IMG/VR virus record: IMGVR_UViG_2698536646_000013
Strand: one strand, 5' to 3'
From: a virus
Lineage: Duplodnaviria > Heunggongvirae > Uroviricota > Caudoviricetes
Length of the DNA stretch: 55,213 nucleotides
In this document: positions 1 to 55,213 of the stretch, piece after piece
How positions within the stretch are numbered: the first letter of the stretch is position 1
Layout of the letters: the number at the start of each line of letters is the position of its first letter
Notes under the pieces: generated by a model
Told to the model about the DNA's origin: nothing
The model's database searches: none
The model's input: the letters and a program-made list of their open reading frames with translations, nothing else
Translations under genes and position numbers: made by a program

Positions 1-7
1 AAGAAAT

Positions 8-40
8 AGGGCTTCCACCTGGGAAGCCCTTTCTTTTTAT
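8..40 (-). terminator. Rho-independent terminator downstream of pspG
   Basis: Stem agggcttcc (8-16) / ggaagccct (22-30), loop acctg, flanked by an A-run on one side and ttctttttat on the other, so it could act in both directions. Lies just 3' of pspG on the minus strand. Confidence 0.6.
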
Positions 41-165
41 AGTTCGGCTGTATGTAGGGTACAGCACGATGAATCTGTTAGAGGCGCAATAGTGACAGAT
101 TTGATTATCAATTCCTATTTTGTTCTAAGGATAAAACCTTAGGTTGTGATCATCCGCACAATCCC

Positions 166-408
166 TTAGTAACGCCAGCGGTCATAACGCTGATATTTCG
201 GCACTTTTGGTGCTTTAATCGCCTTAATAACCCACACCACCGCAATCGCCAGTAGTAACCACGGCAGCAACTTAATCATCAATGCCAGCATACCGCCGAG
301 GAACATAATGGCCGTCGCCACAACCAGCGCGGCGATAATGCCCAGCAACGAAACGCCGGTGACCATCAGCATGACAAAAAAGCCAATCACAAAAAGTAGT
401 TCCAGCAT
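166..408 (-). CDS. pspG: Phage shock protein G (80 aa)
   Basis: C-terminal 80 aa of ORF 166..618 read MLELLFVIGFFVMLMVTGVSLLGIIAALVVATAIMF..., matching PspG as I recall it. ATG confirmed at 406-408 on the minus strand. Confidence 0.9.
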   Translation of the reverse strand: MLELLFVIGFFVMLMVTGVSLLGIIAALVVATAIMFLGGMLALMIKLLPWLLLAIAVVWVIKAIKAPKVPKYQRYDRWRY

Positions 409-443
409 GATGCTCTCCCAAATATGAAATCTCTTGCTGGCAT

Positions 444-459
444 TACAAGAATCATGCCA
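444..459 (-). promoter_or_regulatory. Candidate sigma54 (-24/-12) promoter for pspG
   Basis: Minus-strand sequence TGGCATGATTCTTGTA resembles the TGGCAC-N5-TTGCA consensus. It sits about 40 nt upstream of the pspG start, and pspG is known to be PspF/sigma54-dependent. Confidence 0.4.
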
Positions 460-541
460 AAAATAATCTATTGATTTAACAGCAAAACGCCCCGCGACGG
501 TGCGCAGGGCGTGGTGAATTTGACTACTTTTTGGTGAAAAG

Positions 542-1579
542 TTAACGCTTATCCGCCACCAGTTTGAGCGCGTGTTCCAGCACATTAATGTCTGCACCCG
601 CTTTATGGGCATTTTCACTTAAATAACGCCGCCACTGCCGCGCGCCAGGAATACCCTGGAACAAGCCCAACATATGCCGGGTAATATGGCCGAGATACGT
701 CCCCTGGCTGAGTTCACGCTCAATGTACGGATACATGGCGCGCACTACCGCCACCGGATCGGCATCGGTATCCGAGGAACCAAAGATCTCCCGGTCTACC
801 GCCGCCAGAATACCCGGATTCTGATACGCCTCGCGCCCGACCATCACGCCATCCATATGTTGCAGGTGTGCTTTGGCCTCTTCCAGCGACTTGATACCAC
901 CGTTAATCGACATTGTCAGATGCGGAAAGTCACGCTTCAGTTGATACACACGCGGATAATCGAGTGGCGGGATTTCACGGTTTTCTTTCGGGCTTAACCC
1001 CGAAAGCCAGGCTTTACGTGCGTGGATGATAAACATCTCACACTCGCCTTTGCCGGAAACGGTGTTGATGAAATCGCAGAGAAATTCATAGCTGTCCTGG
1101 TCATCGATGCCAATACGCGTTTTCACCGTCACTGGAATCGACACCACATCGCGCATCGCTTTCACGCAGTCGGCAACCAGCTGCGCATTACCCATCAGAC
1201 ACGCACCAAACATGCCGTTCTGCACCCGGTCAGACGGGCAGCCGACATTCAGGTTGATCTCATCATATCCACGCGCTTCTGCCAGCTTCGCACACTGTGC
1301 CAGCGCCGCCGGATCGCTACCGCCGAGTTGCAACGCTACCGGATGTTCTTCTTCACTGTACGCCAGGTAATCACCTTTACCGTGAATAATCGCCCCTGTG
1401 GTCACCATTTCGGTATACAGCAACGTATTGCGGGAAAGCAGACGCAAGAAATAGCGGCAATGTCTGTCCGTCCAGTCGAGCATAGGAGCAATGCTAAACC
1501 GAGAACTCCAGTAAGCGCCAGTTTTTTCAGGCATCACGCTGGTTTGATTAGTTTTCTGTGTTTCAGGATTATCGTGCAT
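542..1579 (-). CDS. dusA: tRNA-dihydrouridine(20/20a) synthase DusA
   Basis: 345-aa ORF with the conserved Dus core ([24 protein letters not shown]). The first ~30 residues differ from the K-12 N-terminus I remember, consistent with a phage-supplied replacement 5' end. Confidence 0.93.
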
Positions 1580-1612
1580 TTTTGAACATTTCAGGCTATT
1601 TTTCTCGCGTTA

Positions 1613-1647
1613 GGTTCCCGCACAGGTTCCCACGCTTTATGGGAACC
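1613..1647. repeat. Three copies of GGTTCCC (two direct, one inverted) in the dusA-int intergenic region
   Basis: aGGTTCCCgcacaGGTTCCCacgctttatGGGAACCcg. Candidate integrase or regulator binding sites, or a promoter element for the re-built dusA 5' end. Confidence 0.4.
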
Positions 1648-1667
1648 CGAAATAACGAGGTCGTGTA

Positions 1668-2765
1668 ATGGCGTACTATAACATAGAGAAACGACTAAAA
1701 TCCGATGGCACACCACGCTATCGCTGTAATGTGATTATCAAAGAAAAAGGTGTTATCACTTACAGGGAAAGCAAAACATTCCCTAAACATGCTCATGCCA
1801 AAACATGGGGCGCACAGAAAGTGATGGAATTAGATCTATATGGCATTCCATCATCAAATGCTGTTGACGGACTTACAGTCCGTGACTTACTACACAAATA
1901 TTTAAATGACCCAAATGCCGGAGGTAAAGCAGGCCGTACTAAAAGATATGTGCTGGAACTGCTTATGGATAGTGACATCTCCGCGATCAAACTATCTGAA
2001 CTGACAGAAAATGACGTAATTGAACATTGCAGGCTAAGAAACAACGCTGGTGCAGGCCCAGCAACAGTCAGCCACGATGTTAGTTATCTTGGCAGTGTTC
2101 TGGATGCGGCAAAACCTGTATACGGAATCAATTACACATCAAACCCGGCGAAAAGCGCTCGTCCATATCTACTTAAACTCGGTTTGATTGGTAAATCAAA
2201 CCGTCGTAATCGTAGACCAGCATCTGATGAACTGAACATGCTCATTGAAGGCCTTCAACAACGATCTACTCATAAATGCTCAAAAATTCCGTTCGTTGAT
2301 ATCCTCAAATTTTCTGTGTGGTCCTGTATGCGAATCGGAGAAGTATGCCGGTTACGATGGGAAGATCTCGACCAGGAACAAAAATCTATACTAGTAAGAG
2401 ACAGGAAAGATCCACGTAAAAAGGAAGGCAACCATATGAAAGTTGCCTTGCTTGGGGAAGCCTGGGATATCGTCCAGCGACAACCCAAAAAATCAGAATT
2501 CATTTTTCCATATAACAGCACTTCTGTTACCGCAGGATTTCAGAGGGTAAGAAGCAAATTAGGTATTAAAGATCTGAGATACCATGATTTGCGTAGAGAA
2601 GGGGCAAGTCGCTTATTTGAGGCTGGTTTTAGTATTGAGGAAGTCGCTCAGGTTACAGGGCATCGTTCATTAAACGTGCTATGGCAGGTATATACCGAAC
2701 TGTATCCGAAATCTTTACATAATCGTTTTGAAGAACTCCAAAGGAGCAGAAATAAGACCTCTTGA
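1668..2765 (+). CDS. Tyrosine recombinase / phage integrase, dusA-associated type
   Basis: 365 aa, divergent from dusA. C-terminal catalytic region has RIGEVCRLRWEDL and HDLRREGASRLF...VTGHRSLNVLWQVY (R..HxxR..H..Y). RBS aacgagg precedes the ATG. Confidence 0.9.
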   Translation: MAYYNIEKRLKSDGTPRYRCNVIIKEKGVITYRESKTFPKHAHAKTWGAQKVMELDLYGIPSSNAVDGLTVRDLLHKYLNDPNAGGKAGRTKRYVLELLMDSDISAIKLSELTENDVIEHCRLRNNAGAGPATVSHDVSYLGSVLDAAKPVYGINYTSNPAKSARPYLLKLGLIGKSNRRNRRPASDELNMLIEGLQQRSTHKCSKIPFVDILKFSVWSCMRIGEVCRLRWEDLDQEQKSILVRDRKDPRKKEGNHMKVALLGEAWDIVQRQPKKSEFIFPYNSTSVTAGFQRVRSKLGIKDLRYHDLRREGASRLFEAGFSIEEVAQVTGHRSLNVLWQVYTELYPKSLHNRFEELQRSRNKTS

Positions 2766-2825
2766 CACTGTTTATCCATACAGTTAAAAATAATACTGTA
2801 TACAAATACAGTGTAGGGGACTTTT

Positions 2826-3074
2826 ATGCGTATTGAAATCTGCATAGCCAAAGAAAAAATGACTAAAATGCCAACCGGTGCTGTGGATGCGTTAAAGGAA
2901 GAATTAACCCGACGCATCAGTAAACGTTATGACGATGTAGAAGTGATCGTAAAAGCCACCAGCAACGATGGCCTTTCTGTTACGCGCACCGCTGATAAAG
3001 ATTCAGCTAAAACTTTTGTTCAGGAGACTCTGAAAGATACCTGGGAGTCTGCTGACGAGTGGTTTGTTCATTAA
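2826..3074 (+). CDS. DinI-family protein
   Basis: 82 aa, MRIEICIAK...[11 protein letters not shown], matches the DinI pattern (MRIEVTIAK...ETWESADDWFV). Confidence 0.85.
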
Positions 3075-3105
3075 GTTCATCATCTCTGGACACCATTCAC
3101 TTGTA

Positions 3106-3135
3106 TTGACTTTAAGATCATTAAATTGTAATAAT
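3106..3135 (+). promoter_or_regulatory. Sigma70-like promoter driving the RT-module leader
   Basis: -35 TTGACT at 3106-3111, 18-bp spacer, extended -10 TGtAATAAT at 3127-3135. Predicted start near 3142, at the first inverted repeat. Confidence 0.4.
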
Positions 3136-3140
3136 TCAAA

Positions 3141-3277
3141 GGGATGGGGCAGGTTTTTCCTCTTGCGCATGCAAGGGCGGCTCTGATAATGAACAGTAAT
3201 ATTTTACTGTTGAGCTTATGCTCACTGATCCTGCCGGGCAGGATGTTCAACGGTTCCAATATATCCTGCCCCTTCCG
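3141..3277 (+). ncRNA. Candidate structured non-coding RNA (retron msr-msd-like leader)
   Basis: Inverted repeat gggatggggcagg (3141-3153) / cctgccccttcc (3265-3276) brackets three hairpins at 3162-3175, 3192-3211 and 3228-3244. Ends 20 nt before the next start codon. No ORF. Confidence 0.35.
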
Positions 3278-3296
3278 CTTTTAAAAAGGATCTTTT

Positions 3297-3848
3297 ATGC
3301 ATGACAATATTTGGTTTACATATAAAGCACGTATCCAAGCGCACCATCGACTAGAATGGCTTGAAAAACACTCTCAATTTATCCTCGTTTGGTATGCTAT
3401 ATTGAGTGCGGTACTTTCAATTGTAACGTTGCGATTTCCAAAGGTTCTAGGAGATAATACAGATGTCGTTGCGGCGATACTTTCAGTGGCTCTACTGGGT
3501 ATTTCTCTGATCGTATCTAACCTAGATTTTCGTGGTCGAGCAATAGCCATGAGAAGGAATTATATTGCACTACAGCGACTCTATTTTGACATTACCACCA
3601 GTCAACAGTTATCTCTTGAACAGAAAGAAAAATATTTTAATTTGCTCAATGAGGTTGAGAATCACCGTGACATAGATGATAAAATTTCAAGGGTAACTCA
3701 AGTTGGACTTAAGACGAGGATCCCCACACAAAAAGAAAAAATAATTGTTATTTTATGGATATTACTTCGAATATTTATTACTGCCGCACTTTATATACTC
3801 CCATTAATATATCTTTGGATTGACTATGACTGCAAGCAGAATTTTTAA
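3297..3848 (+). CDS. Membrane protein with three hydrophobic segments (candidate effector of the RT module)
   Basis: 183 aa. Hydrophobic helices FILVWYAILSAVLSIVTL, VVAAILSVALLGISLIVSNL and IIVILWILLRIFITAALYILPLIYLWI. AT-rich codons, overlaps the RT ORF by 29 nt, RBS aaagga. Confidence 0.75.
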   Translation: MHDNIWFTYKARIQAHHRLEWLEKHSQFILVWYAILSAVLSIVTLRFPKVLGDNTDVVAAILSVALLGISLIVSNLDFRGRAIAMRRNYIALQRLYFDITTSQQLSLEQKEKYFNLLNEVENHRDIDDKISRVTQVGLKTRIPTQKEKIIVILWILLRIFITAALYILPLIYLWIDYDCKQNF

Positions 3849-5196
3849 AAAGTCATTCTCGAAAAAAAATCTTCTAAAAGTATACTCTGAAAAAATCAAA
3901 GAATCAGGAGCGATTGGCATAGATCGGATTCGCCCATCAAAACTTGATTTGACAATAAAAAATGAGATCACTTTCATTTTTGAAAAGGTTAATTCTGGCA
4001 ATTACAAATTTACAGCATATAAAGAAAAATTAATATCTAAAGGCGCTAACTCTACACCCAGACAGATTTCCATACCAACTGCTAGGGACAGAATTACTCT
4101 TAGAGCTCTCTGTGAATGCCTTACGGAAATATATCCTAAGTCCAGATTAAAACTACCACATACAGTAATTGACTCATTGAAAGAAGCATTAAACAACAGT
4201 CTATATGCTGAATATGCAAAAATAGATCTTAAAAGTTTCTATCCTTCAATTGAACATAAATTGATAATTAATGCAATAAAAAATAAAATTAGAAAAAAAG
4301 AAATTAGACAGTTAATAACATCATCATTAATCGTGCCTACTGTAAGTGGAACCACAGGAAGCAAAGGTATCCCTAATAATACCAGAGGAGTACCTCAGGG
4401 ATTAGCGATATCAAACATTTTAGCTGAAATATCACTATCTAATTTCGATGATGAAATCAATAAAATGCATGACATATGGTACATGCGATACGTTGATGAC
4501 ATTCTTATTTTAACACCAAAATATCAAGCAACAAAAATAGCTTCTCATATCATTGATAAGCTTCAATCATTAAATTTAAACCCACATCCATTAAATGAAG
4601 AGAACTCAAAATCCAAAGTAGGCAGCTTGGATGAAAGTTTCAACTTTTTGGGCTACCACATAAAAAATCGAGAATTATTGATAAAACATGAGAGCATTCT
4701 TAGATTTGAGTCATCCTTAGCAAAAATTTTTACTGCATATAGACACGCTCTACTACAAGCTAAAAATAAGCGCGATAAAGAACGAGCTGTTGCATATTGT
4801 CAGTGGAAACTAAATCTTAGAATTACGGGATGTGTGTTTGAAGGTAAACGATTGGGATGGGTATCGTACTTCTCACAAATAACGTCAACAGCTCAACTTC
4901 GAGCTGTTAATCATACGATCAATAATCTTATCCGCCGATTCGGCCTTTCATCAGAAATAAAACCAAAGTCTTTGATTAAAACTTTCTATGAACTCCGCAG
5001 GGGTAGAGCGGAGACTTTTAAATACATACCTAACTTTGACAATCTACATATATCTCAGAAACGAGAAATTGTTTCTATGTGGATAGGGAAAGAGAATGAA
5101 AAAAAACTTAGCAATAGTGAAATAGAGAGAAAATTTAAATTTAAAATTGCGAAATCAGTAAAAGAGCTTGAAGAGGACATTTCAGGGATATCATAG
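3820..5196 (+). CDS. Reverse transcriptase (retron-type or defence-associated RT)
   Basis: 458 aa with RT motifs PRQISIPTARDRITLRAL, KIDLKSFYPSI, GVPQGLAISNIL, YMRYVDDILIL and FNFLGYHI, plus an ITG motif in the C-terminal thumb-like region. Very AT-rich. Confidence 0.9.
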   Translation: MTMTASRIFKKSFSKKNLLKVYSEKIKESGAIGIDRIRPSKLDLTIKNEITFIFEKVNSGNYKFTAYKEKLISKGANSTPRQISIPTARDRITLRALCECLTEIYPKSRLKLPHTVIDSLKEALNNSLYAEYAKIDLKSFYPSIEHKLIINAIKNKIRKKEIRQLITSSLIVPTVSGTTGSKGIPNNTRGVPQGLAISNILAEISLSNFDDEINKMHDIWYMRYVDDILILTPKYQATKIASHIIDKLQSLNLNPHPLNEENSKSKVGSLDESFNFLGYHIKNRELLIKHESILRFESSLAKIFTAYRHALLQAKNKRDKERAVAYCQWKLNLRITGCVFEGKRLGWVSYFSQITSTAQLRAVNHTINNLIRRFGLSSEIKPKSLIKTFYELRRGRAETFKYIPNFDNLHISQKREIVSMWIGKENEKKLSNSEIERKFKFKIAKSVKELEEDISGIS

Positions 5197-5260
5197 ATAT
5201 GTAATCCATTAAATCCTTTATATATAAAGCAATAAACACACTATTTAAATTCACAAATCA

Positions 5261-5294
5261 GCCGCAGTATCCTGCCATGACAAGTTGCTGCGGC
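5261..5294. other. Hairpin between the convergent RT and tfa genes
   Basis: gccgcag...ctgcggc 7-bp inverted repeat with a 20-nt loop, T-rich on the minus-strand side. Possible terminator for the late operon. Confidence 0.3.
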
Positions 5295-5308
5295 ATATCA
5301 CAAAACGA

Positions 5309-5998
5309 TTACTCCATAACAGGGACCGCAGGCCACTCAATATCAGGTGCAGTTGATGTATCAACACGGTTCAGCAACACCCGATACTTCTTCCAGGCTT
5401 CCAGCAACGAGTTTTCTTCCTCCGNNNNNNNNNNNNNNNNNNNNNNNNNNNNNNNNNNNNNNNNNNNNNNNNNNNNNNNNNNNNNNNNNNNNNNNNNNNN
5501 NNNNNNNNNNNNNNNNNNNNNNNNNNNNNNNNNNNNNNNNNNNNNNNNNNNNNNNNNNNNNNNNNNNNNNNNNNNNNNNNNNNNNNNNNNNNNNNNNNNN
5601 NNNNNNNNNNNNNNNNNNNNNNNNNNNNNNNNNNNNNNNNNNNNNNNNNNNNNNNNNNNNNNNNNNNNNNNNNNNNNNNNNNNNNNNNNNNNNNNNNNNN
5701 NNNNNNNNNNNNNNNNNNNNNNNNNNNNNNNNNNNNNNNNNNNNNNNNNNNNNNNNNNNNNNNNNNNNNNNNNNNNNNNNNNNNNNNNNNNNNNNNNNNN
5801 NNNNNNNNNNNNNNNNNNNNNNNNNNNAACAGCCACAAAGCCAGCCGGAATATCTGGCGGTGCAATATAGGTACTGTTTGCTGGCAGACCTGTATGAGGC
5901 GGAATATATGCGTCACCTTCACCAATAAATTCATTAGTTCCGGTCAGCAGATTATAAATTTTTATGGTCCGTGGTTGTTCACTCATTCTGAATGCCAT
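5309..5998 (-). CDS. tfa: Tail fibre assembly protein (Tfa), interrupted by N-run
   Basis: N-terminus [18 protein letters not shown]...[10 protein letters not shown] and C-terminus [30 protein letters not shown] resemble lambda/Rac Tfa. Start overlaps the stf stop (TAATG). Confidence 0.8.
5425..5827. other. N-run (assembly gap or masked sequence) inside tfa
   Basis: 403 consecutive N. Confidence 0.95.
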
Positions 5999-8900
5999 TA
6001 TGCAAGCCTCACAATATAGTTAAATGCGATGTTTTTGACGGTGTTTTNNNNNNNNNNNNNNNNNNNNNNNNNNNNNNNNNNNNNNNNNNNNNNNNNNNNN
6101 NNNNNNNNNNNNNNNNNNNNNNNNNNNNNNNNNNNNNNNNNNNNNNNNNNNNNNNNNNNNNNNNNNNNNNNNNNNNNNNNNNNNNNNNNNNNNNNNNNNN
6201 NNNNNNNNNNNNNNNNNNNNNNNNNNNNNNNNNNNNNNNNNNNNNNNNNNNNNNNNNNNNNNNNNNNNNNNNNNNNNNNNNNNNNNNNNNNNNNNNNNNN
6301 NNNNNNNNNNNNNNNNNNNNNNNNNNNNNNNNNNNNNNNNNNNNNNNNNNNNNNNNNNNNNNNNNNNNNNNNNNNNNNNNNNNAAAAACACTGGGGTTAA
6401 ATCGACGGCCATCTCTATGGCTGTGATTACCAGCTGCATTCGTGCTGCCACTTAAACTATGGGTATGCGCACCAGTGTTATTCGTGGATTTAGTGCCGTA
6501 ATCAAACGACGATGTGGTTTTCGTCCCCAAATCCGTACTGGATGCGCTGGCGCTGTGGGTATGCGATTTAATGCCGTCCTGTTCCTGAGACAATACGGCC
6601 CGACCACTGGCAGGTTTGCCCTTAATCGTCCAGCCACGCATATCAGGGATCACACCTGACGGATAAACGGCTGCAAGTTTCGGGTAAGCAGATTTGTCAA
6701 AAGTCTGTCCCTGCATCAGGGCATAACCAGACGGAACGGTATCTGATGGCCACGGGATTGGTGCACCGACTGGGTAGCTTTCTGGTGGAAGATTTTTCGA
6801 GGTATAAACTTCTGCCCAGTCTTCCTCAAAACCATAACCGTCTCTTGAAGAACGGTAGAACAGACCACCATTTCTGTAATGCGCCTTCATCTGCAAGGTC
6901 CGGCAACTTCCGACTCCGGTATAGAAGTTAACCAGAATATAGCTGTTGCCAGAGCGGGTGACATTGTAAGCGCCTGATTCGGCATTCCATGGAACGCCAC
7001 CATCCGCATCGGCATATGTATCCGTTGCCCTTCTGGCAAAAGCAGCCACATGCGCGGCGGTTAAAGTAATATCTTTGGAACCATCAAACTCAACACCAGA
7101 AACCAGTCTTGGCGTTTGCAGCTTTGTTGCTGTCAATGCGTTACCGTTCAGACTTGCAGACAGTTTGGTTCCAATAACCAGTTCGCCGGTTGCGTTATCA
7201 ATAACAAACGGTCTTAATGTATTCCAGCCACCATAAACATCACCTTGATTGGTAAGCAGCAGGTAAGTTTTAGCGCCATCATTACGCCATAATGCACCAT
7301 ACTCCCCACCTATCATTCGAATCTGATTACCACCACGCGCTACAATTTCGTCTGTGGCAAAAAGTTTTTTGCACGACAAGTTATCGTTAACGATTAACGA
7401 ATGAGACTCATAAAAACCACGCCCACTCTTAAAATCAAGGATAACGTCCGCCGCGATACATTCAGTCGCCGGATTTGTTGCCCCAAACTTATAGGTCGTA
7501 TCATTAACAACGAGATCAGCACCAGGTGCGGATATTGACAGGCCATCTTCGAGAAACGCAAAAACAGGGAAAGCAGCGCCATCAACATAGAACACAGAGC
7601 GCAAATCATCGCCCTTATTACTCATCATTATTGAGTGGATGGCTCGTTCATTGTTTTGATATTGCCAGAACATTCCATAAGCATAACGCCCCCTGTCAGT
7701 CCAGCCACCAGGCATAACAAATCCGTTAAACTCGCAGTTATTCATCGGATCGCCTGCGATTCGCGTTGCCGTGGTGATAATGACCCTTGATGCCAGTTCG
7801 CTTACTGAGCCAGCAGAACGCATAACAACAACAGGGTAATATTTTCCAGATGTTGCACCTGCAGGAGCGTTAACCCGCACATAACGCATACCACGCTTAT
7901 CAGCAAAGTCTGTTTTACTGACCGCGTTAATGTTGTTCAGGAAGCGTCCCTTATCGGGTATATCAGCGCCGTTCTGGTCTTTCTGCAGACGTTTCTCAGC
8001 ATTGTCATTGGCTGCTTTTACTGCCTTTGGCGTTGCCGCCAGCGTTTCAGACGTGCTATTAGTCGCACTACTGAGCTGTACTATCCCCTTTTTCGTCGTG
8101 CTCGCATCCTCAAGCGCCACGGCGGATGCAATATCCTCTGCACGTTTTGCCGCTGTCTCGGCGCGCGTTGCCGCGGATTCCGCCGTACTTTTGCTCTGTG
8201 CTGCCGCCGTCGCACTGCCAGCAGCCTCTGTCGCCTTCGTGGATGCTGTCGTGGCGCTGCCCTTCGCTGCGGACGCTTGTCTGGTCGCCTCATCTTTTGA
8301 AGCAGACGCCGATGATGCCGATGACGCCGCCGAACTGGCGGACGATGCGGCAGCCGTTTTTGAGGATTCTGCGCTGGTCTCCGACGCTTTCGCGTTCGTC
8401 TCCGATGTCTTCGCTGCGGAAGCAGACCTCGCTGCTGCACTGGCCTGTTCAGTGGCTTCGCCAGCCTTCGTTGTGGCTGTTGAAGCGGACGATGCGGCGC
8501 TTTCTGCCGATTTTCCGGCGGCGCTAGCACTGGCTGAGGCCTGCCCGGCACTTGTTGACGCTGCACTGGCAGACGACGCAGCCGCTGTTTTTGAGCCTGC
8601 TGCTGCGGAGGCACTCTGTGCTGCTGCCGTTTCAGAGGACTTAGCGTTTGTCTCAGACGTCTTTGCCGCCTTCGCGGAATTTCCTGCCGCCGTTGCCGAG
8701 GAAGCGGCATTACTGGCGCTCGAAGCTGCGCTCGTTTCTGATAATTTTGCCGCCTCTTTTGAAGCCGACGCATCTCTGGCTGAGGTGGCTGCTTCTGACG
8801 CTTTCGTGGTCGCGGTGGATGCAGAAGTGGCAGCTGATTGTTGTGACGCTGCCGCATTCGTTTCTGACGTTTTCGCCGCACCGGCACTGGTGGCCGCCGC

Positions 8901-9485
8901 GCTTTTTGAGGACTCTGCAGCGGCAGCACTTTTTGATGCTTCAGTGGCCTTTGCTGATGCCGTTCCTGCGCTGGAAGACGCAGACTGAGCCGACGAAGCG
9001 GCCTGTCCGGCTGACGTGCTGGCTGCTCGTGCTGAGCCTGCAGCATCAGTCGCACGGGTTGCCGCCTCACGGGCTGATGTGCTGGCATCGCTGGCTGATT
9101 TCTTCGCGGCTGCCGTGTTCTGTGCCACCGCGGACGCGTTACGCGCCACCTCTTCCACCATCAGCTCAAAACGGCGCAGTGCCTCCGGACGGGCATCATC
9201 CTCCGTCATGGCACCGAGAAAATCATTCAGCGTACCGGGTCGGGAATCTTCATACACGGTGATGGTCCCGGCATGTGACGGCGGGAATCCTTCCACCAAC
9301 AGAATAACGCTGTACTGACCGTACTCAACGTCCATGCTGTAACGCCCGGCTTCATCCGGATTTTCTGAGGCCAGCGTGTTCACCACCACCGTGGTGCTGT
9401 TACGTTTTGCTTTCAGCTGGATTGTGCAGTTCTGTACCGGTTTTCCTGTGCCGTCTTTCAGTACACCTGAAATCTTTACTGCCAT
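5998..9485 (-). CDS. stf: Side tail fibre protein (Stf), interrupted by N-run near the C-terminus
   Basis: [26 protein letters not shown]... followed by long Ala/Ser-rich repeats and GAPIPWPSD...[17 protein letters not shown]. The true C-terminus ...[12 protein letters not shown] is read in the frame ending at 5998-6000. The ORF-table end at 6009 is a frame artefact of the gap. Confidence 0.85.
6048..6383. other. N-run inside stf
   Basis: 336 consecutive N. Confidence 0.95.
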
Positions 9486-9494
9486 ATTCACCCC

Positions 9495-9523
9495 ACAAAA
9501 AAGCCCGCCTGAACCGGCGGGCT
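9495..9523 (-). terminator. Rho-independent terminator between lom and stf
   Basis: Stem agcccgcc / ggcgggct, loop tgaacc, followed on the minus strand by TTTTTT. Confidence 0.5.
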
Positions 9524-9549
9524 GTCATAACACTGTGTTACCTGGCTAA

Positions 9550-10606
9550 TCAGAATTTATAACCGACACCCACGATGAAACCGTCAGTGCGCCAGTCGCC
9601 ACTGCCGGAGCCTTCATAAGCAATATCAATGGCCACGGATTCGGTCGGGTTAAACTGCACGCCAGCTCCCCACGCCAGAGACGTGTTGCTGTGGCGACCG
9701 TCATCACTTCCGGTCAGCACGTCGTGCGTTTTCCCCTTGTTGTCAGTTACGCGGAGATAATCCCCGGAGAAAGTCGACACACGGCTGTAAGCCACACCCG
9801 CCATCGCATACGCGCTGAACCATTCATTCACGCGCACAGACGGCCCCGCCATTACGCTGAACCAGCGGTTACGAACGGAATCTTCATGCCAGCGGGTATC
9901 GCTGTAACGGGTCAGCTGGCGATTCTTGTCTCCTGCATAGCTGAATGACGTCACCAGCCCCAGNNNNNNNNNNNNNNNNNNNNNNNNNNNNNNNNNNNNN
10001 NNNNNNNNNNNNNNNNNNNNNNNNNNNNNNNNNNNNNNNNNNNNNNNNNNNNNNNNNNNNNNNNNNNNNNNNNNNNNNNNNNNNNNNNNNNNNNNNNNNN
10101 NNNNNNNNNNNNNNNNNNNNNNNNNNNNNNNNNNNNNNNNNNNNNNNNNNNNNNNNNNNNNNNNNNNNNNNNNNNNNNNNNNNNNNNNNNNNNNNNNNNN
10201 NNNNNNNNNNNNNNNNNNNNNNNNNNNNNNNNNNNNNNNNNNNNNNNNNNNNNNNNNNNNNNNNNNNNNNNNNNNNNNNNNNNNNNNNNNNNNNNNNNNN
10301 CCCCGCCATTACGCTGAACCAGCGGTTACGAACGGAATCTTCATGCCAGCGGGTATCGCTGTAACGGGTCAGCTGGCGATTCTTGTCTCCTGCATAGCTG
10401 AATGACGTCACCAGCCCCAGCGTATCCGTAAACTCATAACGGTATTTCACGTTAATCCCGTTCAGATCATCACTGCCGGGAACGTTGGTCCGGGCATGAA
10501 GATACCCCGCGCTCAGCGTGGACTGATGTTCAGACGCCCATGCAGGCGCACCGGATACGGCCAGACAAATGGCTGCGGACAAAATGGCGGCACAAACTTT
10601 ACGCAT
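9550..10606 (-). CDS. lom: Lom-like outer membrane protein (Ail/Lom family), split by N-run and duplication
   Basis: MRKVCAAILSAAICLAVSGAPAWA signal peptide, then beta-barrel sequence ending ...GFIVGVGYKF. Removing the gap and one copy of the duplicate gives a ~199-aa protein. Confidence 0.85.
9844..10420. repeat. 120-bp direct duplication (9844-9963 = 10301-10420) flanking the N-run 9964-10300
   Basis: Identical sequence ccccgccattacgctgaacc...gtcaccagccccag on both sides of the N-run. Typical of unmerged contig ends in a scaffold. Confidence 0.85.
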
Positions 10607-10630
10607 AATTACCTCTCGCTTTTCTGCAAT

Positions 10631-10654
10631 AAAAAAGGCGTCATTCCTGACGCC
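10631..10654 (-). terminator. Rho-independent terminator between J and lom
   Basis: Stem ggcgtca / tgacgcc, loop ttcc, followed on the minus strand by TTTTTTATT. Confidence 0.5.
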
Positions 10655-10676
10655 ATTTATTGGGGTTATAAATATT

Positions 10677-13600
10677 TCAACGAATACTGATGCCGGAAGC
10701 CGCTTTTTTGGTCACAATCACCGTACAGTCGGTGATATTGCCTGCCCCCTGATTGCCTTTCTGGAAAATCTTAAACTCCAGAGTGACGCTACCACCACCA
10801 CTAGGCATATCAATAACTGCACTGTAACTACCGGGAATGGCACCTTTAGTTTCTCTGGATGCGATTAATACGCCGTTTTTGCGAACTTCAAAACCATAAC
10901 CCGTGTATCGCGTGCCTCCTGGGTTATTTCCGCTCCCCGGATCGTCATACGCTATACCGTTAAAAATAATGGGCGGAATAATAATCTGGCGGTCAAAGTT
11001 ATGATCATCGCTGATGGTGACTGTAACCGTACCGTCTGGTGTTTCCGTGTTACCCCACGTACCGACTTTTTTCGGGAAGGCTTTTGATACAGCTTTAACG
11101 AAATCCCCTCTGACCTGGGTCGCCTCCAGCATGCCCTTAATCGTACAGTTCTGGTTAATCGTGACATTGTTGAGCGTTCCTGAGTTCGCATTCACACTAC
11201 CACTGATATCCGCATTTTTAGCGGTCAGCTTTCCGTCTGATGTCAGGGAAAATACCGGAGGACTGCCACCGCTGGTAATGGCGGGGGCTGTCAGGCGCTT
11301 CAGGAACACGTCGTTCATGAATATCTGGTTGCCCTGCGCCACAAACATCGGCGTTTCATTCCCGTTTGCCGGGTCAATAAACGCGATACGATTGGCGGCA
11401 ACCAGAAACTGGCTCAGCTTGCCTTCCTCCGTGTCCTCCATGCTGAGGCCAATACCCGCGACATAATGTTTGCCGTCTTTGGTCTGCTCAATTTTGACGC
11501 CCCACATCGCATTCCATTTATCGTTAGCGTCCTTCCACTCTTTCGAAAACTCATCCAGTCTGCTGGCGTTATCCTCCGTCAGATCAACTTTTTCCAGCAG
11601 CTCTTTACCGAGATGGGATTCGGTTATCTTGCCTTTGAAAAAATCCAGGTAACCTTCCGCATCATCGCTCGCCCGACCGACGGCCTCCACGAATGCCGAT
11701 TTGCCAACGGTGTTCACACTGCGGATATAAAAGTAATAATCATGGCCCGGTTTGATATTGATACTGGCGGCTATCCAGTACAGCCCCGCGCCAAGGTAGC
11801 GGGCTGTGGTTTCAACCTGCCTGATATCGGTAATCCGCGTTTCCGAGAACCAGAACTCAAACTGTACCGTCGGATCATAAACCGCAAGATGCGGCGTGGC
11901 AGTTATCTGAAAATAGCCCGGCGTCAGCTCAATCCGCGACGGTGCTACCGGTGCGGCAATCCTGAACGATACCGACGCCGGATCGCCCTGCTGTCCCCAG
12001 GCATTTACCGCCCGGACTGTCAGCGTGTACCGTCCCAGCGCCAGTTGCGTGAAGCGGTATGTGGTTTCCGTCGTCCGGGCCGTGCTGACCAGCCGCTCAC
12101 TGCCGTCATCCGCTGCCACGGTCAGGCGAAGCATAAAGCTCACCCCCTTCACCACCTTCGGCGTGTCCCAGCGCGCCAGCACCTGATATTCCCCGCTGTC
12201 TGCGGTGACTTCGGCAGTCAGGTGCTGCACCGCTGGCGGCGTGACACCATTCACCGTGCCGCTCTGGTCGCCGTCAAAGTGCGCCCCGTTATCCACGATG
12301 GCTTCTTTTTCCGGTACATGCTGCACGGCAGTGATGGCATACGTGCCGTCATCGTTCTCACGGATACTCACACAGCGGAACAGGCGCTGGCGCAACGTCG
12401 GCAGCTTCAGCCCCCACACGCTGTATTCAGCAACGCCGTCAGGAACACGGCTCACTTTCACCTTCACGCCGTCGGTGACGGACTGAACCTCCACGCTGAC
12501 CGGATTGCCACTTCCGTCAACCAGGCTTATCAGCATGGTACCGGAGGATGGCAGCGTGATTTCACGGTCGAGCGTCAGCGTCCGGGTCTGGCTGTTTACC
12601 GCCAGCACGCGCCCGCCGATGCTGATACCCGCATAGTCATCATCACAGATTTCAATGACATCGCCCGGCACATGGCGAAGCCCTTCTGCGCCCACGCTGA
12701 AGTCCACGGTCTGCGTTTCCAGCAGTTCTGTTTTAATCAGCCACAGCCCGGCGCGGTGTGCCTGCCCCCGGCTGGTACAGCCAAAAGCATCCATCTTCGT
12801 GACGTTACGACCGTAACGGGCAATGGCCTGCGTATCCTCCACAAGCTCTGTCGCCGTCTCCCAGCCGTTATCCGGGTCAATCCAGTTCACCTCAACGGCA
12901 TTATGGCGGTCTTTCAGGGCGCTGAAGCTGTAGCGGAACGGCGCGCCATCATCCGGCATCACCACATTACTGCGGTTATAGGTCCACACCTTATCCGACG
13001 GTCGGTCCTGCACGAACGTCAGCGTCTGCCCGTTCCATACCGGCATACAGCGCATCGCCGAGCAGAAATCACTGAGCACATCCCACGCCTTGCGCTGTGT
13101 GGTCAGGTACGCATTACAGGTGATGCGCGGCTCCGTGCCGCCAAAGCCGTCCGGCACTGACTGGTCGCAGTACTGGCCGATGACATACAGCGCCCATTTG
13201 TCCACATCCGCCGCACCAAGACGTTTCCCCATGCCGTAGCGCGGGTGGGTCAGCATATCCCACAGACACCAGGCCATGTTGTTGCTGTATGCTGGTTTTA
13301 ACGTTCCGTCCCAGATACCGCTGTATTGTCGCGTCTGCGGGTTATAGTTCGACGGCACCTGCAGAATGCGCCCGCGAAGATGATAATTACGACTCACCTG
13401 CTGGCTGCCGAACTGCTCCGAGTCCACCTGTACGCCGACCAGTGCAGTGTTCGGGTAGCACTGTTTCACATCGATGATTTCGGTGTATGACGACCAGAGC
13501 GTTTTGTTCTGCAGCTGGTCTGTGGTGCTGTCCGGTGTCATCCTGCGCATCCGGATACTGAACGGGCGCGGAGGCAGGTTATCCACCACCACCGAGACCA

Positions 13601-14090
13601 GATACTGCGAGGTGGTTTTGCCCTTAATGGTGATGTCTTTTTCCGTCACCCAGCCACCGTTACGCTGTATCTGAACCAGCAGGCGGACTTCCGACGGATT
13701 CCTGTCTCCCTTTGAGGTGGTTTCCACCAGTGCCTGTACACCGAAGGTAAAGCGCAGACGGTCGATGTTTGCCGACGTGATGGTCCGGGTGATCGGCGTG
13801 TCATATTTCACTTCCGTACCCAGCACCGTCTCGGAGCCGGAGGATTCAAACCCCTCCGGCGGTGACTGCTCCTGCTCACCTGCCCGGAACACCACCGTGA
13901 CGCCGGAGATGTTGGTATTCCCCTCATTGTCCAGCACCGGCGTACTGTTCAGCAGCACGCTTTTTAATCCATCCACCGGACCTTCAACCGGCCCTTCACT
14001 GATGGCATCGATCACACTCAGCAGCTGCGTGGACTTCAGGTTGTCCTTCGCTTCGCGCGGGGTATGCCCCTTACTGCTGCCTTTACCCAT
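10677..14090 (-). CDS. J: Tail tip / host specificity protein J
   Basis: 1137 aa, [37 protein letters not shown]..., lambda gpJ-like along its length. Confidence 0.95.
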
Positions 14091-14150
14091 TCCTCACGCT
14101 CCATAAACGACAAAACCGCCCGCAGGCGGTTTCTCATAAAACATTTTGCA

Positions 14151-14987
14151 TCAGCGACCAATCACCACAACCTGACCACCATCCCCTTCGTCTGCCGTGC
14201 TGATCTCCTGAGAAACCACACGTGACCCCACGCGCATTTCCCCGTACAGAACAGGCAGAACATTACCCTGGGCAACCATGTTATCCAGTGACGAGAAATA
14301 CGTGTTCTGTTTGCCGTTATCTGTACTGGCTGCCNNNNNNNNNNNNNNNNNNNNNNNNNNNNNNNNNNNNNNNNNNNNNNNNNNNNNNNNNNNNNNNNNN
14401 NNNNNNNNNNNNNNNNNNNNNNNNNNNNNNNNNNNNNNNNNNNNNNNNNNNNNNNNNNNNNNNNNNNNNNNNNNNNNNNNNNNNNNNNNNNNNNNNNNNN
14501 NNNNNNNNNNNNNNNNNNNNNNNNNNNNNNNNNNNNNNNNNNNNNNNNNCATCTGCGCCACACCACCCAGGATCATACTGGCCCCTGCTGCATACATACC
14601 CGATACAGCCGCGGCCCCCAGCCAGCCCACAGGGTTCCACCATGCCACCGCAATCAGCGCCGCACCCAGCACCGCCTGAAACACACCGCCACTTTTGGCA
14701 CCCGCCAGACGCGGAACGATGTGGATCACGGCACCATTTGCCAGCGGTTCATTAAGACGGGCAGATAATTCATTTTCGCCTGCATCACGCCCGGCAATGC
14801 GCACCTGATACCAGCCGTCGCTCAGTTTCTGACGAAATGCCGGGAGCTGTGTGGCCAGTGCCCGGATGGCTTCGGCCCCCGTTTTCACACGAAGGTCGAT
14901 GCGGCGGCCAAATCGCTGCAAATCCCCGTAAAGGCAGATGCGTGCCATGCCCGGTGACGCCAGAGGGAGTGTGTGCGTCGCTGCCAT
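14151..14987 (-). CDS. I: Tail assembly protein I, interrupted by N-run
   Basis: MAATHTLPLASPGMARICLYGDLQRFGRRIDLRVKTG... and C-terminus TDNGKQNTYFSSLDNMVAQGNVLPVLYGEMRVG... match lambda gpI. Confidence 0.9.
   Translation of the reverse strand: MAATHTLPLASPGMARICLYGDLQRFGRRIDLRVKTGAEAIRALATQLPAFRQKLSDGWYQVRIAGRDAGENELSARLNEPLANGAVIHIVPRLAGAKSGGVFQAVLGAALIAVAWWNPVGWLGAAAVSGMYAAGASMILGGVAQMXXXXXXXXXXXXXXXXXXXXXXXXXXXXXXXXXXXXXXXXXXXXXXXXXXXXXXXXXXXXXXXXXXXXXXXXAASTDNGKQNTYFSSLDNMVAQGNVLPVLYGEMRVGSRVVSQEISTADEGDGGQVVVIGR
14335..14549. other. N-run inside gene I
   Basis: 215 consecutive N. Confidence 0.95.
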
Positions 14988-15996
14988 TTGTCGGTGTACC
15001 TCTCTCGTTTACTCAGTTGTTCAGGAATATGGTGCAGCAGCTCGCCGTCACCACAGTAAATGGCGGCATGATTCGGCACCGATGAACCAAAACAGCACAG
15101 CAGCACATCGCCCGGCTGCGCCGTTGACAACGGCACCTGATACAGCCCTGTAGCCTCCAGATTATCCAGATAGAGATTCTGACCATTACGCCACCAGTCG
15201 TCCTCACGATGAAAATCTGGCATCTCAATTCCCGCCAGATGGTAAGCGTCCCGGAACAGCGTGTAACAGTCCGTCACCCCGTGCTCAAAGCGCCGCCCGG
15301 TGAGATGCGGCACACAGCGGAACTTGTGAATCGCCCCGCGGCAGACCAGCCACCACGACAAATCACTCTGCACCTGCAGCCGCCGGTCGGCCTCACTCAG
15401 CCAGGGCAGACCACCGGGGTGGCTGTGGACCAGCGCCACAATCTCACCCTGCATCTCTGCCTGCAGCCAGTCCTCCGGAGNNNNNNNNNNNNNNNNNNNN
15501 NNNNNNNNNNNNNNNNNNNNNNNNNNNNNNNNNNNNNNNNNNNNNNNNNNNNNNNNNNNNNNNNNNNNNNNNNNNNNNNNNNNNNNNNNNNNNNNNNNNN
15601 NNNNNNNNNNNNNNNNNNNNNNNNNNNNNNNNNNNNNNNNNNNNNNNNNNNNNNNNNNNNNNNNNNNNNNNNNNNNNNNNNNNNNNNNNNNNNNNNNNNN
15701 NNNNNNNNNNNNNNNNNNNNNNNNNNNNNNNNNNNNNNNNNNNNNNNNNNNNNNNNNNNNNNNNNNNNNNNNNNNNNNNNNNNNNNNNNNNNNNNNNNNN
15801 NNNNNNNNNNNNNNNNNNNNNNNNNNNNNNNNNNNNNNNNNNNNNNNNNNNNNNNNNNNNNNNNNNNNNNNNNNNNGGAAATATTCACGCAGGGAAAATA
15901 TCTTTCCCCCTCCGGTGTTCTCACCACGAAGCCGCACGACTCCGCTGGCGCACATCGCCGGGCGTGCGCCAGAATCGCTGATTCTGTCTGTGTCAT
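14885..15996 (-). CDS. K: Tail assembly protein K (MPN/JAMM plus NlpC/P60), interrupted by N-run
   Basis: N-terminus MTQTESAILAHARRCAPAESCGFVV... on one side of the gap, ...HSHPGGLPWLSEADRRLQ...NHAAIYCGDGELLHHI... on the other. The two halves are in different frames across the gap. Confidence 0.85.
15481..15876. other. N-run inside gene K
   Basis: 396 consecutive N. Confidence 0.95.
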
Positions 15997-16001
15997 GGGA
16001 T

Positions 16002-16700
16002 TTACTGCGAAAGTTTGTTAATGGAAAGGAAGCCGCCAAAGTTGCCGACGTTATTGCGAAACTTACAGCCACTCAGGCATTTGCTGCATTTATCCTTCGT
16101 GATATCGGACGTTGGCTGGTCATATTCATCCGCGACAGCCGGACCGTGATAACCGCACTCATCACCGCGATAGGTCCAGGTGCAGGTATTAGCAAGCATG
16201 ATGCGCCCCGGAAAAACAGCGCCGTCCGTTTCCGTCGGCGTGGACAGTACAAAGGAGGCACTGACCGCGCTCAGTTCGCTGCACTGCTCAATACGCCAGC
16301 GGCTGATCACCTCCTGCTCCGGATCGGCGTCACTGTTTCCGTTGACGAAGTTCACCGCATCCAGAAAACGGGCGTAAACCTTACGCCTGACCACCGTTCC
16401 GCCGACCAGACTCTGCAGGTCTTCCGCCATCCCGGTGACCATGCCGTGCAGATTAGAGACTTTCAGCGTTGGCCTTGCACTGGCACCTTTGCCGTTCATC
16501 TCAAATCCACTCCCCTGAATGGGATAGGCCTGATACTGCCGACTCTGCCAGGTGACAGACTCTCCTTTCTCGTTCTGCTCATTGCAGAAAAAGTAGCGAT
16601 CCCCGCCTACCTCGGTCAGGTCGATTTCCCAGAGCACCACGCTGGCCGACTGCTCCGCACGAATGCATTCATTCAGCGTTTCCTGTTGTATGTCCTGCAT
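16002..16700 (-). CDS. L: Minor tail protein L
   Basis: 232 aa, [33 protein letters not shown]..., lambda gpL-like. Confidence 0.95.
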   Translation of the reverse strand: MQDIQQETLNECIRAEQSASVVLWEIDLTEVGGDRYFFCNEQNEKGESVTWQSRQYQAYPIQGSGFEMNGKGASARPTLKVSNLHGMVTGMAEDLQSLVGGTVVRRKVYARFLDAVNFVNGNSDADPEQEVISRWRIEQCSELSAVSASFVLSTPTETDGAVFPGRIMLANTCTWTYRGDECGYHGPAVADEYDQPTSDITKDKCSKCLSGCKFRNNVGNFGGFLSINKLSQ

Positions 16701-17038
16701 CAGATCACCACTTCGTCAAACTGACACGAAAAATCGGTATAGGTGATATGTTCTGTCGCTGACCACGTTCGACACACCACTCTGATTTTTCTGTTAATAC
16801 CCGGCGGGCGCCAAAAAAAAGATTTATAGCCTTCATGCCGGGCTAAAAATTTTTCAAATGAATCACGTTCATTCGCCTCAACTTTGAAATCACAGGTGAA
16901 AACGCGCAGAGAATGATTAAGTCCATTTGGACTTCGTTGCTCATAACCATCACCAAATCTTACAGTTTTTATCGATGGTTTATTTTCTGTTTTCATTCCA
17001 TCCTCTGGTAACCAGTGAAATTCTTCCGTATTAGCCAC
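16700..17038 (-). CDS. M: Minor tail protein M
   Basis: 112 aa with [12 protein letters not shown]...[16 protein letters not shown], lambda gpM family. Confidence 0.85.
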
Positions 17039-20000
17039 TTAACATTCCCCCATCACGTCGCATATTTAACAGATTGCCCTGCACCCGCTGATCAACCATC
17101 CCCATAAGTGCTTTTATTGCCTGAGGGCCAATCTCTCCATTCTGGCCGTCATTTTGAATAGTGATTTGGTATACAGGGGCATAGGTAATATCTCCGCCTC
17201 CATTACCACTTTTACTATTAATAGCTCTGACACCAAGAGAACCATCGGAAGTTCGTGTTAATGGCATAATGGCTTCCGGTCCAGCCTCACCAAAAACACC
17301 AGCCCCTTTTGCAAAAGCAAAAAATTGCGGGGAATCATAAATACCGTTCGAATACGTGCTCAATGACGGAGACTCATAAACACCGCCCTTTGCATTCGGA
17401 ATAAATTTACTAATAGCACTCCCGATAGTTCCTAAAATCCCCCCAGAAGAACTGTTACTAATGCTGTCGAAAATCCCAGTAATTGAAGCCTTTAATGCTA
17501 TTCGACTAAGATCCGAAATCACGGAAGTAGCGAAAGAACGAAAATTTGCCTTGCCTGTCGTGACAAAATCACCCAGCGCATCGGTCATCCCATCAAACAT
17601 CTGAGTCGTGGTTGATTTTATCTGCTCACTGATATCCTTAGTGTCATCCAGCCAGTTATTGAATCCCTGGGAGGCACCACTAACCCAGTCTCCTGCCTGA
17701 ATATCGAGCTGCTCGTTTTTCTGTCTGACAATTTCTTTTTCCCGTTCCAGAGCATCATTCAGAGCCTGCATTTTCTCTTGAAAAACATGATCTGACATTC
17801 CACGGGATTTATCTGCATAGTCACGTTCAAGTTGCAGACGCTGATTGTTATATCCATGTTCAATCCGCAGTAATTCCTGCTGGCGTTGCTGATTTTTATC
17901 GCCAACCCCATAACCAGCAATCTGAATATCATACCCCTGCTGACGATTATCAATCGAAGCCTGCAATGAATCACGCCATGCTGTTATTTCGGCGGATTCC
18001 TTGATTAGCCTGTTATTTTTTTCAATCGCAACATTTTTCTCCATCAACGTGGTTATTTCTTCCCGGTGTAAGAGAAGCGATTTCTGATCCTGGGTTAATT
18101 TCGATGATGGTCGTGACTCTAGGTCGGCAATCCGCTGACGCCACTTAACCAGTTCCTGTTCAGAGGAACTTAATTTAACGGTCAACTCAGCTTGTGAACT
18201 TAGTAACGCATTCTGTTGATTCAGATGATCAATCATTCGTTGGGCTGCATCATCAGAATAACCTTTCGCCTTTGGTTGCTTTGGATCTTTATAACGCTCA
18301 TTTATTTGAGCGATAAGATTATTATATTCTTCCTTTGAATACTGATTCTTTAGCTTTTCCAGTTTTGCAAGTTCACTAGCTCTCTGCTGCTCCCGGGTCT
18401 GATATTGTTTTGAAAAGGCATCTGCTCTCTGTCTGAGTTCAATTCCTTCCTGTTGTCGCTTGTTGTAATCGTTTATTGATGAATTTAGTACGTCCTGAGC
18501 AATTTTTTCTGCTTGAAGTACGCCCAATTGCTGCTTTAATCGTGCCAGCCTTTTATTTTGAGCTCCGCCATCTCCAATGCCACCTAACCCGAAAACTCCG
18601 GGTCGGGTATTTTTTTCTATTTCATCAATTTGACGGAGAACATCTGAGATTTTTTGATCAAGGGAGGCCTCACGGCCAATATCCAGCATGGAATCCCATG
18701 CCCATTTTGCGGAGTCTGCGACAGCTTTCCATGCAGTCTCAAGATAACCAAGATTTTCTTTAATCTGGTTGGTGCGCTGGATCATTGAGGATGAGTATTC
18801 TTCTGTCGCAATGCGGGCGGCCTCCTGCTGGTTCCCTTCATCCTGTAGCGCCTTAATCTGGTTATAAGTCGCAAGTGTCAGAAAATGGTACTGATCATTA
18901 AGTTTTGATATGGCACTGACAGGATCCTTTGCAATTTCATTGAAGTCATTAACCAGTTGTTCGGTTGATATTCCTGTTACTTCGCTCGTTTTTACTATCG
19001 CTGTCGTCACTTGCTCCAGCGAACTGCTCGCTACCTTTCCCGAACGCACAAGCTGATTTAATACTGCCGCCGCAGCACCAGTTGTCGAATCAGCCGCATT
19101 CCCGGCACGTTGAGCTATATCGCCCAATTGCCCGCTGGTTGTCCCCAACTGATTTCCGGTAAGAATAAGAGATTTATTAAATTCGTCCTGCTCCTGAGAG
19201 CCTTTATAGTAAGCCAGTCCTAAGACCCCAACGGCTGCTGCGGCCAGGGTAAAAGGATTAATTAATCCCAGCACATAAGAACCTACACCTTTGATCGCCG
19301 GGCCAATCCCACCGAACATATCTTTTAGCTGGCCGCCCTGCTGCATTAACACCATAAATGGCGACTGACCAGTGGACAACCCAACAACAATATCCGTCAT
19401 TTGTACAGGCAACATGCGCATAGCAAAAGCCGTTTGTTTTGCCGACATTCCGGTTTTGCTTAATTGTGATTGAGTAACCTCAAGCTCACTCCGCATAGCA
19501 CGAAGTTTTCCAGAAAGCTCCTCATACATTTCAGGAGAAAGCATCCCCTTAGCTTTTGCTTCATTGAGCTGTTTCTGTTGTTCTACCAGACGATTAAAAG
19601 CAGTTCCGACAGGATCAAGTTGAGCAATCAGACGTTGCAAAGCAACAACCTGTTCATCATGCGCTTTTGCTGCTTCTCGCTCTGCCTGAGCCTCTCCGGT
19701 AAGCTCTCGCCGTGTTTCCTGTATTTTTCGGCTATAATTCTCAAACTGAGAACCATTTATTTTCCCGGATGCAAACGCAGCATTAAGTTCATCATGCTGT
19801 TGTTCAAGATTTCTTAGCGCCGCAGCCAGAGGGTCGATCTTGTCCAGCATTCTTTGAAAGGCCTGAGCCTGCGCTTCCTGCTGGGCGGCAGCAAGTTTTC
19901 CGGCCTTCTCGGCTTCTCTCTGCGCTTGCGCAACCCCGCTCAATTCCTCTGTGGTTTCATTAAGTTTACGGACAAGAAATTCATATTCTTCTTTATCAAT

Positions 20001-20264
20001 AAGCCCTTTATCGAAAAATTTCTTTAATTCAGAATAGCGTCGACCGACAGTATCAATTGCGGCACCAACTGGATCAATAGCTGCTTTTAATTTTGCGAGC
20101 GCGTTCTTCTCATCTTCTGTTGCCTTAGTCACTTTCCCTGCGCTATTTGCAGCAGTTTCCCCAGCCTGCGTCATTTTGACTAATGAGGAGGTCAGATTGT
20201 CAGCATTATTTTTCGCTCCAGTGCTATCAATAATTATTGCGAGACGCGAGGTTTGCTCTGCCAT
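17031..20264 (-). CDS. H: Tail tape measure protein
   Basis: 1077 aa, long coiled-coil/alpha-helical sequence. Positioned between the G/GT chaperone and M. Confidence 0.9.
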
Positions 20265-20284
20265 TTATTAAAACTCCTGACAAC

Positions 20285-20309
20285 AAAAAACCCACCGCGA
20301 AGTGGGTTT
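20285..20309 (-). other. Hairpin with U-run immediately upstream of the tape-measure RBS
   Basis: Stem aacccac / gtgggtt, loop cgcgaa, followed on the minus strand by TTTTGTT and then the AGGAG RBS of H. Confidence 0.3.
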
Positions 20310-20429
20310 CAGGCGACATAATAGTAGATATAGCGATTACGAGGCCACGCAATGCTTTTCTCCAGGAGCATCATCGATTTAATTAAAGACACCATCACAT
20401 CTCTGTAACAGAGTGTACGTAATTAACAA

Positions 20430-21199
20430 CTACACACACTGCTCCTGAAAATACTGGTCATCCAGTGCAAAGATCACTGCTTCAAATTCATCGCGCTCAA
20501 TCAATACCGGATGAGTGGCTAAATATTCATTTATCTCTGTCAGAGATAAAGGCAAAGGCACCCCAGCCATTCCAGCATAACGTCGGGCACGGGATATTAC
20601 CGAATAGGCGTACAACAACTCCTTAAGCACCGGGTCTATTTCTGGTTCCGGTATCGGTGGCAACCTGAGTTTTTCTCGCTTCCATCTTGCCTTTTCCCCC
20701 CTTTCTCCCCCGAACTCCGATAACCACCGCTGGGCAGCTATGGCTTTTTTATCGTATCCTGCTTCTGCTGCTCTTTACCCTGGGCGATGCTGGCTGCTTC
20801 TGCAAGGATCTGCCAGTACAACTCTGGATTCTGCTTAAGCAGCGCGATCCCTCGTTCTGCCGTATATTCCAGTGCAACCTCAACACCATTAACCAGTTCA
20901 CCAACCCCTTTCCAGTCTTTCAGCAGATAACGAGCGGCATTATCAATGAGTAAATCATCAACAGAATCCACCTCGGAAACCTTTGAAATATCAAACTCCT
21001 TCGTTCCGACGTGCAAACTGGCATCCATTTTCTCAATGTGGCGACGGATTAATGCATTACGGGAGCGATACTGATCGTTATCGCTGCTTGCCACCAACAG
21101 TTTTAACCCGTCTACAGGTTTTAAGTCCTTCATTGGCGTAAACCAGCGTTCTCCACCAATGATAATTTTCTGATTAAGAATAAACATCCATAACCTCAT
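20430..21199 (-). CDS. Tail assembly chaperone GT (programmed -1 frameshift product)
   Basis: The G frame runs 21199 to 20738. The -1 frame after the slippery site continues KKAIAAQRW...PPIPEPEIDPVLKELLYAY... to 20430. Confidence 0.7.
20738..21199 (-). CDS. G: Tail assembly chaperone G
   Basis: 153 aa ending ...QDTIKKP*, located between the major tail protein and the tape measure gene. Confidence 0.85.
   Translation of the reverse strand: MRLWMFILNQKIIIGGERWFTPMKDLKPVDGLKLLVASSDNDQYRSRNALIRRHIEKMDASLHVGTKEFDISKVSEVDSVDDLLIDNAARYLLKDWKGVGELVNGVEVALEYTAERGIALLKQNPELYWQILAEAASIAQGKEQQKQDTIKKP
20744..20750 (-). promoter_or_regulatory. Slippery heptamer A-AAA-AAG for the G/GT -1 frameshift
   Basis: On the minus strand the last codons of G read ata aaa aag cca tag. 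AAAAAAG lies in the zero frame 2 codons before the stop. Confidence 0.7.
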
Positions 21200-21247
21200 T
21201 CAATGCGTCCCCCTGTAGGGCAGTACCACAGGAGGAATAACGGAAAA

Positions 21248-22210
21248 TCAACTAATCGCCTCAGCACTGGCTTTTGCGATCACGGCAGCCGGGGAATTTT
21301 TTTTTCTGGTTATCGTAGGTGCTTCATCTGCTGCGGTAATGCTCAATTGAACCTGGATAATGTCGCTATTACCCCCATCAGGCCATTCACCTGACACCTG
21401 AACCTTCGGGAAACTGAAAGTGTATGCCCCCTCTCCATTCGAAAGCGTGAAGCTGAACGGAACTGTTTCTCCAGTCAGTGTTTTACTCCAGATTTCCCAC
21501 GCGGCTTTAGACCATGAAAGCGTCACCGTACCGGACGGTGTAAAAGTAGTCGGAATATTTGCTCCTGCATAAGGCGAGCCAGTCCCGATACAACGCTGTG
21601 TCTGGAGTTTGTTATCGAACTGAATATCAAAACTGTCGATACAAAAACCGTTACCTCCGGCAACACCATTCAGGCTTACTGCTGAAACCTCCTTAAACGA
21701 ATAACGTAGCTTTCCTGCACTATCCACAGGTTCGCCTTTGATAAAATTCGTATCATCGGCCTTTGATTCCCAGTCCAGTCCGGCAAAGGTTACGGTCGCT
21801 GTAATATCGCCGTCGTTAGGGATCTGCATTTTCCATGAGCCAACCTGCGCTCCTCTGACGACAGAGGCAATTCCGACATCGGACGCATAGGTCGCCAGAG
21901 AAAATGTTATTCGCTCATTCCCCATTGTCAGAGAATCGCCTGACCATTCCGCGCCGAAACAGGATGCAAGAAAATCATCATGTTGACCCCAGCGAAATTT
22001 GGTACCAACATCACCGCCGACATCCACAGTGCCAGGCGTCGCCCCCTGAGCCATCCGGGAGCCACCAATCTCATTATTTTCGCCTTTATTCTGGGTGGGT
22101 TTTACTCCCCAGCTTGTGCGTTTTAATAAACTCCAGTCACCACTTGCTGGCGTAGTGCCTGCAACCGTCTCCCGGATAAATGCCGAGATAACCTTTGCAC
22201 CTGAACTCAC
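21248..22210 (-). CDS. Major tail (tube) protein
   Basis: 320 aa, immediately upstream of G/GT. Not lambda gpV-like in sequence, so the call is by position and size. Confidence 0.75.
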   Translation of the reverse strand: MSSGAKVISAFIRETVAGTTPASGDWSLLKRTSWGVKPTQNKGENNEIGGSRMAQGATPGTVDVGGDVGTKFRWGQHDDFLASCFGAEWSGDSLTMGNERITFSLATYASDVGIASVVRGAQVGSWKMQIPNDGDITATVTFAGLDWESKADDTNFIKGEPVDSAGKLRYSFKEVSAVSLNGVAGGNGFCIDSFDIQFDNKLQTQRCIGTGSPYAGANIPTTFTPSGTVTLSWSKAAWEIWSKTLTGETVPFSFTLSNGEGAYTFSFPKVQVSGEWPDGGNSDIIQVQLSITAADEAPTITRKKNSPAAVIAKASAEAIS

Positions 22211-22236
22211 AGGAGCCTCCTATGTCATTAATTGCG

Positions 22237-22629
22237 CTAGAGCGCGCGATATGGAATTTGAAGATTAAGCTGGAACCAGCCATTCTTTTCGCCAACGGCT
22301 ATTGAGGAAACAGCCTGGTAACTGAGACGATCGTCATCCTGAAACTCAAACAGTTCCCGCAATTTATCGGCTGTCTCAGTAATGAGTTTTGAACCAGAAC
22401 CTGCGGGGACAAATAACTGAATAATGATTATCCCCGTGCGATAAACAACCGGCCCCGCGCCAATTTCATTAACTCCAGCCTGCCCGGGAATATTACTTAA
22501 CCGCGCCCAGATTAACTTACCGGAAGGATCGAACGTTGGCCCGTTCGGATACAATACGTCTTTTCCATCAATAATCGTCTGTGCCGTCATTCTGGAAATA
22601 ACCGTATTTCTGATTTCAGTAAACTTCAT
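22237..22629 (-). CDS. Tail terminator / completion protein (gpU position)
   Basis: 130 aa, position between neck proteins and major tail protein. Confidence 0.65.
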   Translation of the reverse strand: MKFTEIRNTVISRMTAQTIIDGKDVLYPNGPTFDPSGKLIWARLSNIPGQAGVNEIGAGPVVYRTGIIIIQLFVPAGSGSKLITETADKLRELFEFQDDDRLSYQAVSSIAVGEKNGWFQLNLQIPYRAL

Positions 22630-23006
22630 TTGTAAGCCTGTAAAACACCATGAAAAGCGTTGGCATACACGCCAGTTGGCGCTTGTTGTGAATGACCGTT
22701 TTCAAGAGCCTCTGCATAAGGAAGGTTATTCTGGATATAAATAACCCCGTAATTTGCAGCTTTCGAAATAACCCCGATCCCACGCTGAACAGCAATCGTA
22801 CCGTTCGGATCCACGTTATCAGATATACCAAAATCGGGATGCTGTAACGACACCAGGTTGTTATTTCTGAAACGTCCGGTATCAACCGGAGCAGCAATAT
22901 CAATAGCAGTAAGAATCTGCATAGCGATGTAGCGAATCTTCAGCCCTACATCTTCCTCAATCATCCCGGCAAATATTGACGGTTCTATATCCCATGCCTT
23001 TGCCAT
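22626..23006 (-). CDS. Head-tail joining / tail completion protein
   Basis: 126 aa, adjacent to and partly overlapping neighbours as in phage neck modules. Confidence 0.65.
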   Translation of the reverse strand: MAKAWDIEPSIFAGMIEEDVGLKIRYIAMQILTAIDIAAPVDTGRFRNNNLVSLQHPDFGISDNVDPNGTIAVQRGIGVISKAANYGVIYIQNNLPYAEALENGHSQQAPTGVYANAFHGVLQAYK

Positions 23007-23390
23007 TTACGCTCTCCTTAACTGGATAGAGTAAACTGATGCGGAAGGATCTACACTTGCTGTAATTACCTCGTATCGTTGTAACTGCCTTGATACAGGA
23101 TCATAAATCTCAATAATATGGTCGACAGCTGGTTTATCCGTAACCTCGCATACCAGAGCGGTTAATTTAAGGTCACCATGCAAAATATTAATCCCATCAA
23201 TTCTGCCCAGCTTATAACGTGTCAACACGCCTCGCCCGGTATAGATTGCGGTTGATTCGCCGCCAGTTTCCGTCACAGGATCCCAGTGCCGGTGCGTAAC
23301 GTAAGAACCAGAAAAATCACTCACGGCGTCCGCTAAATCCTCATCAAAAGCAGCGGCAACCTCTGACTGAATCTCTTCACGAAGCCCCAT
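23007..23390 (-). CDS. Head closure / head-tail adaptor protein
   Basis: 127 aa, start codon overlaps the upstream gene stop. Confidence 0.65.
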   Translation of the reverse strand: MGLREEIQSEVAAAFDEDLADAVSDFSGSYVTHRHWDPVTETGGESTAIYTGRGVLTRYKLGRIDGINILHGDLKLTALVCEVTDKPAVDHIIEIYDPVSRQLQRYEVITASVDPSASVYSIQLRRA

Positions 23391-23785
23391 TATCCCCCCC
23401 TCACAACCCTGACTTGTGAGCGACTAAGTCCGTACGGTTTCAGCAGTGCTATCGCAAGCTGTAAATCGGGTTCAAGCAATGCAGTGCTGTTTGCTGGCAA
23501 CTCAGAAAATGATTTCGATACACTGACCCCGTCAGCCGACACGGCTTTACTGATAACAACGCCAGAATCATTTTTCTGCTGAAACAACTTACCGAATGAG
23601 GCAATTCTGGCTGCATATGCTCCCGCAAGTTTTACCTCTTCCGGAATACGGGATGGGTTAATTTTCAGGTTGAAGCCATTAAGCCAGGCATTAGCCATTA
23701 AAACAGCTTTATTTTTAGCGTTCTCACTCGTCCAGGCGTTCCCAAACGCATTATCAACGTCATCACAGGTCACGTAAGTGATCAT
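23390..23785 (-). CDS. Head-tail connector protein (gp6-like)
   Basis: 131 aa, MITYVTCDDVDNAFGNAW...DLQLAIALL..., typical connector-family N-terminus. Confidence 0.7.
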   Translation of the reverse strand: MITYVTCDDVDNAFGNAWTSENAKNKAVLMANAWLNGFNLKINPSRIPEEVKLAGAYAARIASFGKLFQQKNDSGVVISKAVSADGVSVSKSFSELPANSTALLEPDLQLAIALLKPYGLSRSQVRVVRGG

Positions 23786-23788
23786 GTG

Positions 23789-23965
23789 TTACTCCTGAGT
23801 TTTCCAGCCCATAGCCTTCCAGTTGTCAACTTCATCAGGATGAACATTAGCGATAGTTGGTGCGCCGGGAAACATCTGATAATCGGTCACCATAACCACT
23901 AACTCAATTTGCGTTTTTTGTGCGGCTTCACGCTGTGCTCTTTGCTCTTTAGTTAATCCGGCCAT
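23789..23965 (-). CDS. Small phage protein, 58 aa
   Basis: MAGLTKEQRAQREAAQKTQIELVVMVTDYQMFPGAPTIANVHPDEVDNWKAMGWKTQE, found by hand translation. Fills the gap between capsid and connector genes. Not in the ORF table (under 60 aa). Confidence 0.4.
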   Translation of the reverse strand: MAGLTKEQRAQREAAQKTQIELVVMVTDYQMFPGAPTIANVHPDEVDNWKAMGWKTQE

Positions 23966-24007
23966 ATGCCCCCCATTAAAAATGGGGCCGAAGCCCCGTT
24001 TGAATGT

Positions 24008-25147
24008 TTAACCAAGAATCAGACAACCATGTGCCGGCTTCACTGATGAAACACCCCATGCCAGTCCAACTTCATAGCGCACCTGGCGATACTGACGATA
24101 CAGTGCAATCTGGAACGTAATCCCTGAAATCGGGTCCGTAACATTCATTACATCATCAGCATTATCGCCACCTTCCGGCATTGCCGGAGTACGGGATGCC
24201 AGCAGAAACGCGTTGCGATCAAACGCCATATTTGCAGTAAAGGCCCCAACAACTGTGATGGCAGTATCATCGGCCAGATCCTGACGCAGTCCGGGCGCTG
24301 CAAGAGTAATCAGATTGCTGGTCGCTGCTGCCACAACATACTGATTCGGATCACCAGCGAACGTAACAATCTGACCTGCAGAAATACTCCCCGAACCAGT
24401 ATCAATGGAAATAAGAACATCGCCTTCTTTTTTCTCTCCATTCACGAGATAACCAGTTGCAGCAACCTTTGGCGCTCGTTTCACACCTGCCGAACTGTGA
24501 ATATTGAATCCCTCCAGACGCCCCAACACGCCCTCACGCAGTAGCTGTTCAGTGCCGGATTCATTCACTTTAAACAATACAGACTGTTTTCCGCGCAAAT
24601 TAGCAATGGCAGTGGAGCCAAGCACCATCTGCAGATCGGTTGTCGGTGCGCCGTTATCCTCCAGAACCTGACGAGCCAGAGCAGCATCAGAAAGATCATC
24701 TTTAACACCAAACGGCGTTGTCCCTGCGGTTCCCACGGCGCGGGAAGCACCGAAATACAACGCACCAAGATCAGCCTCAACCTCGTTTGCAAGGGCGCGA
24801 AAAGCCTGCTTGAACTGATCAGCCAGAATGGTGTTGTAAGTCCCTGAAGGGCCAAGAGCCAGTTGTTCTTCACCATTCCATTTAACCGGTGCCATTTTGG
24901 ATTTAGTAATTTTTACATCAACAGTGCCAATATTTTGATCACCGGTATTCGGAGCTGACGGCCCCGGTACGATATCTTCGGTTTTCGCCTCAGGCGCAAC
25001 TGGCGCGGTTACCGTCTGATCTTTTGCTGCGGCGTCAGCTTTTGCGTTTTTTGCTACCGCAGGGATAAAACCTACCTGCTCACGGGATACAACATCCAGG
25101 GCGGTATAAATAGTCGGGATCAACCCGGTCAGGGTATTTCCAGCCAT
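24008..25147 (-). CDS. Major capsid protein
   Basis: Start placed at MAGNTLTGLIPTIY (ATG 25147, RBS aagga). About 379 aa, downstream of the scaffold gene. Confidence 0.85.
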   Translation of the reverse strand: MAGNTLTGLIPTIYTALDVVSREQVGFIPAVAKNAKADAAAKDQTVTAPVAPEAKTEDIVPGPSAPNTGDQNIGTVDVKITKSKMAPVKWNGEEQLALGPSGTYNTILADQFKQAFRALANEVEADLGALYFGASRAVGTAGTTPFGVKDDLSDAALARQVLEDNGAPTTDLQMVLGSTAIANLRGKQSVLFKVNESGTEQLLREGVLGRLEGFNIHSSAGVKRAPKVAATGYLVNGEKKEGDVLISIDTGSGSISAGQIVTFAGDPNQYVVAAATSNLITLAAPGLRQDLADDTAITVVGAFTANMAFDRNAFLLASRTPAMPEGGDNADDVMNVTDPISGITFQIALYRQYRQVRYEVGLAWGVSSVKPAHGCLILG

Positions 25148-25245
25148 AATTAAATATTCCTTAAAAATTTGCGTAATTGTGAATAGATGGAGTAATGAGC
25201 TATCCAGCCCTGACACCAGCTCCCATCCGGAAGCTGACAAATGTG

Positions 25246-26010
25246 TTAATCAACGATTGTGATACCGTCTTTCAATGCGTTTTGCTTACCTGCAACATCC
25301 AGTGCATCAAAAGCAGAGCGTTTCATCGTTTTCTGACCAATATCATGCTGTGTCGGACGGGAGCCGCCGCCATTGTTGCCACTGGCTTTCAGGATGTAGT
25401 CTTTCTGAGGGTAATTTTCGACAAGGAACTCCAGCGCCTCATCAAACTGCGCCAGTTCGCCAGGCTTCGCGCGGGAATAAATTTTGTTGCCGGAAGCGTC
25501 ATAAGCAACGATCCTCCCTTCTTCCACTTTGAATGCCTGCCCGAAGCGGGCTTGTAATAAATCTGCCGGGATCGCAATTTTATCGGCAATATATTTTGAA
25601 CCCGCAAAACTACCGCCAATCATAGAATCGTAAAGCTGCTTCTCCAGCATCTGAGAGCGTTGCTTTTCTTCATCTAATTGCTGCTGAAAATTTTTCGTAA
25701 TTTCTGCCTTAACCTGGTCAACCTGTCCCGCATCGAGCAGCTTTTTCTGGTCGATTTTTGACAGCATTTCCAGTGCCTCGATCGCCTTCTTCGGGTCTTC
25801 GATAGCGGCAAACTTAGCCAGTTTTTCCTCTGCAGCTTCTTTAGCCAGGCGATGATTTTTTGCCTCGCCATTAAGCTCTGTAATTTTTTTTGTCGCCAGC
25901 GGTGCATCGAAGCCAATTTCTTTACCATCGTCGTGCACATAAACTGGCAGGCCAGCAGTATCAATTTCTGCGTATTGTTTTCCGTTAATCTCGACCGTTT
26001 TCAGTTTCAT
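25246..26010 (-). CDS. Capsid scaffolding protein
   Basis: Start placed at MKLKTVEINGKQ (ATG 26010). Charged coiled-coil-like sequence (EEKQRSQMLEKQLYD). Confidence 0.75.
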   Translation of the reverse strand: MKLKTVEINGKQYAEIDTAGLPVYVHDDGKEIGFDAPLATKKITELNGEAKNHRLAKEAAEEKLAKFAAIEDPKKAIEALEMLSKIDQKKLLDAGQVDQVKAEITKNFQQQLDEEKQRSQMLEKQLYDSMIGGSFAGSKYIADKIAIPADLLQARFGQAFKVEEGRIVAYDASGNKIYSRAKPGELAQFDEALEFLVENYPQKDYILKASGNNGGGSRPTQHDIGQKTMKRSAFDALDVAGKQNALKDGITIVD

Positions 26011-26064
26011 ATTAGTACCTGGTTTAAGTCTTCCGACAGTTACGCTGCTCACCATCCGGATCGC

Positions 26065-26094
26065 AGCAATAAAAAAGGCCACCCGAAGGTAGCC
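26065..26094 (-). terminator. Rho-independent terminator/attenuator between the MuF-like and scaffold genes
   Basis: Minus-strand hairpin ggctacc-ttcg-ggtggcc (UUCG loop, one G-U pair) followed by TTTTTT. Confidence 0.5.
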
Positions 26095-26114
26095 TGTTGT
26101 AATAAATGATTTAT

Positions 26115-27230
26115 TTAAATCCCTGCTTTTCTGAATACCTGTGCATCACGCTCACGGAGCTGCTTCAGCGTCAGCCATTCGCCTTTATCGGTGTAAAATT
26201 CATCTGGCGACATACCACCATCCCGAATCAGCTTTGCTCGGCTTTCCCCCACAATCTGTTTTTGTCTGGTGTAAGGCTGACGCAAAAACCATTCCCTGTA
26301 GGTTGTATCTCCGGCCACCACGCCATCCATGCTGGCCCGCTCAGCCGGGGAAATATCGCGAACATCAATACCCAGTTCCTTCGCTGATTTCAGAATGAAC
26401 GTTTCCGTTGAGCGGCAGCAGAAATGAATTTTTCCCGGCCCCTGCAAATAAGGCACGCTGTGACCTACAGGTTTATTATTCAGCGTATATTTGAGGCGAT
26501 CCCTGATTCGACATTGTGGCGTAGTACGATTATCAAGCGTTGATAACCATTGCTTACCCTTAATCAAATCATTATTCGCGCTGGCAAAACTCTCACGGGC
26601 AGTAGCAGCAAGATGTCCAACCGCTGTTTTTGCAATGCTGGCCGCATTAGCCCGGCTCATCTGCAATGCACCATCCTGAAATCCCTTACTGACATGTCCC
26701 CGAATTTTTCTTGCGATCTGCTCATTGGTATCCCCCAGCAAAAAACCCTGACGCACTGTATTTGTTATGCGTCTGAGCCGATCCGCCTCAAGATCTGAGG
26801 CCCACTCACTGAGCAGTCGTCCCTGGAATGGTCGCGCCATTGCAGCGGCATAAAGTGCATCAGGAGAGATACCAACCAGAGGGTGAACATCAGCAACAAA
26901 ATCAGGTAGCATAGAATCAAACAGACTTAACTGATAACCAGCCTCATAAATTGCCAGCTCGTTCAGCTCTCCGGAGAGACTGGTAAACATGCTGTTAATA
27001 GCAGTGCGGTTAACCTCTCTGACGCTCGCCAGAAGTGACTCCAGGCGCTTAACGGTAAAACTACCTGGATCGAGGCTGTCCAGTGCTATCAGCAGGCGAG
27101 CAGTAAGTTCCGCATCGCTGTCATTCAGTATTTTCACCATTCTGGCAGCCACGCCAGTGCTATAGCGGGATATCCAGACTGCATGAGCAATTGATTCATC
27201 ACGCAGCCGTTCATTCACGGTTTGCATCAT
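26115..27230 (-). CDS. Head morphogenesis protein (Mu F-like / SPP1 gp7 family)
   Basis: 371 aa, downstream of portal, with conserved ...DNRTTPQCRIRD...HFCCRS... region. Confidence 0.8.
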   Translation of the reverse strand: MMQTVNERLRDESIAHAVWISRYSTGVAARMVKILNDSDAELTARLLIALDSLDPGSFTVKRLESLLASVREVNRTAINSMFTSLSGELNELAIYEAGYQLSLFDSMLPDFVADVHPLVGISPDALYAAAMARPFQGRLLSEWASDLEADRLRRITNTVRQGFLLGDTNEQIARKIRGHVSKGFQDGALQMSRANAASIAKTAVGHLAATARESFASANNDLIKGKQWLSTLDNRTTPQCRIRDRLKYTLNNKPVGHSVPYLQGPGKIHFCCRSTETFILKSAKELGIDVRDISPAERASMDGVVAGDTTYREWFLRQPYTRQKQIVGESRAKLIRDGGMSPDEFYTDKGEWLTLKQLRERDAQVFRKAGI

Positions 27231-28617
27231 TGATTTCCATCAGCATTACACTCTGATTTTTTAATTCATCGATCACTTCCTCTGGACGGGAATCCTGATC
27301 GATAAATTTCAACGCCTGCAACACCCGAACCGCATCAATCTGACGTATATCACCGCCCTGACGCAATGACTGAACAGCCAGCGCGGAGGATGAGTCAAAC
27401 ACCTGGGCAGATACATCCAGTTCAGTGCGCACATCCACATTGCCACCGCAACTCTCTCCGATCCATTCCGCCATTATCTGGAGAATATTATCGAGGGCAT
27501 CTTCGAGGGAGTTCGCCATTGTATAAAGCGGCGAGTTTTCCTGCATTCGCTCTTCATTAGTCTGATCAACAGATTTGGTGGATGTATTTTCAGCACGCAG
27601 AAGTTTAGCGCCGGCATGACGCATCTGATTTTCCAGCTTCTCAAGTGATGTTTCGCCAGATTCTATCGCTGCGCCACTATGTTCAACATATTCGAGGCCA
27701 TTTTTTGTTCTGTCCTCAAAAATCGTAGCGGTGGATGCACCAACCGTCAGTTCTTCATTCCTGTCCAGCCCGTAGGCCACCAGCAATGGAACGCGGGCAA
27801 CATGAAGAATATTGTCCTGCTCGCTCTGGCTTTGCCAGTGCTTGATATTCAGCAAGCCAAGATTAAGCAATGGCGGTGTACCACGCATAAATCCTGTTTT
27901 CTTCGTGTACAGTGTTACCAGAGGAATATCATCACGGCTGGTATTCCATGACTCATGAAGCGTCCAGACAGATTCGCCATTAGTGCCTTCGCTACGTCGA
28001 TAAATTTCAACTCGACGGGGCATAATATGGCGGATCTGCTCCACCTTCTTCTGCCCGAAATCATCACCATCAATAATGATGACCTCTTTTATACGCAAAT
28101 CAGTGAGAACAACTTTCCCTTTTTCAACTTTCGATTTCCATCCAATAACCTGGCGTGGATTCAGCATCGTAACGTACGGACGACCACCGGTCGCGTTTTC
28201 ATCGGCTTTTGTCCGAATCTCTTTCATATCCGTTCGTGGATAGTCCACCAGCGCATGTGCCACACCATACTGAAATGCGAGGCTGAAAAATTGCTGCGCC
28301 CACACATCCAGTCGGCTCCCCTCCATGTCGATATTTTCTGCATATTCCCTGATTTTTGCCGGCGTTTCCTCACTCAATACTGTCGGCTCTGCAAATATGC
28401 GCCCAATATTTTGCTTGATGCTTTCTTCATACACAGGAAGTAGCGTAGCCACAGACAGGCGTTTTTTATAAGCGTCTTCATCTTCGTTAGGCCATTTTGG
28501 GAGATAATTTTCCCCCTGCCTGCGCATTTCAAGCGTACCGCCCATCAGTGCGTCGTTAATATCCCACGCCTCCAGCATATCGTTATAGTCGAGGTTGGGT
28601 GTTGATATATCAGCCAT
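27211..28617 (-). CDS. Portal protein
   Basis: 468 aa, immediately downstream of the terminase large subunit. Confidence 0.85.
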   Translation of the reverse strand: MADISTPNLDYNDMLEAWDINDALMGGTLEMRRQGENYLPKWPNEDEDAYKKRLSVATLLPVYEESIKQNIGRIFAEPTVLSEETPAKIREYAENIDMEGSRLDVWAQQFFSLAFQYGVAHALVDYPRTDMKEIRTKADENATGGRPYVTMLNPRQVIGWKSKVEKGKVVLTDLRIKEVIIIDGDDFGQKKVEQIRHIMPRRVEIYRRSEGTNGESVWTLHESWNTSRDDIPLVTLYTKKTGFMRGTPPLLNLGLLNIKHWQSQSEQDNILHVARVPLLVAYGLDRNEELTVGASTATIFEDRTKNGLEYVEHSGAAIESGETSLEKLENQMRHAGAKLLRAENTSTKSVDQTNEERMQENSPLYTMANSLEDALDNILQIMAEWIGESCGGNVDVRTELDVSAQVFDSSSALAVQSLRQGGDIRQIDAVRVLQALKFIDQDSRPEEVIDELKNQSVMLMEINDANRE

Positions 28618-28619
28618 AA

Positions 28620-29930
28620 TTAAATCCGAAGTGATGTGACTCTTCCGGTCGGTTTGACAATAGGGAATTGCTTAACGATGAAATAACCTCCGGCATCATT
28701 CGGGTGATCATTGCCAGATTTTTTATCAGGCTCCCCCTTCTCATCCCAGACCTGTTGCTCCAGAGATTCGGCATATAACGGGCAACGCTTCACATTAACT
28801 TTATAGCGACGCTCACCATTGGCATTGCAGAACATTGCATTCATTGAGTTAACGCGATCTTTTACTGGCGGGTTCGAGCTGTTCACCACAACGTTAAAAC
28901 CAGCCTGCTTAAGCTGGGCTATATCCGTCGTACTTGCGTTACTTGATTTTCTGGAATCCCCGGAAGCATCTGGATAAATATAAATTTCCCTCACTTTCCG
29001 GTAATCATTCCCATCATACAGCCAGAAGCGTTCTTTAATGATGCGGATCATATCCGGCGTATCGTAGGCATTGATGATTTCAGTTACCGCACATGGAAGC
29101 CCCAAACGCAGCACATGGACGATTCCCGCCATCTTTCCAACGTTAAAATCCATCCCAATATAAATCGGCTCCCCTGGCTGCTCCACTTCTTCGCAATTAT
29201 TCAGTTTCCGGTCAAACTGATGGTAAACAGTACCACTTGTCAGGTTAGTAAACTGTCCTCGAAGATAGGCTTTAATCAGCTCTGGAGGGTATGATTCAAG
29301 AAGCGAAGGAATGTAATCTGCTGGCAGGTTCTTTTCATTATCGAAAGTAGATGCCTGCACCAGACCATACAGTGAGGCCAGCTCTGTTTTTTCACGCACG
29401 GCTTTAACAAACTGCTCGTAGACAAATTTGAATCCTTCCGGCGTGGTTGTAACGTCAATACCGTTGCGAAGTCCATCAATCTTATAACGCATACGTGCAA
29501 TTATCTTGCGCCACGCCGTTCTGGCTTTTTCCTTCGGCAAAATGTCCAGTTCATCCACCAACGCATTACCAATTTTGAAACCGACGATCGTTTGTGGCTT
29601 CTCCATCGATCTGCAGATAGTGGTTCCCCGATACTGGCGTCCGTAATAAAAGTGAACCTCTTTATTTCCCTCATTAATTTTTACGTTCAATCCCCAGTCA
29701 GCAGCAACTTCTTCCACTGTAGGGTAAAAAATATCGCGAATTTGGGGATACGTTGGCGCAAAATATCCCTGATTTATACCTGGATGCTCCCAAATCCCCT
29801 TGCATATGCCGCCACACCCAACCCATGTTTTGCCCGAGCCAAAACCAGCAATATAGGCTTTAAATTTATGGGGCATTGAAAGAAATCGCGCCTGAGGCAC
29901 ATTAAGCGTCGGAGAGATCATCTTCATCAC
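28620..29930 (-). CDS. Terminase large subunit
   Basis: 436 aa, Walker A AGFGSGKT and a C-terminal nuclease-like region. Confidence 0.9.
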   Translation of the reverse strand: MMKMISPTLNVPQARFLSMPHKFKAYIAGFGSGKTWVGCGGICKGIWEHPGINQGYFAPTYPQIRDIFYPTVEEVAADWGLNVKINEGNKEVHFYYGRQYRGTTICRSMEKPQTIVGFKIGNALVDELDILPKEKARTAWRKIIARMRYKIDGLRNGIDVTTTPEGFKFVYEQFVKAVREKTELASLYGLVQASTFDNEKNLPADYIPSLLESYPPELIKAYLRGQFTNLTSGTVYHQFDRKLNNCEEVEQPGEPIYIGMDFNVGKMAGIVHVLRLGLPCAVTEIINAYDTPDMIRIIKERFWLYDGNDYRKVREIYIYPDASGDSRKSSNASTTDIAQLKQAGFNVVVNSSNPPVKDRVNSMNAMFCNANGERRYKVNVKRCPLYAESLEQQVWDEKGEPDKKSGNDHPNDAGGYFIVKQFPIVKPTGRVTSLRI

Positions 29931-30996
29931 TCCTTACTCTGGCATCAACCACATTAATATTGATCGCCACAGGCTGGGGATGTTCATTATCTTCCACCGT
30001 TTCGATCTCTTTGCGCAGCTTCTGGTTTTCCATTCTGCGCCGTTCAATTTCCAGTTCCCGTAGCCGCTTATCTGCACATAAAGCCCCGCCAGCAGAAAAC
30101 AAACGCAACAATTCACGCCGGGCGGCAGCCTTATCCTCCAGCAGGATCTCAACGCCGAATTTTCCGAATTTTGCCCCTGCATATAATTGCCGCGCATCCC
30201 CATCAAGCAGAGTGGTATCAGCCATATAAAGCTGTCCCGTTCCCTCACCGCAGCACTTCGGGCAGTCCGGATTGGGTATGGCGTTATCAACAAAGCCGAG
30301 GCCTCCATATTCCGGTTCGGGTTTGCCATCTCTGGAAGCCTGCGCCGCTGCCTTGTCGAATTCTGCTATATCGCGCCACTGGTAGAGATGATTCTCGCCC
30401 CAGCAATAACGGCAGTTAACACGGCGAAATTGTGCAAGCTGATTGGGGTCGGCCAGGACAATAGCCATCAACTGACTCACTAGTAAATCCAGGTCTGCGG
30501 TATAGCGTTTCTGGTACTGATTGCGGAAGTAGCTGATAGCGCGAAAAACCCTGGCATTTCTAAGCATACGACTGGCGTTGCTGTTAGCTGTCGCACCTTG
30601 CCCCTCATAACCGGCTAGTCGGTACGCCTCTGTCGGCTTTTTACCCTGAGCAACAAGCATCGCAAACTTAGCCTGCTGGTCAGAAATGCCGAATTCATCG
30701 GGACAGAACGAAAATTCCTCCGCGTCGCCCTCATTCAGGCCCGCATCGAATACTGGCTTTTTTTCCTGAGATTTTTCGTTCCGCTTTTGTGCAGTCTGCG
30801 CAGATTTTTTCTGCGCACTTTTTTGCGCAGTTTTGCACATTTCTGTCTGCGCATTTTTCGGAGTTTTTTTGATGTAACGACGGGCTGTTGCGTAATTCAG
30901 TCCCCTTGCTTCACACCATGCCACCGGAGATATACCGGAGCGGGTGTATTCAGCAATATACTCCTGCTGCAACGCCCCCCAGTCCGGTCTGCTCAT
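29902..30996 (-). CDS. Putative terminase small subunit
   Basis: 364 aa, N-terminal HTH-like region and lysine-rich linker, directly upstream of the large subunit. Confidence 0.6.
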   Translation of the reverse strand: MSRPDWGALQQEYIAEYTRSGISPVAWCEARGLNYATARRYIKKTPKNAQTEMCKTAQKSAQKKSAQTAQKRNEKSQEKKPVFDAGLNEGDAEEFSFCPDEFGISDQQAKFAMLVAQGKKPTEAYRLAGYEGQGATANSNASRMLRNARVFRAISYFRNQYQKRYTADLDLLVSQLMAIVLADPNQLAQFRRVNCRYCWGENHLYQWRDIAEFDKAAAQASRDGKPEPEYGGLGFVDNAIPNPDCPKCCGEGTGQLYMADTTLLDGDARQLYAGAKFGKFGVEILLEDKAAARRELLRLFSAGGALCADKRLRELEIERRRMENQKLRKEIETVEDNEHPQPVAININVVDARVRSDEDDLSDA

Positions 30997-30999
30997 CAG

Positions 31000-31251
31000 T
31001 TAGTCCTGATTTTTATCCACCCTGAGTAGTTCGCGCAGAGCAAAGGCATCCCCTTTTCTGGCAAGCTTAAACAATGCCGCTCGTAACTCGGCTTCACCTT
31101 TCGCTCTGCCCTTACGGATGGCCGCATAAAAATCTGTCATTGCTTCCCGATTTTCTTTCAGTCGGTTCAGATCAACATCCAGAACGTCAGCGATTTGTTG
31201 TGCAGTCATCCGGCACGCTGCCAGAGACTCGACTTTCGAATACGGAATCAT
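31000..31251 (-). CDS. Small DNA-binding protein (possible packaging accessory)
   Basis: 83-aa ORF, may start internally at MTAQQIADVL (31209). HTH-like sequence. Confidence 0.5.
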   Translation of the reverse strand: MIPYSKVESLAACRMTAQQIADVLDVDLNRLKENREAMTDFYAAIRKGRAKGEAELRAALFKLARKGDAFALRELLRVDKNQD

Positions 31252-32137
31252 TTGTCACCCCCATTGATATGCAGGGTGTCTTCTTCCTGTATTTTTCGTG
31301 AAGGATTTTTACTGCAGCGTTGTTCCAGGTGACCTGATGGTGAATGCGTTTATGACTGGCACCCATAAGTGAGATTTTTACGCACGACGGCGCATACATG
31401 ACGGAGTAAAAACTTTTAACGTAGGTTCCGGAATCCAGATACAGCTCGGTCATTCCGCCGCTGTTTTTCTGCGTCTGTTTCTGCCCTAACTGGACAGCAC
31501 CGATCGTCATAAACAATTCACCACAGCGACCGAGATTCGTGTACGTATTCACATCCTCGTTAATGCGCCCCATGAATGAGAACGGTCGATCAACCGAACA
31601 GATAAAGCTGTTCATTGCCTTGCGTTTCACCCACGAAGCATGGCCGCCATTGTCACCAAGAAAATCCCCGCCCTGCGACATAGCGATGGAAAGAGCAGGT
31701 ATTGATTCGTAGTACGCAAGCATTTCAGAAAGGATCTCATCCAGTTTCCTTATCGGGAAATAGGCCTGGTCATAGTTGCGATCCACCCGAAACTGGAACT
31801 CGTGATAATCATCATCGAGCTGAATGAAGTATTTACACCCGACCAGTTTTGCCTGGTCGAAACAGGCATTACGGGCGTAAAAAATTGAGCGGCGGTCACT
31901 AAAATTATCGGCTTCGTCAAAACGACTAGCAATATCGGCTTTGGAAAATACCAGCACCTGTTCACCAAATTCAGCCATGTACTGATGCCGTGTCTTATCT
32001 TCATCATCAACAACGATAAAAATTTTCCCGGTATAGCCAGCACGACGCAACGTCCGGTAAGTCAGAACTTTGTCCGGTCGCCCGTGAGTCAGAATAAAGG
32101 CGCAAAAATCATCACGCATATTCCTCCTCCCCGCCAT
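31187..32137 (-). CDS. YdaY-like protein with glycosyltransferase-like (GT-A) motifs
   Basis: 316 aa, FILTHGRPD...IVVDDEDK...IQLDDDY (DxD-type motifs). Occupies the position of the Rac ydaY pseudogene between ynaK and the terminase. Confidence 0.65.
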   Translation of the reverse strand: MAGRRNMRDDFCAFILTHGRPDKVLTYRTLRRAGYTGKIFIVVDDEDKTRHQYMAEFGEQVLVFSKADIASRFDEADNFSDRRSIFYARNACFDQAKLVGCKYFIQLDDDYHEFQFRVDRNYDQAYFPIRKLDEILSEMLAYYESIPALSIAMSQGGDFLGDNGGHASWVKRKAMNSFICSVDRPFSFMGRINEDVNTYTNLGRCGELFMTIGAVQLGQKQTQKNSGGMTELYLDSGTYVKSFYSVMYAPSCVKISLMGASHKRIHHQVTWNNAAVKILHEKYRKKTPCISMGVTNDSVFESRVSGSVPDDCTTNR

Positions 32138-32900
32138 GCATGATCTCCACCATGCGCTGCGTCATTCGGACAAATCCATTTTCAATAGCCTGCTGATAAT
32201 CAATGATCACCAGCGCCGACTCCTCGAAAAGGCACTGAATTTCAGCGGGGGCATGAGCGTAATAGTCCGCAATTCTGCTGAAATTAAACACCGTGTGACG
32301 TTCTGCTGCACACAGGAGGAATTTCTCAATATCAGGATCAAGGGACGCCGAACGTATCCGGCTGATCAGCTCCTGAGTTTTCGTATCGTCGTACAGTTCA
32401 CTGATATCCGGTTTACCGCCTGACGGCTCATAAACAGGCGTATCAATTTTCGTCGTATACGGCTCCTCCTCATTTCCTGTACCGGGCAAAACATCCGTCA
32501 ACAGTTCATCAATTTCTGCCGGGATGAAGCCTGTCAGGGAGACATCAAAATCAGCATTGATTAGGTCCGACAGCTCCATCCGCAACAGATCTTCATCCCA
32601 GCCAGCATTCATCGGCAGGCGATTATCTGCCAGGCGGTACGCCTTTTTCTGCTCATCCGTCAGGCCAGACAGAACAATGACCGGAACAGAATCCATTTTG
32701 AGCATTTCAGCCGCCATAACACGACCGTGACCCGCAATAATTTCGCCCTTTTCGTCAATCAGCACCGGATTAGTCCAGCCGAATTGCTTAATACTTTCTA
32801 CCAGTTGTGCCACCTGCTCAGTACTGTGCGTCCTGGCGTTGTGCGCATACGGTGACAATTCTTGTAATGGGCGATAGACTATCTTTAATTTCTCGCTCAT
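32112..32900 (-). CDS. ParB-like nuclease domain protein (YnaK-like)
   Basis: 262 aa, N-terminal ParB/Srx signature LQELSPYAHNARTH...NPVLIDEKGEIIAGHGRVMAA. Confidence 0.8.
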   Translation of the reverse strand: MSEKLKIVYRPLQELSPYAHNARTHSTEQVAQLVESIKQFGWTNPVLIDEKGEIIAGHGRVMAAEMLKMDSVPVIVLSGLTDEQKKAYRLADNRLPMNAGWDEDLLRMELSDLINADFDVSLTGFIPAEIDELLTDVLPGTGNEEEPYTTKIDTPVYEPSGGKPDISELYDDTKTQELISRIRSASLDPDIEKFLLCAAERHTVFNFSRIADYYAHAPAEIQCLFEESALVIIDYQQAIENGFVRMTQRMVEIMHGGEEEYA

Positions 32901-33037
32901 ACAGCCTTGCTTTATGAATAAAACGCACCCCAGCAGCCAGTGCTACTGGGGGCGGAGGTGTTGCTGGTAAAGTTAGGTATTGGATCAATGAGTGAGTCAA
33001 CATAATATTAAACTCACAATTATAAATCAGCCATATA

Positions 33038-34495
33038 TTAGGAGCGCCAAAAAAAACCTGAAAACAATATAATAACAGGATAAATTTCAAGGCGACCAAG
33101 AATCATAGCTATGCACATTAAATATTTTGCAATGTCATTAAGCACTCCGAATGACGATGCAGTAGCCCCAAAACCTAATCCCATATTATTAATACATGCA
33201 GCCACTGTTGCAAATGATGTAAGAAAATCATATCCCATACCATTTAACACCAGTATAAAAAACACCGTGAAGAGAGTATAAAGAAAAAAGAAACTCCATA
33301 CAGACCTCATTACACGATCTGTAACTATCTTCCCTCCTACATTTACACTCAACAACGCTCTGGGATGAGAAAGCTGATTTATCTCGTGTTTGCTTTGTTT
33401 GAAAAGTATAAGAAATCGAAGTGACTTAATTCCACCACAGGTTGAACCTATACATCCCCCAAAGAAACTTGACAACAGCAAAAACACTATCGTGTGCGTG
33501 GGCCAGTTTGCATAATCCTGCGTAGCTAAACCATTATCAGTGAGCATGGAGCTGGCAAGAAAAAACGAATGAATAAAACTTCCATGCAAGTCATACATAC
33601 CTATATGCCAGACCTGGAAAGAGGTAACAATGATCACCCCTAAGGCTATTAACAGAAAGAAACGAAGTTCAATATCTCTGATTAAAGGTTTTATCGTTTT
33701 TCTGCTAATAACAATATACCAAAGAGTGAAGTTGAAAGCCGATAGCAGGGAAAAAGAACCAGCCACCAGCTCAACCAAATAGTTATTAAAATATCCGATA
33801 CTCTCGCTATGAGTTGAGAAACCACCAAGCGAAACTGTGGAAATCCCGTGACAAATAGCATCAAACAAAGGCATTCCTGCAAGTCTATAACAGACAATAC
33901 AAGCAATACCTAATAAAGAATAAGTTATCCACAGTGTCCGTGACGTATCGGCCAGGCGGGGAGTGAGTTTGTCATCCTTAAATGGCCCCGGCATTTCTGA
34001 CTGATAAAGCTTTGCACCACCAATACCCAATAATGGCAATACTGCAACCGCCAGAACAATAACTCCTAAACCACCTATAAAATTTAACTGTGACCGATAG
34101 TACAAATATGCCCGAGGTAATGAACTAACATCATCAATTACAGTTGCTCCTGTTGTTGTTATTCCAGAAACCCCTTCAAACAGAGCATCAATGAACGTTA
34201 AATTAAGTTCTGAGTCAATCCATAAAGGGAATGCACTAATAACAGAAAACAAAATCCAAAACATTACAATTATAATAAACCCATCACGGGTACGTAATTG
34301 AATGCCAGATTTCTTAGTTGTATACCACGCTCCGCCACCAATGCAAAAAAATATAACGAAAGTTATAAAGAAAACGAACAGGCTTTTTTCTTTATAAAAC
34401 AATGCTACAACCATTGGTGGCAACATTGAAAGACTATAGAGCCAAACCAGGAACCCACACATATGAGTAACAACTCTTACATGAGATGTATTCAT
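33038..34495 (-). CDS. trkG: Trk-system potassium uptake protein TrkG
   Basis: 485 aa from MNTSHVRVVTHMCGFLVWLYS (ATG 34495), multi-pass TrkH/TrkG transporter. trkG is a known Rac prophage gene. Confidence 0.9.
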   Translation of the reverse strand: MNTSHVRVVTHMCGFLVWLYSLSMLPPMVVALFYKEKSLFVFFITFVIFFCIGGGAWYTTKKSGIQLRTRDGFIIIVMFWILFSVISAFPLWIDSELNLTFIDALFEGVSGITTTGATVIDDVSSLPRAYLYYRSQLNFIGGLGVIVLAVAVLPLLGIGGAKLYQSEMPGPFKDDKLTPRLADTSRTLWITYSLLGIACIVCYRLAGMPLFDAICHGISTVSLGGFSTHSESIGYFNNYLVELVAGSFSLLSAFNFTLWYIVISRKTIKPLIRDIELRFFLLIALGVIIVTSFQVWHIGMYDLHGSFIHSFFLASSMLTDNGLATQDYANWPTHTIVFLLLSSFFGGCIGSTCGGIKSLRFLILFKQSKHEINQLSHPRALLSVNVGGKIVTDRVMRSVWSFFFLYTLFTVFFILVLNGMGYDFLTSFATVAACINNMGLGFGATASSFGVLNDIAKYLMCIAMILGRLEIYPVIILFSGFFWRS

Positions 34496-34632
34496 ATCTA
34501 AATATTCTTTCAATTATAACCACCTTGCTGCAATATTATGATTATACTGTATAAAATTTAACTCCTCTTAGATCTTACTTCACTGTTCCTTATGAAACAA
34601 TCATCAAAATGAATCATATTGTAGTTAAGATT

Positions 34633-35097
34633 TTACTTTAAACACTGCTCGGTTATGTATTGCTGAGCACCTTCAAGTTGGGCCTGCATCATTACCAGTC
34701 GTTCCCGGAGGGTGAAATAATCCCGTTCAGCGGTGTCTGCCAGTCGGGGGGAGGCTGCATTATCCACGCCGGAGGCGGTGGTGGCTTCACGCACTGACTG
34801 ACAGACTGCTTTGATGTGCAACCGACGACGACCAGCGGCAACATCATCACGCAGAGCATCATTTTCAGCTTTCGCATCAGCTAACTCCTTCGTGTATTTT
34901 GCATCGAGCGCAGCAACATCACGCTGACGCATCTGCATGTCAGTAATTGCCGCGTTCGCCAGCTTCAGTTCTCTGGCATTTTTGTCGCGCTGGGCTTTGT
35001 AGGTAATGGCGTTATCACGGTAATGATTAACAGCCCATGACAGGCAGACGATGATGCAGATAACCAGAGCGGAGATAATCGCGGTTACTCTGTTCAT
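34633..35097 (-). CDS. Spanin inner-membrane subunit Rz
   Basis: [38 protein letters not shown]..., phage-21-type Rz. ATG overlaps the endolysin stop (ATGA). Confidence 0.85.
34692..34877 (-). CDS. Spanin outer-membrane lipoprotein Rz1, embedded in Rz in the +1 frame
   Basis: 61 aa, lipobox LVVVGC and proline-rich [18 protein letters not shown], entirely inside Rz. Confidence 0.8.
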
Positions 35098-35591
35098 TGC
35101 TGACCCCACAAACAGATTTCACGCTCAATCTCACGACGAGTCATGAGACCTTTCCATTGCTTACCGCCAGCATATGTCCAGCGACGTAGCTGATCACATG
35201 CGCCTTTGATATCGCCCTGGTTTATTTTGCGAAGAAGCGTCGATGTTCTGAAATTGCCAGCACCCACGTTGTAAACGAATGAGTAAAGAGCGCCGCGCGT
35301 TGTTTCCGGTATATCGACTTTGATGTACGGGTTAATTTGTCTGGCGACAGTGGCAAGGTCTTTATTCAAGAGTGTTTTGCATTCTGCTTTGGTATACGTT
35401 TTACCGAGCATGATGTCTTTTCCTGTATGCCCGTGACATACAGTCCATACACCAACAATATCTTTGTATGGTATGTAGCTGACACCTTCCAGACCATCGT
35501 TACCACTTGGGCCAGTGATTAACACTGATGCTATAGCAATTGCTCCGCCACCAATAGCAGCAGCAACGACTTTTCGTAATGATGGAGGCAT
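35094..35591 (-). CDS. SAR endolysin (T4-type lysozyme fold)
   Basis: 165 aa, N-terminal signal-anchor-release segment [18 protein letters not shown], then a lysozyme core. Phage-21-R-like. Confidence 0.9.
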
Positions 35592-35806
35592 TATTCACCT
35601 CTCGCAGCCTTGCGCTTATCTTCTTTAATCTTGAAATAAAGGTTTGTCAGGTACGTCAGCAGGCCAAATACCAGACTACCCAGCACACCGATTGCAGCCC
35701 ACTGTGACGGAGTTACTCTATCGAGCAACTGTAAAAACCAGTAGCCAGCACTGCCTGCGGAGGTGCCGTAGGCAATGCCTGTTGAAATTTTGTCCATGGA
35801 TTTCAT
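35591..35806 (-). CDS. Class II holin (pinholin, phage-21-S-like)
   Basis: Start [14 protein letters not shown] with dual starts M1 and M4 (antiholin/holin). RBS GGAGGTGAGG. The ORF table shows a longer upstream extension. Confidence 0.85.
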
Positions 35807-35904
35807 AGCCTCACCTCCGCACGGAACGGATGGCATAGTTATTATGTGTAGGCTTTCAGACACATCAATCAGAGCCTTAATTGATATATATGCTGGAGAC
35901 GATG

Positions 35905-35931
35905 CAATATAAAAAGCTCGCCGTAGCGAGC
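35905..35931 (-). terminator. Rho-independent terminator between lipoprotein gene and holin
   Basis: Stem agctcgc / gcgagct, loop cgta, followed on the minus strand by TTTTATATT. Confidence 0.45.
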
Positions 35932-36057
35932 TAATAAAATGTATTTCTCTGATATTATGTTTATTTGTATTAGCTCAGACTTGACATCACAGGTTTCGTA
36001 TATAGAACATCATCAAATCTGTCAGTTTGCTATGAATGAGATATAGTAATTGAAGAG

Positions 36058-36453
36058 CTAACCTCGCATGTCAAAGCCAGATTTCTGAAAATCTCTGTAG
36101 ACTTCCGGATTGTTGAAGGCCGGAAATTTGGCTTTATGAGCTGCGGACTTTATCGCTTCGCAATAGGCTTTATCACCGTTACTGGTAGATATTTTTAACG
36201 CCGTGCCATCCTGAGAGAATTCCATATGCAACCTGCATTTTTTCCCTTTCCAGTTATGCGGCTCATCAAGTTTGGCATTAATTGCAGCTCTGATTCCCCG
36301 CGCTTGCGCCCCCCATTCATCCTGATCATCCCAGCGTCCTGAACTGCAACTACCTGTAGCAGTAGTTTTGTGGCAATCTGAAGGGTGTAAAGGTGTGCAT
36401 CCCGCAACAAAACCGACCCAAAAAGTCAACATAACGATTTTCTTTAATCCCAC
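36058..36453 (-). CDS. Lipoprotein with TolA C-terminal (domain III)-like region, paralogue 1
   Basis: 131 aa, lipobox FVAGC, C-terminus ...GKKCRLHMEFSQDGTALKIS...FPAFNNPEVYRDFQKSGFDMRG. Paralogous to the next gene. Confidence 0.8.
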   Translation of the reverse strand: MGLKKIVMLTFWVGFVAGCTPLHPSDCHKTTATGSCSSGRWDDQDEWGAQARGIRAAINAKLDEPHNWKGKKCRLHMEFSQDGTALKISTSNGDKAYCEAIKSAAHKAKFPAFNNPEVYRDFQKSGFDMRG

Positions 36454-36603
36454 TTCTTGCTCCTCAATCCATTAAAATCTCAGCAATAGTAGTTGTTACG
36501 TCCGCCACTGGCTCAGAGCTGACTATCCGCTAAATTTAGCTCAGTGCCGTAGCTGTGTCAGAACAAACCTAAGCCGAAACCGTTTATTACAAAACAATAA
36601 ATA

Positions 36604-37032
36604 TCAGGGTTTAAAATCCAGCACCCCATTTTGAAATACTTTATATACTTCCGGCGAAGGGGGGGCAGGTATATCAGCATTCTTTATCGCATTCATCGCT
36701 TCACGACATAAATCGAGGTCTCCACTTTCTCTTTTAACCTCCAGTAGAAGGCCATTCGGGGCCATATGCATTCTCAGTGTACACTCTTTTCCTGAATACT
36801 TACTCGCATCCCCGAACTGTTTTTCGATGGCGCTCTTGATTTGATGGGCATACAGACGGATATCCTCACTAACATCAGAAGTACGTTCAGATGAACTCAC
36901 ATACTGTGTCTCTATTGCTTTATCGGAGTAATATGATGTACGGTCATGATAATTTGTCGATACAGCATCAGTGCACCCGATAATAATCCCACTAATAATC
37001 AACGTAAGAATTGATGCGCTACGAAAACCCAT
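36604..37032 (-). CDS. Lipoprotein with TolA C-terminal (domain III)-like region, paralogue 2
   Basis: 142 aa, lipobox IIGC, C-terminus YAHQIKSAIEKQFGDASKYSGKECTLRMHMAPNGLLLEVK...IPAPPSPEVYKVFQNGVLDFKP, which resembles the TolA C-terminal domain as I recall it. Confidence 0.8.
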   Translation of the reverse strand: MGFRSASILTLIISGIIIGCTDAVSTNYHDRTSYYSDKAIETQYVSSSERTSDVSEDIRLYAHQIKSAIEKQFGDASKYSGKECTLRMHMAPNGLLLEVKRESGDLDLCREAMNAIKNADIPAPPSPEVYKVFQNGVLDFKP

Positions 37033-37620
37033 TTTTCCTCACATATGTCATATAGTAAAGGATTATATATACCGTTGTTTTGGACGCTCAAACAGCGAAT
37101 CAGATCAAATAAAACGCACATTTGTTAACATTTACACAAAGTCTGCGTGGGATATTCTGAAAGAATATCCATAATGTGGAGAGAATCTATTGAAGTGCAT
37201 GGTGCCGGGTGCCTCCCGGTGAACAAAATGTTCGTGATACCTGTCGGCGACAGAAAAGGTTAATGGTATCACCCCACCGCACAGGGGGATTCACCATGCA
37301 GGAGTTTTCTTAGCAAACTCACTGCGCGCCCGGCAACTCCCAACCACATAAAATGCGGAGTTTGTGGCATTTATGCATATAACTCGCAGGAATTATCTTA
37401 AAAAACTGATGTCGATCCGGATTAAAAAGAAGCAGGTCATCATCAGATGACTGGAAAAAAGGAAAACAAAAAATACTCATCATACAGTTTTGATTGCAGG
37501 GATGAGCCTGCTATGCACAATATGCAGAATATAAGCAAGATAAAAATATGCAGGCATATTATTTCGGATCTTGTTATTAACACAACCTTTTTAATAATCA
37601 TTTGGCATACAATAAACCAG

Positions 37621-37650
37621 CCCAAAAAGAACCGCCTAAACAGGCGGTTG
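37621..37650 (-). terminator. Rho-independent terminator in the Q-to-lysis intergenic region
   Basis: Stem aaccgcc / ggcggtt, loop taaaca, followed on the minus strand by CTTTTTGGG. Confidence 0.5.
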
Positions 37651-37969
37651 GTCAATACAAAGGATGCTTCGTCTTTATTATAGTAATCTGAGGCGTCGGG
37701 TGTCTTGTATCAGACAACATATTGTCCCGCTAAACAGCGAATTACAAACCACCCTGCAATGATCTCTCATCTCATTTTATATGAGTTGACGACATCAGGA
37801 TAACGCATCATCAGCCCCTGCCAAGAAATATCAAAACTCCCGCCAGCAATGTGTTATCACAATATTGTAAAAAAAACACAGCACCGAAACTATAACTGGT
37901 CTCTGTTATAATTTGGAGCAGAAAGACCAGTTGCCCAACTAGCAGCATTCTCCCCTGCTTTCCTGACGT

Positions 37970-37997
37970 AAAAAAACCGCATTAAGCGGTTTTTTTA
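37970..37997. terminator. Bidirectional rho-independent terminator about 80 bp downstream of Q (tR'-like)
   Basis: A7-aaccgc-attaa-gcggtt-T7: hairpin flanked by an A-run and a T-run, so it can terminate on either strand. Confidence 0.55.
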
Positions 37998-38076
37998 CGA
38001 TGTCCATGTCTGCAATCCGCCTCGCGATACAGCTTTGCGAAGCATAGCAAAATTGAAGCAGTTTATACGTAAGAAA

Positions 38077-38619
38077 TCAAGCCATTTTCTCAGCAAATGA
38101 TTCACGCATGGGAATATATAGGGCATACTCAGCAACAGCTAACCAATTAGCAATCCGTTTTTCGCATGTGCTAAAACACCACTCTGGGTGTGCATCATTT
38201 AGCAATTCAGCCATTTTGCGCTTAGTCATCCCCCGCCCTTCATAGCGTTGCCGGAGAATGCAAATCAATCCTGGATGCTCTGCCAGCACCTCACTTATGA
38301 CTCGATCAATACATAACGCCTCTGCATCAGTACAATGCGCCAGCCAGCTCTTTTGCTTGCCGTTGATCATCTCTCGCAAAAACGCTTCCAGCTCAGCTTT
38401 CTCTATTCCCGCTTTTTTCATTCTGCGCAGGGCTTCATTAATGGCTGTTTTCGTCAGTTTTTTGGATGCCAACAACTGATTGAACATATTCCCTGACCTG
38501 CCACCGCCAATATACGACCAGCGCCCCCACATACGTAGTTTTCCCTGAATCCAGACACTTTCCAGCGTGGTGAGGCGAAGGTGTTCTCCGCTTTTTCCTG
38601 TATTCGTTGGGTAAATCAT
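38077..38619 (-). CDS. Late-gene antitermination protein Q
   Basis: 180 aa, located just upstream of the terminator-rich late leader and lysis genes. Start overlaps the ybcO-like stop (ATGA). Confidence 0.75.
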   Translation of the reverse strand: MIYPTNTGKSGEHLRLTTLESVWIQGKLRMWGRWSYIGGGRSGNMFNQLLASKKLTKTAINEALRRMKKAGIEKAELEAFLREMINGKQKSWLAHCTDAEALCIDRVISEVLAEHPGLICILRQRYEGRGMTKRKMAELLNDAHPEWCFSTCEKRIANWLAVAEYALYIPMRESFAEKMA

Positions 38620-38906
38620 AAATGACCTTTCTTTCTCCAGATTTCTTGTGTGCGAAAAACCCCTTCAGCATGCATCAGGCGCAATTCTTCTTTGGTGTAA
38701 TCGCTGGTTTTTACCCGCCCGTCGATTAGATCGTGGCATGAGCTACAGGCTATCGCCGCCTGCATATCATGTGGTTTTGTCGCTGTTCCGCACGTCCCCG
38801 CCAGCCTGTAATGCGCCAGCACAGAGGTTTCGGGATTGTGATTGCAGTAGCCAGGGATTCTGATCTGGCACATCTGGCCTTTAGCCGCTTTACGTAAATT
38901 CACCAT
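38616..38906 (-). CDS. YbcO-like protein (DUF1364)
   Basis: 96 aa, MVNLRKAAKGQMCQIRIPGYCNHNPETSVLAHYRLAG...ACSSCHD, matches DLP12 YbcO as I recall it. Confidence 0.8.
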   Translation of the reverse strand: MVNLRKAAKGQMCQIRIPGYCNHNPETSVLAHYRLAGTCGTATKPHDMQAAIACSSCHDLIDGRVKTSDYTKEELRLMHAEGVFRTQEIWRKKGHL

Positions 38907-39505
38907 TACGCAAACTCCAGTAGTTGTGCGGCCACATTTTCAACTTCCTCCTGAGAGGAGAATTTACGGAACAGAATCCAGTTCCACAGCACATTCAGTA
39001 CAGATTTATAAACCTGCTGAAACTCGACTTCGTCCATATTCGCAAAAGCGATGGATTTTGCCCGACGCCCACGGCTACCGTCCGGATAAATATGCTCGGT
39101 GTAAAATCCGGCCTGAATGGTTACCCACTCGCGGAAAGCCTCAAACGACTTTAGCAACGCCGTATCCCGGGTTCTACGAGTCGCAACGGTGTTAAGGTAT
39201 TGCTCTGCGGCATCACTCAGGGCTGGCGTGTGTTCCCGACCAACTGATTCGCACAGGTAATCAACGAAACCAGACAGCAGTTCTCGTTCGCGAGGCGTGA
39301 TCGCCCCACCGACCGGAGTCCAGTAATCGAATCCCAGTTGCAGGAGTTTGAAAAAACGCTTGTGGAATGCGTAGTTACGCACACGCTTAAAGTCTGCGTG
39401 TATCCACTCACCTATTTTGATTTGATGCAGAAAATCGCAACTCTCCGGCGTCGCCGGGAGAAGTAAACCAGAAGAGGTTTGTTTGACCAGTTGTATATGC
39501 GCCAT
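38906..39505 (-). CDS. DUF1367-family phage protein
   Basis: 199 aa, MAHIQLVKQTSSGLLLPATPESCDFLHQIKIGEWIHADFK..., a common nin-region protein of lambdoid prophages. Confidence 0.75.
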   Translation of the reverse strand: MAHIQLVKQTSSGLLLPATPESCDFLHQIKIGEWIHADFKRVRNYAFHKRFFKLLQLGFDYWTPVGGAITPRERELLSGFVDYLCESVGREHTPALSDAAEQYLNTVATRRTRDTALLKSFEAFREWVTIQAGFYTEHIYPDGSRGRRAKSIAFANMDEVEFQQVYKSVLNVLWNWILFRKFSSQEEVENVAAQLLEFA

Positions 39506-39785
39506 TTCTCAATCTCTCGATGGCGCAGCGCAGCAGATGCCAGTTGTTCAGGCTGACGAATAAAGTATAAATAAACTGGCTATGGTGTAAAGCCCCACAT
39601 AGCATGAACAAACACTACATATCAAATAGCTGGTACAAGGATAGAAATACGACACTTATTATTAAAAACGATTAGATAAATTACATTTTAATGTTATGCA
39701 AAAGTTCTTTTTTATCATAACATTTCAATAAAAGCATTACAGATGCAATCATCCCGTCATCATCAATTATTTAAGGTGGTTAAAC

Positions 39786-39872
39786 ATGGAAAATAACAAG
39801 TTCGCACATCTCGCTCCTTTTTTATCCGTAATCCTTTTCGCTTGTTGTTTTATATGGGCATTATTTTTATAA
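39786..39872 (+). CDS. Candidate small hydrophobic peptide (28 aa)
   Basis: MENNKFAHLAPFLSVILFACCFIWALFL, strong RBS AAGGTGG 6 nt upstream, in an ~800-bp AT-rich non-coding island. Hand-translated, not in the ORF table. Confidence 0.35.
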   Translation: MENNKFAHLAPFLSVILFACCFIWALFL

Positions 39873-40263
39873 AGTAGCCACATGATAAGTTGCTGGAATC
39901 ATATTTCCCACTCAAGTCATTAACATTTGATAAGATATATCTAAAAGGACGCCTTTACATTATTTATGCGTATATAATTTATTTATATACACAGTAAAGG
40001 TATCCTGGGAAAATATTTATCGTTAAAAAATACATCATAAATAATTAAGCTGAAATTTCAGAACACAACTAATACACACAATAAGGTTCAGTAACAGTAA
40101 TCTATGTGGACTACATCGAGATTTTTTGATTAAACTTTAATAACTTATTCCTAACACACAGAATGCATAAACTAAAAGTAAAACAAATAGTTATACGAAA
40201 AACAACCATATTTATTCTATCTTCTCCTCTAATCAACATATCAATTATGTGTTTCATAACAGC

Positions 40264-40303
40264 TTGACATAACCCTCCAAAAGATGCATTTTTAATGCAT
40301 GTT
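40264..40303 (+). promoter_or_regulatory. Promoter with NsrR-type operator upstream of the yeaR-like gene
   Basis: -35 TTGACA at 40264-40269. AAGATGCATTT-T-TAATGCATGTT at 40281-40303 fits the 11-1-11 NsrR inverted repeat (AAGATGCATTT-N-AAATGCATCTT) at 20 of 22 positions. Confidence 0.5.
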
Positions 40304-40318
40304 TTGGAGGAGGTGGTT

Positions 40319-40657
40319 ATGACACACAAGAGAATTCCTAAAGATTGGGTAATCAAACGCTCAACTCCGTTCTTCACAAAAGAGAACGTACCTTCAGCGT
40401 TATTAACACATCATAATACAGCAGCAGGTGTTTTTGGGCAGTTGTGCGTAATGGAAGGCACTGTAACATATTATGGTTTTACTGATGAGAATGCTACTGA
40501 ACCGGAGATAAAAGTAGTCATTAATGCTGGCGCTTTTGCAACAAGCCCACCACAATACTGGCACCGTGTTGAACTAAGCGATGATGCTCAGTTTAATATT
40601 AACTTTTGGGTCGCTCCAGACTTTTCGGGCGAAAAAGTCTATAGCACCAAAAAATAG
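40319..40657 (+). CDS. YeaR-like protein (DUF1971, TehB-like cupin)
   Basis: 112 aa from MTHKRIPKDW, RBS GGAGGAGGTGG. RSTPFF...AAGVF...LCVMEGTVTYYGF..EP...AGAFA..PPQYWH...FNINFWVAP parallels K-12 YeaR. Confidence 0.85.
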   Translation: MTHKRIPKDWVIKRSTPFFTKENVPSALLTHHNTAAGVFGQLCVMEGTVTYYGFTDENATEPEIKVVINAGAFATSPPQYWHRVELSDDAQFNINFWVAPDFSGEKVYSTKK

Positions 40658-40686
40658 ATGATCATATTAAAAATGCTTTAACAGTC

Positions 40687-40723
40687 AGACCCGGCAGGGC
40701 TATCCCCGACGGGTCTCATTTTT
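40687..40723 (+). terminator. Rho-independent terminator after the yeaR-like gene
   Basis: Stem agacccg / cgggtct with an internal GC-rich loop, followed by CATTTTTG. Confidence 0.6.
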
Positions 40724-41277
40724 GTAAATATATTGGTTCTACATTGACAGGAGACTTCAACCATAAGAAGTAATCTGAATACTTGAGCAATAAATTTACT
40801 TAAGATTAATGAGCGCACCTTGCCGGACAAAGATAAACCAAGGTAACACCTTTTTTCTAGCCAGTATGTAATCAATCAGAAAGCCGCTCCATAAGAACAA
40901 CAGCAAGACAATAAATTGCCATTACAGCCGCAATAGCCAGCGCACATTTGAGAACCAGCACGACAACCCCCTGTATTAGACGCACACCAGTCCTGATAAA
41001 TATGAGGCTGTCTCGTCAGTGATTCAATACAACTATTGGGTATAGTTTCTGTGATTTTATTCTGTAGAAATGGAACACAACAACCAGTCACCACCAGCAC
41101 TTCCTTAAATGCTCTAAGTCAGAAACAAGCCAACATTTTAGTCCGCTTTGAGCGATCTGCAGACATTGCTAGCAGCCTTCTGTGTGAATTCTCAGGGAGC
41201 AGGTCGGCATAGCATCACGTTGAGGCTCTTACCCTACTTGTTCACACCAACCCTAACTCCACAGACTGATTCATAAA

Positions 41278-42279
41278 TTAGTAATCTGCGTGTTTCGCAC
41301 TTTTCAGAAATGCTTTCATATTTTCATTAGGTCGCTCAATTTCGAAGTTACTTCCATATAACTCTTGTAATTTTGGCCATAACTTACTTAATAACCCTCT
41401 CCTGCGATAAAATGGATGTATCCAAACGGTAGATAGGTACGGAGAATTTGCATTTGAATTGTTTATTGTGACCAGCCCAACTAAACATTGTCGATAACCA
41501 CTATTATCCATTGATTGTATTTCTTCGACGAATGGATACGCGATTACATCAGTCCAACCATGATCGGTTGTATCCCATTGCATTCCGTCATGACATTCCT
41601 TCGACTGATAGCGGCGTAAAGCTACACACGCGAGCTTTTGCCAATCTGGAGAATTAATTGTGATCTCTTCATCGTATGACGCGCCTATTGGAGCGGGTAT
41701 TGGTCTGATTAATCCAGCATGGCATTCATCATAGAACTTCATGTTTCCCTCAGAAACGTTGTGTACGTTGGGTTGCTCCATGTGTGCGCCATTCAAAAAT
41801 AGCTCTGATAGTAGTGTATCTACACTGTAATCTTTATTGATTATTGTCGGCTTAGAGTTTTTCTTATTAAGGCCGCGAGTAACGATTTTTTGATCAATGT
41901 TAACAACATGGAATAATCCGTCGGGGAGGCTAGCGAACCACGATGGGGCATCGGACCAGAATAGCATGCCTTTTGTACTTCTTAAGAGTTTAATTAAGTT
42001 AATACAAGCTTCTTCACTAGTCTTGCCGTTGATGCGAAGTATGTTAGGACTAAAGTAATATTCATCCATATCAGGGAATGCAGCTTCGCAAAACTCCTGT
42101 ACATAATTTAGCACCTGGATTCTACAGAGATCATCATAGCTGGTAATAACTAAGGGGGTATCTTCATTACTATTATGATTATCAATAATGCAATCTATAG
42201 CGAGACTTACTGCTTTGCGTATCACTTCAGTTGAATCTAACGACTCTAAAAATTTTGTCTTTCGTGTGCGAATATCCAT
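41278..42279 (-). CDS. Hypothetical protein, possible GNAT-like C-terminus (second gene of AT-rich cargo operon)
   Basis: 333 aa. C-terminal LVGLVTINN...VWIHPFYRRRGLLSKLW loosely resembles GNAT motif A. N-terminal 200 aa have no recognisable family. 15-bp gap to the upstream gene. Confidence 0.7.
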   Translation of the reverse strand: MDIRTRKTKFLESLDSTEVIRKAVSLAIDCIIDNHNSNEDTPLVITSYDDLCRIQVLNYVQEFCEAAFPDMDEYYFSPNILRINGKTSEEACINLIKLLRSTKGMLFWSDAPSWFASLPDGLFHVVNIDQKIVTRGLNKKNSKPTIINKDYSVDTLLSELFLNGAHMEQPNVHNVSEGNMKFYDECHAGLIRPIPAPIGASYDEEITINSPDWQKLACVALRRYQSKECHDGMQWDTTDHGWTDVIAYPFVEEIQSMDNSGYRQCLVGLVTINNSNANSPYLSTVWIHPFYRRRGLLSKLWPKLQELYGSNFEIERPNENMKAFLKSAKHADY

Positions 42280-42294
42280 GTATGACCTGCGCTA

Positions 42295-43317
42295 TTAAAA
42301 TTCATGAATGAACGGTTTGTCATCTGGTTGCAAAATGGTGGTTTTATTCGTTGCTACATTTAAACTGTTGTAGAGCATAATTGCCAGGTTCGATGCATTT
42401 TCAATCAGCGTTTCAAGATCCTGGTCTGTAATCACTACGAGGTTCCCTTCTTTATCCTTTCCACCACGATGCACTAAGTGATTTCGATTGAGGGTTGCCA
42501 ATTCAATAGCTTCTATCGGACAGTCTTTTTGTACTTTTATATCGAATGTAGCTTCATAGCGGTCGATTACCTTTTTAGTGCTATGCCAGCTTGCACTGAT
42601 CAAGTGTTCCTTGATTGACCTGATTAGCTCTCCCCTAATTTTCTCGATGGGTTCACCCTTGAAAGGCAACGCAGCAATATCTTTGCTTACTTTAAATTCA
42701 GTCTTACCTTTTTCTATACAATTGGCTATGTAGACATCATCTTTCTCTATAGAATTAATGAATAGCTCAACATAAAGCGTTTCCAAAGCTGTAATAACAT
42801 TCGTGTAGAGCAAACTAAGCAAGTGGTTTTTTTGCTGTTGTTCAGTTTTATCTTTTGCAAGTTTTTTTATTTTATCGATATTATCAATGAATTTTAAATA
42901 CGGATTACCGGAAGACGTTACAGCGTCGTAGATATCATCATCGTACCAATCATCTATATTATTTGAGTTTCCAGACCAGTCAAAACATTGTGTTTGTAAT
43001 TCATCTACTAATTCCTCAATATACTCAGATTTAACATATTGACCGAAGATGGATTGTAGTTCTTCGCTCGCATCATACGGCCCGCCATATATGTAAGCAT
43101 AGCCACCTTCTCTACTTTCATACGGACAAGCATTTGCCGGATCTTCAAAGTTTTCAAAGAACCAGTTTTTCATTACTTCGAGTTGATCTTTTTTGCTTAT
43201 GTATTTTAAAGATTTTAGTGGAACTTTCTTTCCATTAACCTCGAAAACAATTTTCACGATGTAACGCTCCCTTGTATCAATTGCGCAACTATTATACCAC
43301 AGCGAAATACAGGGCAT
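42295..43317 (-). CDS. Hypothetical protein with HEPN-type RNxxxH motif (first gene of AT-rich cargo operon)
   Basis: 340 aa from MPCISLWYN (ATG 43317, RBS AAGGAGG). C-terminal ...ELATLNRNHLVHRGG... contains R-N-x3-H. AT-rich relative to flanking phage genes. Confidence 0.7.
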   Translation of the reverse strand: MPCISLWYNSCAIDTRERYIVKIVFEVNGKKVPLKSLKYISKKDQLEVMKNWFFENFEDPANACPYESREGGYAYIYGGPYDASEELQSIFGQYVKSEYIEELVDELQTQCFDWSGNSNNIDDWYDDDIYDAVTSSGNPYLKFIDNIDKIKKLAKDKTEQQQKNHLLSLLYTNVITALETLYVELFINSIEKDDVYIANCIEKGKTEFKVSKDIAALPFKGEPIEKIRGELIRSIKEHLISASWHSTKKVIDRYEATFDIKVQKDCPIEAIELATLNRNHLVHRGGKDKEGNLVVITDQDLETLIENASNLAIMLYNSLNVATNKTTILQPDDKPFIHEF

Positions 43318-43455
43318 AACCTGCCTCCTTAAACTAACATACCATGAGCCAGCAATGTCCGCTATTGGCACAAAGCGGACAACCACGCTAGCTCTCCCCT
43401 GTGCCAGAAAAATGTCAATTTACATATGAACTAATGCTCTTTGATCTAGTAACGT

Positions 43456-43887
43456 CTATAAATACCGAAGATTTCCTTGATAAAATGCCAGTACACGTTT
43501 CATAACTTCACTCTTCCGGCACTCGCGACAGATTATGTTCTGACGCCTGTCATAGCGGCGTATTTCTCCGTCTGGTAATGACCAGATAAGGTCAGGATCA
43601 ACCACAACCGTTTTTTTCACCTTTGCCCTGGATAGTTTTTTGCGGGCGTTTTTCCAATCCTTACGAGCCTGTTCAGACGGGAATAACCCATAGCCAGAGT
43701 TGTATACATCGCCACTGGCAACCAACTCTCTGGCAAGAATGCTCATCAGATATCTTGTCGCACCTGTCTTGGCCTCCAGTTGCCTTAACGTCTCGCGCCC
43801 ACTCTGGCGTACCAACTCAACAACCTGCTCCTTAATTTTTTCACGCTCTTCCTGTGTAAAAACTTTTGCCATAAGCGCCTCCGGCAA
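43456..43887 (-). CDS. Hypothetical early-region protein
   Basis: 143 aa, basic, with a Cys-containing C-terminus (ICRECRKSEV). No family recognised. Confidence 0.6.
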   Translation of the reverse strand: MPEALMAKVFTQEEREKIKEQVVELVRQSGRETLRQLEAKTGATRYLMSILARELVASGDVYNSGYGLFPSEQARKDWKNARKKLSRAKVKKTVVVDPDLIWSLPDGEIRRYDRRQNIICRECRKSEVMKRVLAFYQGNLRYL

Positions 43888-44649
43888 TCACTTTTCCGAC
43901 ACAATACGACTGGAGGAATCGACAATCTGTCGGACAATATCCCGGTGCTTGTTCAGCTCCCGCAGCGCGGCGCAGACTCGCTCCCACTTCTGGACATGAT
44001 TTTTCGCCCGACGCAGTTCGCGGTTTGCCATATGCAGCGATGGTAAAACTAGGTCATCCGCTTGCGTTTCAGTAAACGATGGCAGCGACTGCACAATGTC
44101 CGCCACAGTTTCTGTTTTAATATCTTCCTGTGTTGCCGCTTCCTGTACTGGTAACGCAACACCGGCTGGCTGAGGAAAGGCTTTACCATCAGTTTCCGCT
44201 ACCGATGCAGCTTTCGGCTCTGCTGGTAAATTATCGCCCGGCATGCAGTAACGAAATTTACTGTTCTGGTTTACGCGAATCAGGCGTCCTTTGCTGATTG
44301 CCATTGCCAGCGTTGAAGCAACTTTGCGGGATGTTGTACCGAACAGCGTAGCCAGTTCATCCGCCGTTTGTGGTCCGCGTTGTTCAATCGTCGCGGTTAA
44401 ATCGCACTCTGAGATTTTCACTACAGTTGCCGTGGTGGTTTCTTCCGGCAGTTCTGCCTGCATTGGCTGTTCCTGCTGAACGTTGTTATCAGCCACACGC
44501 CAGGTGTACGCGCTTTTATCAACGAAACCAGCTTTTTTCAGTTCCCATAGTTCGTTCAGCACTTCTTCACGACTGATATCAAGTCGCGCAGCAAGTTCTA
44601 TGGATGTGGCTTTTCCCATTGCTTTCAGTGCGTCAAAAACAGTCTCCAT
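43888..44649 (-). CDS. Hypothetical DNA-binding protein (two winged-helix-like segments)
   Basis: Start placed at [13 protein letters not shown] (ATG 44649, RBS GGGAGG). Lies downstream of the DnaC-like gene. Confidence 0.65.
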
Positions 44650-44671
44650 AAAAATTTCCTCCCGGTAAAAA

Positions 44672-45418
44672 TTACTTCTCAATTCCTGGCTGGACGACAT
44701 TCGGACGCCAGCTCTCCCAGTTAAAATTCACCCATCGCCCGCCGTTCATGGTCATGCGATCCATAATCCGCTCGCCGAGCAATGTTTTCATGGCCTCATA
44801 GTTCAGGTTTGTCAGCATCCCCACGCTGCGCATCGACGCTGTCCGGCGATCAACAATCTGGTGCAGCACCACCTGCTCGTTTTTCGTCTCGCGCTGAATG
44901 CCAATTTCATCAAGAACCAGCAGATCCACTTCGCATAGTTCCCGCAAAAATTTTTCGCCTGACTGCCCATCGTCATAGCTGGCGTGCAGGGCACTCATAA
45001 CATCAGCCACGGTAACCACAATCACTGTCTGACCGTCTTTCAGCAGGCGATTCCCGATAGCTGCCGCTAAGTGGTTCTTCCCGGTACCAGGTTTTCCGCT
45101 GAACGCAAAATTTGTACACCCGGTCATCAGTTCATCAGCGATGGATTTCGCCTGACTCAACGCGTATCGCTGCGCTTCGTTCTGCACCTGGTAATTCGAA
45201 AACGAGCATTTGCGGTGCAATGGCTGGATGCCAGAGCGATTCAGAATTTTTTCCACCCGCAACTGACGATTCTGACGGTTGATCTCCTCACAACGTTTCT
45301 GGCCTTCGGAAAGTTGCCACTCGCGCCACTCCGCTACCGTCTTGAATGGCGCGGTTACATGTGACGGGGCCAGTCTGCGGATACGTTCAAGAACGTCGCC
45401 TGTCGCAATATTTTTCAT
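44672..45418 (-). CDS. ydaV: DnaC-like replication protein / helicase loader (YdaV-like)
   Basis: 248 aa, Walker [16 protein letters not shown] and Walker B LLVLDEIG, IstB/DnaC family. Confidence 0.9.
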
Positions 45419-45424
45419 GGTCAG

Positions 45425-46282
45425 TTACCCCCTGAAGCCTGGCGGGATCGCACTATCCGGTAACGAGACGGTGTTAACCTGTCGGAGTAACGTCTCAGGT
45501 CGAACACCTTTCGGCGCGAACAAGCCCTGGTATTCATTGGCGATGCTGTGTCGAATCACCTGCTCAGGTGAAAAACCCTGCTGGCGGAATTTTTCCAGCT
45601 CCCGTATCGCCCCGTTAGCGCCCTGCTCCGTTCGAATCGGTTTTCGCAATGCCTGGCGAAATTCAACCCACTCACGCCAAAGCGAGACAGAAATCCAGTT
45701 CGGCAAAGCAATATCCAGAGGGTCAAACTTTTTGACACCTCGATTCCCCCGGGGGGGATTTAGGGGGGGATCTGTTTTTAGATCTTTATCTGTATCTTTA
45801 TTAGTTGCCTTTGTGTTGACATCATGTTCAAACACCACTTCAACATCTGTTTGAACACCTGTTAAATTTCTCTCTTGTTTTGTTTGAACATCTGCTTCCT
45901 TTCTGCTTCTTCTGGCCTGAACAGATGCTTTTCCTGCGGCTGATTTTTTGGTTAATTTTTCCCTGACTGATGCCAGATCTTCCTCAATCCGAAGATGCAC
46001 CCATTCCTCGCCGTTATCGCAAAAAAACTCCTGCAAGGATGGTTCAACATCAGCCCATCGCTCGTTAGTCAGACGGGCAATTTTTGCCAGCCTGTTTTTA
46101 GGTATTGGCTTTCCTGTTTGCCAGTAATTGAACATCAGCAACAAATACGCACCATGCTCCTCTGCTGACAAATGCATGGTGTCAGCCAGGTAATCAGCTA
46201 TGTACAGTTGCATGTATGGTAATGCGGCCATAATTGCCCCGTATGATGCTGCCCGGTGGCTTAGAATAAGCACAAACAGCAT
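45425..46282 (-). CDS. ydaU: Replication initiation protein, YdaU-like (DUF1376)
   Basis: 285-aa ORF with an alternative internal start MAALPYMQLYIADY at 46231. Immediately upstream of the DnaC-like gene. Confidence 0.8.
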   Translation of the reverse strand: MLFVLILSHRAASYGAIMAALPYMQLYIADYLADTMHLSAEEHGAYLLLMFNYWQTGKPIPKNRLAKIARLTNERWADVEPSLQEFFCDNGEEWVHLRIEEDLASVREKLTKKSAAGKASVQARRSRKEADVQTKQERNLTGVQTDVEVVFEHDVNTKATNKDTDKDLKTDPPLNPPRGNRGVKKFDPLDIALPNWISVSLWREWVEFRQALRKPIRTEQGANGAIRELEKFRQQGFSPEQVIRHSIANEYQGLFAPKGVRPETLLRQVNTVSLPDSAIPPGFRG

Positions 46283-46294
46283 GGAAACTTTTGC

Positions 46295-46717
46295 TTAATG
46301 AACAATGACAGAATCGTCGGAAGACCCGCCGCCGCTGAAATGCGCTTTCCGGTAAACGGCTTGGACTGCATCATCATGCGCATCAATTGCCGTACTTAAC
46401 GCTTCCTGCGCCGCCAGTAATGCACGGCGTTCCAGGGTATCGAAGATGCAGAGTCGGTGACGCAGCTCGCGCGGAAGGATTGCCAGAATTGCTGGGATCA
46501 GCTTCTGAATTTTTTCTCTTTGCGTTTTCGTTTCACCTTTCAACCAACGGTGATAGATATTCTGCTGATTATTCCAGTCCTTGCCTGGTACCAGGGGCAA
46601 TTCGCCGCCCCCCTGGCGCAGATATTCTTCAGTAATGGCATTGGCTACCCATGCCTGCCCTTTTTCGGCTGCCAGGGCTAACAACACTGACTCGATGTGC
46701 TCATGCTTGATTTTCAT
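46295..46717 (-). CDS. ydaT: YdaT (CII-like regulator of the Rac prophage)
   Basis: 140 aa, MKIKHEHIESVLLALAAEKGQAWVANAITEEYLRQGG..., matches K-12 YdaT as I recall it. Confidence 0.85.
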   Translation of the reverse strand: MKIKHEHIESVLLALAAEKGQAWVANAITEEYLRQGGGELPLVPGKDWNNQQNIYHRWLKGETKTQREKIQKLIPAILAILPRELRHRLCIFDTLERRALLAAQEALSTAIDAHDDAVQAVYRKAHFSGGGSSDDSVIVH

Positions 46718-46968
46718 GAATCAACTCCCATCAGCTTTTTCGTAGTAGTTTTATTTCTGCCAATAGTTAAAATTACATCAGCAGAAAATAATCCGTTTGA
46801 TGCATGAGCGATTTTTTCAGCGTAATTTGTTTCGCCGGTATATTCTGTGCGAGGCAATTTTCCGTTATCCATCCATTTGTAGATTGCTCTTTGGCTGACA
46901 CCACAAACGTCGGCCACAACAGAAACGCGAACAGTTTTGATTACATCTTCAAGTGTTTTCTGGTTCAT
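46714..46968 (-). CDS. Cro-like HTH regulator (ydaS position)
   Basis: Start placed at MNQKTLEDV (ATG 46968). HTH CGVSQRAIYKWMDNGKLP. Divergent from racR. Confidence 0.75.
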   Translation of the reverse strand: MNQKTLEDVIKTVRVSVVADVCGVSQRAIYKWMDNGKLPRTEYTGETNYAEKIAHASNGLFSADVILTIGRNKTTTKKLMGVDS

Positions 46969-47029
46969 ATCACCCTCACAATGTGAACTTTGAGTACATG
47001 CTATAACAGAACTGACAGTACATTCAAGA

Positions 47030-47467
47030 GTGAATATCATTGAACTTATGGTTCATGAAGATAAAGCGCGTAAAGAGTTCGCCAGTAGGCTTGCGCTAGC
47101 CTGTGAAAACGCTGGTTATGAACAACATGGAAGGCAGGCAGAAATTGCCCGTCGAATGAAATTAACACCAAAAGCGGTTAGCAAATGGTTTAATGGCGAA
47201 ACAATTCCTCGCCGAGAGAAATTAAGGGAATTAGCAACACTCATTGGAACAACACCAACCTATCTTTTGGGAGAGGATACAGAAGAAAGTGGACAGGTAC
47301 GTTTCTATCAGGAGTTAAATCCAAGACAAAAAATCATCATTGACCTTCTGGACGAGCTCCCTGACAGTGAGACAGATGAACTTTTAAAAACTCTTGAGGA
47401 GAAAAAACAGAAGTACAATGCAATTTACGAAGAGCTAGCACGAAAGAAAAAACAAAAAGCCTCTTAA
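47030..47467 (+). CDS. racR: Prophage repressor RacR
   Basis: 145 aa, ...ELMVHEDKARKEFASRLALACENAGYEQHGRQAEIARRMKLTPKAVSKWFNGE..., cI-like HTH. Confidence 0.9.
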   Translation: MNIIELMVHEDKARKEFASRLALACENAGYEQHGRQAEIARRMKLTPKAVSKWFNGETIPRREKLRELATLIGTTPTYLLGEDTEESGQVRFYQELNPRQKIIIDLLDELPDSETDELLKTLEEKKQKYNAIYEELARKKKQKAS

Positions 47468-47757
47468 ACCAGCATAAATCCGGTAGCGTCCCCCTCCGGG
47501 TTTGTGCTTCACTTTATCCCATCTCATTTTTTTACACACAAAATGTACTTATAGTACTTTACATCAATGAACACAAAGTACATTATATACCTACCAACCC
47601 ACCCCGCCCCACAGAACGCAGGGCAATACTTCGAGTTACCAGGCAGTGGTCAGGGGTTAAGTAGCCAGCCCGAGGCGTATGAACATGACGGCAGGGTTCA
47701 GATTTTGCAGTGCAGCAGGTTTCAGTTCCGCCACCCGGCGTTAAGGGGAGAGATAAG

Positions 47758-47892
47758 ATGGTGCATTACGAAGTAGTTCAGTATTTGATGGATTGTTGCG
47801 GTATCACTTACAACCAGGCTGTGCAGGCTTTACGCAGCAACGACTGGGATCTCTGGCAGGCAGAAGTCGCTATACACAGCAACAAGATGTGA
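47758..47892 (+). CDS. ydaG: YdaG-like small protein
   Basis: 44 aa MVHYEVVQYLMDCCGITYNQAVQALRSNDWDLWQAEVAIHSNKM, RBS AAGGGGAG. Confidence 0.65.
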   Translation: MVHYEVVQYLMDCCGITYNQAVQALRSNDWDLWQAEVAIHSNKM

Positions 47893-47900
47893 GATTCGCA

Positions 47901-48056
47901 AAATGCAAAAAATCGACCTCGGCAACAACGAATCCCTGGTGTGCGGCGTGTTCCCCAACCAGGATGGAACGTTCACTGCCATGACGTATACCAAAAGCAA
48001 AACATTTAAAACCGAAACTGGTGCGCGCCGATGGTTGGAGAAGCACACAGTAAGCT
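47901..48056 (+). CDS. ydaF: YdaF-like small protein
   Basis: 51 aa MQKIDLGNNESLVCGVFPNQDGTFTAMTYTKSKTFKTETGARRWLEKHTVS, hand-translated. Confidence 0.65.
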
Positions 48057-48543
48057 AACGATTAAAACGTCTACTCCTGCTGTTCCAGAATAACTTCATA
48101 AAATGGGAGTATTTTTCGGTGACGAGATAATAAGAACAGTTTGCGCTATCACTCTGATGTTGAATGATGCCCTTCCGTTCTAATTTTTTCATAACCGGGT
48201 TACGGCAAGGAGAAGTGATAATAAGATTTCCTGTTTTAAGGAAATCTTTAAATACAGCGATTTCTTTCTCAGATAAACGAAGCAATACTCGTTGCTCTGG
48301 TAGTAATGAATAATGCTTTTGAATATGTGCTCGCAATCTTGAGAAGGAAATGGCGACCACGAAAGAAAAGGCAAAAACGATAATCTGAAAGAGCCAAGGT
48401 ATTTCAGTATAAGCATTGAATGCGACAGTAAACTCTTTCGGTATCAGCCAGAGAGTGAGACCAAAAATGATAATCGTATACATAAGTATTTCGAGTGGCT
48501 CGTTAGCAAAAAGTTTCAACAATGGAGTAAATACATCCAACAT
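48055..48543 (-). CDS. sieB: Superinfection exclusion protein B
   Basis: 162 aa from MLDVFTPLLKLFANEPLEILMYTIIIFGLTLWLIP (ATG 48543). The ORF table shows a longer upstream extension. Confidence 0.85.
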   Translation of the reverse strand: MLDVFTPLLKLFANEPLEILMYTIIIFGLTLWLIPKEFTVAFNAYTEIPWLFQIIVFAFSFVVAISFSRLRAHIQKHYSLLPEQRVLLRLSEKEIAVFKDFLKTGNLIITSPCRNPVMKKLERKGIIQHQSDSANCSYYLVTEKYSHFMKLFWNSRSRRFNR

Positions 48544-48984
48544 ATCAATAACTCTCAACTGTAAGGGTATTGAAATGTTAACACAAGCTCTCGCTGTAGG
48601 GGTATAGCCGAGACCACCGAAGCCCGGAGGTGGTGAAATAAAACCGGGCACAACACGAAGGCGCATTTCCGATATCCATAAAGAGTCGGTCTTGTCTGTT
48701 AAATTTAAATGGTGGGAGTGCGCCTCCGGTTGTAAATAACGACATTGCTGTGTGTAGTCCTGGCGGCATCAGTTTTTTTCTTGAAGTTCGGCTGATGTCC
48801 GCCCTTTTTAAAGTGAATTTTGTGATGCGGTGAATGCGGCTAAGCGCACGTGGCACAGTTAAAAGTCATGTTAGTCCTTATTGGTTTGGGTGGGAAAGCC
48901 GACTGTAATTGTTAACTGGTTGCAGTCACCTGGAGGCACCAGGCACCGCATCAACAAAGTTCATTTGTAAAAATGGAGATAATT

Positions 48985-49206
48985 ATGATTGCACATCACT
49001 TCGGAACTGATGAAATACCACGTCAGTGTGTGACTCCTGGCGATTATGTTCTTCATGAAGGCCGGACATATATTGCCTCGGCAAACAATATTAAAAAGCG
49101 AAAACTATATATTCGTAACCTGACCACAAAAACATGCATTACTGACCGCATGATTAAAGTCTTCCTCGGTCGTGATGGTTTACCTGTAAAGGCGGAGTCA
49201 TGGTGA
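48985..49206 (+). CDS. kilR: Cell-division inhibitor KilR
   Basis: 73 aa [40 protein letters not shown]... Confidence 0.85.
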
Positions 49207-49376
49207 TGACTAAGAAAATAAAATGTGCTTACCACCTTTGCAAAAAAGACGTTGAAGAAAGCAAAGCTATTGAAAGAATGCTTCACTTCATGCACGGGAT
49301 TTTATCAAAAGACGAACCGAGAAAATATTGCAGTGAAGCTTGTGCCGAAAAAGACCAGATGGCACATGAACTTTAA
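49206..49376 (+). CDS. ydaE: YdaE-like zinc-binding small protein
   Basis: 56 aa [56 protein letters not shown]. Start overlaps the kilR stop. Confidence 0.7.
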   Translation: MTKKIKCAYHLCKKDVEESKAIERMLHFMHGILSKDEPRKYCSEACAEKDQMAHEL

Positions 49377-49450
49377 TTAATTGACTATTCGAAACTGAAT
49401 TTATGCCAGAAATGGCAGGTATTCGCTCAACCTTAATTAAGGAGAAAAAC

Positions 49451-49726
49451 ATGATTACCAATTATGAAGCCACTGTTGTAACTACCGATGACATTGTTCA
49501 CGAGGTGAATCTGGAAGGAAAGCGCATTGGCTACGTAATTAAAACAGAAAATAAAGAAACCCCATTCACTGTGGTTGATATCGATGGTCCATCAGGCAAC
49601 GTAAAAACACTTGATGAAGGTGTCAAAAAAATGTGCCTGGTGCATATCGGAAAGAATCTGCCCGCAGAAAAAAAAGCCGAATTTCTGGCAACTCTAATTG
49701 CAATGAAATTAAAAGGTGAAATCTGA
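49451..49726 (+). CDS. racC: RacC
   Basis: 91 aa from MITNYEATVVTTDDIVHEVNLEGKR, RBS AAGGAG. Confidence 0.85.
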   Translation: MITNYEATVVTTDDIVHEVNLEGKRIGYVIKTENKETPFTVVDIDGPSGNVKTLDEGVKKMCLVHIGKNLPAEKKAEFLATLIAMKLKGEI

Positions 49727-49827
49727 AAGAAATAGCCTGCGTATGGCGCAGGCTATGAACAGTGTGTATCCGGCAAGATCATTCACTGAACAAAACGAAT
49801 TTTAATCTGAGTTGAGGTTAAAAAACA

Positions 49828-52428
49828 ATGAGCACAAAACCACTCTTCCTGTTACGGAAAGCGAAAAAATCATCCGGTGAACCTGACGTCGTCCTGTGGG
49901 CAAGCAACGATTTTGAATCGACCTGTGCCACTCTGGACTACCTGATCGTTAAGTCAGGTAAAAAACTGAGCAGCTATTTTAAAGCTGTTGCCACGAATTT
50001 TCCTGTCGTTAATGACCTGCCCGCTGAAGGTGAGATCGATTTTACCTGGAGTGAACGCTATCAACTCAGCAAAGACTCCATGACATGGGAACTAAAACCG
50101 GGAGCAGCACCAGACAACGCTCACTATCAAGGCAATACCAACGTCAACGGCGAAGACATGCCTGAGATTGAGGAGAATATGCTACTCCCAATTTCTGGCC
50201 AGGAACTGCCCATTCGTTGGCTTGCTCAACACGGCAGCGAAAAACCGGTAACGCACGTTTCACGCGACGGACTCCAGGCATTACACATTGCTCGGGCTGA
50301 AGAACTACCGGCTGTTACTGCCCTGGCTGTTTCCCACAAAACCAGCCTGCTCGACCCGCTGGAAATTCGCGAACTCCACAAACTGGTTCGTGACACTGAC
50401 AAAGTTTTCCCTAATCCTGGTAATTCAAACCTGGGACTGATAACTGCTTTTTTCGAAGCATACCTGAACGCTGACTACACCGATCGAGGACTGCTGACAA
50501 AAGAGTGGATGAAGGGTAATCGTGTTTCACACATCACTCGCACGGCTTCCGGTGCTAATGCTGGCGGCGGAAACCTCACCGATCGCGGCGAAGGTTTCGT
50601 ACACGATCTGACGTCACTGGCGCGGGACGTAGCCACTGGCGTACTGGCCCGTTCAATGGATCTGGACATCTATAACCTTCATCCGGCACACGCTAAACGC
50701 ATTGAGGAAATTATCGCTGAAAATAAACCGCCCTTTTCTGTTTTCCGCGACAAATTCATCACCATGCCTGGCGGGCTGGATTATTCCCGCGCCATCGTGG
50801 TTGCGTCCGTAAAAGAAGCACCAATTGGGATCGAGGTCATCCCCGCGCACGTCACTGAATATCTGAACAAAGTACTGACTGAAACCGATCATGCCAACCC
50901 TGATCCGGAAATCGTGGATATTGCCTGCGGTCGCTCCTCTGCCCCGATGCCGCAGCGAGTAACAGAAGAAGGAAAACAGGATGATGAAGAAAAACCGCAA
51001 CCATCTGGAACAACGGCAGTTGAACAGGGAGAGGCTGAAACAATGGAACCGGACGCAACTGAACATCATCAGGACACGCAGCCGCTGGATGCTCAGTCAC
51101 AGGTAAATTCTGTTGATGCGAAATATCAGGAACTGCGGGCAGAACTCCATGAAGCCCGGAAAAACATTCCATCAAAAAATCCTGTCGATGCCGATAAATT
51201 GCTTGCTGCATCACGTGGTGAATTTGTTGACGGAATTAGCGACCCGAACGATCCGAAATGGGTAAAGGGGATCCAGACTCGCGATTGTGTGTACCAGAAC
51301 CAGCCAGAAACGGAAAAAACCAGCCCGGATATGAATCAACCTGAGCCAGTAGTGCAACAGGAACCGGAAATAGCCTGCAATGCCTGCGGCCAGACTGGCG
51401 GGGATAACTGCCCTGACTGTGGTGCGGTGATGGGCGACGCAACATACCAGGAAACATTCGATGAAGAGAGTCAGGTTGAAGCTAAGGAAAATGATCCGGA
51501 GGAAATGGAAGGCGCTGAACATCCGCACAATGAGAATGCTGGCAGCGATCCGCATCGCGATTGCAGTGATGAAACTGGCGAAGTCGCAGATCCCGTAATC
51601 GTAGAAGACATAGAGCCAGGTATTTATTACGGAATTTCGAATGAGAATTACCACGCGGGTCCCGGTGTCAGTAAGTCTCAGCTCGATGACATTGCTGATA
51701 CTCCGGCACTGTATTTGTGGCGTAAAAATGCCCCCGTGGACACCACAAAGACAAAAACGCTCGATTTAGGAACCGCTTTCCACTGCCGGGTACTTGAGCC
51801 GGAAGAATTCAGTAACCGCTTTATCGTAGCACCTGAATTTAACCGCCGGACAAACTCCGGAAAAGAAGAAGAGAAAGCGTTTCTGAGGGAATGCGCAAGC
51901 ACAGGAAAAACGGTTATCACTGCCGAAGAAGGCCGGAAAATTGAACTCATGTATCAGAGCGTTATGGCTTTGCCGCTGGGGCAATGGCTTGTTGAAAGCG
52001 CCGGACACGCTGAATCATCAATTTACTGGGAAGATCCTGAAACAGCAATTTTGTGTCGGTGCCGTCCGGACAAAATTATCCCTGAATTTCACTGGATCAT
52101 GGACGTGAAAACTACGGCGGATATTCAACGATTCAAAACCGCTTATTACGACTACCGCTATCACGTTCAGGATGCATTCTACAGTGACGGTTATGAAGCA
52201 CAGTTTGGAGTGCAGCCAACTTTCGTTTTTCTGGTTGCCAGCACAACTATTGAATGCGGACGTTATCCGGTTGAAATTTTCATGATGGGCGAAGAAGCAA
52301 AACTGGCAGGTCAGCTGGAATATCACCGCAATCTGCGAACCCTGGCTGACTGCCTCAATACCGATGAATGGCCAGCTATTAAGACGTTATCACTGCCCCG
52401 CTGGGCTAAGGAATATGCAAATGACTAA
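49828..52428 (+). CDS. recE: Exonuclease VIII (RecE)
   Basis: 866 aa, [41 protein letters not shown]... to ...[11 protein letters not shown]. Stop overlaps the recT start. Confidence 0.95.
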
Positions 52429-53230
52429 GCAACCACCAATCGCAAAAGCCGATCTGCAAAAAACTCAGGGAAACCGTGCACCAGCAGCAATTAAAAATAA
52501 CGACGTGATTAGTTTTATTAACCAGCCATCAATGAAAGAGCAACTGGCAGCAGCTCTTCCACGCCATATGACGGCTGAACGTATGATCCGTATCGCCACC
52601 ACAGAAATTCGTAAAGTTCCGGCGTTAGGAAACTGTGACACTATGAGTTTTGTCAGTGCAATCGTACAGTGTTCACAGCTCGGACTTGAGCCCGGTAGCG
52701 CCCTCGGTCATGCATATTTACTGCCTTTTGGTAATAAAAACGAAAAGAGCGGTAAAAAAAACGTTCAGCTAATCATTGGCTATCGCGGCATGATTGATCT
52801 GGCTCGCCGTTCAGGTCAAATCGCCAGCCTGTCAGCCCGTGTTGTCCGTGAAGGTGACGAGTTTAATTTCGAATTTGGCCTTGATGAAAAGTTAATACAC
52901 CGCCCAGGAGAAAACGAAGATGCCCCTGTTACCCACGTCTATGCTGTCGCAAGACTGAAAGACGGAGGTACTCAGTTTGAAGTTATGACGCGCAAACAGA
53001 TTGAGCTGGTGCGCAGCCAGAGTAAAGCTGGTAATAACGGGCCGTGGGTAACTCACTGGGAAGAAATGGCAAAGAAAACGGCTATTCGTCGCCTGTTCAA
53101 ATATCTGCCCGTATCAATTGAGATCCAGCGTGCAGTATCAATGGATGAAAAGGAACCACTGACAATCGATCCTGCAGATTCCTCTGTATTAACCGGGGAA
53201 TACAGTGTAATCGATAATTCAGAGGAATAA
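52421..53230 (+). CDS. recT: Recombinase RecT (single-strand annealing protein)
   Basis: 269 aa from [23 protein letters not shown]..., ATG at 52421 inside the ATGACTAA overlap with recE. Confidence 0.95.
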
Positions 53231-53285
53231 TTCAGCCTGGCGGTGTAATGCACCGCCAACTTGAAATATTTTTATGAGAAAAATT

Positions 53286-53435
53286 ATGAGATATGACAAT
53301 GTTAAACCATGTCCATTTTGTGGTTGTCCATCAGTAACGGTGAAAGCCATTTCAGGATATTACCGAGCGAAGTGTAACGGATGCGAATCCCGAACCGGTT
53401 ATGGTGGAAGTGAAAAAGAAGCACTCGAACGATGA
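53286..53435 (+). pseudogene. ralR: ralR (Lar restriction-alleviation / type I toxin), apparently truncated by a nonsense codon
   Basis: MRYDNVKPCPFCGCPSVTVKAISGYYRAKCNGCESRTGYGGSEKEALER then TGA. Reading through would give WNKRTTGNNNGGVHV, the C-terminus I recall for K-12 RalR (64 aa). Confidence 0.55.
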
Positions 53436-53472
53436 AATAAACGAACCACTGGAAATAATAATGGAGGTGTTC

Positions 53473-53661
53473 ATGTATAAAATTACCGCCACTATTGAAA
53501 AGGAAGGTGGCACTCCTACTAACTGGACAAGATATTCAAAATCTAAACTAACGAAATCAGAATGCGAAAAAATGCTCTCAGGTAAAAAAGAAGCAGGCGT
53601 TTCCAGAGAGCAGAAAGTAAAACTGATAAATTTTAATTGCGAGAAACTTCAGTCCTCGTGA
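53473..53661 (+). CDS. ydaC: YdaC-like small protein
   Basis: 62 aa MYKITATIEKEGGTPTNWTRYSKSKLTKSECEKMLSGKKEAGVSREQKVKLINFNCEKLQSS, RBS GGAGG. Confidence 0.6.
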   Translation: MYKITATIEKEGGTPTNWTRYSKSKLTKSECEKMLSGKKEAGVSREQKVKLINFNCEKLQSS

Positions 53662-53760
53662 ATTGCATTGTATTCAAATTAAAACTTCATAGCTGATTAT
53701 TAATAATCAACATCGGGCGTCAATTTAAGTCTAACATTGGCGCCTGCCAGAGGTGATGCG

Positions 53761-53976
53761 ATGGCACAAGTAATCTTTAATGAAGAGTGGATGGTTGAAT
53801 ACGGCCTGATGCTTCGCACTGGTCTGGGGGCCAGACAAATTGAAGCATACCGCCAGAACTGTTGGGTGGAAGGCTTCCACTTCAAACGAGTATCTCCTTT
53901 AGGGAAGCCAGACAGTAAGCGAGGGATTATCTGGTATAACTATCCAAAGATAAATCAGTTTATCAAAGACTCATGA
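53761..53976 (+). CDS. xisR: Excisionase XisR (YdaQ)
   Basis: 71 aa [51 protein letters not shown]... immediately upstream of intR. Confidence 0.85.
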
Positions 53977-53977
53977 T

Positions 53978-55213
53978 ATGTCTAAATTACCAACAGGTGT
54001 CGAGATTCGAGGTAAATACATTCGCATCTGGTTCATGTTTCGAGGAAAACGATGTCGGGAAACATTGAAAGGCTGGGAGGTTACTAACAGTAACATTAAA
54101 AAAGCCGGGAATTTAAGAGCGTTGATAGTTCATGAAATCAATTCCGGTGAGTTTGAGTATTTAAGACGTTTTCCCCAGTCCAGCACTGGGGCAAAAATGG
54201 TGACAACGAGGGTCATAAAAACGTTCGGGGAGCTTTGTGATATCTGGACAAAAATTAAAGAAACAGAGTTAACAACAAACACAATGAAGAAAACGAAATC
54301 ACAATTAAAAACACTCAGGATAATAATTTGTGAGAGTACTCCGATATCGCATATTCGTTATAGCGATATCTTAAACTACCGGAATGAACTGCTGCATGGA
54401 GAAACGCTTTACCTGGATAATCCAAGATCCAACAAAAAAGGAAGAACCGTGCGCACAGTTGATAACTATATCGCCCTGCTCTGTTCGTTGTTACGTTTTG
54501 CGTATCAGTCGGGATTTATATCAACCAAACCATTTGAAGGAGTAAAGAAATTACAGAGAAACAGAATAAAGCCTGACCCGTTATCTAAAACAGAATTCAA
54601 TGCATTAATGGAAAGTGAAAAAGGACAGAGCCAGAACTTGTGGAAATTTGCCGTATACTCCGGGCTTCGTCACGGGGAACTGGCTGCTCTGGCGTGGGAG
54701 GATGTGGATTTCGAGAAGGGAGTTGTGAATGTCAGAAGAAACCTGACGATACTGGATATGTTCGGTCCCCCAAAAACAAATGCGGGGATCCGGACGGTAA
54801 CACTACTGCAGCCTGCTCTTGAAGCACTGAAGGAGCAATACAAACTGACCGGGCATCATCGCAAAAGCGAAATCACTTTTTATCATCGGGAGTACGGCAG
54901 AACCGAAAAGCAAAAACTGCATTTTGTTTTCATGCCCAGAGTGTGTAACGGAAAACAGAAACCTTATTACTCGGTAAGCAGTTTGGGTGCGAGATGGAAT
55001 GCAGCAGTAAAACGTGCTGGTATTCGCCGCCGTAATCCGTACCATACGCGGCATACTTTTGCCTGCTGGCTGTTGACGGCAGGAGCGAACCCGGCGTTTA
55101 TAGCCAGCCAGATGGGGCATGAAACTGCGCAGATGGTGTATGAAATTTACGGTATGTGGATTGATGACATGAACGACGAACAGGTAGCCATGTTGAATGC
55201 GCGGTTATCGTAG
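53978..55213 (+). CDS. intR: Rac-type prophage integrase IntR (tyrosine recombinase)
   Basis: 411 aa, MSKLPTGVEIRGKYIRIWFMFRGKRCRETLKGW... with catalytic YHTRHTFACWLL...MGHETAQMVYEIY. Stop codon is the last codon of the window. Confidence 0.95.
   Translation: MSKLPTGVEIRGKYIRIWFMFRGKRCRETLKGWEVTNSNIKKAGNLRALIVHEINSGEFEYLRRFPQSSTGAKMVTTRVIKTFGELCDIWTKIKETELTTNTMKKTKSQLKTLRIIICESTPISHIRYSDILNYRNELLHGETLYLDNPRSNKKGRTVRTVDNYIALLCSLLRFAYQSGFISTKPFEGVKKLQRNRIKPDPLSKTEFNALMESEKGQSQNLWKFAVYSGLRHGELAALAWEDVDFEKGVVNVRRNLTILDMFGPPKTNAGIRTVTLLQPALEALKEQYKLTGHHRKSEITFYHREYGRTEKQKLHFVFMPRVCNGKQKPYYSVSSLGARWNAAVKRAGIRRRNPYHTRHTFACWLLTAGANPAFIASQMGHETAQMVYEIYGMWIDDMNDEQVAMLNARLS

Follow-up and report, generated by a model that had tools for sequence, protein, structure and literature searches.

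We studied an ORF-poor gap of 1,044 nt (37033-38076) within a window of 55,213 nt, i.e., the whole stretch of DNA that was analysed. The gap reaches from the stop of the upstream gene (38077) to the ATG of the first lipoprotein gene (37032), and the longest ORF inside it has at most 78 aa. The late genes of the prophage run from high to low coordinates, that is, the relevant strand is the minus strand, on which DUF1367, YbcO and DUF1133 genes are followed by the gap, the lipoprotein genes, holin, lysozyme and Rz. The leader spans about 2.2 kb from the DUF1133 gene to the holin gene, with three terminators along its length and two units embedded in it. By its markers, the prophage is a Rac-type lambdoid one: the window has a RalA antitoxin RNA (53479-53657), and in a near-identical relative, trkG directly follows Rz.

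Of 5,426 complete E. coli genomes, 446 carry the exact 1-kb leader, where no feature is annotated. A preliminary description of the gap had listed a number of features, all of which are present with coordinates agreeing to within 1-3 nt. Our main reading, to which we assign a probability of about 0.75, is that the gap combines an ordinary lambdoid late leader with one copy of STnc100, a known family of prophage sRNAs. The respective features are as follows.

38906-39505, minus strand: DUF1367 gene, upstream of the YbcO gene
38616-38906, minus strand: YbcO gene, upstream of the DUF1133 gene
38077-38619, minus strand: Q-like late antiterminator gene of the DUF1133 family, 180 aa
38021-38064, minus strand: candidate conserved late-promoter/qut block, from positional alignment in about 25 DUF1133 loci
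37967-37999, both strands: tR'-like bidirectional intrinsic terminator with perfect 14-nt arms, supported by folding z-scores
37765-37899, minus strand: filler block
37622-37706, minus strand: conserved block with the second terminator, consisting of a promoter-like AAGACA-18-TATAAT (37706-37677), CATCCTTTGTATTGACC and a stem (37649-37630) plus U-run
37443-37683, both strands: overlapping short hydrophobic ORFs, not genes
37307-37336, minus strand: promoter-like element of STnc100
37143-37329, minus strand: STnc100-family sRNA gene (Rfam RF02076)
37150-37170, minus strand: perfect 9-3-9 palindrome, 3' terminal hairpin of STnc100
37107-37148, minus strand: weak second hairpin followed by UUUUAUUU, possible weak STnc100 terminator
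37062-37091, minus strand: promoter-like TTGAGC-18-TATAAT before the lipoprotein genes
36058-37032, minus strand: two TolA C-terminal-domain lipoprotein genes (36604-37032 and 36058-36453)
35915-35932, minus strand: third intrinsic terminator, AGCTCGCTACGGCGAGCT and TTTTT, downstream of the lipoprotein cassette and ahead of the holin gene
35863-34633, minus strand: P21-type holin, lysozyme and Rz, the lysis genes downstream of the leader

The two lipoprotein genes match the TolA C-terminal domain (PF06519) with 82.6 and 54.6 bits and belong to PHROG 5772. By its setting, the pair is an accessory cassette ('moron') inserted into the late operon; the same pair is found in the viable phage mEp460 behind a different Q. 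The promoter-like site in front of it is proposed from its agreement with the consensus at 10/12 positions. With 3 terminator-like sites, the region does not exceed the shuffle expectation of 2.1 +/- 1.5. We judge the terminators to be real by their strength and their conserved position in relatives, not by their number.

The Q-like gene, the candidate qut block and the first terminator

The gene upstream of the gap, called Q in the preliminary description, encodes a protein that matches DUF1133 (PF06576) in Pfam with 356 bits. Its match to Phage_antitermQ (PF06530) is borderline (26.1 bits at a cut-off of 26), and it is assigned to PHROG 753, a family named 'Q-like'. Furthermore, a DUF1133 profile of 12 family members matches the phage 21 Q structures 6jnx and 6p18 (E = 3e-5), where the match spans the N-terminal W..G.L..WG.W motif and the C-terminal half. 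The gene also occupies the Q position, i.e., downstream of DUF1367 and YbcO and upstream of the lysis cassette. Naming it Q is thus reasonable, in the sense of a distant relative of phage 21 Q, with low scores (26 bits) behind the homology. It is the only Q-like gene of the window. In the literature searched, DUF1133 is not mentioned in any paper. In the relative L001 a second Q gene is annotated; we rejected one for the window, which differs upstream of DUF1367 and carries none, and the ORFs at the counterpart of the second Q are DUF977, DUF1627 and two poorly matched proteins.

To characterise the sequence that follows the gene, 33 loci with DUF1133 relatives were fetched from species-representative genomes, and 39 loci were used for motif counts. 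Aligned by its position after DUF1133, a conserved block is observed in about 25 loci from Escherichia, Salmonella, Citrobacter, Klebsiella, Enterobacter, Buttiauxella, Kluyvera, Pantoea and others. Its general form is ...TGCTTnAATT-nnnn-TA(n)GCT-nnnn-A(A/C)G..., followed by a variable spacer and a strong intrinsic terminator, which lies 40-110 nt past the block in nearly all DUF1133 loci. The conserved motif, TGCTTnAATTnnnnTAnGCT, is specific to the DUF1133 family. In the window it takes the form TGCTTCAATTTTGCTATGCT (38060-38041, minus strand) with a -10-like TATGCT (38046-38041) preceded by TG (38049-38048). This 20-nt motif has exactly one match in the window; among the 39 loci, it occurs in exact form once per locus in 17, always on the gene strand.

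The block also stays in the leader when other sequences are inserted. In a Salmonella locus (L010), an isrK-C4-antirepressor (anrP) cassette lies between the DUF1133 gene and the block, and in a Pantoea locus (L012) a hok/sok cassette takes this place. In both, the block is kept 0.6-0.9 kb further downstream with 81-86% identity to the block of the window. Since it is specific to one Q family and retained despite insertions, we consider the block a candidate for the cognate pR'/qut site, i.e., 38064-38021 would comprise the promoter and the Q loading site of the DUF1133 antiterminator. Its region also contains a TGCTTC direct repeat with 16-bp spacing.

Two placements of the putative promoter can be envisaged, which would put the transcription start between about 38045 and 38034. 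TAnGCT (38046-38041) may be the -10 element of an extended -10 promoter with no good -35 at 17 bp, such that transcription would start at about 38034. In the other placement, TAnGCT may act as a sigma-dependent pause element, and the promoter would be TTGATT-17-TTCAAT (TTGATT 38080-38075, TTCAAT 38057-38052) with a start at about 38045, where the TTCAAT -10 is without the usual A at position 2. A further candidate for a pause element is a TA 14-15 nt downstream of TAnGCT.

The first terminator begins 77 nt past the DUF1133 stop codon, in line with the preliminary description, which had placed a bidirectional terminator at 37970-37997 about 80 bp from the Q stop. Its perfect 14-nt arms (37967-37980 and 37986-37999) enclose a 5-nt loop and are flanked by an A-run and a T-run. 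On the plus strand, the hairpin has a folding energy of -19.5 kcal/mol (z = -5.5); within a 71-nt minus-strand RNA, -26.8 kcal/mol (z = -4.7) is obtained. The predicted leader RNA of the uninduced state would thus be about 64-75 nt long and would consist of a small 5' hairpin and the terminator (37999-37967). IsrJ was considered as an equivalent of this short RNA: no isrJ match was found at E <= 5 in the window nor at E <= 10 in positions 5330-5700 of L010.

A Q cassette has been defined as a Q gene followed by pR', a pause element, a terminator and the late genes (10.1101/651190), and the architecture of the region fits this published definition, with pR' and the pause element as candidates. 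With a Q-like gene, a conserved block after its stop and a strong terminator behind it in about 25 loci, the initial reading of the gap as a pR'/qut/tR' region is supported. Compared to the pR'-6S RNA-tR' region of lambda and the Q/QBE/SDPE system of phage 21, the window shares a Q-family gene, a conserved block (here a candidate promoter), a short terminated transcript (here predicted), terminators and lysis genes. It differs in that its protein is of the DUF1133 family and only distantly related to Q21 (E = 3e-5), that the block motif is specific to this family, and that the leader to the holin is long and holds three terminators.

A similar comparison can be made with Gifsy-1, for which antitermination effects of AntQ were shown experimentally and the locus order is antQ-isrK-orf45-anrP-isrJ (PMC4825925). 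In loci from E. coli, Shigella and Salmonella, the DUF1133 gene is followed by a true isrK 33-45 nt later (67-81 bits), as is the case for AntQ of Gifsy-1. That is, by synteny the window shares the antiterminator family with Gifsy-1 as well as a slot directly downstream that is filled with small-RNA genes. In contrast, the window is without isrK, C4 RNA and antirepressor, which in L010 precede the window-type block.

The STnc100 copy and its palindromic 3' hairpin

An Rfam search yields one STnc100 match (37329-37143, minus strand) with 86.6 bits (gathering score 47, E = 3e-17), which covers the full model (positions 1-206). The copy is in the lower part of the family score range (77-172 bits in relatives). 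Its structured core (37300-37196) is a local GC peak and forms a five-helix junction, i.e., a closing helix P1 and four further helices. These helices, each based on fold and covariation analysis, and the tail behind them are located on the minus strand as follows.

37300-37292 with 37204-37196: P1
37288-37284 with 37278-37273: P2
37272-37265 with 37241-37234: P3
37233-37229 with 37225-37221: P4
37219-37215 with 37209-37205: P5
37195-37171: single-stranded tail between core and 3' hairpin

The minimum-energy fold of the window copy equals the family consensus in all five helices (-55.1 kcal/mol, z = -3.8). The consensus was computed by RNAalifold from an alignment of 19 copies, which stem from E. 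coli, Klebsiella and a Pantoea plasmid. Here, 96.2% of the cells pair, compared to 40-46% when partners are slid by 1-3 columns. Compensatory changes are found for 17/29 pairs, and the observed values are reached in 0/500 shuffles. P2 and P5 are near-invariant in sequence, while P1, P3 and P4 covary. In terms of helix order, a closing stem is followed by four arms, the last of which leads straight into the closing stem.

All 19 copies of the alignment, including those from Pantoea and Klebsiella, show a -10-like hexamer 8-13 nt upstream of P1, often after TGn. In the window, the respective promoter-like element consists of a -35 TTGCCG (37336-37331), a TG (37315-37314) and a -10 TAAGAA (37312-37307). 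This suggests that each STnc100 copy is a gene of its own and that about the first 30 positions of the Rfam model are promoter DNA. By analogy, the window copy would be transcribed from 37336-37307 in the lysogen.

The perfect 9-3-9 palindrome near 37150-37170 that had been noted before is present, with arms GGATATTCT and AGAATATCC at 37150-37158 and 37162-37170. By our estimate, about 0.02 such palindromes per kb are expected by chance (1044 positions x about 6 loop sizes x 4^-9). Its place in the Rfam alignment is that of the terminator hairpin, i.e., the STnc100 copy has the palindrome as its 3' terminal hairpin, which the earlier reader had not recognised. At the RNA level, it reads GGAUAUUCU-UUC-AGAAUAUCC, followed by CACGCAG; it is AT-rich and has no U-tract. 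Most STnc100 copies end in GCCCCTCTCCGGAGGGGC and a run of Ts, whereas this GC-rich intrinsic terminator with U-tract is absent from the window copy. The AT-rich palindrome without U-tract or GC-rich stem is common to the window, L002, L037a and L038a. Hfq-dependent sRNAs normally need a U-tailed terminator. Since the canonical terminator is missing, the RNA may either end weakly at the second hairpin and its U-tract (37148-37107; -9.3 kcal/mol, z = -1.6), which follow at a distance of 35 nt and for which no compensatory changes are found in L037, or run on into the TolA-like lipoprotein genes.

STnc100 is among the most abundant bacterial sRNA families by copy number. Viral contigs carry the invariant P5 sequence in at least 120 stretches. 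Enough flanking sequence was available for 148 copies, whose 70 nt past the core form at least 47 clusters, most of which end in an intrinsic terminator. By these counts, the family combines a constant core with highly variable tails, and the tail of the window copy, which lies directly upstream of the TolA-like lipoprotein cassette, is one of the at least 47 types. Tandem arrays are common, e.g., L003 has five copies, and L038 and a Pantoea plasmid (L034) have four each. Beside this, the block 37223-37033 recurs with 100% identity in phage mEp460 and in Qin-like prophages whose Q is different, and the mosaic joint at 37223 falls within the invariant P5 hairpin.

Other members of the family are known as RNAs expressed in lysogens, based on published RpoD ChIP-exo and RNA-seq. 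In EDL933, eleven STnc100 copies are expressed in culture, one of them with confirmation by Northern blot (PMC5331693), and copies of Salmonella LT2 bind RpoD according to RpoD ChIP-exo (PMC10794520). One copy, located 75 nt downstream of stx2B, overlaps EcOnc27, an RNA bound by Hfq (PMC12370729, PMC12711010), and the Hfq-dependent PasD RNAs of EPEC are structural relatives of STnc100 (PMC8550237, 10.64898/2026.05.13.724894). The respective Rfam/review entry gives no function (PMC9029176). With STnc100, PasD1, PasD2 and EcOnc27 (sRNA103, from EHEC), the window copy shares a model match above threshold, the same five-helix core and the same invariant loops, where its likeness to PasD rests on the STnc100 family relation, i.e., the window copy was compared with STnc100 sequences. 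It also shares with the family the site between the Q gene and the lysis genes as well as the promoter-like -10 just upstream of P1. In contrast, its 3' end is the AT-rich palindrome without U-tract and not a GC-rich stem followed by Ts.

The middle of the leader and the cargo slot

Between the first terminator and the STnc100 copy, the middle 640 nt are, judged by their relatives, non-coding filler of a recombination hotspot. In E. coli genomes, this part is either near-identical (about 450 genomes) or present as diverged blocks, and no homologues of the middle 636 nt were found in the phage database. One of these blocks (37899-37765) has a 73%-identical counterpart in L039 (2501-2632), which is located just downstream of a tRNA-Thr/tRNA-Gly pair.

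Another block (37706-37622) contains the second terminator, for which the preliminary description of a minus-strand terminator at 37621-37650 was accurate: an 8-bp stem (37649-37630) is followed by CTTTTT on the minus strand only, with no T-run on the plus strand. In the alignment with L037, L005 and L038, the stem is kept and the loop varies, and in those relatives tRNA arrays lie upstream. The block may give rise to a transcript of about 48 nt, or it may be the terminator that closes the tRNA arrays in relatives.

The window itself has no tRNA genes: ARAGORN finds none in the whole window, and the Rfam tRNA model gives no match at E <= 5 in 36900-38200. We therefore rejected tRNA or tRNA-like genes in the leader, which agrees with the lack of a T-loop motif stated earlier. 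Relatives carry 2-4 tRNA genes here, which follow the first terminator and precede the blocks homologous to 37899-37765 and 37705-37330. More generally, the same slot is filled in relatives with tRNA arrays, hok/sok, isrK-C4-antirepressor, cspA or STnc100 arrays, which bears out the suggestion that the region is a hotspot for small RNAs and tRNAs. In Stx and other lambdoid prophages, the cargo slot of the late leader holds tRNA genes, e.g., ileZ-argN-argO, and then stx or accessory genes. The window corresponds to this arrangement in position and mosaic behaviour, and close relatives carry the tRNA genes in front of the blocks homologous to 37899-37330. It differs in that it has neither a tRNA gene nor a toxin; its cargo is STnc100 and the two TolA-like lipoproteins.

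Alternative readings and proposed working of the leader

The strongest rival of the main reading, though a rather unlikely one, is that the STnc100-like element acts in cis. The TolA-like lipoprotein mRNA would then start from promoter 37336-37307 and have the element as its structured 5' leader, e.g., for 5'-end protection or control of translation or processing, and the element would not be an independent trans-acting sRNA. This is consistent with the 3' end shared by the window, L002, L037a and L038a, i.e., without GC-rich stem and U-tract, and with the tolA-like gene that starts about 170 nt past the core in the window, L002 and L037a (none is annotated in L038). Furthermore, the next strong terminator (35932-35915) comes only after the second lipoprotein gene, and the tail and tolA module are jointly identical (100%) in mEp460 and the Qin-like prophages with different Q. 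However, the weak hairpin with UUUUAUUU (37148-37107) and the promoter-like TTGAGC-18-TATAAT (37091-37062) lie in between and point to two units, and most STnc100 members are free-standing with their own terminator. Far less probable, in our view, is that the palindrome is not an RNA hairpin but the DNA operator of a dimeric regulator of the lipoprotein promoter. In its favour, the inverted repeat is perfect and AT-rich, has a 3-bp spacer, lies about 70 bp ahead of the promoter-like site and has no U-tract behind it. Yet in the STnc100 covariance model it falls on the positions of the terminator hairpin, and related copies have different hairpin sequences at the same place, which is how an RNA hairpin behaves and unlike a conserved operator; no candidate regulator gene adjoins it.

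Two further readings concern the remainder of the leader, and we hold both to be highly improbable. One takes 38043-37970 for a homologue of IsrK, given that IsrK of Gifsy-1 directly follows the AntQ/DUF1133 gene. The Rfam isrK model (RF01394) gives a weak match in this place (21.6 bits, E = 0.04 in a 1.3-kb search), and true isrK copies start 33-45 nt after the DUF1133 stops in L006, L007 and L010. Nevertheless, this score is far from the gathering score of 50 and from the 67-81 bits of the true copies in these loci, and the resemblance is confined to the terminator. Moreover, L010 has both elements, with the window-type block about 0.85 kb further downstream, past isrK-C4-anrP. By this synteny, IsrK belongs to an inserted P1 immI-like cassette and does not correspond to the block. 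We therefore rejected the homology, based on the score below threshold and the synteny of L010. The other reading, to which we give the least credence, is that the overlapping ORFs encode small membrane proteins. The short hydrophobic ORFs of the preliminary description do exist (37443-37655 on the minus and 37447-37683 on the plus strand, with 70 and 78 aa) and have hydrophobic stretches; their possible meaning as genes did not stand. They have no match in Pfam or PHROG, are split across frames in L037, which is 83% identical, and are truncated in L004; their aa identity (58-63%) is below the nucleotide identity. In addition, one of them starts with TTG inside the terminator stem, and the ORF region is AT-rich (GC 0.35). 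A coding role was rejected given the missing family match, the frameshifts in L037 and the low aa identity.

Under the main reading, i.e., a lambdoid late leader with an STnc100 copy, we propose the following working. The DUF1133 gene would encode a Q21-like antiterminator whose cognate loading site (38064-38021) directly follows. Without Q, RNA polymerase would make an RNA of about 64-75 nt that ends at 37999-37967. Once Q is loaded, it would read through the first terminator, the second one at 37649-37630, STnc100, the lipoprotein cassette and the third terminator (35932-35915) into holin, lysozyme and Rz. By analogy with other copies, we expect that in the lysogen a promoter of its own drives STnc100, which would act as an Hfq-associated base-pairing RNA via its tail (37195-37171).

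A broader idea, which we put forward as quite doubtful, is that the invariant STnc100 core does not take part in base pairing with targets but serves as a scaffold (for a protein partner or for stability) to which 3' targeting tails are attached in exchangeable form, and at the same time as a recombination joint for modules of the late leader. The helix order of the core resembles the topology of a tRNA with a long variable arm. The copy without terminator ahead of the TolA-like genes would then be the scaffold reused as an mRNA leader.

For the prophage, these results mean that the leader can now be annotated, i.e., as late promoter/terminator, STnc100-family RNA and non-coding filler. For the DUF1133 antiterminators, which are the family of Gifsy-1 AntQ, they indicate that the gene comes with a conserved candidate loading site. 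With regard to STnc100, clues to the function of the family come from its constant core and variable tail, its tandem arrays and those copies that precede lipoprotein genes and have no terminator.

Prophage type and accessory genes

Judged by its sequence, the prophage element is Rac-type, because it carries the full-length RalA antitoxin sRNA that marks this type. The window would be expected to include the Q-to-lysis part of Rac that is presumably missing from E. coli K-12. In the near-identical relative (L001), trkG is situated immediately past Rz. The RalA sRNA, the genes with a possible accessory role and the signals next to them lie in the window as follows.

53479-53657, minus strand: RalA antitoxin sRNA, full-length (225 bits)
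within 41278-43386, minus strand: 363-aa ORF, weak match to a HEPN/RES N-terminal domain below the Pfam cut-off
within 41278-43386, minus strand: 333-aa ORF, weak GNAT match below the Pfam cut-off
40295-40657, plus strand (opposite to the two ORFs): DUF1971 gene
37091-37062, minus strand: promoter-like site of the lipoprotein cassette
36058-37032, minus strand: two tandem lipoprotein genes with TolA C-terminal domain
35915-35932, minus strand: terminator of the lipoprotein cassette, ahead of the holin gene

Both the 363-aa and the 333-aa ORF are located between DUF977 and DUF1367, where L001 carries different genes. The genes at this spot may be defence or other cargo. The lipoprotein gene pair, its promoter-like site and its own terminator form a self-contained accessory cassette, and the viable phage mEp460 has the same gene pair. 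We speculate that the TolA-like lipoproteins could keep out colicins or filamentous phages that enter by way of TolA.

The candidate promoter block behind the DUF1133 gene

Within the conserved candidate promoter block past the Q-like DUF1133 gene, TGCTTC is directly repeated at a spacing of 16 bp (window 38060-38055 and 38044-38039, minus strand). In other block types, the counterpart pairs are TGCTTG with GGCTCG or TGCTCG. The repeat may be a Q binding site, since the binding element of Q21 (the phage 21 Q protein) is also a direct repeat, made of two 8-bp subsites.

In Salmonella and Pantoea, an inserted cassette (isrK-C4-antirepressor and hok/sok, respectively) separates the DUF1133 gene from its conserved block. 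The inserted-cassette or isrK loci span 4588-5470 (L010), 4699-5187 (L012) and 4575-4776 (L006) of the respective comparison loci. Because the isrK matches overlap those of the Rfam model 'c4-a1b1' and a C4 antisense RNA comes next, the IsrK locus looks like an immI-type module of phage P1.

Enterobacterial DUF1133 prophage genes are also present on two contigs labelled Candidatus Nanosynbacter MAG (L009) and Vagococcus sp. (L015), where the encoded proteins share 100% and 58% identity, respectively, with that of the window. The most likely explanation for their non-enterobacterial labels is that these public records are contaminated or mis-binned.

STnc100 arrays and a mosaic joint

Tandem arrays of 3-5 copies of the sRNA STnc100 within one late leader are frequent (L003 1231-4181; L038 2810-3925; L037 2936-4293; L034 5049-6165). 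On the last of these, a Pantoea plasmid, four consecutive copies follow a DUF1133 gene that is very distantly related (38% identity).

A mosaic joint is located at window position 37223, within the P5 helix of the STnc100 core. Downstream of it, mEp460 and Qin-like prophages match the window at 100% identity; upstream, the window tracks another lineage. The invariant STnc100 core may serve to link late-leader modules by homologous recombination.

What the first reader, a model, noticed from the sequence alone, without database searches (positions are those of the whole stretch)
39506..40263. AT-rich ~0.8-kb non-coding island containing a 28-codon hydrophobic ORF with a strong RBS
Between the DUF1367 gene and the yeaR-like gene no ORF of 60 aa or more exists. 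At 39786-39872 a plus-strand ORF encodes MENNKFAHLAPFLSVILFACCFIWALFL preceded by AAGGTGG. A single-helix hydrophobic peptide like this could be a small membrane toxin or regulator (type I toxin-like), or a leader peptide.
Basis: seen in the sequence. Interest (0 to 1): 0.4.

Follow-up and report, generated by a model that had tools for sequence, protein, structure and literature searches.

The report
Unannotated 28-residue prophage membrane peptide gene
The 28-codon ORF is a real, conserved but never-annotated small gene for a one-helix membrane peptide, carried by Rac/Qin-type prophages in about a fifth of E. coli genomes at the edge of a swap-in island of defence and toxin genes; what it does is untested.

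Summary
Window 39506-40263 is 26-36% GC against about 50% in the flanks. It contains no long ORF of its own, and 39786-39872 (+) encodes MENNKFAHLAPFLSVILFACCFIWALFL behind AAGGTGG.

The island has two parts.

(1) 39506-39872 is a conserved module. It holds the leader and a promoter-like site of the divergent DUF1367-to-Q operon, plus a self-contained cassette of about 215 bp (39655-39872): an invariant promoter-like block, a stem-loop, a variable leader, the SD and the sORF.

- All 126 copies found through the ORF's first codons, and all 94 readable copies found through the upstream block alone, keep exactly 28 codons.
- 17 of 30 variable sites are third codon positions (p = 0.007). pN/pS is 0.2-0.4.
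- Homology between prophage classes stops at the stop codon. Beyond it lie exchangeable cargoes: DUF1971 here, and IteAS, hokD-relBE, AbiH-like or PD-Lambda-2-like genes elsewhere.

(2) 39873-40263 is the upstream region of the DUF1971 (YeaR-like) moron. Its promoter carries a near-consensus NsrR operator.

The sORF matches no protein or RNA family and is unannotated in RefSeq. The leader-peptide reading is rejected. A type I toxin reading is neither excluded nor supported strongly, although a candidate antisense promoter and terminator exist. Best reading: a small prophage inner-membrane protein gene. This is a new member of a known kind, of moderate interest.

The parts
39786..39872 (+). sORF: 28 codons plus TAA, encoding MENNKFAHLAPFLSVILFACCFIWALFL. 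The N-terminus (residues 1-9) is polar. Residues 10-28 form a hydrophobic helix that runs to the C-terminus.
   Evidence: Searches give the sequence. All 126 copies and 94 of 94 readable copies are intact. 17 of 30 variable sites are at codon position 3, p = 0.007, and pN/pS is 0.2-0.4. Mean Kyte-Doolittle hydropathy is 2.46 for residues 10-28.
39773..39779 (+). Shine-Dalgarno AAGGTGG, six bases before the ATG.
   Evidence: It is AAGGTG(A/G) in most classes, AAAGTGAG in the CFT073-type class and AAAGCGAG in four copies.
39655..39698 (+). Near-invariant block CTTATTATTAAAAnCGnTTAGAnAAATTAnATTTTAATGTTATG. It contains the best plus-strand promoter candidate: TTATTA (39659-39664), a 17-nt spacer, then TACATT (39682-39687).
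   Evidence: The block is 89-95% identical between classes, against about 50% for the neighbouring leader. An exact pattern scan found 92 viral contigs. The promoter-like pair is present in 155 of 156 copies. The block is retained in the otherwise unrelated locus L105.
39691..39723 (+). Conserved inverted repeat or stem-loop ATGTTATG-N17-CATAACAT. The apical part varies but stays self-complementary.
   Evidence: (repeat I1) and the folds; 82% of cells are paired against 27-51% in the slid controls. The changes G-C to G-U and U-A to A-U keep the pairs.
39724..39772 (+). Variable leader between the stem-loop and the SD.
   Evidence: Only 48-56% identical between classes.
39766..39792 (-). Candidate antisense promoter. 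The -35 TTTCCA lies over the sORF start codon, and the -10 is AATAAT with a 15-nt spacer. This is the weak version found in the window's class.
   Evidence: In other classes it is TTTCCA-16-TATGAT or CATAAT. The consensus scan flags it in L002 and in CFT073.
39643..39670 (-). Small minus-strand hairpin CGUUU-UUAAUAAU-AAGUG followed by UCGUAUUUCU. It is terminator-like and weak here, with only one G-C pair.
   Evidence: It is flagged as terminator-like in L002 and L162, where it reads CGCUU...AAGCG followed by a U-run. Two pairs covary (GC/GU/AU and CG/UG/UA), with one break in 21 sequences. In L105 there is no U-run after it.
39564..39591 (-). Promoter-like site TTTACA-16-TATACT, upstream of the DUF1367 gene and so of the DUF1367-YbcO-Q-like operon.
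   Evidence: the same site is found in three classes. It lies in an invariant stretch of alignment A1.
39506..39563 (-). Conserved leader of the DUF1367 gene. Other prophages have the same leader in front of a different first gene, a 92-aa ORF beginning MAHDTKLH.
39873..40263 (+). AT-rich upstream region that belongs to the DUF1971 cargo gene, not to the sORF module.
   Evidence: It always travels with the DUF1971 gene, in 467 genomes. It is unrelated to the sequence after the sORF in other classes. It is about 95% identical to phage 666R9 apart from a 56-bp indel.
40264..40303 (+). Just outside the finding: -35 TTGACA (40264-40269) and an 11-1-11 NsrR-type palindrome AAGATGCATTT-T-TAATGCATGTT (40281-40303), ahead of the DUF1971 gene.
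   Evidence: One search gives the sequence. Twenty of 22 half-site positions are identical to the ytfE NsrR site listed in PMC5320621, Table 4.

Best explanation
The ORF is a real protein-coding small gene.

Shown:
- Together with an invariant promoter-like block, a stem-loop and a variable leader, it forms a self-contained cassette of about 215 bp (39655-39872).
- The cassette sits in Rac/Qin-type lambdoid prophages of Escherichia and Shigella.
- It is transcribed away from the DUF1367-to-Q operon and points into a hypervariable cargo island, which lies between the cassette and the DUF977/replication genes.
- The peptide sequence is under purifying selection, and the cassette is a unit in its own right.

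Inferred:
- The peptide has a polar N-terminus (MENNK.AH) and a 19-residue hydrophobic helix running to its C-terminus. It should therefore insert in the inner membrane as a tail-anchored single-pass protein with its N-terminus in the cytoplasm.
- The invariant residues P11, L13, S14, C21 and W24 suggest that it works through specific helix-helix contact with a membrane protein of the host or of an incoming phage, in the way known small membrane regulators and exclusion factors do. They argue against unspecific membrane damage.
- It is likely expressed from its own promoter in the lysogen, like a moron.

The promoter, translation, membrane location and function are inferences, not demonstrations. 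The right half of the island is simply the promoter-upstream region of the neighbouring DUF1971 moron.
For: Conservation of the frame:
- All 126 copies retrieved through the first 13 codons keep 28 codons and the same stop.
- All 94 readable copies retrieved through the upstream block alone, with no constraint on the ORF, are also intact.
- No other frame on either strand stays open across all 28 distinct alleles; one other frame lacks stops in 16 of them, but not in the window's own allele.

Selection:
- There are 17 DNA alleles.
- 17 of 30 variable sites are third codon positions (binomial p = 0.007).
- There are 20 synonymous and 17 mostly conservative non-synonymous changes, and pN/pS is 0.22-0.43.

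Regional pattern of identity between classes:
- ORF 80-84%.
- SD-to-ATG stretch 76-82%.
- Leader 48-56%.
- Sequence after the stop codon 24-36%, which is no better than random.

Unit character:
- In L105 only the block, stem-loop, leader and sORF are retained, in unrelated flanks.
- The distance from block to ATG is constant at 129-131 nt.

Prevalence: the sORF region matches in 1175 of 5426 complete E. coli genomes. Among 185,579 species representatives it is found only in Shigella flexneri and E. ruysiae.

Hydrophobic helix.

Context as an exchangeable cargo island.
Against: - There is no direct evidence of transcription or translation.
- The best plus-strand promoter candidate is weak (TTATTA-17-TACATT, PWM score about 4.8, top 2% of positions). 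The tool's own scan finds no plus-strand promoter.
- The SD is degraded to AAAGTGAG or AAAGCGAG in the commonest class.
- The cassette has no terminator of its own.
- All the sequences come from closely related prophages of one genus, so the number of independent substitutions is small.
- The peptide has no homologue of known function.
Confidence: 0.7

Rival explanations
1. Type I toxin-antitoxin-like cassette. On this reading the peptide is a membrane-damaging toxin. Its mRNA leader is covered by a cis-antisense RNA of about 110 nt that starts from a promoter over the sORF start codon and ends at the small hairpin in the invariant block.
For: - The peptide is short and hydrophobic.
- There is a minus-strand promoter-like site, TTTCCA-16-TATGAT or CATAAT. 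Its -10 lies at the same position in four otherwise divergent leaders.
- A minus-strand hairpin plus U-run lies about 110 nt further on. Its substitutions keep the pairs on the minus strand only.
- The neighbours are often toxin-antitoxin genes. hokD is convergent in 92 of 149 copies, and relBE is also found.
Against: - There is no match to any known toxin family or antitoxin RNA.
- In the window's own class the antisense promoter has a 15-nt spacer and a low score of 2.6, and the hairpin has one G-C pair. The sORF is nevertheless intact there and has the strongest SD.
- In L105 the hairpin has no U-run.
- The hairpin loop is invariant, which suggests a DNA-level signal rather than a terminator.
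- The -35 is fixed by the coding sequence, so its conservation says nothing.
- The predicted mRNA fold does not clearly sequester the SD (z = -1.06).
- The helix has no charged or amphipathic character.
Confidence: 0.2
2. The ORF is incidental. On this reading the conservation reflects DNA or RNA signals for the phage early-right/Q operon that overlap it on the other strand: a terminator, a promoter, an operator or a recombination anchor for cargo exchange.
For: - The module does carry conserved minus-strand signals and an invariant block with an inverted repeat.
- The sORF marks the exact boundary of homology used in cargo exchange.
Against: - The excess of third-position changes, the conservative replacements, and the invariant start, stop and length in at least 220 copies are the signature of a translated frame.
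- The leader next to the ORF is much less conserved than the ORF.
- No alternative frame is conserved.
Confidence: 0.1
3. Leader peptide or upstream ORF that controls a downstream gene by attenuation or translational coupling.
For: In the window the next gene (DUF1971) is on the same strand, 446 bases downstream.
Against: - The sequence after the stop codon is unrelated in four junction classes, and the next gene is usually convergent: hokD, iteS.
- DUF1971 has its own -35 and an NsrR-type operator.
- There is no run of regulatory codons, and no conserved alternative hairpins follow the ORF.
Confidence: 0.02

Closest known systems
Small single-pass inner-membrane proteins of E. coli found by ribosome profiling and RBS models, including the prophage-borne YnfS (Qin, 29 aa)
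   Same: It is fewer than 50 residues, has one hydrophobic helix, has an SD and lies in an intergenic position missed by gene callers. YnfS is also prophage-encoded, is 29 aa long and has a Cys pair next to a C-terminal hydrophobic stretch.
   Different: There is no sequence similarity to YnfS or to any family. The sORF is absent from K-12, where the gene rem occupies the place of the module. Translation has not been shown.
Phage morons: independently transcribed, AT-rich extra genes inserted between conserved lambdoid genes, such as lambda bor and lom
   Same: It is an AT-rich compact unit with its own promoter-like block, it lies between conserved modules, and it is oriented against the surrounding phage operon.
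   Different: It is far smaller than described morons and has no terminator of its own. It is itself the conserved edge of a variable island rather than the variable element.
Type I toxin-antitoxin loci of enterobacteria (hok/sok, ldr/rdl, ibs/sib, tisB/istR, shoB/ohsC, zor/orz, dinQ/agrB)
   Same: It encodes a short hydrophobic peptide. A candidate antisense promoter lies in the translation-initiation region, and there is a candidate terminator. It is often next to hokD and relBE.
   Different: It has no family or Rfam match. The antisense signals are weak or absent in two classes. The helix has no charged or amphipathic character, and toxicity is unknown.
Hotspots of anti-phage systems in prophages and satellites (P2/P4 hotspots; PMC9122126)
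   Same: Conserved flanks frame a site where unrelated defence or toxin cargoes replace each other. Here these are IteAS, an AbiH-like protein, a PD-Lambda-2_C-like protein and hokD-relBE.
   Different: The phage type is different (Rac/Qin lambdoid, between the DUF977 gene and the Q operon). I did not find this hotspot or its small flanking gene described.

Membership tests
Type I toxin-antitoxin system | Small (under 60 aa) hydrophobic toxin peptide | tested here: met
   The peptide is 28 aa. Residues 10-28 have a mean Kyte-Doolittle hydropathy of 2.46.
Type I toxin-antitoxin system | Antisense RNA gene, with its own promoter and terminator, complementary to the toxin mRNA | tested here: inconclusive
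   A promoter-like and a terminator-like site lie on the minus strand in L002 and CFT073, and the hairpin covaries. Both are weak in the window's class, and L105 has no U-run. No transcript data are available.
Type I toxin-antitoxin system | Sequence membership of a known toxin family (Hok, Ldr, Ibs, TisB, ShoB, ZorO, DinQ) or of a known antitoxin RNA family | tested here: not met
   No significant hit in Pfam, NCBIfam or PHROGs. Rfam gave no match at E-value up to 1 in 38500-41500.
Type I toxin-antitoxin system | Toxicity of the peptide on overexpression, neutralised by the RNA | not testable with these tools
   This needs an experiment.
Attenuation leader peptide | A conserved, co-oriented downstream operon, with alternative terminator and antiterminator structures after the ORF | tested here: not met
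   Homology ends at the stop codon. There are four unrelated junction classes, and the next gene is mostly convergent.
Attenuation leader peptide | A run of codons for the regulating amino acid | tested here: not met
   There are five scattered Phe codons and no run.
Bacterial small membrane proteins (50 aa or fewer, single transmembrane helix) | A conserved ORF of 50 codons or fewer, with an RBS and one predicted transmembrane helix | tested here: met
Bacterial small membrane proteins (50 aa or fewer, single transmembrane helix) | Demonstrated translation and membrane association | not testable with these tools
   A Ribo-seq study of CFT073 exists (bioRxiv 10.64898/2026.09.28.754932), but its list of sORFs (File S2) is not held.
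Phage moron | An extra unit between conserved phage genes, with deviating base composition | tested here: met
   GC is 0.30 against about 0.50. The unit lies between the DUF977/cargo region and the DUF1367 gene, and it is portable.
Phage moron | Its own promoter and terminator | tested here: inconclusive
   Only a moderate promoter candidate lies inside the invariant block. The cassette has no terminator, and a hairpin supplied by the cargo follows in the hokD and iteS contexts.
Bacterial lipoprotein signal peptide | A lipobox [LVI][ASTVI][GAS]C with a conserved +1 Cys, followed by a mature domain | tested here: not met
   The residues before the invariant C21 are FAC, FVL, VFC or FAG in different alleles. 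Only 7-8 hydrophobic residues would remain after cleavage. The Lp6.6 and Rz-like hits are insignificant (E = 0.08-0.24).

The most novel reading that the evidence does not exclude
The cassette may be a previously unrecognised type I-like toxin/antisense-RNA pair, or another small addiction or exclusion module. On this reading it forms the fixed edge of a defence-gene exchange hotspot in Rac/Qin-type prophages. Its retention would then be what pins the recombination boundary exactly at its stop codon, and its transcript, reading into the cargo, would also act antisense on convergent cargo genes such as hokD.
Probability: 0.2. Interest if true: 0.55.

Novelty: new member of a known kind. Interest (0 to 1): 0.4.

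Why it matters
This gene is present in roughly one in five sequenced E. coli genomes, yet it is absent from K-12. It is therefore invisible to annotation pipelines, to a 15-billion-sequence protein collection, and to the K-12-based small-protein surveys.

It also marks, to the base, one border of a lambdoid-prophage island where defence and toxin systems are exchanged. That makes it a practical anchor for mining the island.

If the peptide proves to be an exclusion factor or a toxin, it would add a very small, very common player to prophage-host biology. If it is only a neutral membrane peptide, the finding is a routine annotation gap.

Tried and rejected
- An exact look-up of five alleles in the 15-billion-protein collection found nothing.
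- Pfam, NCBIfam and PHROGs gave only insignificant hits: Sec20, Lp6.6 and Rz-like.
- Rfam gave no match at E-value up to 1.
- tblastn found only four Rac-like E. coli phages. In the plasmid set it found two records, both chromosome-sized E. coli sequences.
- A full-text search for the peptide strings found no paper. Searches for IteAS and for a lambdoid-prophage defence hotspot found no description of this hotspot.

**Leads that could not be closed**
- The CFT073 Ribo-seq preprint could not be checked for this sORF, because its supplementary tables are not held.

**Readings rejected**
- Leader peptide, lipoprotein signal peptide and truncated remnant of a longer gene. The stop codon lies inside the conserved part and is identical in all contexts.
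- The direct repeat CTTTTTTATC as a sign of a trans-antisense RNA. Its first copy lies in the variable loop.
- A long-range helix predicted for the putative antisense RNA. It is seen in two classes but not in the window, and the z-scores are -0.3 to -2.8.
- A structured leader for the DUF1367 gene (z = -0.27).

**Error corrected**
- My first structure string for the stem-loop was one column out of register. It was corrected.

Full report
**Where the window comes from**

The region matches E. coli chromosomes at 99-100% identity. It lies in a Rac/Qin-type lambdoid prophage whose other genes include trkG, sieB, kilR, racC and recE. On the minus strand the order is:
- a DUF977 gene (43456-43887);
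- two unnamed genes (42295-43386 and 41278-42279);
- the finding;
- a DUF1367 gene (38906-39505);
- a YbcO-type gene;
- a DUF1133/Q-like antiterminator gene;
- lysis genes.

The DUF1971 (YeaR-like) gene at 40319-40657 is on the plus strand.

**Checking the observation**

GC falls to 0.26-0.36 across the interval, against about 0.50 in the DUF1367 gene.

No ORF of 60 aa or more lies inside the interval. Two mechanical ORFs overlap its ends and the real flanking genes.

RefSeq annotates nothing here in the genomes listed. A 28-codon ORF alone is not remarkable, because one search lists about a dozen ORFs of 20-38 aa in the same stretch. The test therefore has to be conservation.

**The island has two parts**

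Diverged relatives (76-78% identity) match only query positions 1-368, that is 39506-39873. That stretch ends at the sORF stop codon. An alignment of five prophage classes shows the ATG, the frame and the TAA conserved, with homology lost immediately afterwards.

The right half, 39873-40318, is found only together with the DUF1971 gene, in 467 genomes and two allele groups. It is that gene's upstream region.

**Is the sORF coding?**

A degenerate pattern for the first 13 codons retrieved 120 viral contigs. With the window and the loci fetched earlier, that makes 126 copies, all with exactly 28 codons. They comprise 13 peptide alleles and 17 DNA alleles.

To remove ascertainment through the ORF itself, I scanned with the invariant upstream block alone (92 contigs; 96 loci held in all). 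All 94 readable copies have the intact 28-codon ORF, 129-131 bases from the block.

The substitution pattern is that of a translated frame:
- Of the 30 variable sites, 17 are third codon positions (binomial p = 0.007).
- There are 20 synonymous and 17 non-synonymous changes. The latter are mostly V/I/L/A/F/C exchanges within the helix.
- Pairwise pN/pS is 0.22-0.43.
- No other frame on either strand stays open across all 28 distinct alleles; one other frame lacks stops in 16 of them, but not in the window's own allele.

Identity between classes varies by region:

| Region | Identity between classes |
|---|---|
| ORF | 80-84% |
| Leader beside the ORF | 48-56% |
| After the stop codon | 24-36% |

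This is the signature of purifying selection on a peptide. The limit of the evidence is that all copies come from related prophages of one genus.

**Distribution**

- The sORF region matches in 1175 of 5426 complete E. coli genomes.
- Among one genome per species for 185,579 species, only Shigella flexneri and Escherichia ruysiae carry it.
- K-12 lacks it. In Qin the gene rem occupies the place of the module between hokD and ydfU. This explains why K-12 small-protein surveys never met it.
- The peptide is in no protein collection, family or paper text that I could search.

**Anatomy of the conserved module**

Upstream of the sORF lies the divergent DUF1367 gene, 272-280 bp away in 68 of 107 copies. 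In the other 39 a different first gene is found, a 92-aa ORF starting MAHDTKLH followed by a YdfU/DUF968 gene. That gene is preceded by a closely similar leader and the same promoter-like site, TTTACA-16-TATACT (39591-39564, minus strand).

The most divergent copy, L105, keeps only the equivalent of 39655-39872 and has unrelated flanks on both sides. The sORF therefore belongs to a portable cassette of about 215 bp:
- A near-invariant 44-bp block (39655-39698). It holds the best plus-strand promoter candidate, TTATTA-17-TA(C/A)ATT, present in 155 of 156 copies but only moderate in score.
- An inverted repeat ATGTTATG...CATAACAT (39691-39723). Its pairs are kept through G-C/G-U and U-A/A-U changes: 82% of cells are paired, against 27-51% in the slid controls.
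- A poorly conserved leader.
- The SD and the ORF.

I cannot decide whether the repeat is a 5' stem-loop of the mRNA or an operator over the start site. The two promoter candidates place the transcription start either inside its 5' arm or in its loop.

**Minus-strand signals inside the cassette**

In the iteAS-context locus (L002) and in CFT073 (L162) the consensus scan flags two minus-strand features:
- A promoter-like site whose -35 (TTTCCA) lies over the sORF start codon. Its -10 (TATGAT or CATAAT) lies just upstream of the SD.
- About 110 nt further, a small hairpin plus U-run, CGCUU-UUAAUAAU-AAGCG followed by UUGUAUUUUU.

The hairpin's two variable pairs change as GC/GU/AU and CG/UG/UA, with one break in 21 sequences. 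That pattern fits the minus strand only.

This could be a cis-antisense RNA against the sORF leader, which would give type I toxin-antitoxin architecture. It could equally be a terminator ahead of the Q operon, with the promoter match being chance. Several points weigh against the antisense reading:
- The -35 is fixed by the coding sequence.
- The hairpin loop is invariant and coincides with the plus-strand -35.
- L105 has no U-run.
- In the window's own class the spacer is 15 nt and the hairpin has a single G-C pair, yet the sORF is intact there with the strongest SD.
- Folds of the putative antisense RNA and of the mRNA are not clearly better than shuffled sequence in the window.

**The neighbourhood is an exchange site for cargo**

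Directly after the stop codon there are four unrelated junction sequences. Within 1.5 kb there are more than 30 different contexts. The cargoes seen are:
- the DUF1971 gene plus a pair with weak GNAT and HEPN/RES N-terminal-domain hits (here);
- IteA/IteS, annotated as anti-phage;
- hokD-relE-relB, with hokD tail-to-tail with the sORF in 92 of 149 copies;
- PD-Lambda-2_C-like, AbiH-like and PDC-candidate proteins;
- insertion sequences.

The far border of the island is the DUF977 gene.

**Interpretation**

The leader-peptide idea fails, because nothing downstream is conserved and the next gene is usually convergent.

A lipoprotein signal peptide fails on the lipobox. A truncated-gene remnant fails because the stop codon is inside the conserved part.

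The reading best supported is a small tail-anchored inner-membrane protein gene, probably expressed on its own in the lysogen. The invariant residues P11, L13, S14, C21 and W24 suggest a specific partner. Translation, location and function are inferences.

I put the type I toxin reading at about 0.2 and the reading that the ORF is incidental at about 0.1.

A direct test may already exist. CFT073 carries the sORF at NC_004431.1 1338563-1338649, minus strand. A 2026 preprint reports Ribo-seq of CFT073 with 15 intergenic membrane sORFs, six of them new. Coordinates are printed only for two others, and the tables are not held.

**Right-hand end of the island**

Just beyond the finding's end lies TTGACA (40264-40269). 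An 11-1-11 palindrome, AAGATGCATTT-T-TAATGCATGTT (40281-40303), follows. It matches 20 of 22 half-site positions of the ytfE NsrR site listed in PMC5320621, Table 4. The chromosomal yeaR gene is a known NsrR target according to the same paper. The prophage copy is therefore probably nitric-oxide responsive. This is a sequence match only.

**Verdict**

This is a genuine, widespread, unannotated small gene of a familiar kind, a small membrane protein or moron. It has an interesting position as the fixed edge of a defence and toxin cargo island, and a possible but unproven antisense partner.

Noticed in passing
window 40264-40303: A -35 TTGACA is followed by a near-consensus NsrR 11-1-11 operator, AAGATGCATTT-T-TAATGCATGTT, in front of the prophage DUF1971 (YeaR-like) gene. 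Twenty of 22 half-site positions match the ytfE site in PMC5320621. The prophage moron is probably nitric-oxide or nitrate responsive, like chromosomal yeaR.
   Followed up: partly
window 39506-39591 (minus strand): The promoter-like site TTTACA-16-TATACT and a 60-nt leader are conserved in front of the DUF1367 gene. Other prophages have the same promoter-like site and a closely similar leader in front of a different first gene, a 92-aa ORF starting MAHDTKLH followed by a YdfU/DUF968 gene. The exchange junction lies at the start codon. This suggests an internal promoter for the Q operon.
   Followed up: partly
window 41278-43386 (minus strand): Two adjacent unnamed cargo genes of 333 aa and 363 aa. 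The first has a weak GNAT acetyltransferase hit and the second a weak HEPN/RES N-terminal-domain hit. Neither matches PADLOC. They are a candidate toxin-antitoxin or defence pair in the same island.
   Followed up: partly
L162 (CFT073) 3522-3870; 92 of 149 copies in other loci: hokD lies tail-to-tail with the sORF, with about 105 nt between the two stop codons. The hok terminator hairpin lies about 20 nt after the sORF stop. A sORF transcript that reads through would be antisense to hokD.
   Followed up: partly
L006 (K-12 MG1655 Qin) 3152-3620: K-12 has the gene rem where other strains have the sORF module, so K-12 lacks this small gene. K-12's own prophage small protein YnfS (29 aa, also with a Cys pair and a hydrophobic tail) lies elsewhere in Qin and is unrelated in sequence.
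   Followed up: yes
L105 (IMGVR_UViG_2547132270_000010) about 640-865: This is the most divergent copy of the cassette. It has many synonymous changes and sits in an unrelated context, with DNA about 81-84% identical to an E. coli tyrosine integrase gene immediately downstream of the sORF. Its host species was not identified.
   Followed up: partly
window 37033-38076: About 1 kb without a long ORF lies between the Q-like gene and the TolA-like genes. Phage vB_EcoS-683R6 carries tRNA-Gly and tRNA-Thr at the corresponding place, but ARAGORN finds no tRNA in the window.
   Followed up: partly
hits H18 and H36 (strains PK8566 and SCZE5), within the equivalent of 39506-40263: IS1 copies are inserted inside the AT-rich island in some strains.
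   Followed up: no

Follow-up and report, generated by a model that had tools for sequence, protein, structure and literature searches.

A predicted NsrR-repressed moron encoding an STM1808-type DUF1971 protein in a Rac-family prophage of Escherichia coli

Phage morons that are controlled by regulators of the bacterial host exist, an example being the Fur-controlled stx1 gene of Stx1 phages. DUF1971 proteins are encoded by host genes for which control by NsrR has been described. NsrR control of STM1808-type genes is already known. Rodionov 2005 predicted NsrR sites upstream of tehB homologues, both in all enterobacteria and in Photobacterium profundum, and control in Salmonella was reported in 2012 (Karlinsey et al., PMID 22831173). 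In PMC7527575, which cites the latter work, STM1808 appears as a putative cytoplasmic protein that belongs to the NsrR regulon and has a role in virulence. Another DUF1971 protein is encoded by yeaR in E. coli K-12, where yeaR-yoaG is activated by NarL and repressed by NsrR. The nearest solved structure is that of an Aliivibrio fischeri protein deposited as a structural-genomics entry under the name 'tellurite resistance protein B' (PDB 3DL3).

A DUF1971 gene with an NsrR-type site is also present in the window, i.e., the whole stretch of 55,213 nucleotides analyzed here. The window contains the following features.

39506..43400, no strand assigned: low-GC cargo island (composition profile, annotation of an identical record, variable content in other Rac alleles)
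40264..40269, plus strand: −35 hexamer TTGACA, 11 nt upstream of the operator (direct reading; similar hexamers in orthologues)
40274..40310, no strand assigned: extended palindrome with arms of 17 nt, CCTCCAAAAGATGCATT / AATGCATGTTTTGGAGG, spanning the operator and reaching into the ribosome-binding site
40281..40303, no strand assigned: NsrR-type operator, 11-1-11 inverted repeat AAGATGCATTT-T-TAATGCATGTT (consensus, matrix, conservation)
40287..40292, plus strand: candidate −10 hexamer CATTTT with 17-nt spacing, at operator positions 7-12 (suggested by its position)
40291-40296, plus strand: alternative −10 hexamer TTTAAT with 21-nt spacing (suggested by its position)
40306..40313, plus strand: Shine-Dalgarno sequence GGAGGAGG, ending 5 nt before the ATG (direct reading)
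40319..40657, plus strand: coding sequence of an STM1808-type DUF1971 protein of 112 aa with a single domain (Pfam match, homologues, RefSeq start)
40687..40723, plus strand: probable intrinsic terminator, stem AGACCCG...CGGGTCT followed by CATTTTT (inverted repeat, fold)

A first-pass annotation of this DNA had described a plus-strand gene in an otherwise minus-strand region of a prophage, equipped with its own TTGACA, with an 11-1-11 repeat directly before the ribosome-binding site and with its own terminator. All of these elements are present in the sequence, and the gene lies on the plus strand among minus-strand phage genes. Three details deviate from the description: the repeat is part of a longer palindrome with 17-nt arms, there is no canonical −10 hexamer, and the probable terminator was not called by a simple terminator scan. 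This terminator has a hairpin (40687-40716) and a T-run in TCATTTTT, which ends at 40723, and its region folds at -19.4 kcal/mol (z=-2.1). In allele C of the gene (see below) the terminator is absent, the sequence diverging directly after the stop codon.

The locus shares several traits with each of the described systems. Like STM1808 of Salmonella, it encodes a single-domain DUF1971 protein (112-113 aa, 79% identical, H32 and H82 conserved) behind an NsrR-type 11-1-11 operator directly before the ribosome-binding site. In contrast to STM1808, which is chromosomal and located downstream of nhaB-dsbB, the window copy belongs to the cargo island of a Rac prophage, and its operator ends 15 nt instead of 27 nt before the ATG. 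In operator layout the Kluyvera/Leclercia type is closer to the window copy, which lacks the Fur-box-like site found at a fixed position in these orthologues; within the window, Fur boxes do not exceed background level (11/19). With yeaR-yoaG of E. coli K-12 it has in common a DUF1971 protein and an NsrR operator in the promoter, whereas identity to YeaR is only 41%, yoaG and a NarL site are missing, and the yeaR operator is 66 nt away from the ATG. At the other NsrR targets examined in K-12, namely ytfE, hmp, and hcp, the corresponding distances are 26, 26, and 14 nt, respectively, a compact layout like that of the window copy. The A. fischeri protein of PDB 3DL3 is 78% identical to the window protein, whereas the orthologous locus of A. 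fischeri ES114 (L069), like those of most Vibrionaceae, has no NsrR site upstream. With stx1 of Stx1 phages, the unit would share a self-contained arrangement of promoter, operator, gene, and terminator that is located within a prophage transcription unit and is predicted to respond to a stress regulator of the host, whatever the state of the lytic programme. It would differ in using NsrR and nitric oxide, and in carrying a putative stress-tolerance protein instead of a toxin.

The window represents a Rac-family lambdoid prophage of E. coli at ttcA, as indicated by the Rac gene set and the ttcA junction. Positions 39500-41300 match E. coli O78 strain 3 (NZ_CP084096) with 100% identity, and in the annotated record of this strain the gene lies inside a Rac-family prophage adjoining ttcA with intR, xisR, recET, kilR, sieB, ydaS-V, trkG, and lysis and tail genes. 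The cargo island has a GC content of 26-43%, compared to about 50% in its flanks, and the region upstream of the DUF1971 gene has 26-30%. It is flanked by DUF977/DUF1627 replication-side genes and by a DUF1367-YbcO-Q module. The gene is carried by 458 of the 5426 complete E. coli genomes, while at least part of the flanking DNA is matched by 2195 complete E. coli genomes. All gene contexts that were opened are of the Rac type, including the deposited phage genome vB_EcoS-666R9. In these contexts DUF1367 always adjoins the DUF1971 gene and the other neighbor differs, being a pair of genes for 333-aa and 363-aa proteins (as in the window), Hok/Gef and KilA-N, or QueH. Characteristics of a moron that are found here are a location inside a prophage between modules, an orientation opposite to the phage genes, a deviant GC content, and presence in only some related prophages. 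A −35 hexamer, the operator, and a hairpin terminator are candidates for signals of the gene's own, but neither of the two consensus scans called a promoter or a terminator.

Models of defence systems did not match the DUF1971 protein or its two neighbors, and known RNA families gave only a meaningless miRNA match between 39400 and 41400 (E=0.13). Plasmid copies of the E. coli allele were not found in PLSDB, which has only distant homologues of the chromosomal type. A recent donor species was not found either, the best DNA identity being 72-75% with saturated synonymous sites.

The product of 112 aa is encoded from the ATG at 40319 to a stop codon ending at 40657, and the RefSeq protein WP_000149055.1 has the same start codon. 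Pfam DUF1971 is matched over its full profile (E=2.3e-26), and the protein has a PHROG family of its own, phrog_34268. Its identity amounts to 79-82% with DUF1971 proteins of 113 aa from Salmonella, Kluyvera, Klebsiella, and Citrobacter, and to 73-80% with those from Vibrionaceae. Because of the 78% identity to 3DL3 (over 111 residues, E=3.5e-59), the fold of the protein is effectively known; the match to the YeaR structure 3BB6 is far weaker (E=1.6e-24). The protein is thus an STM1808-type DUF1971 protein and not an orthologue of YeaR. The first-pass assignment as a YeaR/DUF1971-like protein holds for the domain, while orthology to YeaR is rejected, given the much lower identity and the missing yoaG and NarL site. 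The Salmonella orthologue is found in the gene order nhaB-dsbB-gene, which we take to be the position of STM1808 in the LT2 gene numbering.

Residues H32 and H82 are the same in all of 16 STM1808-type sequences compared and also in YeaR. In STM1808, both histidines are reportedly needed for zinc binding and for nitric oxide resistance. By analogy with STM1808, the window protein would be small and cupin-like, bind zinc, and enhance growth under nitrosative stress. Its reading frame is under purifying selection, with a dN of about 0.11-0.15 against other genera at saturated synonymous sites. TehB was tried as an assignment and rejected, as the 112-aa protein has no methyltransferase domain and reaches a score of 49 bits with the NCBIfam TehB profile, the cut-off being 303. 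Only the DUF1971 part of this profile aligns to the protein, and the label 'TehB family' in some RefSeq records is misleading.

The operator AAGATGCATTTTTAATGCATGTT has arms that are 9/11 complementary and deviates from the NsrR consensus AAGATGCATTTNAAATGCATCTT (11-1-11, AAGATGCATTT-N-AAATGCATCTT) in 2 of 22 positions. It is the only match with at most three mismatches in the 55-kb window, and none of 100 shuffled sequences gave a match, which places it far outside chance expectation. Of the 27 NsrR sites that Table 4 of PMC5320621 lists for E. coli CFT073, 26 went into a position-weight matrix, a sequence present in duplicate being counted once. With this matrix the window operator scores 27.9 bits and the next best position in the window 13.5 bits. 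Among the sites used for the matrix, only that of ytfE scores higher (31.4 bits), while those of hcp, yeaR, and hmp reach 25.2, 23.5, and 20.6 bits, respectively. The fit to the NsrR consensus claimed in the first-pass annotation is thus well supported.

The promoter elements are less clear-cut. The candidate −10 hexamer CATTTT is weak, with 3/6 of the canonical bases, and a consensus promoter scan called no plus-strand promoter at the DUF1971 gene. Both observations count against control by NsrR at this locus, as does the AT-rich upstream region of 813 nt, which could be silenced by H-NS. In the orthologues, −35-like hexamers are located 11 nt (TTTACA and TTGACG) or 12 nt (TTGCCT) from the operator. 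Promoters were called in Kluyvera (TTTACA-17-TATTTT) and Citrobacter (TTGCCT-18-TATATT), and their −10 hexamers fall at operator positions 7-12, as does the candidate hexamer of the window.

Scanning one genome per species for orthologues yielded 80 loci. Of 79 species loci, 52 have a site that scores 18 bits or more, comprising all those of Enterobacteriaceae except one Leclercia, in which the site is shifted by a 1-nt gap and hence has a low score, and two of Photobacterium. The Enterobacteriaceae sampled were Kluyvera, Leclercia, Pseudescherichia, Silvania, Buttiauxella, Pantoea, Enterobacter, Citrobacter, Salmonella, Klebsiella, Raoultella, Yokenella, and Phytobacter. Enterobacterial sites end 15-27 nt ahead of the ATG and mostly score 24-30 bits. 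The Vibrionaceae loci are mostly without a site, apart from the two Photobacterium loci, a distribution that agrees with the prediction of Rodionov 2005. When the loci are anchored at the site, the information content is 1.66 bits per position within the 23 bp compared to 0.5 in the flanks. Thus, the operator is conserved across genera in spite of saturated synonymous sites. When the window is compared with the chromosomal orthologues, DNA similarity begins at 40278-40281, where the operator has its first base, and extends as far as the stop codon. Since the similarity spans exactly this part, operator and gene are a unit inherited from an ancestral chromosomal arrangement.

Conservation extends to the prophage copies. 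A site of 18.1-28.9 bits is found at the same position in 36/36 IMG/VR prophage copies, and an NsrR-like site is also found there in 11/11 further copies from E. coli, Shigella, and phages that were aligned to the window. The first-pass annotation had made its proposal dependent on conservation of the repeat in homologous prophages, and the repeat is indeed conserved there. Within E. coli, at least 8 operator haplotypes with 18 to 29 bits were seen, of which the main ones are given here.

Allele A (window): operator AAGATGCATTTTTAATGCATGTT, 27.9 bits
Allele B: operator AACACGCATTTATAATGCATGTT, 20.9 bits
Allele C: operator AAGGTGCATTTATAATGCATGTT, 26.8 bits
Allele D: operator AAGGAGCATTCATAATGCATGTT, 18.1 bits
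Allele E: operator AAGGTGCATTTATAATACATGTT, 25.7 bits

Allele A is the strongest common allele, yet it is in the minority: over 131 nt, only 16/464 genomes match it with 99% identity or more, and it occurs in 5/36 of the IMG/VR copies. In its left half-site and center it seems to be nearest to the outgroup state AAGATGTATTTTAAATGCAT. The right half-site varies by no more than one base across the operator haplotypes. The left half-site is weaker in most alleles and has drifted in most E. coli carriers, and the non-A alleles have an A at the center position, which creates TATAAT or CATAAT. With the low scores of alleles B and D, repression is probably not equally strong in all strains, a further point against control by NsrR.

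The differences among the E. coli alleles cluster between positions −45 and −10, as seen in an alignment of the window with the 11 further copies. Between the window and the copy designated L086, five of seven differences fall into this 36-nt stretch (Fisher p=5e-5), and five allele comparisons all gave Fisher p values of 5e-6 to 3e-3. Substitutions are 7- to 36-fold concentrated in these 36 nt and exceed the synonymous divergence of the gene. Such a hotspot might reflect diversifying selection on promoter and operator in E. coli, which we regard as an unlikely interpretation, an alternative being a separate function of the outer stem of the palindrome. If diversifying selection were the cause, E. 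coli lineages would have retuned how tightly the prophage gene is coupled to nitric oxide.

Taken together, we consider it likely, with a probability of roughly 0.8, that the unit is a moron of a Rac-family prophage consisting of promoter, NsrR operator, ribosome-binding site, STM1808-type gene, and terminator, which is repressed by the NsrR protein of the host and relieved by nitric oxide. The most likely mechanism is simple promoter occlusion. In the lysogen, [Fe-S]-NsrR of the host would bind to the operator and block transcription, as the operator would cover the −10 hexamer and the probable transcription start. Nitric oxide, derived from the host or from respiration with nitrate or nitrite, would nitrosylate the cluster of NsrR and thereby release the repressor. 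The gene could then be expressed independently of the lytic programme of the phage.

The extended palindrome offers a different interpretation, in which it serves mainly as a nucleic-acid structure, instead of or besides being a repressor site. Transcripts starting upstream of 40274 would have their ribosome-binding site masked by a hairpin of 17 bp, so that only transcripts from the gene's own promoter would be translatable. In the window, the arms at 40274-40290 and 40294-40310 are 94% complementary and reach 7 nt past the 23-bp operator on each side, with GGAGG included in the right arm, and the RNA folds at -23.7 kcal/mol (z=-5.4). The extension was rejected as a general property of NsrR sites, as it is absent from the K-12 controls ytfE, hmp, hcp, and yeaR. 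Alleles A and B have palindromes of 37-39 bp with 16-17/18 symmetric pairs kept, and they differ from each other by a compensatory change from C:G to A:T at −41/−13. In alleles C, D, and E, however, the outer arms are weak (3-4/7 pairs). In other genera, Citrobacter species keep 10/10 outer pairs via compensatory changes and Raoultella and Yokenella 8-9/10, whereas outer pairing is weak in the Kluyvera/Leclercia group. Overall outer pairing amounts to 4.27/10 compared to 3.41±0.23 with permuted partners, the maximum in 2000 permutations being 4.21. What is conserved across genera is nevertheless the NsrR motif and not the outer stem, and the outer arms of Citrobacter exclude the ribosome-binding site. 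In addition, a −10 hexamer inside the operator would leave the gene's own mRNA without the left arm. Candidate causes of the extension are template-switch mutation in quasi-palindromes, which could produce the same pattern without any function, an RNA hairpin on read-through transcripts, and regulatory selection. On this evidence a mainly structural role of the palindrome is unlikely, and so, to the same degree, is the hiding of the ribosome-binding site by the hairpin.

Even less probable is that the site is a regulatory relic, the gene being either silent in lysogens because its AT-rich upstream region is silenced or constitutively expressed, so that control by NsrR would no longer be meaningful. 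The window has no canonical −10 hexamer and the DNA upstream of the gene is low in GC, and the substitution hotspot in the operator region, the weaker left half-sites, and the TATAAT or CATAAT gained at the operator center in most alleles also fit this explanation. On the other hand, the window allele keeps a near-consensus operator, none of the 9 haplotypes has more than one changed base in the right half-site, and every prophage allele scores at least 18 bits, which is in the range of ChIP-bound sites. Furthermore, the reading frame is intact and under purifying selection within E. coli (dN/dS 0.04-0.27). The least probable and disfavored explanation is a true yeaR paralogue under nitrate control by NarL and NsrR, as the common Pfam family and the NsrR site of yeaR are outweighed by the closer match to STM1808-type proteins and to 3DL3, by the terminator after the stop codon without a downstream yoaG, by the different operator spacing, and by the absence of a NarL 7-2-7 site with at most three mismatches from 39500-40320 and of an FNR site near the promoter.

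Repression of the prophage gene by NsrR therefore remains the preferred interpretation, and the proposal of the first-pass annotation is supported in all the parts that are accessible to computation. The only new aspect is the location in an E. coli prophage, of the Rac type and with the operator intact; in the searchable literature, no report of an E. coli prophage copy or of an NsrR-controlled prophage gene was found. No new mechanism is revealed, and the unit is a fairly ordinary, well-supported instance of phage cargo with predicted control by a stress regulator of the host. Its relevance lies in the distribution of the gene: via a Rac-type prophage, about 8% of the complete E. coli genomes have gained the counterpart of a gene of the Salmonella NsrR regulon that is linked to nitrosative-stress resistance and virulence and that is lacking in E. 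coli K-12. The unit may thus serve as a clean natural example of phage cargo that arrives with a predicted site for a host regulator, NsrR, already attached. As the cargo brings its own predicted NsrR site, the NsrR regulon of an E. coli strain would depend on its prophages, and the series of operator alleles provides a ready-made set for studying how operator strength tunes the response to nitric oxide.

Among the E. coli alleles of the DUF1971 gene, the promoter and operator region is enriched in substitutions (Fisher p 5e-6 to 3e-3), as found by comparing window positions 40274-40309 (-45 to -10 relative to the ATG) with loci L003 and L083-L092, which are further copies from E. coli, Shigella and phages. 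In this segment, the substitution density is higher than the gene's own synonymous divergence; altogether, nine haplotypes of the operator were observed. In one of these strains (L092), the DNA 65 nt upstream of the DUF1971 start codon is interrupted by an IS3-family element, which spares the -35 hexamer and the operator.

The surroundings of the operator (window 40274-40310) were also compared with those in the loci L026, L029, L032, L049, L060 and L073. In some lineages, the palindrome reaches 7-10 nt past the 23-bp NsrR site, and compensatory changes are present. This extension was found in E. coli alleles A (that of the window) and B as well as in Citrobacter, Raoultella and Yokenella; it was seen neither in the Kluyvera group nor at the K-12 ytfE, hmp, hcp and yeaR operators, which are known NsrR sites.

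The orthologues L004-L025 from Kluyvera, Leclercia, Pantoea, Pseudescherichia and Buttiauxella have a sequence resembling a Fur box, GATAATGAGATTTATTATC, upstream of the -35 hexamer; it agrees with the consensus at 13-17 of 19 positions. Its location is fixed in these loci, with its end some 64-66 nt ahead of the ATG. Neither the E. coli prophage copy nor the Salmonella/Citrobacter/Klebsiella group has this site. The pattern suggests that Fur and NsrR jointly control the DUF1971 orthologue in some genera.

RefSeq names for the same protein differ by record, being either 'DUF1971 domain-containing protein' or 'TehB family protein'. The latter label is misleading because the DUF1971 protein has no methyltransferase domain.

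The DUF1971 gene lies in a low-GC cargo island with the following further features, the last of which adjoins the island:

39506-40318, gap of 813 nt without annotated gene between DUF1367 and the DUF1971 gene, 26-30% GC
40937-40918, minus strand, terminator-like hairpin
40901-40883, minus strand, terminator-like hairpin
41278-42279, minus strand, gene for a 333-aa protein with a weak GNAT-like C-terminus
42295-43386, minus strand, gene for a 363-aa protein with a weak HEPN/RES N-terminal-domain match
about 43523-44751, IS2 element inserted in the prophage, coordinates transferred from the identical record L001 by offset

The AT-rich gap may be an H-NS target; it had no match in Rfam, and in one phage record it is assigned a hypothetical open reading frame of 43 aa. 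Both hairpins lie within a segment (40860-41167) that also occurs, at about 92% identity and without annotation, in the lambdoid phages Tritos, Evi and mEp460_ev081.

The 333-aa and 363-aa proteins, encoded by adjoining genes, belong to PHROG families classed as unknown function, and a PADLOC search with them gave no match. Since other Rac alleles carry either Hok/Gef and KilA-N or QueH in place of this pair, its site appears to be a hotspot for variable cargo or defence genes.

Follow-up and report, generated by a model that had tools for sequence, protein, structure and literature searches.

A mobile two-gene cassette of a Rac-like prophage pairs a HEPN-superfamily protein with a GNAT-fold protein and is a candidate anti-phage or toxin–antitoxin-like module

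Introduction

Several HEPN proteins of abortive infection and defence, carried by prophages and defence islands (ApeA, those of the AbiV/AbiJ type and the anticodon nucleases PrrC/RloC), combine a regulatory or sensor domain and an HEPN RNase in a single polypeptide; some other HEPN domains are non-catalytic. Stand-alone GNAT toxins such as TacT, AtaT and KacT are proteins of about 170 residues, and their genes are preceded by a small gene for an RHH antitoxin. As to the genetic units that carry such genes, a phage moron is an independent, AT-shifted transcription unit lying between conserved phage genes, while integron cassettes and pdif (XerCD) modules have short palindromic boundaries, form head-to-tail arrays and show no target-site duplications. 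In the type VII toxin–antitoxin systems (SO_3166/SO_3165, structure 5yep; see also the AMPylated toxin 8xdj), which are carried by mobile elements, an HEPN toxin of about 130 residues is encoded next to the MNT nucleotidyltransferase that AMPylates it. Finally, the fusion of an HEPN/RES-NTD1 domain of about 95 residues to an HEPN domain with an Rx4-6H motif (MAE_18760 / MAE_28990 group; KPK_1764 of Klebsiella pneumoniae 342) was described computationally in 2013, with gammaproteobacterial examples, as a predicted toxin of genomic conflict that is associated with ParA/Soj ATPases (Anantharaman et al. 2013, PMC3710099). The group is a computational category, of which we found no tested member in the literature. 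The presence of a HEPN gene, STM14_3211, has also been reported in Gifsy-1 (PMC9879122).

Here we analyse a cassette with relations to all these systems, located in a viral sequence of 55,213 nucleotides (Caudoviricetes; IMG/VR record IMGVR_UViG_2698536646_000013), of which the whole stretch is referred to below as the window. A preliminary description made from the letters alone had singled out an AT-rich cargo operon encoding a HEPN-motif protein and a second protein with a possible GNAT-like end. Neither our literature search (RefSeq accessions, HEPN and GNAT defence, lambdoid hotspots) nor the searchable defence-system profiles returned a description of this pair.

Results

The gene pair and its prophage setting

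The cassette (41141-43380, minus strand, 2,240 bp) consists of a boundary site L, a predicted promoter, gene A, gene B and a boundary site R. Gene A (42295..43257, minus strand) encodes 320 aa from a GTG start preceded by the Shine-Dalgarno sequence AAGGGAG (43273-43267), and gene B (41278..42279, minus strand; 333 aa) follows downstream after a spacer of exactly 15 nt. The two co-oriented genes 15 bp apart of the preliminary description are thus recovered, within a functional unit that exceeds the span then given (41278-43317). The host element is a Rac-like prophage at ttcA with recET, kilR, sieB and intR; ydaU/ydaV-like, DUF1627 and DUF977 genes lie upstream of the pair and DUF1367, DUF1364 and DUF1133 genes downstream, which puts the pair, as proposed, after the replication genes and ahead of nin/Q. 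Likewise, the G+C content of the cassette (0.39; A 0.36, B 0.39) is below that of both coding flanks (0.49) and of the window (0.45), and the AT-richness relative to neighbours holds. Like a moron, the cassette is an insert among phage genes, in flanks that hold other inserts in other E. coli strains, and differs from these flanks in composition (0.39 vs 0.49). A and B are not chance open reading frames, because 121 homologues were found for A and 66 for B, and a 2.4-kb block is carried by 205 of 5,426 complete E. coli genomes (~4%).

The reading frame of gene A ends at a stop at 42295 and has three candidate starts, GTG 43386, ATG 43317 and GTG 43257. The preliminary description had favoured a protein of 340 aa with a strong AAGGAGG ribosome-binding site. 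Such a sequence does stand ahead of ATG 43317 (43330-43324), but this start was rejected, as the codon is ATA in three of 13 diverged cassettes and the homologues begin later, with MK(I/V)VF at the equivalent of GTG 43257. All 13 retain the latter start (GTG in 12, ATG in L131), and the RefSeq product WP_014639476.1 also has 320 aa. With gene A running over 42295-43257, position 43317 therefore lies in the promoter/5' region, and the AAGGAGG belongs to a conserved promoter region. Between these two candidate starts is found the sequence TGgTATAAT (43291..43299, minus strand), whose consensus TGnTA(T/C)AAT is kept in 12 of the 13 diverged cassettes, 34-42 nt 5' of the start codon, and also in derivatives without gene A; we predict it to be the extended -10 element of a promoter belonging to the cassette itself. 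A generic scan for promoters and terminators, whose counts were not above those of shuffled sequence, missed this element for lack of a good -35 box, and it placed no intrinsic terminator at the cassette's 3' end.

Gene A, a predicted HEPN protein

In the product of gene A, the first ~95 residues form a HEPN/RES-NTD1 domain, and the C-terminal part is a HEPN domain folded as a four-helix up-and-down bundle, i.e., the HEPN fold. The HEPN motif is R258-N-H-L-V-H263 (42469..42486, minus strand; translation checked) and is followed by R264; R258, H263 and R264 do not vary in any of 87 homologues, even at an identity of only 26%. Among the nearest structural matches are the HEPN-MNT toxins 5yep and 7ae2 and the AMPylated HEPN toxin 8xdj. 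At the level of profiles, Pfam HEPN_RiboL-PSP (PF18735) matches 32 of the 87 aligned homologues at E <=1e-3 (best 7e-11), with no match to the window's own protein at E <=1, and HEPN_RES_NTD1 (PF18870) matches 64 of the 87; the window's protein reaches 22.2 bits (E 1.9e-4) against the latter, for a gathering cut-off of 27.4 bits. A sequence search of the PDB gave no match for A, and the best matches in PADLOC-DB v2.0.0 (E >=0.01) were short and unrelated. The HEPN call of the preliminary description had been staked on the conservation of the R and H of its R-N-x3-H signature among homologues; it stands, because both are invariant in all 87, and Pfam HEPN models match members of the family. Gene A is thus predicted to encode a HEPN-superfamily protein, putatively an RNase effector.

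With the MAE_18760 / MAE_28990 group, A shares the N-terminal domain of about 95 residues, an HEPN motif of the Rx4-6H type and a predicted role as conflict toxin. Members of the A family match HEPN_RiboL-PSP, and the neighbour of A is a GNAT-fold gene instead of a ParA/Soj ATPase gene. The HEPN-MNT systems resemble our locus, where B is a putative group-transfer enzyme that might modify A, by such an adjacent gene and by their carriage on mobile elements; their partner is a nucleotidyltransferase, whereas B has a GNAT fold and a private N-terminal domain, their toxins lack the additional N-terminal domain of the 320-aa A, and A and B are not obligately linked. Most members of the A family are encoded alone, as are ApeA, the AbiV/AbiJ-type proteins and PrrC/RloC, but A does not match the PADLOC models of these proteins and its N-terminal domain differs from theirs.

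Gene B, a GNAT-fold protein

Residues ~1-205 of B form an N-terminal domain private to the B family: when 1.84 billion representatives were searched with a profile, all 22 matches were B-family proteins. Towards the C terminus B adopts a GNAT fold, and fold searches with B gave GNAT matches only. Acetyltransf_1 matches 44 of 53 family members at E <=0.5 (best 6e-6), and the GNAT-like end suspected in the preliminary description holds; the window's B itself scores 19.9 bits, just short of the gathering threshold of 20.7. Gene B has a GNAT fold and is a predicted acyltransferase. The motif-A region IHPFYRRRGLL (41389..41421, minus strand; strand beta-4 plus the first part of helix alpha-3) is nevertheless non-canonical: H288, P289 and R292 are invariant, but position 294, normally a glycine, varies, and the sequence R-R-R-G-L-L departs from the acetyl-CoA loop motif Q/R-x-x-G-x-G/A. 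Across the family, R or K often replaces the first glycine of the motif, and its last residue is L or M. As the conserved glycine is missing and the fold stops right after helix alpha-4, B may differ from conventional acetyl-CoA enzymes.

Compared with TacT, AtaT and KacT, B shares the GNAT fold and the location on a mobile element, but has 333 aa, a private N-terminal domain of 200 aa and a non-canonical motif A; no RHH gene lies beside it, A being its only neighbour within the cassette. The sequence search of the PDB with B gave chance-level matches only and PADLOC-DB v2.0.0 gave none. NCBIfam and PHROGs hold no functional name for A or B, and PHROGs lists both as of unknown function; the assignment to ordinary replication or nin families, which the preliminary description had named as the finding that would speak against it, was not obtained for either protein.

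Boundary sites and mobility of the cassette

The cassette is bounded by two related 24-nt palindromes. The L site, GTCCGCTTTGTGCCAATAGCGGAC (43357..43380, minus strand), consists of a conserved GTGCCA core flanked by inverted arms of 7 nt, and the R site, GTCTGCAGATCGCTCAAAGCGGAC in minus-strand reading (41141..41164), has the same arms around the core TCGCTC. They form the outer 24 nt of the left (43348-43380) and right (41141-41173) terminal inverted repeats, which are imperfect over 33 nt and extend to 46 nt at 72% complementarity as the longest inverted repeat of the region (41128-41173 paired with 43348-43393). Between gene B and R lies a conserved 3' non-coding part (41165..41277, minus strand), with a 46-bp insertion in some copies and no Rfam match; tRNA and Rfam scans also found nothing in or beside the cassette. 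An inverted repeat suggested pairing of this 3' part with the A-B intergenic region, an idea that we dropped because compensatory changes are absent.

In unrelated contexts, the similarity between copies ends exactly at the L site, and plasmid matches span exactly positions 1-2240 of 41141-43380. Copies occur in unrelated prophages, on plasmids (IncF and others) and in defence islands, with flanks that differ from copy to copy and include, as assigned by eye, Gabija-like, McrBC-like, DNA methylase and dGTPase-like genes; one plasmid copy adjoins relB. The A-B pair therefore moves as one mobile unit, and the word cargo used in the preliminary description was right, even understated. Although terminal inverted repeats are typical of DDE-type transposons, no target-site duplication or direct repeat was seen at 10 independent insertion sites, and no transposase is encoded within the cassette. 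The slot itself is variable: beside the DUF977 gene, other prophages carry at least six other cargos; the same flanks in other E. coli strains hold other inserts or an insert of ~240 bp; most Rac-like prophages are without the cassette, other cargos taking the same site; and the equivalent slot of the K-12 prophage Qin adjoins relBE-hokD. In the phage collection, no isolated phage genome encodes a close homologue.

A framework of L/R cassettes

The fetched loci contain 72 distinct L sites and 73 distinct R sites. Arms and core of the L sites are conserved at 88% or more (most positions at 93% or more), and shuffled controls yielded no L site. Neighbouring cassettes are joined by a conserved junction in which an R site, 18 nt and an L site follow one another. 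From viral contigs we retrieved 34 distinct cargos bracketed by L and R, one of which is the A-B cassette itself. About one third of the sampled cargos match models of known or candidate defence systems. Among the 34 are PD-T7-1 (E 7e-157), which has been validated as anti-phage (PMC9519451), PD-T7-5, DarT/DarG, several PADLOC candidate systems and TIR, HNH and RelA_SpoT proteins. Other cargos are apparently metabolic (NUDIX, HAD, glyoxalase, deaminase), and membership of the L/R framework is therefore suggestive, not diagnostic, of defence. Some cassettes carry two or three unrelated genes, e.g., NUDIX + HAD.

These cassettes share palindromic boundaries, arrays and the absence of target-site duplication with integron cassettes and pdif modules. 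Unlike integrons, they have no GTTRRRY core in the L site, the R site or the 18-nt linker, and no integron integrase among the genes adjacent to the arrays examined; the sites, 24 nt long, of two types in inverted relation and separated by the 18-nt linker, do not resemble dif either. An IS110-family gene, assigned by eye, lies near one array. Searches of the searchable literature with the L and R sequences found no description.

Distribution and linkage of A and B

A and B do not form an obligate pair, each family being mostly solo and the two occurring together in a single Enterobacterales/Aeromonas clade. The relatives of family A number 352 in the species-representative genomes, spread over many phyla, and no conserved partner gene emerged among 80 loci; one solo copy, 76% identical, adjoins sucCD. 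Members of family B below 62% identity are never adjacent to A, and solo B genes have only lineage-specific neighbours; one of them, 46% identical, lies in the same L/R cassette as the gene of a PDC-S06 / AAA_13 (PrrC-like ATPase) protein. Within the clade that has both, protein identity falls to 78-84% for A and to 73% for B, yet the pair and its 15-nt spacer persist, and the sequence between the two genes shows tight conservation. Two independent internal deletions have lost A and kept the promoter and B.

Discussion

The slot occupied here and the L/R framework carry proven anti-phage genes elsewhere, and a mobile anti-phage module of the abortive-infection type, or a toxin–antitoxin-like module, carried by the Rac-like prophage for its host, is therefore the most likely identity of the cassette; we put the probability of this reading at roughly 50%. 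Mechanistically, A would act as a dimer, in which the R258-x4-H263 motifs of two single HEPN domains make up one metal-independent RNase site, and the highly conserved HEPN/RES-NTD1 domain would keep A inactive or sense a trigger. Once activated, A would cleave host and/or phage RNA and halt phage growth. As for B, it may tune or neutralise A by acylating either A or its target, or it may be a second, independent cargo that joined A once and has travelled with it since.

One alternative is to see in the locus an enzymatic toxin–antitoxin pair comparable to type VII, with A as a toxin and B as an antitoxin acylating A in the way that MNT AMPylates HEPN, a pair that would stabilise mobile elements and might cause abortive infection. 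Structures among the nearest matches of A (5yep, 7ae2 and the AMPylated 8xdj) point to it, as do the tightly conserved intergenic region, the proximity of relBE-hokD in Qin-like prophages and of relB on the plasmid, and the two independent deletions that drop A and retain B, and no intact A without B was seen inside an L/R cassette. This last count is, however, biased, because most cassette copies were found with B as a query, and on one metagenome contig (L134) B appears disrupted beside an intact A, which may be a sequencing error. Moreover, relatives of A occur without B in hundreds of species, including the 76% identical copy, so that A is either not lethal alone or controlled by its own N-terminal domain; B, too, occurs without A. 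We consider this pair model unlikely. The opposite view, that two unrelated cargo genes were joined once by chance under one promoter and have hitch-hiked without functional link, fits the independent phyletic distributions of A and B, the two or three unrelated genes of other L/R cassettes (NUDIX + HAD) and the association of B from another lineage with PDC-S06. It has difficulty in explaining why pair and exact spacer were kept over ~20-27% protein divergence and many transfers, and a neutral link predicts break-ups in both directions while only the loss of A is seen; we give it rather little credence as well.

A role outside defence appears highly improbable. Lysogenic conversion or counter-defence, in which B would acetylate a host or small-molecule substrate and A would be a non-catalytic HEPN nucleotide binder, or an ordinary nin-region function, could draw on the great versatility of GNATs, the existence of non-catalytic HEPN domains and the metabolic look of part of the L/R cargos. 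Yet the catalytic R and H are invariant, most Rac-like prophages do without the cassette and have other cargos at the same site, the cassette is also found on plasmids and in non-phage islands, and isolated phage genomes of the phage collection have no close homologue.

Beyond the preferred reading as an anti-phage or toxin–antitoxin-like module, a bolder proposal can be made, which we advance tentatively and hold less likely than not: the L/R sites and the R-18 nt-L junction might constitute an undescribed cassette-exchange system of Enterobacterales and relatives, integron-like or resembling RMCE with heterospecific sites, that shuttles defence and toxin–antitoxin genes (PD-T7-1, PD-T7-5, DarTG, HEPN-GNAT) among lambdoid prophages, plasmids and chromosomal defence islands, with A-B as a new enzymatic toxin–antitoxin or defence pair whose HEPN RNase is under the control of the GNAT.

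The L/R sites are a second and more general lead, the 24-nt motif offering a handle by which the cargo cassettes of prophages and islands can be located, and they raise the question of whether an enzyme, or short-homology recombination such as that of the prophage RecET, swaps the cassettes. If the cassette protects against phages, a HEPN family with 352 relatives would join the defence repertoire, and the finding would bear on whether HEPN RNases can be governed by a GNAT as they are by nucleotidyltransferases in type VII systems.

Results

The Rac-like prophage of the window is integrated at ttcA and carries intR, xisR, ralR (with RalA sRNA), recET, kilR and sieB; around the pair, the gene order runs ydaS/T-like, ydaU, ydaV, DUF1627, DUF977, genes A and B, DUF1971 (opposite strand) and DUF1367/DUF1364/DUF1133. 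As stated in the preliminary description, the two genes are co-oriented, separated by a gap of 15 nt, and AT-rich relative to their neighbours (G+C 0.39 versus 0.49 in coding flanks). Genes A (HEPN-motif protein) and B (GNAT-fold protein) both lie on the minus strand. Gene B extends over 42279..41278 (333 aa), while the stop of gene A is at 42295 and its possible starts are at 43386, 43317 and 43257. The 340-aa product first proposed for gene A, with a start at 43317, has to be abandoned in favor of GTG 43257, since homologues start with MK(I/V)VF at the position aligned with this codon, the RefSeq product counts 320 aa, and, among 13 diverged copies, ATG 43317 is lost in three whereas a start at 43257 is retained in all (GTG in 12, ATG in one), with a conserved TGnTA(T/C)AAT between the two candidate starts. 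Elsewhere in the prophage, two Rfam matches on the minus strand score above gathering: the RalA antitoxin sRNA of the RalR/RalA type I system (53479-53657) and the sRNA STnc100 (37143-37329). The cassette is separated from the DUF1367 gene by a second AT-rich stretch (39500-41140; G+C 0.36, down to 0.29 at about 39600-40200), in which a DUF1971/TehB-like gene (40295-40657) runs on the opposite strand and about 700 bp show no convincing ORF.

Between copies of the pair in unrelated contexts, similarity begins about 123 bp upstream of gene A and ends about 140 bp beyond gene B. At these edges stand two 24-nt palindromes with the same arms, GTCCGCT/AGCGGAC: the L site (43380-43357, core GTGCCA) and the R site (41164-41141, core TCGCTC), which, extended by nine bases, make up imperfect terminal inverted repeats of 33 nt, longer than any other inverted repeat in the region. 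No target-site duplication was seen at 10 insertion sites. For a degenerate third L-like site, GTCCGCCACTGGCTCAGAGCTGAC (36500-36523), both a fortuitous match and the decay of a former boundary are conceivable. In seven loci (L003, L123, L125, L128, L129, L130 and L142) the 3' non-coding part downstream of gene B contains a conserved insertion, about 46 bp long, that the window lacks. Insertion sequences have entered the cassette with both ORFs intact in E. coli O78 strain 3 and strain MB56 (L165 and L166): IS2 directly upstream of gene A and two ISSen4, one 73 nt upstream of A and one between A and B.

L- or R-type sites number 130 in 1.89 Mb of fetched loci, and shuffled controls contain almost none of these types. 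Their arms and 6-nt core are conserved at 93% or more at most positions, and positions 9 and 16 co-vary, a pattern compatible with a hairpin or with symmetric binding by a protein. The sites might also be read as 9-bp arms around a 6-bp spacer, as in tyrosine-recombinase core sites. Neighboring cassettes meet at R-spacer-L junctions (loci with L/R sites include L129, L123, L125, L101 and L168-L247); the spacer measures 18 nt in 13 of 20 distinct junctions, and most of these 18-nt spacers have a conserved sequence similar to CTTCAGCTCAGTTACCTG. An exact-pattern scan of viral contigs returned at least 120 stretches with L sites, and 80 of these loci contain at least 49 L...R units representing at least 34 distinct cargos of 0.6-4.2 kb. 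The DUF977 gene adjoins 17 of the 49 units, with six different cargos there among the matches listed.

Four plasmids, conjugative or other, and one phage-plasmid-like replicon match the 2,240-bp unit over its whole length; its neighbors elsewhere, assigned by eye, are Gabija-like, McrBC-like, methylase, dGTPase-like and UmuDC genes. The prophage slot is occupied, between the same two sites, by a cargo of 1 kb or a remnant of 0.24 kb in other E. coli strains; in phage Tritos this slot has a 445-aa gene. In the Qin prophage of K-12 (L156), R-like and L-like sites (4016-4039 and 5007-5030 of that locus) bracket flxA-ydfV beside relBE-hokD. The L-like site falls within the annotated 'ydfV', some 110 bp upstream of relB, and on a K. 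variicola plasmid (L161) this same relB-side flank adjoins the A-B cassette. Both genes and both sites are 100% identical to the window in a 3.3-kb contig labeled as a Collinsella sp. MAG (L002, JAIHTM010000277.1), which is probably an Enterobacterial contig, bearing the E. coli cassette, mis-binned in an Actinomycetota MAG.

Gene A has 121 homologues in a large protein collection and 352 relatives, from many bacterial phyla, in a one-genome-per-species set. The HEPN signature R-N-x3-H noticed at the outset is borne out, R258 and H263 being conserved in all 87 aligned homologues; R264 and the N-terminal block WF..NFEDP....PY.S.EGGY.YI.GGPYDA are likewise invariant. Gene B belongs to a small uncharacterised family. 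It is unusual in two respects: its fold stops after alpha-4, and the family does not retain the canonical glycine in motif A. When 1.84 billion representative proteins were searched with a profile built from residues 1-205, all 22 hits were B-family proteins, so that the N-terminal domain is private to this family.

Discussion

The best-supported reading, on structural and contextual grounds, is a mobile, self-promoted cargo cassette with a predicted HEPN RNase effector. Gene A would be this effector, regulated by its own N-terminal domain, and the cassette would work by abortive infection or in the manner of a toxin-antitoxin system. Gene B may modify A or serve as its antitoxin, or it may be a passenger independent of A. 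Two rival explanations are an enzymatic toxin-antitoxin pair and two unrelated passengers. The pairing is found in one clade only: almost all copies of B with at least 73% identity and enough upstream sequence are preceded, with the same spacer, by A (78-100% identity). The exceptions, L101, L126 and L102, are A-deleted cassettes resulting from two independent internal deletions, which spared the L site and the promoter as well as the final 60-80 nt of A. More distant relatives, by contrast, are solo. Gene A (76% identity) stands alone, without L/R sites, beside sucCD in two Aeromonas loci (L004 and L158); there it is located between a CxxCxxCC gene and sucD, a chromosomal housekeeping neighborhood. 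Across the loci inspected gene A has no recurrent neighbor elsewhere, its neighbors being integrases, transposases, SIR2, HerA and restriction genes as well as housekeeping genes. Gene B (62% identity) is alone in a conjugative element, and more distant copies adjoin lineage-specific genes, one of which encodes an AAA_13 / PDC-S06 protein with a PrrC-like ATPase region. In this locus (L145, 5881-9411), one L/R-bounded cassette combines a solo B (46% identity) with the 754-aa protein, whose ATPase region matches PrrC and whose C-terminus has an R-x3-E...H pattern that we take to be reminiscent of the PrrC/RloC nuclease site. With pairing confined to one clade and more distant relatives solo, the A and B lineages were thus joined once.

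A non-defence function is the third rival, and the L/R framework carries defence genes as well as apparently metabolic ones. Among the viral-contig matches listed, the 38 cargo proteins comprise two members of PD-T7-1 (E 7e-157), two of PD-T7-5, DarT with DarG, and several PADLOC candidate systems. TIR, HNH, RelA_SpoT and pPIWI-associated nuclease domains occur as well, and so do proteins of the NUDIX, HAD, glyoxalase and deaminase kinds. PD-T7-1 has been validated experimentally and occurs in prophages and defence islands (PMC9519451). The mobile cassette with a predicted HEPN RNase effector remains the reading that we favor.

The A-B pair is neither in PADLOC v2 nor in any paper found by our literature search. 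The architecture of gene A is a known computational category, HEPN/RES-NTD1 plus HEPN being already present in the 2013 HEPN census (PMC3710099), and no experimental work on it was found in the literature searched. The L/R sequences appear in no paper found by the same means and may be described under another name elsewhere. The more novel observation may be the L/R cassette framework itself.

What the first reader, a model, noticed from the sequence alone, without database searches (positions are those of the whole stretch)
53274..53480. ralR appears truncated by a TGG-to-TGA change
The reading frame MRYDNVKPCPFCGC...SEKEALER stops at TGA (53433-53435). If that codon were TGG the frame would continue WNKRTTGNNNGGVHV to a TAA at 53478-53480, matching the 64-aa RalR C-terminus as I recall it. 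RalR is the DNase toxin of a type I toxin-antitoxin pair (antitoxin sRNA RalA), so this may be an inactivated toxin or a sequencing error. The ydaC start lies in the would-be extension.
Basis: partly seen in the sequence, partly recalled or inferred. Interest (0 to 1): 0.35.

Follow-up and report, generated by a model that had tools for sequence, protein, structure and literature searches.

The report
Common natural nonsense allele of ralR
The Rac-prophage gene ralR in this window does end early at a TGA where E. coli K-12 has a tryptophan codon, but this is a common inherited E. coli allele already in the databases, not a sequencing error, and it most likely weakens or disables the small toxin.

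Summary
The frame MRYDN...ALER stops at TGA 53433-53435. K-12 has TGG there and continues WNKRTTGNNNGGVHV to a TAA that corresponds to 53478-53480 (64 aa).

It is not a sequencing error. The same haplotype (CGA-TGA) is present in 310 of 5426 complete E. coli genomes, and the exact 49-aa protein occurs on at least 1000 contigs. RefSeq lists it as WP_001443846.1 and names it an intact RalR.

Haplotype counts are AGA-TGG 1518, CGA-TGG 127, CGA-TGA 310 and AGA-TGA 0. Every outgroup examined has TGG. TGA is therefore derived, and the counts fit a single G-to-A change on the CGA background.

The stop replaces the first residue of the W-N-x-R motif. Across distant Lar-family domains this motif is as invariant as the four zinc-binding cysteines (W in 187 of 187). 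The truncated protein keeps the zinc ribbon but loses the end of its only helix. Loss or strong attenuation of function is the best inference, but it is untested.

The antitoxin sRNA RalA (53479-53657, minus strand), its 16-nt pairing site in ralR and the ydaC gene are all intact.

This is an ordinary, already catalogued allele of a known system. The useful points are an annotation caveat and a natural truncation mutant. Interest is low.

The parts
53286..53435 (+). Truncated ralR (lar) coding sequence: 49 codons plus a TGA stop.
   Evidence: Searches give the frame. PGAP annotates the identical sequence as a 150-nt ralR CDS (WP_001443846.1) in E2865 and NCTC10444. Pfam PF14354 scores 39 bits over residues 5-48, matching model positions 2-52 of 58. 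NCBIfam NF007260 scores 126.9 bits against a cutoff of 113, matching model positions 1-49 of 64.
53433..53435 (+). Premature opal codon TGA that replaces Trp50 (TGG in K-12 and in every outgroup examined).
   Evidence: One search gives the alignment to K-12. One search shows TGG at the aligned position of the close relatives and a W-N/Q-x-R motif at the end of the domain in 18 of 19 related loci from other taxa.
53430..53430 (+). Linked synonymous difference in codon 49 (CGA here, AGA in K-12) that marks the haplotype on which the stop arose.
   Evidence: Counts are CGA-TGG in 127 genomes, CGA-TGA in 310 and AGA-TGA in 0.
53436..53480 (+). Remnant of ralR codons 51-64 (NKRTTGNNNGGVHV) plus the original TAA. 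It is no longer translated in this frame unless the TGA is read through.
   Evidence: Apart from the stop, the sequence is identical to K-12. It overlaps the ydaC ribosome-binding site and start, and the 3' end of ralA.
53408..53423 (+). The 16-nt site in ralR mRNA that pairs with RalA (AAGTGAAAAAGAAGCA, codons 41-46). It is intact and ends 10 nt upstream of the new stop.
   Evidence: One search finds a 14/16 direct-repeat match to 53580-53595 with an 11-nt perfect core. This agrees with the description in PMC4041452: a 16-nt repeat, 11 nt contiguous, covering Gly-Ser-Glu.
53479..53657 (-). ralA, the antitoxin sRNA gene, full length.
   Evidence: Rfam RF02694 RalA scores 225.1 bits against a gathering score of 170, E 3.4e-55, model positions 1-179 of 179. 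There are no differences from K-12 within it. The K-12 ncRNA annotation b4714 maps to the same coordinates.
53580..53595 (-). The segment of RalA that is complementary to the ralR mRNA site.
   Evidence: Its reverse complement, TGCTTCTTTTTTACCT, is consistent with the repeat that was mutated in PMC4041452.
53473..53661 (+). ydaC/rcbA (DUF1187), 62 aa. Its start lies within the former ralR 3' end.
   Evidence: Pfam PF06688 scores 132 bits over model positions 1-61 of 61. PGAP annotates a 189-nt CDS. K-12 has AGA instead of the TGA stop at 53659-53661, giving 69 aa.

Best explanation
This is a naturally occurring, vertically inherited and recombinationally shuffled nonsense allele of ralR (lar) in a Rac-type prophage integrated next to ttcA.

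The haplotype counts fit a single G-to-A transition that turned Trp50 (TGG) into an opal stop on a haplotype already carrying CGA at codon 49.

The product is a 49-residue protein. It keeps the four-cysteine zinc ribbon (C9, C12, C30, C33) and most of the single alpha-helix. It lacks the invariant W-N-x-R motif that ends the Lar domain, and it lacks the 11-residue, poorly conserved, probably disordered tail.

The most likely consequence (inference) is loss or strong attenuation of RalR activity, meaning DNase toxicity and/or restriction alleviation. The module would then be a toxin-defective type I toxin-antitoxin locus.

The antitoxin sRNA RalA persists. One possible reason, which was not tested, is that ralA lies antisense to the intact ydaC gene.

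Shown here: the allele, its frequency, its derived state, the motif conservation, and the intact RalA and pairing site. Inferred: the functional loss.
For: Sequence.

Not an error: 310 of 5426 complete genomes carry CGA-TGA, all at >=99% identity over the 50-nt probe and exact at both SNPs. The 40 best records listed are 100% identical over 470 nt. The exact 49-aa protein is on at least 1000 contigs.

Derived state and origin: haplotype counts are AGA-TGG 1518, CGA-TGG 127 and AGA-TGA 0. E. ruysiae, Shigella, Citrobacter, Kluyvera and Serratia have TGG at the aligned position, and distant Lar homologues also carry W-N/Q-x-R.

Motif importance:
- In 195 distant Lar domains, W50 is present in 187 of 187 ungapped cases, N51 in 183 of 187 and R53 in 163 of 180. 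This equals the conservation of the four cysteines.
- In an 81-sequence alignment the only invariant columns are C9, P10, F11, C12, G13, C30, C33, W50, N51 and R53.
- The Pfam score falls from 53.5 to 39 bits with loss of the last 6 model positions.
- Among the 150 best family representatives, the only matches ending before query position 50 are the two RalR-YdaC fusions and three multi-repeat proteins.

Structure: the AlphaFold model (mean pLDDT 78) has strands 17-22 and 25-30 and a helix at 43-52. pLDDT averages 47 over residues 61-64, and 57-59 and 61-64 fall below 50, so the cut falls inside the only helix.

Antitoxin side: RalA is full length and the pairing site is intact.

Age of the allele: it sits in mosaic Rac backgrounds. 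E2865 is identical to the window over 51233-53726 but about 3.5% diverged in xisR/intR, so the allele is not brand new.
Against: No experiment addresses a truncated RalR. All four zinc ligands and 49 of 64 residues remain. The 49-aa product still passes the curated cutoffs of NF007260 (126.9 vs 113), TIGR03655 (40.3 vs 39.6) and PF14354 (39 vs 28.6).

The 40 listed TGA records show no further decay across the 470 nt around the gene. That would fit a still-useful gene as well as a recent lesion.

Basal UGA read-through by Trp-tRNA would regenerate exactly the wild-type protein at a low level.
Confidence: 0.7

Rival explanations
1. The 49-residue RalR is still a functional toxin or anti-restriction protein. 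On this view the zinc ribbon is the active part and the C-terminal 15 residues are dispensable or only modulatory.
For: All four cysteines and the beta-hairpin are retained. The product passes the curated HMM cutoffs and PGAP annotates it as intact. The allele persists in 310 genomes without visible secondary decay in the 40 listed records. Residues 54-64 are poorly conserved and predicted with low confidence.
Against: W50, N51 and R53 are as invariant as the zinc ligands across the Lar family. Among the 150 best family representatives, none ends before the motif except the RalR-YdaC fusions and multi-repeat proteins. Truncation removes about 14.5 bits of Pfam score in 6 positions.
Confidence: 0.18
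2. The allele is leaky. Near-cognate Trp-tRNA reads UGA at a low percentage, which inserts the original Trp and yields authentic 64-aa RalR at a low dose. The mutation would then act as a dimmer rather than an off-switch.
For: In E. coli K-12, UGA read-through by Trp-tRNA(Trp) competing with RF2 was measured at about 2% at 37 C and about 4% at 25 C (PMC10570021). The base after the stop is A (UGA-A); from my own recollection of Engelberg-Kulka 1981, this is a leaky context. The downstream frame to TAA 53478-53480 is still open and identical to K-12.
Against: No stimulatory RNA structure lies 3' of the stop (z = -0.37). No suppressor tRNA, or any tRNA, is present in the window. The downstream sequence is constrained anyway by the ydaC start and the ralA 3' end, so its conservation says nothing. 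From my own knowledge, not tested here, non-K-12 strains have a more active RF2 than K-12, so read-through should be lower. RalR toxicity was only shown on overexpression.
Confidence: 0.1
3. The TGA is a sequencing or assembly error in this window.
For: None, beyond the fact that reads cannot be inspected here.
Against: The identical two-SNP haplotype is in 310 complete genomes from many laboratories and platforms. The exact protein is on at least 1000 contigs. The window matches NCTC10444 with 1 mismatch in 6213 nt, including this site.
Confidence: 0.01

Closest known systems
RalR/RalA type I toxin-antitoxin system of E. coli K-12 cryptic prophage Rac (Guo et al. 2014, PMC4041452); RalR is the same gene as Lar (restriction alleviation and modification enhancement; King & Murray 1995, cited from memory)
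   Same: The locus and gene order are the same: recE-recT-ralR-ydaC-xisR-intR next to ttcA. Residues 1-49 are 100% identical to K-12 RalR. RalA is 179/179 nt identical to K-12 and scores 225 bits on Rfam. The 16-nt pairing site is the same.
   Different: Codon 50 is TGA instead of TGG, giving 49 aa instead of 64 aa and removing W-N-K-R and the tail. Other differences are a synonymous AGA>CGA at codon 49, one T fewer in the upstream T-run (5 versus 6 in K-12) and a ydaC of 62 rather than 69 aa. The surrounding prophage is larger than K-12 Rac, with terminase genes present.
Lar family restriction alleviation proteins (Pfam PF14354, TIGR03655)
   Same: The CPFCG...C..C zinc-ribbon core is present, and the HMM scores are above the gathering thresholds.
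   Different: It lacks the terminal W-N-x-R motif, which is invariant in the family.
Chromosomal type I toxin genes inactivated in situ (for example the hok homologues of E. coli K-12, described as mostly inactive in the introduction of PMC4041452)
   Same: It is a toxin ORF carrying a disabling-looking lesion, with the antisense RNA gene still present.
   Different: Here the lesion is a single nonsense codon late in the ORF, and inactivity is inferred rather than demonstrated. ralA also lies antisense to an intact protein-coding gene (ydaC), which could independently account for its retention.

Membership tests
RalR (NCBIfam NF007260 equivalog) | Whole-protein HMM score at or above the curated cutoff (113 bits) | tested here: met
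   126.9 bits for the 49-aa product, but it matches only model positions 1-49 of 64. The 64-aa form scores 166 bits.
RalR (NCBIfam NF007260 equivalog) | Full-length 64-aa product as in K-12 b1348 | tested here: not met
   The product is 49 aa, with a stop at 53433-53435.
RalR/RalA type I toxin-antitoxin system | Rac context: downstream of recT, upstream of ydaC-xisR-intR, at ttcA | tested here: met
   ORFs; annotated identical loci; K-12.
RalR/RalA type I toxin-antitoxin system | Trans-encoded antitoxin sRNA RalA present, with 16-nt complementarity to the ralR coding region | tested here: met
   RF02694 scores 225.1 bits, full length, at 53479-53657 on the minus strand. The repeat 53408-53423 / 53580-53595 matches at 14 of 16 positions with an 11-nt perfect core.
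RalR/RalA type I toxin-antitoxin system | Toxin is active (growth inhibition, non-specific DNase) | not testable with these tools
   This needs the expression and DNase assays of PMC4041452. The conservation analysis argues against full activity.
Lar_restr_allev (PF14354 / TIGR03655) | Two CxxC pairs (zinc ribbon) | tested here: met
   C9, C12, C30 and C33 are present. These columns are invariant in the family.
Lar_restr_allev (PF14354 / TIGR03655) | C-terminal W-N-x-R motif | tested here: not met
   The stop replaces W50. The motif is present in 187 of 187 (W), 183 of 187 (N) and 163 of 180 (R) distant domains.
Lar_restr_allev (PF14354 / TIGR03655) | HMM score above the gathering threshold | tested here: met
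   PF14354 scores 39 against 28.6. TIGR03655 scores 40.3 against 39.6, which is marginal.
Programmed stop-codon read-through | Stimulatory downstream RNA structure or a dedicated suppressor tRNA | tested here: not met
   The fold of 53400-53500 is no better than shuffles (z = -0.37). There is no tRNA gene in the window.
Programmed stop-codon read-through | Detectable full-length product in vivo | not testable with these tools
   Only the basal UGA read-through figures for K-12 from the literature are available.

The most novel reading that the evidence does not exclude
The opal codon may work as a translational dimmer rather than a knockout. The near-cognate suppressor of UGA in E. coli is Trp-tRNA, so every read-through event restores exactly the ancestral Trp50 and produces authentic 64-aa RalR at a few percent of the normal dose. 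The dose would rise under conditions that raise UGA read-through, such as low temperature or ribosome-targeting stress. On this reading, the lineage carrying the allele would keep a condition-dependent trickle of toxin or anti-restriction activity, which would explain why the allele persists without further decay.
Probability: 0.06. Interest if true: 0.5.

Novelty: already known. Interest (0 to 1): 0.15.

Why it matters
The main value is as an annotation caveat. Hundreds of complete genomes, including O26, O111 and O103 Shiga-toxin-producing strains listed, carry a gene labelled 'endodeoxyribonuclease toxin RalR' that lacks the family's invariant W-N-x-R motif. Toxin-antitoxin or anti-restriction censuses that trust the product name will count it as intact.

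The allele is also a ready-made natural truncation mutant for asking whether the conserved C-terminal motif of Lar-family proteins is needed for DNase toxicity or restriction alleviation. The papers found here contain no such experiment. It opens no larger question.

Tried and rejected
- Sequencing error: rejected on population counts.
- A recombinant or independent origin on the K-12 background: the AGA-TGA haplotype has zero matches.
- A solved structure of a relative: none by sequence (best E 0.56). None by fold at a significant level (best Foldseek E 0.11; only generic zinc ribbons such as eIF2-beta, ELOF1 and RPC11).
- Published truncation or C-terminal mutagenesis of RalR: Guo et al. has 0 occurrences of 'truncat' or 'C-terminal'. 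Reviews on restriction alleviation gave nothing usable on Lar. King & Murray 1995 is not in the held library.
- A second, intact Lar-family gene in the window that could compensate: none (six-frame hmmsearch).
- A suppressor tRNA in the window: none.
- A read-through-stimulating structure: none.
- An effect of the two SNPs on RalA pairing: they lie 7 and 12 nt beyond the 16-nt site, and complementarity does not extend there.
An alignment of returned proteins was used instead.

Full report
**1. Observation**

Translating 53286-53480 gives MRYDNVKPCPFCGCPSVTVKAISGYYRAKCNGCESRTGYGGSEKEALER, then a stop, then NKRTTGNNNGGVHV and a second stop. The TGA is at 53433-53435 and the TAA at 53478-53480. 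The coordinate 53274 given as the start is an upstream in-frame ATG (MRKIMRYDN). The K-12 annotation starts at the ATG that corresponds to 53286.

K-12 MG1655 ralR (b1348) is 195 nt, or 64 aa. Over 53231-53700 the window differs from K-12 at four places:
- One T fewer in the T-run upstream of ralR (5 here, 6 in K-12).
- C instead of A at 53430 (CGA versus AGA, both Arg49).
- A instead of G at 53435 (TGA versus TGG, Trp50 to stop).
- T instead of A at 53659, which gives ydaC a TGA stop at 62 aa where K-12 reads on to 69 aa.

The ydaC start (ATG 53473-53475) lies in the would-be ralR extension, as stated in the finding.

**2. Real allele or error?**

I queried 5426 complete E. coli genomes with 50-nt probes designed so that every 28-nt megablast seed spans both variable positions. 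A hit therefore requires the exact two-SNP haplotype. The counts were:

| Haplotype (codons 49-50) | Genomes |
|---|---|
| CGA-TGA (the window) | 310 |
| AGA-TGG (K-12) | 1518 |
| CGA-TGG | 127 |
| AGA-TGA | 0 |

The locus as a whole is found in 1922 genomes. The three non-zero counts add up to slightly more than 1922, and some genomes hold more than one place (up to 3), which probably accounts for the excess.

The exact 49-aa protein is recorded on at least 1000 contigs in the 15-billion-protein collection. NCBI and UniRef name it RalR or a Lar-family protein. PGAP annotates it as a normal 150-nt ralR CDS, WP_001443846.1, not as a pseudogene. The window's last 6.2 kb differs from E. coli NCTC10444 (calf isolate) by a single base elsewhere. 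A sequencing error is therefore excluded for practical purposes.

**3. Direction and origin of the change**

All related loci fetched from other taxa that encode a recognisable homologue have TGG at this point. These are E. ruysiae, Shigella flexneri, Citrobacter braakii, Kluyvera, Serratia, and very distant Lar-family genes from Chitinophagales, Thermoguttaceae, Bombella, Oscillospiraceae, Clostridia and Desulfobacterales. TGA is therefore derived.

The stop occurs only with CGA at codon 49, and CGA-TGG exists as an intermediate. The simplest history is one G-to-A transition on the CGA haplotype.

The allele is not very young. In strain E2865 it sits in a block identical to the window over 51233-53726. 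That block is joined to an xisR/intR segment with 53 differences in about 1.5 kb. The block has therefore been recombined into different Rac backgrounds.

**4. What is lost**

Pfam PF14354 (Lar_restr_allev) matches the 64-aa protein over model positions 2-58 of 58 at 53.5 bits. It matches the 49-aa protein over 2-52 at 39 bits. The last six positions thus carry about 14.5 bits.

A profile search of 1.84 billion representative proteins found 3601 family members at E <= 0.001. In 195 distant domains from the best 150 proteins, conservation at the RalR positions was:

| RalR position | Conserved residue among ungapped cases |
|---|---|
| 50 | W in 187 of 187 |
| 51 | N in 183 of 187 |
| 53 | R in 163 of 180 |

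The four cysteines are equally invariant among ungapped cases (C9 185/185, C12 184/188, C30 186/192, C33 189/191).

In an 81-sequence alignment of single-domain members, the only invariant columns are C9, P10, F11, C12, G13, C30, C33, W50, N51 and R53.

An AlphaFold model built on that alignment (mean pLDDT 78) shows a beta-hairpin (17-22, 25-30) and one helix (43-52). Confidence falls after residue 50 (block means 59 for 51-60 and 47 for 61-64; 57-59 and 61-64 are below 50). The stop therefore cuts the last turn of the only helix and removes the W-N-K-R motif. The remaining 11 residues are poorly conserved and probably disordered.

No solved structure of a relative exists by sequence. By fold there are only weak zinc-ribbon similarities with E >= 0.1.

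**5. What is retained**

- Rfam finds RalA full length on the minus strand at 53479-53657 (RF02694, 225 bits against a gathering score of 170). There are no differences from K-12 within it.
- The 16-nt ralR site that pairs with RalA is at 53408-53423, and its partner is at 53580-53595 (14 of 16 positions, 11-nt perfect core). This matches the description in Guo et al. 2014.
- The two SNPs lie 7 and 12 nt beyond the pairing site and do not change complementarity.
- ydaC (DUF1187) is complete, matching model positions 1-61 of 61.
- There is no second Lar-family gene in the window.

**6. Mechanism**

My best explanation is that this is a nonsense allele that disables or strongly attenuates RalR. 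That would leave a toxin-defective type I toxin-antitoxin locus. RalA may survive because it is antisense to the intact ydaC gene, but that was not tested.

The allele, its frequency, its derived state, the motif conservation and the intact antitoxin side are all shown by the results above. The loss of activity is an inference from conservation. Guo et al. report toxicity and DNase activity only for the 64-aa protein and did no truncation.

The rivals are:
- **The zinc-ribbon core suffices and the 49-aa form still works.** In support, it passes all curated HMM cutoffs and shows no secondary decay.
- **The UGA is leaky.** Trp-tRNA is the near-cognate reader of UGA in E. coli, with about 2-4% read-through measured in K-12 (PMC10570021). 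Read-through would restore exactly the ancestral residue. I found no stimulatory structure and no tRNA in the window, so only basal leakage can be argued.
- **Sequencing error.** Rejected, as above.

**7. Comparison with what is known**

This is the RalR/RalA system of Rac, in the same position, with the same antitoxin and the same first 49 residues.
- As a member of the RalR equivalog it passes the score test but fails the full-length test.
- As a Lar-family domain it has the zinc ribbon but fails the W-N-x-R test.

The allele is already catalogued in RefSeq and UniRef under the RalR name. I found no paper that comments on the truncation. The paper library is limited, and King & Murray 1995 is not in it.

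**8. Verdict**

It is an ordinary natural variant of a known system, useful mainly as an annotation caveat and as a natural mutant for testing the conserved C-terminal motif. Interest is 0.15.

Noticed in passing
window 53659-53661 (and 53657): ydaC/rcbA ends at TGA here (62 aa, the full DUF1187 model). K-12 has AGA and reads on to 69 aa. Both lengths occur among related genomes. The SNP lies 2 nt upstream of the mapped RalA 5' end, so it might also touch RalA initiation.
   Followed up: partly
window 53408-53423 and 53580-53595; proteins P0012, P0015: Public databases contain in-frame RalR-YdaC fusion proteins. P0012 (...GGSEKEA|GVSREQKV...) is what a deletion between the two 16-nt direct repeats would give, and that deletion would remove part of ralA, including its 3' end. 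Other lesions seen near the same place are W50S (P0002) and a frameshift after T54 (P0005). This suggests that the ralR 3' end is damaged recurrently.
   Followed up: partly
window 30214-55213: The Rac-type prophage here is larger than K-12 Rac. In the nearly identical E. coli NCTC10444 locus, terminase small and large subunit genes lie beyond trkG. Pseudogenes (ynaK, tolA fragment) are also annotated there. The last 25 kb match NCTC10444 at about 100%.
   Followed up: partly
window 51233-55213 versus locus L001: Mosaicism: strain E2865 carries the same TGA allele in a block identical to the window over 51233-53726. It then has 53 mismatches across xisR/intR (53727-55213).
   Followed up: yes
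window about 53264-53273: The T-run upstream of ralR has one T fewer than in K-12 (5 here versus 6). This lies in the region between the recT stop and the ralR start, and any effect on ralR expression is unknown.
   Followed up: no
proteins P0026, P0041, P0058, P0091: The Lar domain occurs in tandem arrays in some proteins, with 4 to 9 matched stretches in proteins of up to 665 aa. This is unexpected for a family known as tiny single-domain phage proteins.
   Followed up: no
loci L006, L007; phage record PP818812.1 (H91): Metagenome-assembled contigs labelled 'uncultured Roseburia sp.' and 'Proteobacteria bacterium' carry ralR coding sequence with the same protein and the same codons 44-56 as the E. 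coli loci. An 'Actinobacillus phage vB_Apl-pPE4' record is 90.6% identical to this region. Mis-binning or mislabelled hosts are the likely explanation.
   Followed up: no
records such as NZ_AP018808.1 (E2865), O26 and O103 strains: Several genomes that carry the TGA allele have a second ralR-like place in the chromosome. One search finds only one TGA place per genome, so the second copy has another allele and may be intact.
   Followed up: no
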